A DNA stretch of 29,656 nt from Octopus sinensis. Taxonomy: Eukaryota. The first letter of the stretch is position 1. Every line of letters begins with the position of its first letter. The position numbers and the translations under genes were made by a program. Location of the stretch: the NCBI RefSeq assembly GCF_006345805.1, contig NW_021832933.1, positions 1-29,656 on the forward strand. Reading direction: 5' to 3'. Shown here piece after piece: positions 1 through 29,656 of this stretch. The notes under the pieces were generated by a model. The model saw only the letters and a program-made list of their open reading frames with translations, had not been told where the DNA came from and made no database searches.

Positions 1-801
1 GAATACTGTGTTCGATTGTTCTCAAATGTAAGCTCATTTCGAACCCAAATCCCTTGTTGCTATGTTTTCCCAATTTGTTTGAACATACTCGCGGACAGTT
101 GAACAGGACACGTTATATTTTTGCGTCAAATCTCAGATGCTTTGAGATAGATTATATAATATTTCTTTACTACCGACAAGGGCTAAACACAGAGGGGACA
201 AACAAGGACAGACAAAGGGATTAAGTCGATTACATCGACCTCAGTGCGCAACTGGTACTTAATTTATCGACCCCGAAAGGCGGAATTTGAACTCAGAACG
301 TAACGGCAGACCAAATACCTATTTCCTTATTACCCACAAGGGGCTAAACATAGAGGGGACAAACAAGGACAGACAGTCGATTACATCGACCCCAGTGCGT
401 AACTGGTACTTAATTTTTCGACCTCAAAAGGATGAAAGGCAAAGTCGACCTCGGTGGAATTTGAACTCAGAACGTAACGGCAGGCGAAATACCGCAAAGC
501 ATTTCGCCCAGCGTGCTAACGATTCTGCCAGCTCGCCGCCTTAGATAGATTCTATACTATAGCCTCATTAGAAACGGTCGTTATTCAGAGTGGGTCGTCT
601 TCCAGAGCGAGGCTTGTCGGATATGTCGCAATCGCCATCTTTAAACCATTTTAAAGACACAGCTGACATGTACGAGCTTTTCACTGCATCCGGTTACACT
701 TCACAAATGTTTTTCATCGCTACTCTAGCGATACTTCTCTTTCGAACTTCATACAATTAACAATGGGGAATATGTTGTTTCATGAAGTTCTTATCTTCCA
801 T
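1..801 (-). pseudogene. Decayed mariner-family transposase N-terminal half, interrupted by a SINE dimer at 160-542; runs off the window start
   Basis: Manual minus-strand translation from the ATG at 801 gives MEDKNFMKQHIPHC*LYEVRKRSIARVAMKNICEV*PDAV..., then WFKDGDCDISDKPRSGR (about 650-598), and after the SINE DLTQKYNVSCSTVREY...QIGKT*QQGIWVRNEL. These match the mariner HTH, the D/E-PRSGRP linker and the WVPHEL motif. Several stops and frameshifts. Confidence 0.85.
160..542 (-). mobile_element. Family A tRNA-derived SINE, head plus 2 tandem bodies
   Basis: Head with A-box-like TGGCAGAATCGTTAG and B-box-like GAGTTCAAATTCC; body repeated twice, the second with a deletion near 280. Flanked by an 18-bp TSD with 2 mismatches (145-162 AGATAGATTATATAATAT / 543-560 AGATAGATTCTATACTAT). 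Confidence 0.9.
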
Positions 802-1119
802 GATGTTACTCGCCGAAATATCTATGACACACTGCAGAATAGAATGGATGATATTGTAATTCTAGACAGTTGTCATTCATTCGACCGTGGCTCTGACGTG
901 ATTGGTTGATTACAGCATGCACCAAGATTACAGCATGCACCAGCTAGCAGACCAAGATTGATCAGCGCTTGGCCTCAGTCCAAATGCCAATCTGCTGATC
1001 ACACTGATCACCTGTTTCGAGCCAGAGTCATATACTTGGTTTCTCAGCAGATTCTACGAAATTTTATTTTATGTACGGCGTACTGGGTTTTACGTCAAAA
1101 AAAAAAGAAAATCGTGGAG

Positions 1120-1318
1120 TATATACGGATATATATATAAATATATATAAATGTATTACTTTCCAGTAAAAGATAGCCACATAGCGTCGTATTTATATCG
1201 ATTGCTATTTTCCAGTAAATATTGGTGACTTGTACCATTTATCTACTTTTACATATATATATTTATATATATATATATATATTATATATATATGTGTGGT
1301 GTGTGTGTGTGTGCATGC

Positions 1319-1350
<32 letters not shown>

Positions 1351-1915
1351 ACATACATATACATATATATAATATAAATAATATATATGCATATATACAT
1401 ATATATATATGTACATACCTTCATATATACGTATATATGAATGCATATATGGATATAAGACGTCAAAAAAGCGTGAAAAAAATGAAAAACAAGAATATAA
1501 AAAACAAAAACATGGAAAACGATATATACATACATGTATATATGTATGTGGAATTGAACCAATGCGTGTGTTAATTATATTGGAATTATGAACCTCCCTA
1601 GACACAACAGAATTTGTTTCAAAACACGAATTCACATAAAGATTATTGCAAACCGAATACAAAAAGGAAATTTATATTCATATATATATATATATGTATA
1701 TTTGTATCAATATATATATATATGTGTATGTACACCTATATATATTAACGTATACATACATAAATATGTATGTATGTATATAAATATATTCTATAACTAT
1801 ATTCACGTGTACATACATATATAAGTATCTATATATATGTATCTACATGTATGTTTGTGTATGTATCTATATATGTGTATATATTTATATGTATATATAC
1901 ATGTATATATGTGTA
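1120..1915. repeat. Compound (TA)n/(TG)n/(TATG)n microsatellite field with short non-repetitive inserts
   Basis: Direct reading; accounts for the Y/I/C/V/M-rich spurious ORFs here. Confidence 0.9.
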
Positions 1916-1966
1916 CGGGTTCACATGAACGGGAGCTGCTCGGCGGCAGAATGCCATCAGTTGATA

Positions 1967-2029
1967 AAATGGTTAATAGGCATATATGCCATACCCCAGG
2001 AGCTTTTGCTCCTTCATCAGTATCCATTC
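1967..2029 (-). ncRNA. Type I hammerhead-like motif with non-canonical core (GGGG in place of GAAA)
   Basis: Minus strand: GAATGGATA-CTGATGA-AGGAGC AAAA GCTCCT-GGGG TAT-GGCATATATGCC-TAT-TAACCATTT. Stem I pairs at 8 of 9 positions, stem II is a perfect 6 bp, and stem III is a 12-nt palindrome. Confidence 0.5.
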
Positions 2030-2437
2030 ACCCCATTAATCGTCCTCAAACGCATTGCTCATACCAATTTAGATATACCAATTTTACATATTAAACACAT
2101 TCCTGGAAGCTGATAGGTAAATGTTAATAATCTGTAGGGATACAGTATTTCATTATACTATCATAATATGCTACAAAGTATATCAAACGATTTTTTTTAA
2201 TGAATCCTGTGTTCTACTGTGTTAGCCGTGCTATTACAACACTTCTTAAGGTTATCTATACAGATATTCTATACATTCTGTTACGACGTTTCGTATCCAT
2301 GTCACCTGATATAAACAGAAATGATGATGATAATTATGAAGATGATGGCTATTATGATGATGGCCATTATTATAAAGTTCGCGATGATGTTGACGACGAT
2401 GATGATCATGGCGGTGGTGACGATGACGATGATATTG

Positions 2438-2670
2438 AAGGCGGCGAGCTGGCAGAAACGTTAGCACGTCGGGCGAAATGCTTAGCAGTATTTCGTCTGC
2501 CGTTACGTTGTGAGTTCAAATTCCGCCGAGGTCGACTTTACCTTTCATCCTTTCGGAGTAGATAAATTAAGTACCAATTACGCACTGGGGTCGATGTAAT
2601 CGACTTAGTACCTATGTCTGTCCTTGTTTGTCCCCTCCGTGTTTAGCCCCTTGTGGGTAATAAAGAAATA
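2438..2670 (+). mobile_element. Family A SINE, full-length monomer (~233 bp)
   Basis: AAGGCGGCGAGCTGGCAGAAACGTTAG...GAGTTCAAATTCC...CCTTTCATCCTTTCGGAGTAGATAAATTAAGTACC...AAAGAAATA. Possible short TSD G[A/C]TATTGA. Confidence 0.9.
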
Positions 2671-3120
2671 GCTATTGATGGCACCATTCGCTCGACGATA
2701 CCCACGATGGTTGTGATGCAGACAACAAGACGTCGATGATAGACACTACAAGCATTATCAGCTGGGCTGCTGATAATGCTTGTAATGTCGATAATGATGA
2801 TGTCGCTTATCTTCACGATGCTGTAGAAGTGGCTTTCATTGATTCGTAGCTTAAAACGGCCTCGGGAGGCAATCATAAAGAGACATATGGGAAATACAAT
2901 AAATACATTAATCAAAATTAATTAATAAAAGTAAATAGATGAAATAACAAAAACAACATTGAAACGCTTACACATGCAGGCGCATTCACGGGTGCATATG
3001 TGTATACGCAAAGAAATGCGCGCATGCACATATGCACCTATGTACAAAGGCGTATATGGAGACATGTATTTGAACGCAAGGAGGCAAGGTGTGGTAGCAT
3101 ATAACATTTCTTAGATCTCA

Positions 3121-3121
3121 A

Positions 3122-3165
<44 letters not shown>

Positions 3166-3598
3166 CGATTTACCAATACAAGCAAACGCTAGCGTATACA
3201 CATACACACATGCGCACACACATATATGTACATACATAGATATGCACAGATATACACAGATATATATGTATACGTACATATATACATACATATATATATT
3301 ATATATACACATATATGTATGTGTATATACACACACAGATATATATGTCTATATATATATATGTGTCTATACATATTGTCTCTCTCTACTAAGATATATA
3401 AATATATATATACATACATATATATATGCATATGTCTATATATATGTCTGTATATATATATGTATAAATATATATATGTGTCTATACATATGTATCTATA
3501 TATATATATATATCTATATATATATATAAATATTCTATATATATATATCTATACATGGGTGACTGTGTGTATGTTTGTTTGTCTCTATGTCTGTGTGT
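3121..3598. repeat. (CT)n/(TA)n/(CA)n degenerate microsatellite
   Basis: Direct reading. Confidence 0.9.
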
Positions 3599-3769
3599 AA
3601 TGACAGTAGAGTATTTCCCGAATTTGCCTTCAGCTGCAATAAAATACATCAAACCATAAATACGAGATGACATACTTAATACAATCTACGACAAACAACT
3701 TTTAATCAATGAATTTAAATTAAAAACGTAATGACAAGTAAAGTCATTTACATTAATGGCACGTATTTA

Positions 3770-4058
3770 TGATTATCATTATCATCATCATCATCATTAT
3801 TATATTATTATTATTATTATTATTACTAACTACTACTTACTATTATTATTATTATTATTAATATTATTAATATTATTATTATTATTATTATCATTATTAT
3901 TATTATTATTATATTATTAATTATCATTATTATTATTATTATCATCATTATTATTATTATTATTATTCTTATCATTATTATTATTATTATTACTATTATT
4001 ATTATTATTACTACAATTATTATTATCATTATCATTATTATTATTATTATCATTATCA

Positions 4059-4090
<32 letters not shown>

Positions 4091-4302
4091 CATCATCATT
4101 ATTATTATTATTATTATCATTATTATTATTATTATTTATTTCATTATTATTATTATTATCATCATCATCGTCATCATCATTATTATTCTTATTCTTATTA
4201 TTATTATTGTTATTGTTGTTATTATTGTTATTTTTATTATCATTATTATTATTATCATTATTATTATTGTTATTATTGTTATTATTTATTATTATTATTA
4301 TT

Positions 4303-4352
<50 letters not shown>

Positions 4353-4412
4353 TATTCTTATTCTTCTTCTTCTTCTTCTTCTTCTTCTTATGTTGTTGTT
4401 GTTGTTGTTGTT
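3770..4412. repeat. ~640-bp compound trinucleotide tract (ATT)n-(ATC)n-(CTT)n-(GTT)n
   Basis: Direct reading; source of the poly-I/N/L/M ORFs. Confidence 0.95.
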
Positions 4413-4612
4413 ATCATTCTCATTCGCTCAGCTTTCCCTGGTTTATCCATATCACGTCTCACATCCCGCAGCTTAGAGACGCAACATTTTATTCAACATA
4501 TGTGTTGTTCCAAGTATTGCTGCGATCTGAAATTCTTTCTAAGAAGCTTCATTTACAGACTTGAATGCCAGAATATTGCTTCTTTTTTCAGATGATCCCA
4601 AGATGATCGAAC
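4413..4612 (-). mobile_element. Decayed 3' end of an R4/Dong-like non-LTR retrotransposon
   Basis: Minus strand 4535-4473 reads EFQIAAILGTTHMLNKMLRL*, resembling the R4/Dong C-terminal LQKxAxLGTxxILRKVL*. A short 3' UTR then runs into (AAC)n/(AAG)n/(AAT)n. Confidence 0.65.
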
Positions 4613-4620
4613 ACAAGACG

Positions 4621-4651
<31 letters not shown>

Positions 4652-4865
4652 GTCTGTCTGTCTCTCTCCTCTCTCTTCTCTCTCTCTCTCTCTCTCCCAT
4701 ATCCCTCTGTGGTTTTCGCTCACTTCCAATTCTAAGTCTTGCTAATTCCTGACGTCCTCCACCTCCATCTTAAAAATATTTTTTGCAGATACGGGTCCAT
4801 CCTTTGGACTCATAACCGTTACTGCGAATCGAACAAAAAATAAAAACAAAGGAAAAAAACATGAT

Positions 4866-5270
4866 GAGTGGCTGTGTGGTAAGTAGCGTGCTAACCAACC
4901 ACATGGTTCCGGGTTCAGTCCCACTGCGTGGCACCTTGGGCAAGTGTCTTCTGCTATAGCCCCGGGCCGACCAATGCCTTGTGAGTGGATTTGGTAGACG
5001 GAAACTGAAAGAAGCCTGTCGTATATATATATATATATGTATGTGTGTATATGTTTGTGTGTCTGTGTTTGTCCCCTAAGAATTGCTTAACAACCGATGC
5101 TGGTGTGTTTACGTCCCCGTCACTTAGCGGTTCGGCAAAGAGACCGATAGAAAAGTACTACTGGGCTTACAAAGAATAAGTCCCGGGGTCGATTTGCTCG
5201 ACTAAAGGCGGTGCTCCAGCATGGCCGCAGTCAAATGACTGAAACAAGTAAAAGAGTAAAAGAGAGAGTA
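4866..5270 (+). mobile_element. Family B tRNA/CORE-type SINE with internal (TA)n(TG)n
   Basis: GAGTGGCTGTGTGGTAAG (A box), GGGTTCAGTCCC (B box), CORE-like GGCACCTTGGGCAAGTGTCTT, and a tail ending GACTGAAACAAGT(AAAAGAGT)n. A degenerate second tail follows at about 5278-5355. Confidence 0.9.
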
Positions 5271-6098
5271 TTACAGCGATCGACTTGTCCGACTAAAACC
5301 CTTGAAAGCATTGCTCCAGTATGGCCACAGTACAGTAACAAACAAATAAAAGATAAATTATACGTAGATTATTTACGTAGTTAACAGCTGTCATTAATCG
5401 CTGGCGTTATTATGTTTATTTATTGTTTCAAAAATTATTTTCTCTGACCAATCATAGATCCTGAACAGCTGAAATGAGAGTTTCACCATTTGCCTTTAAT
5501 GCCAATATTTGCGTTGCTGCTCCTTTTCATATTTTTTTATTCGGTTTTTGTCCAGTCTTTTAAATTATCGTAGTGAATTCTATTTCTTTTTTCTAATTTC
5601 TTCTGTCATTCCCATTCCGTCTCCCTTATTCTTCTTCCCTCCTCTGTCTTTCTCTCTCTCTCCTTCTCTTTCTTTCCTCCCTCTCTTCCTTCCTCTCTTT
5701 TCCCCGTATTTCGTATAAATATCTTTCGACATCCCAAACCGATTCTTTCGTTCGGTTTGGTTTTTTTTACTGTATTTAAATCGTATGTTTGCTGTATTAT
5801 CCTTATCTTAGTCTTTTCTCCGATACGCTTTTCCTTATCTAAATATTCATACCTACCACACGTAGCTTTTTCTTTCTACCTTTTGTCTTATATATACTTT
5901 TGTCACCACATTTTTTTATCATAATGCGTCTAAATTTGCTTGTTTTTAAGTATTTATCTAGATCCGCTGTGACATTATTGTTGTAAAATATAATATAATC
6001 TTGTGGTAGTATATATCTTATCTTTACCTGCTTTGTATGTAAAATGCTGGATGTATGGTTTATACCGGCTTCTTATCAACATTATTAATGTCTTTTAG

Positions 6099-6154
6099 TA
6101 TTATTATTATTACTATCATTATTATTATTATTGCTATTATTATTATTATTATTA

Positions 6155-6218
<64 letters not shown>
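6099..6218. repeat. (ATT)n microsatellite
   Basis: Direct reading. Confidence 0.95.
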
Positions 6219-6220
<2 letters not shown>

Positions 6221-7510
6221 TTACATAATTATTTTCCCAGCTTATGTAGTAAGCTGCCAGAATCGTTACCGCATCGGAGAAAACGTGTAGGGTCATGTTT
6301 TCCGACTCTTCACGTTTTGGGTTCACATTCTCTAGAGATCAATTTTGCGTGTATATATACATATGTGTGTGTGTGTATCTACCAATGTGTATATAAATAT
6401 ATAAGTGTGTGTGTGTGTGTGTTTGTGAATGCATCACAGGCATTTTGCTTCCAAACCACATGGCTCCGGTTTCAGTCCCACTGCGTGGCACCTCGGCCTG
6501 GCGGTGTCGTTTATTATATTAAGCGAGAAGCAAGAATTTTTGGAGACACTGAGGAAGAACTAGAAATGTAAATAAAACAATGAAACTAATCTTCTATTGA
6601 TCACCGAAAATCTTTCGAAGCAAGCAAATCTCCTCCTGGATATTGGACAAGCTACATATAAGTTTCACTAAGGAAATGTTTTATAGTCGTCGCTCCGTCA
6701 AAATGGAGCTATCAATGATATTGTATTTTAAATTGGGGATAAGAAAAATTTGGTCATTTTCTGTAGGAAAAGCGATATTACGACTCCTGAGGTGCGCAAA
6801 GAGCGAAATTTCACCGAAAAACGAATTTCTCGATACTCAATACATTATGGCCGCATCGAAAGGGAATCTCTGATCACTATTGTTTATCCGTCATCAGAGG
6901 ACGCCTTTTCTCTTAAGACGGTGTGTGTTCATAATACTCATAATTTACCGCTTTATCTGCGTTAAAGGACTTTGAGTCACCACGATGTTCCAACTTTGAT
7001 GTATTTCAAAGTCCACATAACCAGTGGTATAAATACACAGCGTCGAAATGGAAGAGGGGTTCTCCGATGACGGGGAAAACTGGGAAGAGCGATTCACATT
7101 CCAAGCTGCAACAGCGTATTAATACTGCACGAATATGTCATTCTTTAATGTTGTAATGTGAACTTTTATATCAACTTACTACTTTAGCTAACTGGGAATA
7201 TGCTAATGCCATGGAGTCAAACAGTCAATAGCTATAAATACTAAATAGATCTAATCCGTTTTCTAGATATGAAAGGTTTAAAATGAATCTATGAAACTCA
7301 ACAACTTATTTAGATATCAGGACATGAGATTAGTGTTGATATACACACAGACTCACATACATGGAGATATTCATACAAACATACACACACACACATACAC
7401 ACACACACACGCACACTCATGTACACACACATATATATATATGATTAGGAGTAAGTATTCAAATGTGAATATTTATATAGATATTATCAATGTTATTATC
7501 ATTATTATTA

Positions 7511-7648
7511 TATGTTTGACTTTTGCTTTATATTTGTACAAGTTGGCTCCAAGTCTCACCCGGAGACCTCAAGAGACAACAGGTTGGAAGTTCACGTTGT
7601 TGTTATGCCTAGTGTGCCATATATTTGGTTGTTTTTTATGTGTTGTTT

Positions 7649-7649
<1 letters not shown>
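7511..7649 (-). mobile_element. 5'-truncated 3' end of a (TAA)n-embedded retroelement (probable R4/Dong-type 3' UTR), copy 1
   Basis: Closely matches 25202-25325 (TATATGTTTGACTTTT...CCAAGTCTCACCC.GAGACCTCAAGAGACAAC). Both copies share the left boundary and have (ATT)n on both sides. Confidence 0.65.
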
Positions 7650-7709
<60 letters not shown>

Positions 7710-7982
7710 CTGCGGTGGAAAGTTCCATGCGAGCGTTGAAAAACATGGGGGTGGTAATGGAGTAGAAATTCATGTAAAAAGCGGGGCGATAGTGGGGTGG
7801 TGATTCATCTAAAAACAGCAAAATAATGGGTCCATTAGGTTAAGTTTTATTTGTGAAATACAGCTGCTTTGAATTTGCTTCAGAAAATGGTCTATATTTG
7901 TGATGGTTTGTTCGGGTGGGGGCTCTAGGAACGTGGCCTGGGTGTCAAGGGGCGGCAGCCCGAAAAAGTTTGAGAACCACTG
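7710..7982. mobile_element. Right end of a hAT/Charlie-like DNA transposon or MITE
   Basis: Ends in AAAAAGTTTGAGAACCACTG (7968-7982 is the reverse complement of CAGTGGTTCTCAAAC, the MER5/MER20-type TIR). No matching left TIR found; left boundary uncertain. Confidence 0.6.
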
Positions 7983-8103
7983 ATATAGAGAATTGATAAT
8001 AACAACGACAATAATATAGGTGGTTGCAGGCGTTAAATAGTGTTCGATACTGATTTACCTGGAGATTTTCAATCCACTTTCTAGAAGGTAGAAACCTCTG
8101 TGC

Positions 8104-8105
<2 letters not shown>

Positions 8106-8159
<54 letters not shown>

Positions 8160-8271
8160 CATGTATGCATGTATGTATGGTATGTATGTATGTATGTATG
8201 TATGTATGTTATGTATGTATGTATGTATGTGTGTGTGTATGTATATATGTATGTATAATGTATATAATATA

Positions 8272-8311
<40 letters not shown>

Positions 8312-8345
8312 GTGTGTGTGTGTGTTGTGTGTGTGTGTGTGTGTA
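8106..8345. repeat. (TA)n-(TATG)n-(TG)n microsatellite
   Basis: Direct reading. Confidence 0.95.
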
Positions 8346-8383
8346 TCTAAAAAGAAATGTAAATTGAGTTATCATAGACGAAG

Positions 8384-8772
8384 AAGTCGCTGTGTGAAAG
8401 GTTGTTAGCTTGTCAACCACATAGTTCCGGGTTCAGTCTCGGACAAGTGTCTTCTACTGTCGCCTCGGGCCGACCAGAGCCTTGCTAGTGGATTTGGTAG
8501 ACGGAAACTGAAAGAAGCCCGTCGTATATATATATATATACATAATATATATATGTCTGTGTGTGTGTGTTTCTGTGTCTGTCCCCACACCATCACTTGA
8601 CAACCAATGCTGGTGTGTTTATATCCCCTTAACATAGCGGTTCGGCAAAAAAAACAATAGAATAAGTATTAGGGTTACAAAGAAGAAGTCCTGGGGTGGA
8701 TTTGCCCGACTAAAGGCGGTGCTCCAGCATGGCCGCAGTCAAATGACTGAAACAAGTAAAGAAAAAATAGAA
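8384..8772 (+). mobile_element. Family B SINE, diverged head with a deletion
   Basis: Colinear with 4866-5270 but lacks CACTGCGTGGCACCTT. Confidence 0.88.
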
Positions 8773-9905
8773 GACTCTGTTAAAGTGAGTATACATTTTG
8801 TGACTCCCTATATATGTGTCTGTACTGAACATGTACAAACATGTCTAAATATCTTGTAAACAAATACATCCTGTGCTTGTCTGACTATTTATCAATCACG
8901 CCATCACGCCATCTATCGAAGGAGCCAAGGGATTTTGAATCTCACCTTCAAACAAATAAGTCATTGAACTATTCAACTAACACTTCAGTCATGTACCGGA
9001 CCACACATCGATCAAGTCATCCGACCTCCCATTCATCTAACCCAGTCGCTAACCACCCAGCCATCGTACTACTCATCCATCTCACAAGGCCATTGACCAT
9101 TCCGACACCCCATCCATCAAAGAAAGCTACTAACCAGCGAATCGTCCGTACCACCCAAACCTCCGAACCAACACTTCATCTAATCGACCTCACAGACATG
9201 AAACCATTATTCAGACACTGAGACAAAAACCTCAGGATATATTTATCAGTAAATTATATTATCGCTAATAATTTTACTAAACGACGCACAACCACAGGAA
9301 AAGATACCATCCATCCTGTCTTTAACCAACTTCCGCCATTTCTCTCATTTTCATTTGATTTTTTTCTGTTCTTCTTACTTTTTCTCGCCCCCCTTGTTTC
9401 TTCTGCTCTTTTTTCTTCCTTCCGTTCTTCTTTCCATTCTTACTAAGACACGAAAGAAAAAAGAAAGAGATTTTTCAAAATGGCGAATAAGAAAGAAGGC
9501 ACTTAAAAAAAAAAGTCATGGCGCCCCGTTTAGATTTTATAGTGCGCTCATATACAAGGTCAAATAACGTTTGAAGTTCAACTTGTGAACTTCAAAGTTC
9601 AAAGAGATTTCAAATGTAATTTAGGCTTCTTAAGAAATTTTAAAGCAGCCATGGAAATAAATAAAATAAAATAAAATAAAGAAAATATCTAAATAAATAA
9701 ATACAAAAATGAAAATAAAAAATAAATAAGAAATATGGAAATTTCGAAATTTTAATGGAATATTAAAAATGTTTTACGTTTCGTTTTCTCGTTTTTTTTA
9801 TAATTTTTTTCTGATGCTTTCTTGATTTAGACTTTGTATTATTTTCTTTGTTGTTGTGTTTGTGTTTATTTTGTTTACACAACGCCACACGAGGTTATAA
9901 AAACT

Positions 9906-9969
9906 GAAGAAGAAGAAGGAGGAGGAGGAGGAGGAGGAGGAGGAGGAGAAGGAGGAGAAGTAGAAGAAG

Positions 9970-10000
<31 letters not shown>

Positions 10001-10341
10001 TGATGTCAGTTGTGGTTGTGCTTATGGTAGATGTGATTGAGGTGGTGGGGGATTGTGATGGTGGTGGTTGTGGGGAATGAGAACGATGTCAGAGGCTACG
10101 ACGACAACGACGACGATGAGGAGGAGGGGGAGGAGGAGGAGGAAGAAGAAGAAGATTATGTGGTGATGGCAACGACACAGATAGGAAAGTTATTGACGGT
10201 CTTGACACTTATGATGAAATAATACAATGTTGACGAGGAGGAGGAGGAGAAGAAGAAGAAGAAGAAGAAGAAGAAGAAGAAGAAGAAGAAGAGAAGAAGA
10301 AGAAGGAGGGTAGGAAAGTGTTGTCAGTATGTTGATAATGG

Positions 10342-10392
<51 letters not shown>

Positions 10393-10404
10393 GGTTGATG
10401 ATGA
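9906..10404. repeat. Purine-rich (GAA)n/(GGA)n/(GAT)n microsatellite cluster
   Basis: Direct reading. Confidence 0.9.
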
Positions 10405-10418
10405 TATTTTTACTCACT

Positions 10419-10620
10419 GTCGGAGCCCTGGGAAGAGTGAGTAAAATCTTTGAGAAATACATGGAAGAAATAGGGGCTGCAATAAGGGTGGAGCACTTGC
10501 AGAAAACAGCAATGCTTGGACCCGCTCGAATACTCCGGAAGGTGCTCGAAAAATAAGGGGTGTTACCTTAGTTCACTGGTAGTGAACAGCTGACACCGTA
10601 GGACATCTCCAGTGTTAGGA
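10419..10620 (+). mobile_element. 3' end of an R4/Dong-clade LINE (end of restriction-like endonuclease ORF plus 3' UTR)
   Basis: 10419-10556 encodes VGALGRVSKIFEKYMEEIGAAIRVEHLQKTAMLGPARILRKVLEK*, matching the R4/Dong/Rex6 C-terminal pattern GALG...LQK.A.LG.ARILRKVL. 5'-truncated against a (GAT)n tract. Confidence 0.85.
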
Positions 10621-10709
10621 GATGTACTTCGATGTCAGGAGAACCACCAACAAGATCTCTGTCAGATATATAGAAATACAAACAAGAGAAATCAGATACA
10701 CAGTAATTA

Positions 10710-10922
10710 TTTCAGATTTGGAAACAAGACCAACAATTTTTAGCGATGAGGGTTCGTCGATAGAATCAACCCCAGGATTTTACTGATGCCTGATTTTATT
10801 GTCTTTGAGAGAAGGGAAAGCAAAAGTGTCCACGGTGAAGATTAATCCCAAGACGTACATCGCCGGGATGAATAACTCAAGTTATTTTGTTCTACGCACA
10901 TCTCAGTAAGCGCGCTGCTCAC
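10710..10922 (-). mobile_element. Old, highly diverged family A-like SINE
   Basis: Residual TTTCAGATTTGG..ACAAGACCAACAATTT tail and GAAAGCAAAAGTGTCCACGGTG core. Confidence 0.55.
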
Positions 10923-11091
10923 TTTTTTTTTTGTAGATAAATATTTCATTTCTAATGTAGGCAGGAGACCAGTAAATATGAGGGCAGAGGTTACTGGATT
11001 ATATGATTTTACTATTTGACTTTATCTTTATTTCTCGACCTTGAATCGATGAAAGGCAACACTCCCTTCGTCGTTGTCATCAACTAGTGTT

Positions 11092-11842
11092 TCAAATCCG
11101 GGATTTGTCCCCGTTAACGAGAGGAGCTGGACCTAACTCAATGCCATAGCAATCAAGGTAGCAGGTGCAGCCCACCCCAAACTTTGAGATGGCTGGTGCC
11201 CATTCTCCTTTGCTATCATGAGGCTTTTTTTGAGCAGGATTTTCTACTGGGAGCATGCCCTTGTTTACCCCCAACCTAATTTTCTTATTTCTTTATTGCC
11301 CACAAGGGGCTACATAAAGAGGGGACAAACAAGGAAGACAAAAGGGATTAAATCGATTACCTCGACCCCAGTGCGTAACTGGTCCTTAATTTATCGACCC
11401 CGAAAGGATGAAAGGCTAGGTCGATCTCGGCGGAATTTGAACTCAGAACGTAAAGACAGACGAAATACTTATTTCTTTACTACCCACAAGGGGTTAAGCA
11501 CAGAGGGGACAAACAACGACAGACAGACGGATTAAGTCGATTATATCGACCTCAGTGTGTAACTGGTACTTATTTAATAGACCCCGAAAGGATGAAAGTC
11601 GACTTCGGCGGAATTTGAACTCAGAACGTAGCGGCAGACGAAATGCCGATAAACATTTCGCCCGGCGTACTAACGTTTTGGCCAGCTCGCCGCCTTCACT
11701 CAACCTTAGTTTCTAGACATAAGTGCTCCTAAGCCCAAGGCCTCTCCCACGAATTTTAAGAAATGTGGTCGAAAACTAGCTCAGAAAGGCAGGGACGCTA
11801 CTCCCTGGGACCCCTTTCGGAGCCCCTCTACCTATTCTACTT
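11092..11842 (-). mobile_element. GC-richer interspersed repeat, possibly an RTE-like 5' region, split by a SINE dimer
   Basis: Minus-strand GTTGGGGGTAAACAAGGGCATGCTCCCAGTAGAAAATCC resembles the GTTGG...GAAGGGCATCC.GCCGTA.AAA motif I recall from RTE-related repeats. CAACCT(T)A occurs on both sides of the inserted SINE. Confidence 0.35.
11281..11696 (-). mobile_element. Family A SINE, head plus 2 tandem bodies
   Basis: Junction GAAATACTTATTTC at 11462-11475. Confidence 0.9.
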
Positions 11843-12438
11843 AATAGAATTTGAAACCAGGACATACAGAAACGATGGAAACAGCGCATAGCATTTTTGC
11901 CCGATAACCTGTCTCTGCCAACTGGCCACTTCTGGCTTTTGGAGATAAATACTAATTACAAATTTGGGTACACGACTGATAGATTTAAGGGGAAAGGTTA
12001 GATCACGTTATTGATTACAGTACTTTAGGAGTTTTTTTAAAATTTTATTGACCCTGAAGGTCTGAAAATCAAAACTGATTTCCATAGGATTTGAACTCGA
12101 AACAAAAAGACCCGAAACAAATGCTACGCAATATATCTGCTGACTGTCTCTAATGACTAATCTTACTCGCCGGCATTTTGGTAGTAAATGAAGAAGAAAG
12201 AGAAGTCAGCCATGCGTAACCATATAAAAACACAGACTTTAGCTTGCAGCAAAGATCAGCCAATCCCTGCATTAATGCACACGGTGGAGCCAATGGCGTG
12301 AGGACAATTATATAATTGAATCAAAATCTCGATCGCCAAATTTCATCAAACGTGGGTAGCCATTAAATTCTTGTGGTTCAGCAAATATTCCCGATATAGA
12401 AATACCTATATTTCATCGAGAACATTATTATTATCACC

Positions 12439-12480
<42 letters not shown>
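12439..12480. repeat. (AGT)14 microsatellite
   Basis: Direct reading. Confidence 0.95.
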
Positions 12481-12659
12481 CATGGATTTTTCTTGTTTGT
12501 GTTGTTTTTCCTTCAGTGTCTCTGTTCCATATCATTGCTGATTTGTAGATTAAAGCTACATTGAGATGGAAGCCAGAGATAGAAATATTATCATCTCCAG
12601 ACTATATTTATGTTATTTATTTACTTCCATTTTAACTCTGCTATTCTAAGCTAAGTGTA

Positions 12660-12950
12660 GTCGCAATGGCCCAGTGGTTAGAGCAGCGGACTCGTGGTCG
12701 GAGGATCGCAGTTTCGCGGAAACACCTAAAAAGCTCGCGAAAACATCTAAAAAGCTCCACGAGGCTCCGGCAGGGTTGGTGGCGACAACTGGTGTACTCT
12801 TTCGCCACATCTTTCTCTCACTCTCTCTTCCCGTTTCTTGAGTAACGCTGCGATGGAGTGGGGTCCCGTCCAGTTGCGGGGAACACATACGCCACAGAAA
12901 CCGGGTAACCGGGCCCATGAGCGTGTCTAGGCTTGAAAAGGGCGACGTTT
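12660..12950 (+). mobile_element. Family D tRNA-derived SINE with internal deletion
   Basis: tRNA-like head GTCGCAATGGCCCAGTGGTTAGAGCAGCGGACTCG..., B box disrupted. The 3' part CTGCGATGGA.TGG.GTCCCGTCCAG...AGAAACCGGG resembles invertebrate SINE tails. Confidence 0.7.
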
Positions 12951-13656
12951 ATCGTTTTTATCGTATAGAGACATACACACAGAGATAGATATTTGTTTCA
13001 CAACCACATCGCTTTGGAATCAGTCCTCTTGCATGGCACCGTGGGCTTCTTTTACTAAATCTCACGGCTAACCACAAGTTTGTAAGTGAACTTTTCTGTT
13101 TTAGGTTAGATAGAATACCAGATAGATACTGAGGTTGATGATATCTACTGAACCCGTTCCTTCAAAGCTGTTGGCATTTTGTCTCAATTAGAAACAAAGG
13201 CCGGCGAAATGGTAGAATCGTTAAAACCTTGGAAAGAATGCTTTGCCCATTTGCTCAATTTAGTTAAAATTCTATCAAGGTCAACCTAGCCTTTCTTCCA
13301 GTTTGGATCGATAAAATGAAATAACCAGTCATTAACAACACTGTGGTACGTGGTTTCGATTTACACCCTTCACTAAAAATTGTTGTTGTGATGCCAAAAT
13401 AAGCAGCCTAGGGTATTATAATCGCAGAATCGCTGGAGCATCAAAAATAATACTTTGCAGTGTTGGATCTGGATCTCTGCGTTCTGGGTTCATACCCAGC
13501 TGAGGTCGTCTTTTTACGCACACACTTACAGATCCATACATACATCATTTCGCGGTCGATAGGCTACAATTCTACACAAGTACTAGTGTGGAAGATTTCG
13601 AATTAAATCCTCGCCAATACTGTTTTGGGGTGTAAATTAGAAATCAAGCGAGTTAT

Positions 13657-13857
13657 ATTGGTTTCAAATTTTGGCACAAGGCCAGCAATTTCGGGGGAGG
13701 GAGTAAGTCGACTATATCGAATCCAGTATTCAACTGGTACTTATTTTATCGACGCTGAAAATATAAAACACAAAGTCAACTTCAGCAGAATTTGAACTCA
13801 GGGTGTAAAGACGGACGAAATGCCGCTAAGCATTTTTCTAGGCGAGCTAATGATTCT
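13657..13857 (-). mobile_element. Older family A subfamily copy (tail ...GCTGGCCTTGTGCCAAAATTTGAAACCAAT), head truncated by a younger dimer
   Basis: Same core as family A with a different tail; abuts 13858. Confidence 0.8.
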
Positions 13858-14272
13858 TATTTCTTTATTGCCCACAAGGGGCTAAACATAGAGGAGACAA
13901 ACAAGGACAGATAAAGGGATTAAGTCGATTACATCGACCCCAGTGCGTAACTGGTACTTAATTTATCGACCCCGAAAGGATGAAAGGTAAAGTCGACCTC
14001 GGCGGAATTTGAACTCAGAACGTAGCGACAGACGAAATACCTATTTCTTTACTACCCACAAGGGGCTAAACACAGAGAGGACAAACAAGGATAGAAAAAC
14101 AGATTAAGTCGATTACATCGACCCCAGTGCGTAACTGGTACTTATTTAATCGACCCCGAAAGGATGAAAGGCAAAGTCGACCTCGGCGGAATTTGAACTC
14201 AGAACGTAGCGGCGGGCGACATATCACAAAGCACTTCGCCCGGTATGCTAATGATTCTGCCAGCTCGCCACC
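13858..14272 (-). mobile_element. Family A SINE, head plus 2 tandem bodies
   Basis: Junction GAAATACCTATTTC at 14034-14047. Confidence 0.9.
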
Positions 14273-14789
14273 CATCACGCGAATTATATGAGTAAGATCG
14301 TTAGAACGTAAGGAAAGAATGTTGCACAGTATTCGTTCCGAGTGTAGGATCGTAAACTTTTAAAATTTGTTTTGATTACGATTTAGCATTGTCAGTTTGT
14401 ATTCTTGTATTTTTGTTATTTTCCTTTTCTGCAGTGAAATCAGTTTGTAAAACCGACTCAATTTTCTCTTATATATTTAGACTTCTGTTCTTGTCATACT
14501 TCCATATTACACAAAAGAGTTTATTTTTATTTCCTTCTAATTTCTATGTACAAGTGTTGTTATCACGTCATAGTTTTCTATTTTTGTAGTAGTTTTCTAT
14601 ACACCTATGTAGATATATTCTCATAAGTTTTATACAAGATAGCTTCTGGACGCTGATAATAGTTTTCATGTTTTTTCTGTCTAACGTTACTCACTTCATT
14701 TTAGTATATTAAATGCGCAGCTTAAAATCGTAATGATTAATAAGCCTATAACTATGATGAGATATCTAGCAACGGGTTCTGCTTTTAAT

Positions 14790-15537
14790 ATTGATTTCAA
14801 ATTTTGGTTCAAGACCAGTTGTAGATAATATGAACTCCAATGCTCAACTAGTACTTATCTATCGACTCCGAAAGAATGAAAGACAAAGTCGACCGTAAGG
14901 GAATTTGAACTCAGAACGTAAAGGCAGACGAAATAACTATTTCTTTACTACCCATAAGGGGATAAACACAGAGAGAACAAAGAAGGACAGACAAACGGAT
15001 TAAGTCGATTATATCGACCCAAGTGCGTAACTGGTACTTAATTTATCGACCCCGAAAGGATGAAAGGCAAAGTCGACCTCGGCAGAATTTGAACTCACAA
15101 CGTAACGGCAGACGAAATACCTATTTCTTTATTACCCACAAGGGGCTAAACACAGAGGGAAAAACAAGGACATACATAGGTATTAAGTCGATTATATCGA
15201 CCCAAGTGCGTAACTGGTACTTAATTTATCGACCCCGAAATGATTAAAGGCAAAGTCGACCTCGGCAAAATTTGAACTCACAACGTAACGGCAGACGAAA
15301 TACCTATTTCTTTACTACCCACAAGGGGCTAAACACAGGGGGGACAAACAAGGACAGACAAACGGATTAAGTCGATTACATCGACCCCAGTGCGTAACTG
15401 GTACTTAATTTATCGACCCCGAAAGGATCATAGGCGAAGTCGACCTCGGCAGAATTTGAACTCAGAACGTAACGGCAGACGAAATACCGCTATGCATTTC
15501 GCCCGGCGTGCTAACGATTCTGCCAGCTCGCAGCCTT
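14790..15537 (-). mobile_element. Family A SINE concatemer: head, 3 young bodies and 1 old-subfamily body
   Basis: Junctions at 14930, 15114 and 15297 (period 183-184). The last body (14790-14937) is more diverged and carries the old tail. Confidence 0.9.
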
Positions 15538-15566
15538 GGCCCTGTTTTTAGTGTTAGTCTCACTTC

Positions 15567-15765
15567 AAGGCGGCAATCTGGTAGAATCGTTAGCACGCCG
15601 GGAAAGAATGCTTAGCGGCATTTGGTCTGTCTTTACCTAATGAGTTCAAATTCCGCCGAGTTTAGCTTTGACTTTCATTCTTTCGAGATCGATAAAATAA
15701 CTACCAGTGTAGTCCAGTTATCCCCTCCCCGAACTCCCTGTCCTTGCGCCAGCATTTGATATTAA
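15567..15765 (+). mobile_element. Older family A SINE, inverted relative to the adjacent concatemer
   Basis: AAGGCGGCAATCTGGTAGAATCGTTAGCACGCC...GAGTTCAAATTCCGCCGAG...CCTTGCGCCAGCATTTGA. Confidence 0.85.
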
Positions 15766-16196
15766 TATTTGTCGAATTTATGAATAGCATTTCTTTTTAT
15801 AGAATTTTCCCCTCCGCTTCTGCATTTTCTCTGAAAGGAATTCCATCGAGTTTTTAAGAATCTGTACGAATGCATCTGATGTAATTCTCAGATTTCAAAA
15901 TTGAATTTGCAAATTAGGGAAATTCCTTACACATTCTATAATATTTCGGCAGGATTTAATAACGAATTTTATTTCGCTTTCCAACATGGTAATGCCCATA
16001 TTATAGAGGCGATAATTTCCTGTATGCCAGTGGCTTCATCGAGCATTAGGAATTTCATTTTGGACATATTTTTATTATAGTATTCTTTCCAGAGTTGGTG
16101 AAACCAAACGCAAATGAAATACAGGTGGCAGTTTAATCGACTGACCCTTCTCCCGGAATCCTGGCCTTCTGGTAATATTAATTATGATAAATGTTA

Positions 16197-16510
16197 TTAG
16201 AGTGTCGGGCTCACAATTATAAGGGAGTGAGTTCGATTCCAGGACCGGGCTGTGAGTTGTGTTCTTGAACAAGACACTTTATTCCACGTTACTCCAGTTT
16301 AGTCAGCTGTTGAAAGGGGTTGCGACGTCACTGGTACGTTAGCTGTATCGGCCTTTACCTTTCTCTTGGATAACATCGGTAGCCTGGGGGGGTAGCACGG
16401 GTACTGCTGATTTTCCATAAAGCAACCTAGCCAGGAGTTGTGCCTTGGAGGGAACATTCTAAGGTAAAATCCCATGGTCATTCATGTCCGAAGAGAGTCT
16501 TTAACCGTTA
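16197..16510 (+). mobile_element. Family C tRNA/CORE-type SINE
   Basis: B box GAGTTCGATTCC followed by CORE-like GTTGTGTTCTTGAACAAGACACTTTATT; tail unrelated to families A and B. Confidence 0.7.
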
Positions 16511-16627
16511 CTACTTTATGCGGAGAGCTGGTAGAATGGTTAGCGTGCCAGGAAAAACTGTTTAACGGCATTTCGTCTGTCTTTACGTTATGAGTTCAAA
16601 TTCATTTCGAGGTCAGTTTAATATGTT

Positions 16628-17040
16628 GGCGCAGGAGTGGCTGTGTGGTAAGTAACTTGCTTACAAACCACATCGTTCCGGATTCAGTCCCACTGCGTGG
16701 CACCTTGGGCAAGTGTCTTTTGCTATAGCCTCGGGCCGACCAAAGCCTTGTGAGTGGATTTGGTAGACGGAAACTGAAAAAAGCCTGTCGTATATATTTA
16801 TGTATATATATGTGTGTGTGTGTGTGTGTCTGTGTGTGTTTGCGTGTCTGTGTTTGTCCCCCAGCATCGCTTGAAACCGATGTTGGTGTGTTTACGTCCC
16901 CGTAACTTAGCGGTTCAGCAAAATAGACAGATAGAATAAGTACTGGGCTTACAAAGAATAAGTCCTGGGGTCGATTTGCTCGACTAAAGGCGTTGCTCCA
17001 GCATGGCCGCAGTCAAATGACTGAAACATGCGAAAGAGAA
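16628..17040 (+). mobile_element. Family B SINE, full length, inserted in an old family A copy (16520-16620)
   Basis: Starts GGCGCAGGAGTGGCTGTGTGGTAAG; colinear with the other B copies. Confidence 0.92.
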
Positions 17041-17300
17041 AGACACTATCAGCTGAGCACCTGGGGTCCATGTCATTGACACCCAGACCCCCACGTCCTT
17101 CACAAGAGAATAAGTACCCGGGTAGATTCACTCGACTAAAACAAATTGTTGAACTGCTGCAGTGAAATGATTGAAACGGGTAAAAGAAATGATAAAACAT
17201 ATTTTATCAACCAACAAAAGAGAAACCCTTAATCATCTCCATCGTGTTCCTCTGCTTGTCTACTCTATTATCTATTATAGATTTCAATAACTGAATACTT

Positions 17301-18030
17301 AAGGCGATGAGCTGCAGAACCGTAAGCACGTCGGATATAATGCTTAGCGACATTTCGTTCGTCTTCACCAACTGAGGTAAAATATCCGCCATTTTATCTT
17401 TGGTGTGGGGTCGATGTTATCGATTTGAATCTCGTCCCAAATTTGCTGGTCTTGTGCCGAAATTTGAAATTAATAATTAATGTGCTTGAAACAACACGAT
17501 GGCAGAATTGTTAGAATGCCGGTTAAAATGCTTAGCGACATTTCGTTCGTCTTCACCAACTGAAGCAAAATTCCGCCACTTATCCTTTTGTGAGGGGTCG
17601 ATGTTATCGACTTAAATCTCATCCCAAATCTGCTGGTCTTGTGCCGAAATTTGAAATTAATAATTAATGTGCTTGAAACAACACGTTGGCAGAATCGTTA
17701 GCATGCCGGTTAAAATGCTTAGCGACATTTCGTTCGTCTTCACCAACTGAAGTAAAATTCCGCAATTTATCCTTTTGTGAGGGGTCGATGTTGTCGACTT
17801 AAATCTCATCCCAAATCTGCTGGTCTTGTGCCGAAATTTGAAATTAATAACTAATGTGCTTGAAACAGCACGTTGGCAGAATTGTTAGCATGCCGGTTAA
17901 AATGCTTAGCGACATTTCGTTCGTCTGTACGTTCTGGGAACCAGTTGAGCAACGGGGTCGATTTAATCGACTTAGTCCTCTACCCGCAACCGCCTCCAAC
18001 CTGCTGGCATCTGGCCAAAATTTGTAGACA
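17301..18030 (+). repeat. ~187-bp tandem repeat (about 4 units) derived from a decayed family A SINE plus flank
   Basis: TGCTTAGCGACATTTCGTTCGTCT starts at 17341, 17529, 17716 and 17903 (periods 188, 187, 187). Confidence 0.9.
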
Positions 18031-18265
18031 ATAATTAAACTATTTATCTCCATAGAAAATATGCTGTTCGCTTTCCACTGATTACGAAGTTTCCGATGAA
18101 CAAGACAAAAAGAAATTCAATTATCGACTTCATTAGTAGCTTCTTCATTTACACACAAACACACATACACACGTGCACACACACACACACTCACGCACAC
18201 ACTCACTCACAAACACACACACACATATCTATGTATGTATGTATGTATGTATTTTTTTATTGTGT

Positions 18266-18639
18266 TATTCTTTTACTTGTTTCAGTCATTTGACTGCGGC
18301 CATGCTGGAGCACTGCTTTTAGTCGAGCAAATCGAGCCAAGGACTTATTCTTTGTAAAACCTAGTACTTATTTTATCGGTCACTTATGCCGAAACGCTAA
18401 GTTACGGGGACGTAAACACACCAGCAGAAGGTCGTGGGGAGGACAAACACAGAGACACACACACACAACACATATATATATATATATATACGACGGGGAT
18501 GTTTCAGTTTCCGTCTACCAAACCGACTAACGAGGCTTCAGTCGGCCCGAGGCTATAGTAGAAGACACTTGCCCAAGGTGCCCCGCAGTGGGACTGAACC
18601 CGGAAGCATGCGGTTGGTGAGCAAGCTACTTACCACACG

Positions 18640-18642
<3 letters not shown>
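18266..18642 (-). mobile_element. Family B SINE, head slightly truncated against (TA)n
   Basis: Reverse complement of the family B pattern. Confidence 0.9.
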
Positions 18643-18707
<65 letters not shown>

Positions 18708-18708
18708 G

Positions 18709-18885
18709 TACTTGCAATAGCAAGTGACTTGATCTGAGATCGTGTGCGGGAACGAAAACAATTGCAGCGTGGAAGGTGTTTATAAGCCATTTAAGAACTC
18801 ACAAAAACCGTTAGGTTCAGTTTAACATTTGAATTTGATTTGTCAAAACATTTTCGTCGCTTTGAGACCGCGACCTGTTCACTGA
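18709..18885 (-). mobile_element. (TA)n-anchored fragment ending in a G3:C8-variant minimal hammerhead motif (Penelope-like terminal repeat?)
   Basis: Minus strand 18885-18843: TCA-GTGAACA-G-GTCGC GGTCTCAAA GCGAC-GAAA-A TG T-TT-TGA. Abuts (TA)n at 18643-18708. Confidence 0.5.
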
Positions 18886-18897
18886 AGAAACTTCATA

Positions 18898-19272
18898 CAG
18901 TAGAAACTCGCAATACGAGTGCACCATTGTACGAGTAATTGGCAGTACAAGCCGAGATTCATACGAATTTTTGTTTTGAAGTACAAACGGAAATCCGCAG
19001 TACGAGCAGACAAATAGTCCCATGTTTAAAATAATTTAGTTAATAAATAAATAGGCGCAGGAGTGGCTGTGTGGTAAGTAGCTTGTTTACCAACCACATG
19101 GTTCCGGGTTCAGTCCTACTGCGTGGCACCTTGGGCAAGTGTCTTCTACTATAGCCTCGGCCGACCAAAGCCTTGTGAGTGGATTTGGTAGACGGAAACT
19201 GGAAGAAACCGTCGTATATATGTATGTATATATATATATATATCTATATATATATATATATATAATATATAT

Positions 19273-19353
<81 letters not shown>

Positions 19354-19971
19354 GTGGTAAGTAGCTTGTTTACCAACCACATAGTTCCGTGTTCAGTCCC
19401 ACTGCGTGGCACCTTGGGCAAGTGTCTTCTATTATAGCCTCGGGCCGACCAAAGCCTTGTGAGAGGATTTGGTAGACGGAAACTGAAAGAAGCCCGTCGT
19501 ATATATGTATGTATATATATATATGTATGTGTGTGTTTGTGTGTCTGTGTTTGTCTCCCCAACATCACTTGACAACCGATGCTGGTGTGTTTATGTCCCC
19601 GTTACCTAGCGGTTCGGCAAAAAGAGACCGATAGGATAAGTACTGGGCTTGCAAAAAGAATAAGTCCCGGGGTCGATTTGCTCGATTAAAAGGCGGTGCT
19701 CCAGCATGGCCGCAGTCAAATGACTGAAACAAGTAAAAGAGTAAAGAGTAAGATCAGTTTACACGTTTCTTTTGCATTCTCCCTTTTATAATTGTCGTTT
19801 TACTTGTAACTGCACCTTTTGTGTTTTAAAACTCATAAACTTATTTTTGAGTGGTCTTTGGCGGCTGGAACGGATTAACTGTATTTTAGTTAATTTCAAT
19901 GGGGAAAACCGATTTGTAATACCAGTAAATCGTAAGACGAGGTCTTAAATTTGTACTGCGAAGTATCACTG
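18898..19971. mobile_element. Tigger/pogo-like MITE interrupted by a family B SINE
   Basis: Imperfect TIRs TA|CAGTAGAAACTCGCAATACG and GTACTGCGAAGTATCACTG|TT. Internal CTGGAACGGATTAA...TTTCAATGGGGAAAA is typical of Tigger-like MITEs. Confidence 0.75.
19054..19750 (+). mobile_element. Family B SINE with duplicated 5' half
   Basis: Head+CORE 19054-19214, (TA)n to 19349, second head+CORE 19352-19500, then a single tail. Confidence 0.9.
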
Positions 19972-20067
19972 TTTAGTCAATACGTATGTACATATGCGTG
20001 CATGTATGTTTGTGTGTACATGTGAGTGTGTCTGTGTATGTATACAATACATATGATATATATATAT

Positions 20068-20115
<48 letters not shown>

Positions 20116-20126
20116 TATATATTAAT

Positions 20127-20941
20127 TTTCAACAATTGAGGGAAAATTAATTAATTAATCAATTTCACCAAGTATTCAGTATGCAAAGGGACCATTTAAG
20201 GCGAATTCAAATTAATTACATTAATACACGGGCTTAGTAAAATAAATTACTTTGCCGCATACTGAACTCATTGAAATAAGCATAGCGCTAAAAAAACTTT
20301 TTTAAAACTATTTCTAATACTTAAAGAAAACCTCTCTCATTAGTGTTTGCTCATTCAACTCACGCAAATATGGGGGTAGAGACATTAAAAAATCAAGTGC
20401 AAAGGTTATTTGAGAACGTACGTTTCAAGATTAGTCAACACGACATTTCTATCATCAGCTCAGAACTCCCTGGTTGGACCTGAAAACACTGAAAGTGGGA
20501 GCATACCCTTTCGGCTTCCTCTCGCTTCTGAAGATCTGCTCGTAACTAACATGCCAACAAACCCAAAAATGCAAGCGAAGAATTTCTGCTCTCCCCTTTC
20601 CACCAGCGTGGGTTAAAATCAGTAAACACTATGCTTTTTTCGGTAAGTCCGCGGCATTATATAGAGAGAGATGAATTATAATTTCAACAATTGAGGGTAA
20701 AATTAATTAATTAATCAATTTCACCAAGTATTCAGTATGCAAAGGGACCATTTAAGGCGAATTCAAATTATTACATTATATAAAAGGGCTTAGTAAAATA
20801 AATTACTTTGCCGCATACTGAACTCATTAGAAATAGCAGCTAAAAAAAACTTTTTTAAAACTATTTCTAATACTTAAAGAAAACCTCTCTCATATAGTGT
20901 TTACTCAATTCAACTCACGCAAATATGGGGGTAGAGACATT
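20127..20941 (-). mobile_element. Non-coding partial-tandem element (555-bp unit, ~1.47 copies) in (TA)n, carrying a hammerhead motif; retrozyme or non-autonomous Penelope-like
   Basis: Direct repeats 20127-20386 and 20682-20941 (offset 555 at both ends), (TA)n on both flanks, no credible ORF, hammerhead motif at 20411-20462. Confidence 0.75.
20411..20462 (-). ncRNA. Type I hammerhead ribozyme motif with palindromic stem III
   Basis: TGAG-CTGATGA-T AGA AAT GTC GTGTT GAC TAA TCT T-GAAA-CG TA CG-TT-CTCA. Complete core, 4-bp stem I, CGTACG stem III, GUU cleavage triplet. Stem II is imperfect (U.U first pair, 3x3 internal loop). Confidence 0.65.
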
Positions 20942-20992
20942 TATATATATATATCGTATATATATATCGTATAATATAGAGTCCTTGGGCTG

Positions 20993-21870
20993 AGGCGACG
21001 AGCTGGCCGAAACGTTCGCGCGCCTTGCGAAATGCTTAGAGGTATTTCGTCCGCCGTTACGTTCTGAGTTCAAATTCCGCCGAGGTCGACTTTGCCTTTC
21101 ATCCTTTCGGGGTCGATTAAATAAGTACCAGTTACGCACTGGGGTCGATATAATCGACTCAATCCCTTTGTCTGTCCTTGTTTGTCCCCTCTGTGTTTAG
21201 CCCCTTGTGGGTAGTAAAGAAACAGGTATTTCGTCTGCCGCTACGTTCTGAGTTCAAATTCTGCCGAGGTCGACTTTGCCTTTCATCCTTTCGTGGTGGA
21301 TTAAATAAGTACCAGTTACGCACTGAGGTCGATATAATCGACTTAATCCGTTTGTCTGTCCTTGTTTGTCCCCTCTGTGTTTAGCCCCTTGTGGGTAGTA
21401 AAGAAATAGGTATTTCGTCTGCCGCTACGTTCTGAGTTCAAATTCCGCCGAGGTCGACTTTGCCTTTCATCCTTTCGGAGTCGATTAAATAAGTACCAGT
21501 TACACACTGGGTTCGATGTAATCGACTTTATCCGTTTGTCTGTCCTTGTTTGTCCCCTCTGTGTATAGCCCCTTTTGAGTAGTAAAGAAATAGTTATTTC
21601 GTCTGTCTTTACGTTCTGAGTTCAAATTCCGCCGAGGTCGACTTTGCCTTTCATCCTTTCGTGGTGGATTAAATAAGTACCAGTTACGCACTGAGGTCGA
21701 TATAATCGACTCAATCCGTTTGTCTGTCCTTGTTTGTCCCCTCTGTGTTTAGCCCCTTGTGGGTAGTAAAGAAATAAGTATTTCGTCTGCCGCTACGTTC
21801 TGAGTTCAAATTCCGCCGAGGTCGACTTTGGCTTTCATCCTTTCGGGGCCGATAAATTAAGGACCAGGTG
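20993..21870 (+). mobile_element. Family A SINE concatemer: head, 4 full 184-bp bodies and a partial fifth
   Basis: Unit starts (G/T)TATTTCGT at 21042, 21226, 21410, 21594 and 21778 (period exactly 184). Confidence 0.93.
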
Positions 21871-22289
21871 CGTAGTGTTTTCTGCGAATAATATTTATCG
21901 ACCATAGAGAAGAGAGAGCTTTAGTGTATTAGTGTGTGCGTGTGTGTACGTTTTCAAATAATCAATCGTTCAATTATTGATTAACCGAGCGAGCACTGTT
22001 ATAACACCAAGACTAGTTCATACCAGACGACTGGCATCAAATATTGAGAGAAAAAATGTATTGTGTTCACACCTTTCACTGCGGTGTGCTGTTTAACACC
22101 TTTGGCAATTCAAACAATAACATTTTAGTTTCTTTGAAATTAACTCAGGTGCTAGTTCTAATTAAGATTCTTGTTAGATGATTTGGTAACCAAGCACTGT
22201 CCTCATATCCTTTAGCTTCCATGGCCTTTTATCTATAAACTAGTTGATACGACCCAGGGTTGTTACTAGTTGGGAAAGGATTTATCTTT

Positions 22290-22620
22290 CCTCTTTTATT
22301 TGTTTCAGTCATTGGACTGTGGCCACGCTGGGGCACCAAACTGTACAGTTTTAGTCGAATAAATCAATAATAGTAACATGTATGTGTACGCGTGTGTGTA
22401 AGTGTATGTGCGTGTGTGTGTATTTTTTGACATTCTGGTACTTATATTATTCTCGTTTGATAAACCGCTAAGTTGCTGGAACGTAAGCAAACCACTACCA
22501 ATTATCAAGTGGTGGACCCGAGGCTGTAGTAGAAGACACTTGCCCAAGATGCCACACAGTGGGACTGAACCCAGAACCATGTCATTGGTAAGCAAGCTAC
22601 TTACCACTCAGCCACTCCGC
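22290..22620 (-). mobile_element. Older, rearranged family B SINE
   Basis: AGAAGACACTTGCCCAAG...GGGACTGAACCC...CTTACCACTCAGCCACTCC head; TTTCAGTCATTGGACTGTGGCCA tail. Confidence 0.8.
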
Positions 22621-23899
22621 GAATAACACAAAATGCGAAGTTGACTTTAGCGGGATACGAACTCGGAAGGTTGGGATCCAGAAGAAATACTGCAAAAACA
22701 CGTAGTTCGCACCGTAGCGTGTCTGCCCATCCACTGCCGTAGAGTAGGGAAAGTAATAAAAAAGTTATGCATAAATTTCAAAGGGAAACATTACTTTCCA
22801 CGATCCTTATTGAATAACTATAGCTTTTAAACGGCTTCCGTGTAGTGGTTTCACTTAAAAACATTCAGCAGTTAATGGTATTTCATTTAAAGCATAAATC
22901 TATAAGAACAAGCTTTCAACATTAATAGTATATGACACTAAATGGACTCAGGTAGCTATTAATTTCTCGTGCCATAAATAAAGGCTTGTAAAAGCTTGAA
23001 TAATCCTTTATGACGTCTTATTGTGCTATTTTCAACGTCAATAGTTTGTTACTTATTGATATATCTCCTGCCATGGCGTGTAGTCTCTGTTGAACAGATA
23101 TTTAGTAGTAATTTGATACTAGATAGCATCAAACCTTTGACAGCAGCCATTGTAATCGGGGTGCTGCGGATGATGTACCATCCGTTTACTGTTTTCTTTT
23201 TTCTCTTTTTATCTCCTTTTCATCTGTAGAGATATATAGTTGTGAATAAAGTCAGGTCTCTGTGAATTATTTATGAAGTAGCGGTAGAGATAGCTTTAAG
23301 GATTGTATCTTGTTTCTTTCCGACAGCAATCGAGCTATGGTTCGGTATTGTTTGTATTCTTTACATCTTTTTTACATGCGAAGTTCACTGAATTACTTGG
23401 AATATTTACATTAAATAGTTACAAGTGTATTAGAAATGTATTACATTATTCCGCGCCGGCCATTGTTGAGTATTATTAATGGATGGGATGGCAGACTATT
23501 AATGATATATTTAATATAGAAAATACTTGCATAACAACTACGTGAATTGGGTGCATTCTGCGTTAGAGATCTTTGGTAGATTTCCAGTTCGATCATTACG
23601 TGTTTTCTTTAAGATAATTCATATATTGTAAAGATTGCAGTAACAGATTTCATATGATTTATTAGCATTGCAAATTTAGTTTTAATTAAAACGATCAATA
23701 AAACAGTGAGCTTAGTATCGTTAGCACACTGGGCAAGATGTTTGCGATAAGCCTTTATATTCTGAGTTCAAATGTCACCGAAGTCGATTTTGCCTTTTAT
23801 TATTTTGTGAACAATAACAAAGTAACCATGTGAGCACTTGAGTTGAGGTAATCGGTTTACATCTATCAAATTTGAAGACCATATGATAAAATTGAAAGC

Positions 23900-24175
<276 letters not shown>

Positions 24176-24588
24176 TTATTCTTTTTACTCTTTTACTTGC
24201 TTCAGTCATTTGACTGCGGCCATACTGGAGCACCGCCTCTAGTCGAGCAACTCGACCCGGGCCTTATTTTTTAAGCCCAGTACTTATTCTATCGGTCTCT
24301 TGTGCCGAACCGCTAAATGACGGGGACGTAACACACCAGCATCGGTTGTCAAGCAATGCTAGGGGGACAAACACAGACACACAAACATATACACACACAC
24401 TTATATATATATATACATATATACGACAGGCTTCTTTCAGTTTTCGTCTACCACCAAATCCACTCACAGGCATTGGTCGGCCCGGGCTATAGCAGAAGAC
24501 ACTTGCCCAAGATGCCACGCAGTGGGACTGAACCCGGAACCATGTGTTGGTTAGCAAGCTACTTACCACAACAGCAACTCCTGTGCCT
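24176..24588 (-). mobile_element. Family B SINE, full length
   Basis: Reverse complement of the family B pattern; embedded in (ATT)n. Confidence 0.92.
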
Positions 24589-24606
24589 ATTATTATTATT
24601 ATTATT

Positions 24607-25138
24607 GAGTGAGAGAGCAGTTCATGCCATCAAAGTGACACTGGGGTAAAATATACGAAGCCCAATATACCCATCATGACTACCCGTCTGATAAAGGTAC
24701 ACCAGGCACATGCATCACAACCATATGTGCGCAACATGGTGATCTCATATCAAGATAAACAGCACATGACCTTGCAGGTGGGACCCAGTAAGAATTTTCT
24801 TCAGGTTGAGTAGCCCATCCTGCTCAAAAGGTCCCTGAATAAGGGTTGTTTAAGGATGTTGAACGAACCACCCATGTTTCCAGAGGTGAATTATTCAAAT
24901 CCCAAAGAATCCCTCTCAACATATGGCTATGATGCTCCCCCACTACTTCTGCTCATGATCAGAGATGCACATATCGTCAGCCACTAAGGGACATGCTCAA
25001 CTGGTTAAGGCCAAACAACTGACAAGCAAATCTGTGGTATTGAGCAGAATATTTGCTGTAGCCCATCTTTTATACCATTAGCCCATCTTTTATACCAGTA
25101 GCCCATCTTTTATACCAGTAGCCCATCTTTTATACCAT
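24607..25138. mobile_element. ~530-bp GC-richer insert in (ATT)n, probable long 3' UTR of a microsatellite-targeting LINE, ending in a 20-bp x4 tandem
   Basis: Sharp compositional boundaries with (ATT)n on both sides; TAGCCCATCTTTTATACCA(G/T) x4 at 25059-25138. Confidence 0.5.
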
Positions 25139-25155
25139 TATCATTATTATTATTA

Positions 25156-25201
<46 letters not shown>

Positions 25202-25205
<4 letters not shown>

Positions 25206-25409
25206 GTTTGACTTTTCCTTTATATTTGCACAAGCTGGCTCCAAGTCTCACCCAGAGACCTCAAGAGACAACAAGCTGGAAGTTCGTGTTGCTGTTATGC
25301 CTAGGGTGCCATATATTTGGTTTAGTACTTAGTGTTGTACTAGTGAATGCCTAAAAAAAACATACGAAAATTATGTTTGTTTTAAAGTGCTCACATGGTT
25401 ACTATGTTA
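25202..25409 (-). mobile_element. (TAA)n-embedded retroelement 3' end, copy 2 (longer)
   Basis: Homologous to 7511-7649 with the same left end and a longer right extension, consistent with 5' truncation on the minus strand. Confidence 0.65.
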
Positions 25410-25503
25410 ATATTATTATTATTATAAATATTATTATTATTATTATTGTTATTGTTATTGTTGTTGTTGTTGATGATGTTTTTGTTGTTGATGATGATGT
25501 TGT

Positions 25504-25535
<32 letters not shown>

Positions 25536-25565
25536 ATTATTATTTGTATTATTATTATTATTATT

Positions 25566-25801
25566 AAGTCAGAAACCTGGCAGAATCGATACTACGGCGG
25601 GAAAAATGCTTAGCGCTATTTTGCCCGTCGCTACATTCTGAGTTCAAATTCCGTCGACTTTGCCTTTTATCTCTTTGGAGTCGATAAATTATGTACCAGT
25701 TGCGCACTGGGATCGATGTAATCGATTGGTCCTCCGCCCCCACCACCAAATTTTAGGCTTTGTGCCTTTAGTAGAAAGAATTATTATTATTATTATTATT
25801 A

Positions 25802-25846
<45 letters not shown>

Positions 25847-26240
25847 AGGCGGTGAGCTGGCAGAATAGTTAGCATGTTGGGCAAAAGGCTGAGCGGAATT
25901 TCCCCCGTCTTTACGTTCTGAGTTCAAACTCCGCCGATTTCGACTTTGCCATTCATCCCTTCGAAGTCGATAACTTAATTGCCAGTTGAGCACTGGTGTT
26001 GATTTCCTCGACCTATCGCCACCCCTAAAATCGCTGGCATTGTGCCAAAACTTGAAGCCATTATTATTTTCATAACTATTAAATCAACAAGCTGGCAGAA
26101 TCGCAACCACGCCGGACATAGTGCTTAACGGTATGTCGTCCGGCTTTATATTTTAAGTTCAAATTTCGCCGAGGATGATTTTGTCTTTCATCGCTTGGAG
26201 GGTGGGATCACGAAATTAAGTAACAGTTAAATACTAGGGT
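25566..26240 (+). mobile_element. Three consecutive older family A SINE copies (about 25566-25779, 25846-26060, 26088-26240)
   Basis: Each has CTGGCAGAAT..., GTTCAAA and a degenerate core; the first two end in the TGTGCC-type old tail. Confidence 0.8.
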
Positions 26241-26453
26241 CGTAAGGGTCCGACGGTCCCTATCTGAAAGTTTGGGTTTTCTTACTGAGTTTTGCTTCGA
26301 CGAGAAGGTTTTTCCCTCTCTCTCAAAAGGTGTCATTACTTTCGAGACAGTACTTCTCTATACACCAAACATTTCGGCTGTTTTCGTTACGCTAGCGCCT
26401 GCCATACGAGCACCAACAATTTGGTGTCTTTGAAAGTCCAGTAGATCTGTCAT
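26241..26453 (-). pseudogene. Tc1-family transposase N-terminal HTH fragment
   Basis: From the ATG at 26453: MTDLLDFQRHQIVGARMAGASVTKTAEMFGV*RSTVSKVMTPFEREGKTFSSKQNSVRKPKLSDRDRRTLT, a typical Tc1-like N-terminus. One stop; truncated at a SINE. Confidence 0.9.
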
Positions 26454-26854
26454 TTTAATGAATCTTAATTACCTTTTTATGATGGTATCTGAAAAGGGAC
26501 AGCAAATATAAGACGGCAAATGACCAGTTCATTAGATAGTGATTTATTGTCGCATTATATTTGTTCCAGGATTCGGTGTTCTCTGTTAAAATTCCACCAA
26601 GGTCAGTTTCGCTTCTATTTTTCGTGATTGATTAAAAAATCCCAAATCCAACCGTTGATGGTGACATGATTCGCGACATTTCTTTCCCTTTCAGAGCAAC
26701 GCTTTGCCGGCAATGGTCCCGAGCTATGAAGAAGGATCCAGGTCAGCAGTCTTTGCTCTGGATAAAAATAGGGGAAAAAAATTCGTATGTGTAGGTACCG
26801 AATAACCTTCCACAATGATATTAGTAGTTTTTTGTGGACGGTATAAAGGATGTG

Positions 26855-27271
26855 AAGGCGGTGAGCTGACAGAATCGTTTGCGCGCCGGGCGAAATGTTT
26901 AGCATATTTCGTCTGCCGCTACGTTCTGAATTCAAATTCCGCCGAGGTCGACTTTGCCTTTCATCCTTTCGGGGTCGATAAATTAAGTACCAGTTACACA
27001 CTGGGGTCGATGTAATCGACTTAATCCGTTTGTCTGTCCTTGTTTGTTCCCGCTTTGTTTAGCCCCTTGTGGGTAGTAAAGAAATAGGTATTTCGTCTGC
27101 CGCTACGTTCTGAATTTAAAATTCCGCCGAGGTCGACTTTGCCTTTCATCCTTTCGGGGTCGATAAATTAAGTACCAGTTACGCACTGGGGTCGATGTAA
27201 TCGACTTAATCCGTTTGTCTGTCCTTGTTTGTCCTCTCTGTGTTTAGCCCCTTGTGGGTAGTAAAGAAATA
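26855..27271 (+). mobile_element. Family A SINE, head plus 2 tandem bodies
   Basis: Junction GAAATAGGTATTTC at 27081-27094; 14-bp TSD GGTATAAA[G/T]GATGT (26840-26853 / 27272-27285). Confidence 0.93.
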
Positions 27272-27619
27272 GGTATAAATGATGTAGCACTGTATACACT
27301 GATTATAAGAGACAGTAATACCAAATTTTCTTGCCAACTGGTCATAATTTACTACATCCAAAGTTTCACTCGATTCTTCCATTTTCCGTCTTTAAAAATT
27401 GCGAAAATGATTGATTTTAAAACAGTTAAAAGACTAGAAATATATGGAGGGTGTTTAATCGATTGCATTAACCAAATGATCGTATTTTTACGTTTAGTAC
27501 CTGTATTTTTTCGATCACGATTGGCAGGTTTAGAAATCAGAAAATAAAGAACCGTAATGAGTATTCTCTAAGTTAGTTTCATCTGAGGCTTTTATAATTC
27601 GGCCAAACCACTTAGATAT

Positions 27620-28102
27620 TTATTGGTTTCAAGTTTAGGGACAAAGCCAGCAATTGCGGGCGGGGGGTGGATTATGTCGATTACATCAATCACAGTACTC
27701 AACATGAAGTTATTTTATCGACGACAACATGATGAACGGCAAAGTCGACATCGGCTGAATTTGAAATCAGAACGTAAATACGCTAAGCAATTTGGCAACA
27801 TGTCCGCGATTCTACAAACTCGCTACTTTCACTTTCAGGAACATTATCGTTTCAAATTTTAGAACAATATTTATTCCAAGTTTAAAATTTCTCTTTTTCA
27901 TAAACCAGTAATTCTGAGGGAGCGGGTAAGTGTATTACATGGACACCACTGCTCAATTCGTATTTATTTCAGGGATTCCGAAAGGATGAAAAGCAAAGCC
28001 GACTTGATCGTAATTGGAACTCACAAGGTATATAGCCGGACGAAATGCCGCAAAATATGTCGTCCGGCGTACTAACGATTGTGCCACCTCCATACCTTCG
28101 CC
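27620..28102 (-). mobile_element. Two older family A SINE copies (about 27620-27825 and 27880-28102)
   Basis: GGCAAAGTCGACATCGGCTGAATTTGAA and CCGAAAGGATGAAAAGCAAAGCCGAC cores with old-type tails. Confidence 0.7.
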
Positions 28103-28371
28103 ACAAATAAAATCATGAAAAGGAGAGAAAATTGGAAACGTGATGCACATTTTTGTAGATGATAACACACGGCCGAGATGACCTACCAGGTACGTCAGCG
28201 AGGGGGAAAGGTTGAAAGCAGAAAATAACATGCTAATAACTATGGAAGTATAATTGATAATAACCAAATGTCAGTGTATACTAGGTCACATGACCTGAAC
28301 GTAAAGGATTCGGCAAGCAGGAAATTGTGAACGTGAATCATTAACGTAGGGGGAAGAAATCGATCAATTGA

Positions 28372-28885
28372 ATAATAATGATAATAATAATCGACCAATT
28401 GAATAACATCAACAACAACTATAATAATGATGATAATAATAATAATAATAATGATAATAAAAATAATAATAATAATAATATAATAATGATAATATAATGA
28501 TAATAAAAATAATAATAAAAAATAATGATATAAACATATTAATAATAATAATAATAATGATAATAAAAATAATAATAATATAATGATAAAAAAAAATAGT
28601 AATGATAATAATAAACTAATGATAATAAAAATAATAATAATAAAAATAATAGTAATGATAAGTAATAAATAATAAAAAATAATTAATAATGATAATAAAA
28701 TAATGATAATAATAATAATATATAAATAATGATAATGAATGATAATAATAATATAATAATAATAATAATATAATAATAATAAAAATAATAAAAATGAAAT
28801 ATAAAAATAATAATAATAATAACAATAATAATAATGATAATGATAACAGAAGTAATAAAAAGAAGGAGGAGGAGTAGGAGGAGTA
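28372..28885. repeat. Degenerate (AAT)n tract ending in (GGA)n
   Basis: Direct reading. Confidence 0.92.
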
Positions 28886-29026
28886 TGGGTTTTTCATAGT
28901 TAACATTGTAAATTTAATGACAAAAAGTTAATCTTTTCATTCGGTTCGGGTCATTGAATCATTTAAACTAAATATTGTATGCGATGTATTTGCATACATA
29001 CATACATCTGTATGTATATATATATG

Positions 29027-29105
29027 TGTGTATATGTGTATTTATATATGTACATATTCGTACGTATGGTTATATTAAATCCTATACAAATACACACATA
29101 AATAT

Positions 29106-29137
<32 letters not shown>

Positions 29138-29275
29138 GTATGAAAAAACAAGTCGAGATAGAAAATGCTAAAATATATATGTTTATATATGTTTATATAT
29201 ATATGTGTGTATTTGTATAGGATTTAATATAACCATACGTACGAATATGTACATATATAAATACACATATACACA
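29027..29275. repeat. Perfect 74-bp inverted repeat with a 101-bp spacer
   Basis: 29027-29100 is the exact reverse complement of 29202-29275, including the non-microsatellite core TTCGTACGTATGGTTATATTAAATCCTATACAAA. Confidence 0.9.
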
Positions 29276-29340
29276 TATGCACACACACACACATTCATAT
29301 ACACACATATATACACACATCCACATACATAGATACAGAC

Positions 29341-29462
<122 letters not shown>

Positions 29463-29656
29463 CCTGATCGATACATATATATTATATATAAATAAACATG
29501 CATGCATGTGTATGCATTCACCGGCTTTTTTTTCTTCTCATAACGAGAGTTCTGCAGGCAATAATTCTTCGGAATGTCATTATAGGGTGGGTCATTTATA
29601 GGTCAACATGGAACATTGAATGGTAATTGAAAACCTGATATATTGAAGGAACGCGA

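Follow-up and report, generated by a model that had tools for sequence, protein, structure and literature searches.

A non-coding hammerhead repeat family in (TA)n of the Octopus sinensis genome with a Penelope-like pattern of insertion

In the available text of PMC7229834 and bioRxiv 10.64898/2026.07.22.740005, metazoan non-LTR retrozymes are non-coding tandem units of low GC content, each with a type I hammerhead and strongly folded, which are dispersed as monomers to multimers. Penelope-like elements (PLEs) have been proposed there as the mobiliser of retrozymes on the grounds of shared ribozymes, co-occurrence and pLTR similarity, with the mechanism left open. The insertion pattern of PLEs themselves, as set out in the accessible part of PMC8557442, consists of truncation, inversion and a one-sided tail, and a PLE protein was found in vitro to cut and extend both strands, starting from two internal sites, by which the tail is defined, with no difference in start sites between the strands (PMC11167929).

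Here we analyse a locus in a window of 29,656 nucleotides (the whole stretch of Octopus sinensis DNA examined, contig NW_021832933.1), in which a preliminary description had recognised a candidate retrozyme or non-autonomous Penelope-like element. The element is a 5'-truncated member of a young, dispersed, non-coding repeat family with units of ~557 bases. The open-licence literature yielded no octopus or cephalopod hammerhead retrozyme; the family may be catalogued in Repbase, Dfam or preprint supplements, which lie outside that scope.

The window copy and its family

The insert (20127..20941, minus strand) is a single-armed, 5'-truncated copy of what we call family 1 (the names family 1 to 3, 'long' and 'short' were coined in this analysis) and comprises 1.47 units with one hammerhead. 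A full non-coding unit of 555 nt (20387..20941, minus strand; circular fold z -5.6) is followed by a terminal partial unit (20127..20386, minus strand), whose long 3' end at ~20125 abuts (TA)n. The direct repeats of ~260 bp lying ~555 bp apart were recovered as reported, 20127-20386 and 20682-20941 being offset by 553-556 bp and identical at 251 of 255 aligned bases, with 12 gap positions. The (TA)n reported on both sides is likewise present, as the target in the left flank (20047..20126, with 38 copies at 20047-20122) and as an imperfect TA-rich run in the right flank (20942..20978), beyond which a 184-bp repeat array begins. Only two stop-to-stop frames of at least 60 aa overlap 20127-20941, one of 75 aa (20389-20616) and one of 93 aa that enters the insert by 27 bases from the right flank, and the longest ATG ORF in doubled units is 43-58 aa, in agreement with the claim that the insert has no ORF. 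No empty allelic site was found for this locus; the left flank is itself repetitive, and a second copy of the locus was not found.

Other repeats surround the insert. Arrays of 184-187 bp units and a pair of 283-bp repeats occupy window positions 11284-11644, 13858-14211, 14846-15488, 21040-21867 and 26905-27276, as well as 17314-17926 and 19069-19494, and we take both the 184-bp (184-187 bp) and the 283-bp repeats to be octopus SINEs or SINE-like elements. A further dispersed repeat at 19760-19985 has 641 candidates in the genome that are 79-87% identical.

A search of the 2.72 Gb genome with the unit returned 1,782 candidates on many contigs, and the 39 that were scored were mostly 93-98% identical. 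The exact hammerhead-core pattern had 2,095 matches and a looser pattern 3,529, with no match to the reversed control in either case. Since the first 100 core matches fall in 46 loci, we estimate that there are about 1,000 family-1 loci, of which about 120 were read: 38 top loci, the 40 remaining of the position-ordered list, 27 long-array loci and 16 with a variant core. These copies are head-to-tail units of 555-560 nt in (TA)n, up to ~13 per arm, so that the tandem multimers to be looked for are indeed present. The unit has a GC content of 35%, and the family consists of dispersed, non-coding tandem units each with a hammerhead, at least two of them consecutive, the window copy itself carrying only one hammerhead; judged by sequence, the family meets the definition of a non-LTR retrozyme given in the available text of PMC7229834 and bioRxiv 10.64898/2026.07.22.740005. 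Contigs of three sequencing runs guessed to be RNA, out of 20 runs listed from 10 studies under 4 organism labels with none listed as RNA, cover 28-30 of 30 bins and include the head-to-tail joint; because this joint is also present in DNA, these contigs say nothing on expression, cleavage or circles.

Two sister families are colinear with family 1, and all three are non-coding. Family 2 is older, has units of 564-584 nt (~575), aligns along the whole unit with 62% identity in the 3' part, and was represented by 22 exact intact cores (L169-L198, L206-L225). Family 3 is young, has units of ~600 nt and 1,155 candidates, and is 64-66% identical to family 1 in the 3' part.

The hammerhead motif and the structure of the unit

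The motif in the unique part of the insert (20411..20462, minus strand) is that of a minimal type I hammerhead, with a 4-bp stem I, a stem II that opens with U.U and a 2-bp stem III. All the elements described previously lie where they had been placed: UGAG at 20462-20459, CUGAUGA at 20458-20452, stem II at 20451-20427 and GAAA at 20426-20423, and on the 3' side CGUACG-UU, a predicted cut between 20415 and 20414 after GUU, and CUCA at 20414-20411, all on the minus strand. An 8-nt palindrome over positions 15.1-16.1 (20416..20423, minus strand) is predicted to pair two ribozyme copies.

No Rfam match to a hammerhead was obtained in the window or in four loci, and the 96-nt motif region folded alone does no better than its shuffles (z +1.0), so that the status of the motif rests on comparison with other copies. 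The 2,095 exact genome matches against none for the reversed pattern indicate that it did not arise by chance. The core (CUGANGA, GAAA and UH, with stems I-III in type I order) is intact in 141-151 of 151 rows, and the stems covary across the three families, both sides of stems I and II differing between families; the conservation of the core and the covariation of the stems, which the preliminary description had listed as checks, are thus both observed. The sister families keep the hammerhead through compensatory changes together with a palindromic stem III, and palindromic helix III/loop 3 was found in 170 of 178 locus-by-type records in the form of three different palindromes, which fits the dimer mode described for PLE hammerheads in the available text of PMC4209133. 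RNAalifold recovered stems I and II unprompted. In an alignment of 18 family-1 and family-2 sequences, 93% of cells are paired, 64 with a two-sided change, against 33-46% paired when the alignment is slid, these counts being mostly one family split counted many times.

The core of family 1 is nevertheless atypical: the G10.1-C11.1 pair is replaced by U.U (101 loci) or A.A (~15 loci) and the triplet is GUU, features that count against strong ribozyme activity. Families 2 and 3 have G-C at 10.1-11.1 and mostly GUA or GUC. The hammerhead fold of the monomer has a computed probability of ~5e-5, and the double hammerhead (-18.8 kcal/mol) lies 7.6 kcal/mol above the dimer minimum (-26.4 kcal/mol). 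With a long stem II, G10.1-C11.1 and GUC (L266:4890-5491 and L284-L302), family 3 is the best candidate for a cleavage test.

Whole units of the family are strongly folded, with z scores of -3.0 to -6.1 for six of them (25 shuffles each), and the 3' ends of two autonomous PLEs gave +1.0 and -1.3. A 10-bp helix around the short site (helix 6; 20731..20822, minus strand, arms 20813-20822 and 20731-20740) contains two pairs that change on both sides across aligned copies, and a hairpin rich in AU that immediately precedes the long end on its upstream side (helix 7; 20697..20725, minus strand) is kept in the sister family.

About 20 more minimal hammerhead types with a palindromic stem III occur in the flanks of the fetched loci (L082, L087, L088, L101, L155, L159, L233 and others), some of them in small inverted elements bounded by TA.

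Insert ends, the candidate enzyme and its template

Read in the sense of the hammerhead, the 3' ends of the copies are fixed at two sites ~92 nt apart, at unit positions ~262 (long) and ~165-182 (short), the 5' ends are spread over the unit, and nearly all loci are bounded by (TA)n. Inside the full unit of the window copy the long site falls at 20676..20684 (minus strand), where loose ends joining TA at 20677 were seen in run contigs, and the short site, where two-armed copies end their other arm and where the window copy has no end, at 20760..20780 (minus strand). The long end is a defined end ~290 nt downstream of the predicted cut. Outward-pointing two-armed loci account for 28 of 46 in the unbiased set, and 80 of the 88 resolved two-armed (inverted) inserts combine one long with one short end. 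By set, this pairing holds in 50/51 (two inserts cut by a contig or fetch edge left out, arms below ~40 nt not scored), 20/23 and 10/14 (scored by eye, one duplicated locus counted once), the exceptions including one long/long insert, a compound locus, a chimera and three inserts with an end near 73-80. Such near-strict pairing is not expected from an independent choice of start, which should give it in about half of the inserts. Single-armed copies end long in 16 cases and short in 11. The same two-end pattern was seen by eye in all six visible two-armed inserts of family 3, with a tail of ~100 nt.

A few inserts are unusual. L233, L257 and L274 show a rare third 3' end, which falls around unit position 73-80 (~90 nt upstream from the short site). 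L267 and L268 are mirror copies of one insert with matching TA-side flank, ~0.86 Mb apart, and are probably a segmental duplication. In L266:4128-9001 and L275:1-2178, a family-1 short-end arm, an inverted family-1 piece and a family-3 array of ~10 units, which ends at its own short site, are joined with no TA between the parts, owing either to a template switch or to later fusion.

The family therefore displays the Penelope insertion signature, that is 5' truncation, partial tandems, an inverted 5' arm, a tail at one end and a microsatellite target, and it works like a non-autonomous PLE. The fixed, paired 3' ends and the 5' inversions support the earlier suggestion of Penelope mobilisation into (TA)n. 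We consider it very improbable that the family is instead a satellite amplified through DNA recombination, or a SINE-like element mobilised by a LINE through twin priming: local duplications in long arrays and LINE ORFs near some copies would suit such an origin, but the 3' ends are fixed inside the unit and lack poly(A), the arms point outward from two sites 92 nt apart, and no tRNA gene was found in the window. LINE-type twin priming was itself rejected, as the short end does not track the 5' end of the other arm.

The preliminary description had also placed the 5' end of the window copy just downstream of a cleavage site. The position stands, the predicted cut being 28 nt from 20387, but its meaning does not: of 133 5' ends, only 3 are found 5 nt or less from the cut, where 2.6 are expected, so that a 5' end set by the cut was rejected and the unit start at 20941 is a random truncation point.

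No RT/GIY-YIG ORF is contiguous with the unit in any of 128 loci (78 family-1 and 50 family-2 stretches, 30 of the latter with flanks of 1.5 kb; the 27 long-array loci, most of them TA-ended on both sides, were outside this protein screen), and no PLE protein match was found at the variant-core family-1 and the family-3 loci screened. The uniform linkage to a full RT ORF that would have marked an ordinary Penelope terminal repeat was thus not observed. PLE protein matches were present in 17 of the 128 stretches, 15 of them set apart from the element by (TA)n runs. At L219, the PLE's own end and a (TAA)n run lie between the PLE and the element, which was rejected as a linked copy and is an adjacent independent insertion. 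At L212:4290-5240, a truncated Neptune-type fragment and a family-2 short-end arm face each other head to head across a gap of ~250 nt of other sequence without a TA run, an ambiguous arrangement. We also judge it very improbable that an autonomous Penelope-like element escaped sampling and that the copies are no more than its truncated pLTRs. The sampling leaves some room for this, as 150 of 5,029 GIY-YIG candidates were scored, 50 stretches read, and about 120 of perhaps 1,000 loci covered; against it, units follow one another head to tail up to 13 times with no ORF between them, no screened locus adjoins a PLE ORF, and three colinear families are all non-coding. Taken together, the multicopy unit, the conserved and covarying core and the lack of a contiguous RT ORF at the screened copies favour the original interpretation of a mobile RNA family.

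Candidate enzymes are present in the same genome, in the form of Neptune-type elements with ORFs of 775-781 aa that encode RT and GIY-YIG domains and a CX2-5CxxC motif. Within a 781-aa family, four copies share 98.8-99.6% identity and end in (TA)n, their ends being either short or with a tail of ~35 nt (long), and another Neptune-type family has an inverted arm without a tail. In the 50 GIY-YIG stretches, drawn from 5,029 candidates, no PLE body was found to match the unit in sequence, and a search for partners with the GIY-YIG family, with blastn at low stringency and with a DNA profile combining families 1 and 2 matched only separate TA-bounded elements. Weak AT-rich matches near Neptune pLTRs were rejected as noise. 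A Neptune-type partner is accordingly suggested by shared target, pattern and age, without a sequence match. Autonomous Neptune-type elements at L141:2300-2500 and L036:3520-3640 contain hammerhead-like motifs with altered 5' core letters, ~90-100 nt before the long end.

As to the template, the units of one locus are almost homogeneous: they diverge by 0.6-0.8%, the mean between loci being 3.4%, and mixed family-allele cells within loci number 46 against 1,396 expected. Of 449 within-locus variants, 68 are common to at least two units, some with a period of 2 or 4; assembly errors may account for many of the singletons (126 of 277 are transitions). The distribution of the within-locus variants is not star-like, and one monomer circle would not by itself produce it. 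Variants recurring every 2 or 4 units were seen in the long arrays of L232, L058, L038 and L233, and may reflect multi-unit duplication, a multimeric template or an assembly effect.

A linear template should leave either run-off at the cut or the 5' junction of its source, and neither was seen: 5' ends are not enriched at the cut, TA directly adjoins the 5' end in 26 of 30 single-armed copies, at least two cut sites are crossed by 30 of 73 arms, and an identical inversion junction at an unrelated locus was found in none of 79 cases, the one near-match in coordinates having a different filler. A circle or very long uncut masters therefore remain, and we judge the case for a circular template to be about evenly balanced. 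A serious alternative, to which we give somewhat less credence, is that the same family, with the same borrowed Penelope enzyme, is copied from linear transcripts that are long and mostly uncut and stem from a small number of large master arrays; the ribozyme would be slow or serve only for trimming, and array length would be restored by DNA duplication. Uncut RNA was the main PLE template in vitro, where cleavage needed protein (PMC11167929, one study), and eight of nine Xenopus retrozyme dimers did not cleave, according to the accessible part of bioRxiv 10.64898/2026.07.22.740005. Linear masters would also suit the atypical family-1 core, the existence of arrays of 8-13 units, the higher-order periodicity in the four long arrays, and L111, whose two arms have private variants in common that match unit by unit, counted from the 3' end. 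Over 69 loci, however, the signal of both arms copying one molecule in register did not reach significance (offset 0 in 4 of 11 unit pairs, 2.2 under the null, p 0.16; the set included 27 added loci and excluded 10 complex loci as well as those with fewer than 4 pieces), the L111 variant pair, the one searched, occurs nowhere else in the assembly, and minority variants common to loci are not above chance (32 against 29), so that inheritance of unit-specific variants between loci was not detected.

The explanation that we favour, with about even confidence, is a hammerhead repeat family copied into (TA)n by a trans-acting Neptune-type RT/GIY-YIG protein, most likely from a circular monomer RNA. 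A multi-unit array would be transcribed, and neighbouring hammerheads would pair via the palindrome, cut slowly and release a cut-to-cut monomer to be closed by a host ligase. The borrowed protein would then nick both (TA)n strands and the RT start inside the RNA, at the long site on one strand and at the short site on the other, each cDNA making from 0.2 to over 10 rounds of the template before stopping at random. Truncated ends may join by microhomology to give two-armed inserts, the arms overlapping at 40 of 79 inversion junctions, by 1-13 nt in 39 of them, or one cDNA may join the TA flank, as it would have in the window copy; later exchange at the DNA level probably lengthens and mixes some arrays. 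A bolder reading, possible but in our opinion unlikely, is that a long-lived clade of at least three families of structured, protein-free RNA circles parasitises Penelope-like enzymes of this genome, one enzyme dimer priming both target strands at two sites ~92 nt apart on the same circle and rolling round it; if true, one mechanism would underlie both the tandems of retrozymes and the tail and inversion pattern of Penelope.

Comparison with known systems

The octopus family resembles metazoan non-LTR retrozymes in each of the features listed at the outset, including PLEs as the proposed mobiliser. Its unit of 555-560 nt compares with 150-450 bp in PMC7229834 (2020) and 51-972 bp in bioRxiv 10.64898/2026.07.22.740005, as far as their available text goes. 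Circles and cleavage have been shown for retrozymes in those studies and are predicted for the octopus family, and the accessible parts of the same papers describe no fixed paired 3' ends, inverted arms, (TA)n targeting or cephalopod. It also resembles the non-autonomous PLEs of Chlamys such as MRC1, which are non-coding passengers with multicopy head-to-tail insertions; in the available text of PMC8557442, however, elements of the MRC1 type are without canonical hammerheads and generally match their autonomous partner at the 3' end, a match that was not found for the octopus family in the 50 GIY-YIG stretches.

With PLEs and their pLTR hammerheads, as described in the portions available of PMC4209133, PMC8557442 and PMC11167929, the family shares 5' truncation, partial tandems, an inverted 5' arm and a tail at one end, as well as a microsatellite target and a minimal hammerhead with a palindromic helix III. 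It differs from them in having no ORF, in a tail of ~92 nt (~100 in family 3) instead of 30-40, and in the absence of G10.1-C11.1 from family 1, and the predicted cut lies ~290 nt upstream of the long end, compared with ~90-100 nt in the two local Neptune-type families. The available text of PMC8490949, PMC8969392 and PMC9977147 leaves this comparison unchanged.

We conclude that the element is a further member of the non-LTR retrozyme/non-autonomous Penelope class, for which self-cleavage and a circle are inferred. Given an RNA of 557 nt with two mapped start sites and a genome that also contains young, intact Neptune-type ORFs, the use of circles by PLE reverse transcriptases and the coordination of start sites become testable, and the PLE insertion signature, found copy after copy in a non-coding family of retrozyme type, constitutes genomic evidence for the link between retrozymes and PLEs.

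What the first reader, a model, noticed from the sequence alone, without database searches (positions are those of the whole stretch)
20993..21870. SINE concatemers always joined at the same hairpin loop: self-targeting insertion or circular intermediate
Seen: six arrays (160-542, 11281-11696, 13858-14272, 14790-15537, 20993-21870, 26855-27271) have one head followed by 2-5 bodies of ~184 bp. All 11 internal junctions fuse the tail ...AAAGAAATA(G) to GTATTTCGTC. In the head, GTATTTCGTC is the 3' arm of a 10-bp hairpin (GGCGAAATGC-loop-GTATTTCGTC) in the anticodon-arm position. The tail is itself complementary to that arm, so each junction forms GAAATA-GG-TATTTC. Two arrays are bounded by a single TSD pair. 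Inference: random unequal crossing-over should not give one fixed breakpoint. Possible explanations are RNA cleaved in the loop, circularised and copied by rolling-circle reverse transcription; new copies inserting into the loop of existing copies; or an already multimeric master copy.
Basis: partly seen in the sequence, partly recalled or inferred. Interest (0 to 1): 0.75.

Follow-up and report, generated by a model that had tools for sequence, protein, structure and literature searches.

The report
Self-targeting SINE builds tandem body arrays
A tRNA-like short mobile element in this animal genome occurs thousands of times as one head followed by repeated 184-base bodies joined at one fixed point, and this likely happens because new copies insert at a GGTAT motif at the edge of the anticodon-like hairpin of copies already in place, which shows one way a mobile element can seed satellite-like repeats.

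Summary
All 11 internal joints in the window fuse ...AAAGAAATA to GGTATTTCGTC. The exact 27-base joint occurs 12,792 times in the 2.72-Gb genome. In 1.2 Mb of arbitrarily placed sample, 32 of 81 headed copies have more than one unit.

The joint is most likely this family's ordinary integration joint. Free-standing copies have target-site duplications that start with GGTA in 9 of 40 cases, about 90 times chance. The same motif sits at the loop/3'-arm boundary of resident SINEs. Seven inspected loci show full-length copies nested exactly there, flanked by 9-15-base duplications of the resident 3' arm.

In arrays that end in a unit of an older sister family, that unit (14.5% diverged) and the outer duplications (11% mismatch) are old. 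The inner units are young (6.5%).

- **Inner versus last units:** inner units are one young subtype. Last units mirror the free monomer population.
- **5' join:** the headless 5' join (homology-resolved) is inferred, as is copying from array-derived RNA.
- **Later growth:** local duplication and retrotransposition of whole arrays add to the arrays.
- **Rolling circle:** a circular RNA copied by rolling circle is not supported.

This is a new variant of SINE-derived tandem repeats, of moderate interest.

The parts
20992..21040 (+). Head (tRNA-like 5' part, up to the anticodon-like loop) of the focal array
   Evidence: Head profile columns 3-51. A 10-bp hairpin with the start of unit 1 is in the MFE fold.
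21041..21777 (+). Four full 184-bp family-A body units (u1-u4) of the focal array. Each starts GGTATTTCGTC or a one-base variant and ends ...AAAGAAATA.
   Evidence: u2 and u4 differ by 0.027 and share CGTGGTGGATT, which occurs 9 times genome-wide. This points to a local 2-unit duplication.
21778..21875 (+). Last unit of the focal array. It matches the body only to column 98 and is the most diverged unit (0.095-0.128 from the others). It is likely the remnant of the resident copy.
   Evidence: No TSD was found.
14821..15537 (-). Array of head + 3 family-A bodies + a last unit of sister family X1 (tail ..CCAAAATTTGAAATCAAT). An outer TSD of about 12 bp is seen by eye.
13858..14273 (-). Array of head + 2 bodies. 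Its tail abuts column 19 of the head of an X1-type element (13677-13857), which is the second nested hot spot.
11286..11697 (-). Array of head + 2 bodies, bounded by the TSD AGAAA(A/C)T(T/A)AGGTTG at 11272-11285 and 11701-11714
160..543 (-). Array of head + 2 bodies (both with internal deletions), bounded by the TSD TATA(T/G)AATCTATCT at 145-158 and 543-556
26854..27272 (+). Array of head + 2 bodies, bounded by the TSD GGTATAAA(G/T)GATGT at 26840-26853 and 27272-27285. This is a non-SINE target that starts with the same GGTAT.
2437..2671 (+). Monomeric family-A copy (head + one body), used as reference for the unit boundaries

Best explanation
The fixed joint is this SINE family's normal integration joint, and the arrays likely grow because new copies integrate by target-primed reverse transcription at the GGTAT that starts the 3' arm of the anticodon-like hairpin in a SINE copy already in place.

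**Shown directly by sequence**
1. The family integrates with TSDs of 7-23 bp that often begin GGTA right after ...AAAGAAATA.
2. Full-length copies sit nested exactly at loop|GGTATTTCGTC of resident copies of this and two sister families, flanked by duplications of the resident 3' arm.
3. The 3'-most unit and the outer TSDs of arrays are older than the inner units.

**Inferred**
4. In most events the 5' end is resolved by homology between the new cDNA and the resident head or 3' arm. No second head remains, which gives head, then new body, then old body.
5. The donor RNA is mostly read-through RNA of existing arrays. Its tail is followed by GGUAUUUCGUC, which gives the nicked resident DNA 10 or more bases to anneal to. 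This would explain why the inner-unit subtype is rare as a monomer.
6. Arrays are then further copied as wholes and expanded locally by in-register unequal exchange.
For: **Genome-wide scale**
- The joint 27-mer occurs 12,792 times, against 10,186 for the head|body 27-mer.
- 43 of 138 family-A 3' ends abut body column 1-2. 4 abut head column 19, 6 abut other SINE positions and 85 abut non-SINE DNA.

**Target preference**
- TSDs were found for 40 of 59 elements, monomers and arrays alike.
- 9 of the 40 start GGTA (10 if L037 is counted), against a background of 0.00258 per position.

**Nested insertions with TSDs of the resident 3' arm**
- L110: 14/15 bases match. L068: 9/9.
- L151: 15/15. L152: 11/12. 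L155: 13/15. L157: 13/14.
- L156: 15/15, family A into a family-A array, and both TSD copies carry the same private variant.
- Genome-wide, GGTATTTCGTC followed within 12 bases by a head start occurs 135 times. A control body 11-mer gives 5.

**Position-specific make-up (178 units)**
- Column 171 = C in 20/50 monomers, 2/95 inner units and 18/33 last units. Inner versus last p = 4e-11; last versus monomers p = 0.26.
- Column 147 = T in 5/49, 43/95 and 6/32.

**Age**
- Rare-variant load is 0.021 for inner units, 0.024 for monomers and 0.0375 for last units.
- In 31 arrays the last unit exceeds the inner units in 23 and falls below in 7 (p = 0.004).

**30 arrays ending in an X1 unit (of 154 genome hits)**
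- The X1 unit is 0.145 diverged, like X1 monomers (0.158). The adjacent A unit is 0.065, like A monomers (0.066). p = 5e-9.
- The X1 unit is X1-type from column 11 on, so the 3' boundary is sharp.
- Head column 23 is T in 15 and A in 11 of 28. X1 heads are 85% T and A heads 27% T, so about half the heads are resident-type.
- Outer TSD mismatch is 19/172 = 11.0%. X1 monomers give 14/165 = 8.5% (p = 0.47). A-only elements give 27/598 = 4.5% (p = 0.003).
Against: - **Site availability falls short.** SINE-arm-like sites are only 139 of 6189 GGTA sites in the sample, yet they take roughly two thirds of GGTA-type joints. A 4-5-base motif cannot explain this alone. The extra preference (extended homology with array RNA, or inheritance of joints by copying arrays) is inferred.
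- **Unresolved forms are rare.** Two-head nested forms are about 1% as frequent as single-head joints (135 versus 12,792 for equally long exact patterns). The homology-resolved path would therefore have to dominate, and it is never seen directly.
- **A specific prediction failed.** With resident-type heads, the first 11-15 bases of the first unit should keep resident-type bases. Only 1 of 15 arrays with head column 23 = T did so. This needs trimming of a mismatched 3' end, or a join within the shared 11 bases.
- **Head type is independent of last-unit type in A-only arrays.** Head column 47 = G occurs in 4 of 17 arrays whose last unit is 171C, against 0 of 17 such monomers.
- **CpG decay shows no age difference:** 0.80 inner, 0.78 last, 0.76 monomers.
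- **Dimers alone are not significant:** the last unit has more rare variants in 12 and fewer in 6 (p = 0.13).
- **Some dimers spread as dimers.** A recurrent dimer type (first unit ..TAAGTGTGG, last unit TTAGCCACA) suggests this.
Confidence: 0.6

Rival explanations
1. Copy-choice during one retrotransposition event. The reverse transcriptase starts on one SINE RNA. At the GGUAUUUCGUC boundary (a hairpin stall or a cleaved 5' end) the nascent cDNA, which ends ...GAAATACC, re-anneals to the same 11 bases after the tail of another or multimeric SINE RNA. It copies one or more bodies, then finishes on a head. The whole array is inserted at once.
For: - It gives the same fixed joint and sharp boundaries on both sides of the inserted unit. 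This fits (the first unit is A-type from column 11 even under X1-type heads).
- Arrays are bounded by a single TSD pair.
- About half of the heads of A-to-X1 arrays are A-type.
- Head type is independent of last-unit type.
Against: - It cannot make the two-head nested forms with duplicated resident 3' arms.
- It predicts that all units and the outer TSD have one age. Instead, last units carry more rare variants. In A-to-X1 arrays the outer TSDs are as decayed as those of old X1 monomers and more decayed than those of A-only elements. The X1 unit is 14.5% diverged and the A unit 6.5%.
Confidence: 0.15
2. One or a few multimeric master copies, formed once, spread as multimers. Unit number then changed by in-register unequal crossing-over or slippage. 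The joint is simply inherited.
For: - The joint is very uniform: 12,792 exact 27-mers.
- The body consensus has no run of four T, so Pol III could read through.
- Composites are retrotransposed: L154 has a partial head, a 3' arm and a full copy inside one TSD at a non-SINE site.
- A recurrent dimer type exists.
- Array-private variants occur in long arrays (L015, L021, L005) and in the focal array.
Against: - Last units are as heterogeneous as free monomers. They include two other, older families; 154 exact A-to-X1 joints were found.
- Within-array unit distances in short arrays (0.082) are close to between-array distances (0.097).
- It does not explain nested TSDs, or the GGTA-start TSDs at non-SINE sites.
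Confidence: 0.15
3. DNA-level ectopic repair. A break in a resident copy is repaired by synthesis-dependent strand annealing on an array elsewhere, out of register. This adds array-type units between the resident head and body.
For: It would also keep the resident head, last unit and outer TSD old, and make the inner units array-type.
Against: - Conversion tracts should end at variable points inside the 120 bases shared by the families. Instead, the last unit is resident-type from column 11 and the first unit is donor-type from column 11.
- It does not explain nested copies with TSDs, or the GGTA preference at non-SINE sites.
Confidence: 0.05
4. SINE RNA is cleaved in the anticodon-like loop, circularised, and copied by rolling-circle reverse transcription.
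For: The unit boundary lies at the loop/3'-arm edge of a predicted 10-13-bp hairpin. A few long arrays have nearly uniform inner units (L015, L021).
Against: - Units of one short array often belong to different subtypes and differ by 0.05-0.15.
- Arrays end in older units, including units of other families.
- Headless single bodies are rare: 4 against 48 headed monomers in 1.2 Mb.
- The same joint forms at non-SINE GGTA targets.
Confidence: 0.03

Closest known systems
SINE-derived satellites (sSats) of squamate reptiles (Vassetzky et al. 2023, PMC10702118; abstract and Discussion read)
   Same: Tandem repeats made of a portion of a SINE, with a longer terminal unit that reaches the SINE terminus. 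Short loci hold a few units and are scattered in the genome.
   Different: In squamates the unit boundaries differ between taxa and loci. The proposed origin is unequal homologous recombination or repeated insertion, without TSD evidence. Here one boundary is shared by about 10^4 joints. It coincides with the family's own target motif, and nested TSDs show insertion.
TSD1-(SINE)n-TSD1 arrays of the blood clam Scapharca broughtonii (Martelossi et al. 2024, PMC11481361; passages read)
   Same: The first unit has a complete tRNA head, internal units are truncated at the head, and the whole is bounded by one TSD pair. Both hosts are molluscs.
   Different: In the clam, internal units also lack part of the 3' tail and no mechanism was established. 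Unequal recombination between TSDs was discussed for the other array type. Here the tail is complete at every joint and the joint equals an integration site.
Head-to-tail tandems of full-length mammalian SINEs (B2, B1, Dip; Kosushkin et al. 2021, PMC8466645; passages read)
   Same: A large share of copies sits in multimers of up to eight. The authors leave open whether one SINE integrated into the tail of another or dimeric templates were copied. The same two alternatives apply here.
   Different: Those units are complete SINEs joined at A-rich tails. Here the target is internal, at the anticodon-like loop edge, and the added units lack the head.
Link between TSD start and 3' microsatellite-like end in RTE-related SINEs (Nishiyama & Ohshima 2018, PMC6007223; abstract read)
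   Same: The first bases of the TSD correlate with the element's 3' end. This suggests that priming on the RNA's 3' end selects or fixes the target.
   Different: That work does not report self-targeting or arrays. The LINE partner of the present family was not identified.
Dimeric SINEs that amplify as dimers (Alu and others; as summarised in PMC10702118)
   Same: Multi-unit elements can be transcribed from one promoter and retrotransposed as a whole. L154 shows a composite copied as a whole.
   Different: Alu-type dimers have fixed composition. Here the unit number varies from 2 to 10 or more, and the last unit is drawn from the resident population.

Membership tests
tRNA-derived SINE | tRNA-like 5' head with internal Pol III A and B boxes | tested here: inconclusive
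   ARAGORN and Rfam found no tRNA. A cloverleaf-like fold with a 10-13-bp anticodon-like stem is predicted. A-box-like GAGCTGGCAGAA and B-box-like GAGTTCAAATTCC were recognised by eye from recalled consensus, not scored.
tRNA-derived SINE | Short, very numerous, dispersed copies flanked by target-site duplications | tested here: met
   The element is about 236 bp. About 81 headed copies occur per 1.2 Mb. TSDs were found in 40 of 59 elements, above the shuffled-pair null.
tRNA-derived SINE | 3' end shared with a partner LINE | not tested
   No LINE partner was sought. The DNA search of the genome skips very common words.
SINE-derived satellite / tandem repeat | Head-to-tail repeats of a part of a SINE, with one terminal unit extending to the SINE end | tested here: met
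   The structure is head + n bodies, with the head only at the 5' end.
SINE-derived satellite / tandem repeat | Long homogenised arrays and preferred chromosomal regions | tested here: not met
   Arrays in the unbiased sample have 2-4 units. The longest seen among junction-selected loci have about 10. The sampled loci are spread over 24 contigs. Chromosomal position was not analysed.
Nested (self-targeted) retrotransposon insertion | Duplication of the interrupted host element's sequence on both sides of the insert | tested here: met
   7 loci have 9-15-bp duplications of the resident 3' arm. 135 genome matches against 5 for the control.
Nested (self-targeted) retrotransposon insertion | The host element is older than the insert | tested here: met
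Rolling-circle product of a circular RNA | Units of one array identical at birth, with no foreign terminal unit | tested here: not met
Single multimeric master | Position-specific diagnostic bases shared by all arrays, including the last unit | tested here: not met
   Inner units are one subtype, but last units match the monomer population and include families X1 and X2.

The most novel reading that the evidence does not exclude
Arrays seed arrays through RNA. Read-through transcripts of existing arrays carry GGUAUUUCGUC after each tail. The nicked 3' arm of any resident SINE of the superfamily anneals to that internal boundary and primes reverse transcription of the upstream unit, and homology closes the 5' side. 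This would be an RNA-mediated, homology-guided 'retro-conversion'. It turns dispersed monomers, even of older sister families, into tandem arrays, and it maintains a unit subtype that hardly exists as a free element. In effect it is a self-propagating route from SINE to satellite.
Probability: 0.35. Interest if true: 0.72.

Novelty: new variant of a known kind. Interest (0 to 1): 0.55.

Why it matters
How dispersed mobile elements turn into tandem repeats is usually put down to rare unequal recombination, and the first duplication step is seldom caught. The recent papers read here leave open whether SINE tandems arise by integration into an existing copy or from multimeric templates (PMC8466645, PMC10702118, PMC11481361).

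This family offers about 10^4 joints of one kind, with direct footprints:
- nested TSDs;
- an old resident unit next to young inserted units;
- a target motif shared with ordinary insertions.

The question therefore becomes testable in one genome and its relatives.

It also matters for repeat annotation. About 40% of the headed copies of this family sampled here have more than one unit, so they would be miscounted or split by standard pipelines.

Tried and rejected
- **DNA search of the own genome** with a joint-spanning 101-mer found nothing, because very common words are skipped. Exact patterns were used instead.
- **ARAGORN and Rfam** gave no hit in the window.
- **RNA evidence:** no RNA holder listed. 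The runs are kept as contigs and cannot show RNA ends. Contigs spanning the joint with at least 31 bases on each side were seen in runs of three other organism codes (X13 record 6, X15 records 15-16, X17 record 24). This shows only that the joint exists there.
- **CpG decay as a clock** showed no difference between unit classes.
- **Head typing to tell resident from donor heads in A-only arrays** was inconclusive.
- **Predicted resident-type bases at columns 11-15 of the first unit** were not found.
- **TSD of the focal array** was not found.
- **Junction mini-hairpin** is not more stable than shuffles.
- **Earlier notes of this scan** held none for this genome.
- **PMC9795677** (passages) and **PMC9659126** (passages) held nothing on such arrays.
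- **PMC13282606** (passages) describes a SINE expansion in Octopus vulgaris at JC 0.065 but no arrays.
- **Literature searches** listed no paper on a fixed anticodon-loop joint or self-targeted SINE arrays. Subscription journals and supplements were not seen.
- **Organism:** not established. An octopus is my recollection from genome size and repeat make-up, and it was not tested.

Full report
**1. What is in the window**

The window is one whole 29.7-kb contig (C9404) of a 2.72-Gb, 13,516-contig animal genome. It is AT-rich (GC 0.37) and full of microsatellites. Tandem Repeats Finder finds five 184/185-bp arrays, including 21040-21867 with 4.5 copies. Head and body profiles built from the window's own copies find a sixth array and one monomer.

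Each array has one 52-base head followed by bodies of 184 bases. All 11 internal joints fuse ...AAAGAAATA to GGTATTTCGTC, with single-base variants. The head ends in the loop of a hairpin whose 3' arm is the first 10-13 bases of the body, and this hairpin is in the minimum-energy fold. ARAGORN and Rfam do not call a tRNA.

**2. Scale**

The exact 27-base joint occurs 6412+6380 times in the genome, against 0 for the reversed control. The equally long head|body boundary occurs 10,186 times.

I took 120 stretches of 10 kb at arbitrary round coordinates on 24 large contigs. In these 1.2 Mb there are:
- 48 head + one body;
- 15 head + two bodies;
- 3 with three bodies and 2 with four;
- 3 with a partial extra unit;
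- 9 that end in a unit of another family;
- 1 head + a partial body.

So 32 of 81 headed elements have more than one unit.

Of 138 family-A 3' ends (sample plus window), 85 are followed by non-SINE DNA, 43 by body column 1-2, 4 by head column 19 and 6 by other SINE positions.

By contrast, a 187-bp array of another SINE in the window (17300-18030) has a joint found only in that array: 3 genome hits, all in the window. It is an ordinary local duplication.

**3. Sister families**

Two other families (X1 and X2) share the head and about the first 120 bases of the body, but have other tails that end in (ATT)n. Many arrays end in such a unit.

**4. The joint is an integration joint**

TSDs of 7-23 bp bound monomers and arrays alike: 40 of 59 elements were above threshold. 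The same 40 of 59 pass a shuffled-pair null.

Directly after ...AAAGAAATA, 9 of the 40 TSDs start GGTA (10 with L037). About 6 start AGAAA, and most of the rest start with ATAT-like strings. GGTA has a frequency of 0.00258 per position in the sample. So tail|GGTA forms at ordinary, non-SINE targets about 90 times more often than chance. The start of the SINE body, preceded by the last G of the loop, is such a site.

**5. Direct footprints of nesting**

In L110 a full family-A dimer with its own head lies between two copies of GGTATTTC(A/G)CCCGTC inside an X1 element. In L068 a monomer lies between two GGTACGTCT inside an X2 element, and both copies share the resident's deletion.

A genome scan for GGTATTTCGTC followed within 12 bases by a head start gives 135 matches. 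A control body 11-mer gives 5.

I read nine of the fetched loci:
- L151, L152, L155, L156 and L157 show such TSDs (11/12 to 15/15 matches).
- L156 is family A nested in a family-A array, and both TSD copies carry the same private variant.
- L154 is a composite (partial head, 3' arm and a full copy) inside one TSD at a non-SINE GGTA site. Composites are therefore themselves retrotransposed.
- L158 and L160 are 65-bp-period arrays of head + 3' arm.
- L153 is a complex nest.

**6. Who is old and who is young**

I aligned 178 near-full units: 50 monomers, 95 inner and 33 last.
- Inner units are almost all one subtype. Column 171 = C in 2/95, against 18/33 last units and 20/50 monomers. Inner versus last p = 4e-11; last versus monomers p = 0.26.
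- The column-147 T variant is common in inner units (43/95) and rare in monomers (5/49).
- Rare-variant load is 0.021 (inner), 0.024 (monomers) and 0.0375 (last).
- Within 31 arrays the last unit is higher in 23 and lower in 7 (p = 0.004). In dimers alone the split is 12 to 6 (p = 0.13).
- CpG decay shows no difference.

**7. The cleanest test: arrays ending in an X1 unit**

A gapped pattern finds 154 of these, and I analysed the 30 loci returned.
- 27 have one head, one has two heads (L182) and two have none.
- The X1 unit is 0.145 diverged from the X1 consensus, like free X1 copies (0.158). The adjacent A unit is 0.065, like free A copies (0.066). p = 5e-9.
- The X1 unit has X1-type bases from column 11 on, so the 3' boundary is sharp.
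- The head is X1-type at column 23 in 15 of 28 and A-type in 11 (reference frequencies).
- Outer TSDs were found in 12 of 26. They have 11.0% mismatches, like X1 monomers (8.5%, p = 0.47) and unlike A-only elements (4.5%, p = 0.003).

The outer insertion is therefore X1-aged and the A unit came later. This fits nesting and does not fit a one-step event.

**8. What remains inferred**

*The headless 5' join.* Two-head forms are about 1% as common as single-head joints (135 versus 12,792). If nesting makes most joints, the cDNA must nearly always be joined by homology with the resident head or 3' arm. That is plausible, since up to 67 bases are homologous, but it is not seen directly. A specific prediction, resident-type bases at columns 11-15 of the first unit, failed in 14 of 15 arrays with resident-type heads. 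The join would then lie within the 11 shared bases or need trimming of a mismatched end.

*The strength of the preference.* SINE-arm-like sites are 139 of 6189 GGTA sites, yet they take about two thirds of GGTA-type joints. Either the donor RNA carries more homology (read-through RNA of arrays, whose tail is followed by GGUAUUUCGUC), or many joints are inherited by copying whole arrays and by local duplication. The first option would explain why the inner subtype is rare as a monomer.

Both whole-array copying and local duplication occur. A recurrent dimer type exists, as do the composite L154 and array-private variants in L005, L015 and L021. In the focal array, u2 and u4 differ by 0.027 and share a variant present only 9 times in the genome.

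**9. Rivals**

- *One-step copy-choice by the reverse transcriptase* explains sharp boundaries and A-type heads, but not nested TSDs or the old outer TSDs.
- *A single multimeric master* is excluded by the monomer-like diversity of last units.
- *Ectopic DNA repair* predicts variable conversion tracts, which are not seen.
- *Rolling-circle copying of a circular RNA* is contradicted by mixed subtypes within arrays, within-array distances of 0.082 against 0.097 between arrays, foreign old last units, and the rarity of headless single bodies (4 against 48 headed monomers in 1.2 Mb).

**10. Comparison with the literature read**

Squamate SINE-derived satellites (PMC10702118, Discussion) and clam TSD1-(SINE)n-TSD1 arrays (PMC11481361, passages) have the same architecture but no established mechanism. 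For mammalian SINE tandems the authors state that they cannot tell integration into a tail from dimeric templates (PMC8466645, passages). A link between TSD start and SINE 3' end is known for RTE-related SINEs (PMC6007223, abstract).

My five searches listed no paper describing a fixed anticodon-loop joint or self-targeted headless arrays. The held library lacks most subscription journals, including the early octopus SINE papers that I only recall.

**11. Verdict**

This is a real, abundant feature. It is best read as self-targeted nesting at the family's own GGTAT target, followed by spread and local growth. It is a new variant of SINE-derived tandem repeats, and its interest is moderate and mainly mechanistic.

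Noticed in passing
window 17300-18030 (+): A different SINE (X1-like tail) forms a 187-bp array of 3.3 copies. Its unit runs from head column 15 to the tail plus about 22 bases of extra sequence. The joint occurs only here in the genome (3 hits), so this is a local tandem duplication and not a family trait.
   Followed up: yes
G000:C1:195358953-195359246 (L160-L162); also C7:15322782-15323080, C18:40399009-40399172, C9:16123246-16123342: Arrays of heads: the head plus the first ~13-15 bases of the body (GGTATTTCGTCTGCCG) repeat with a 64-66-bp period, followed by one body. In L160 the whole is bounded by a 19-bp TSD, GGTATTTCTTCCAGTTCTT. This is the mirror image of the body arrays. It may come from unequal exchange between the two heads of a nested insertion.
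   Followed up: partly
window 13824-13857 next to 13858-14273; L034, L038, L089, L101: A second nested hot spot. Family-A tails (subtype ...AAATAA) abut head column 19-21 (GAATCGTTAGC) of resident SINEs. In L089 there is a 16-bp TSD, GAATCGTTATCACTAT. This accounts for 4 of 138 family-A 3' ends.
   Followed up: partly
L080, L046 (random loci); window ~16569-16760: A further, unrelated SINE-like repeat (..GGTAGACGGAAACTGAAAGAAGCCCGTCGTATAT..) is hit by family-A insertions in its tail, with TSDs AGAAACCGAAAGAAGCCCGTC and CGTATATGTGT. This again fits targets that resemble the family-A 3' end.
   Followed up: no
random loci: Among free family-A monomers only 21 of 45 have GGTAT at the head|body boundary, and 15 have CGTAT (a head subtype). 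If GGTAT-bearing residents are the ones converted into arrays, the remaining monomers would be depleted of the target. This was not tested.
   Followed up: no
window 20900-21500, laid contigs: Runs labelled with four other organism codes hold this SINE in very large amounts. Contigs that span the joint occur in three of them, so the family and its joint are probably shared by related species.
   Followed up: partly
window, many places (e.g. 3767-4304, 23900-24172, 28421-28846): Long (TTA)n/(ATT)n microsatellites occur, several directly after X1/X2-type SINE tails. These tails appear to seed or extend trinucleotide repeats.
   Followed up: no
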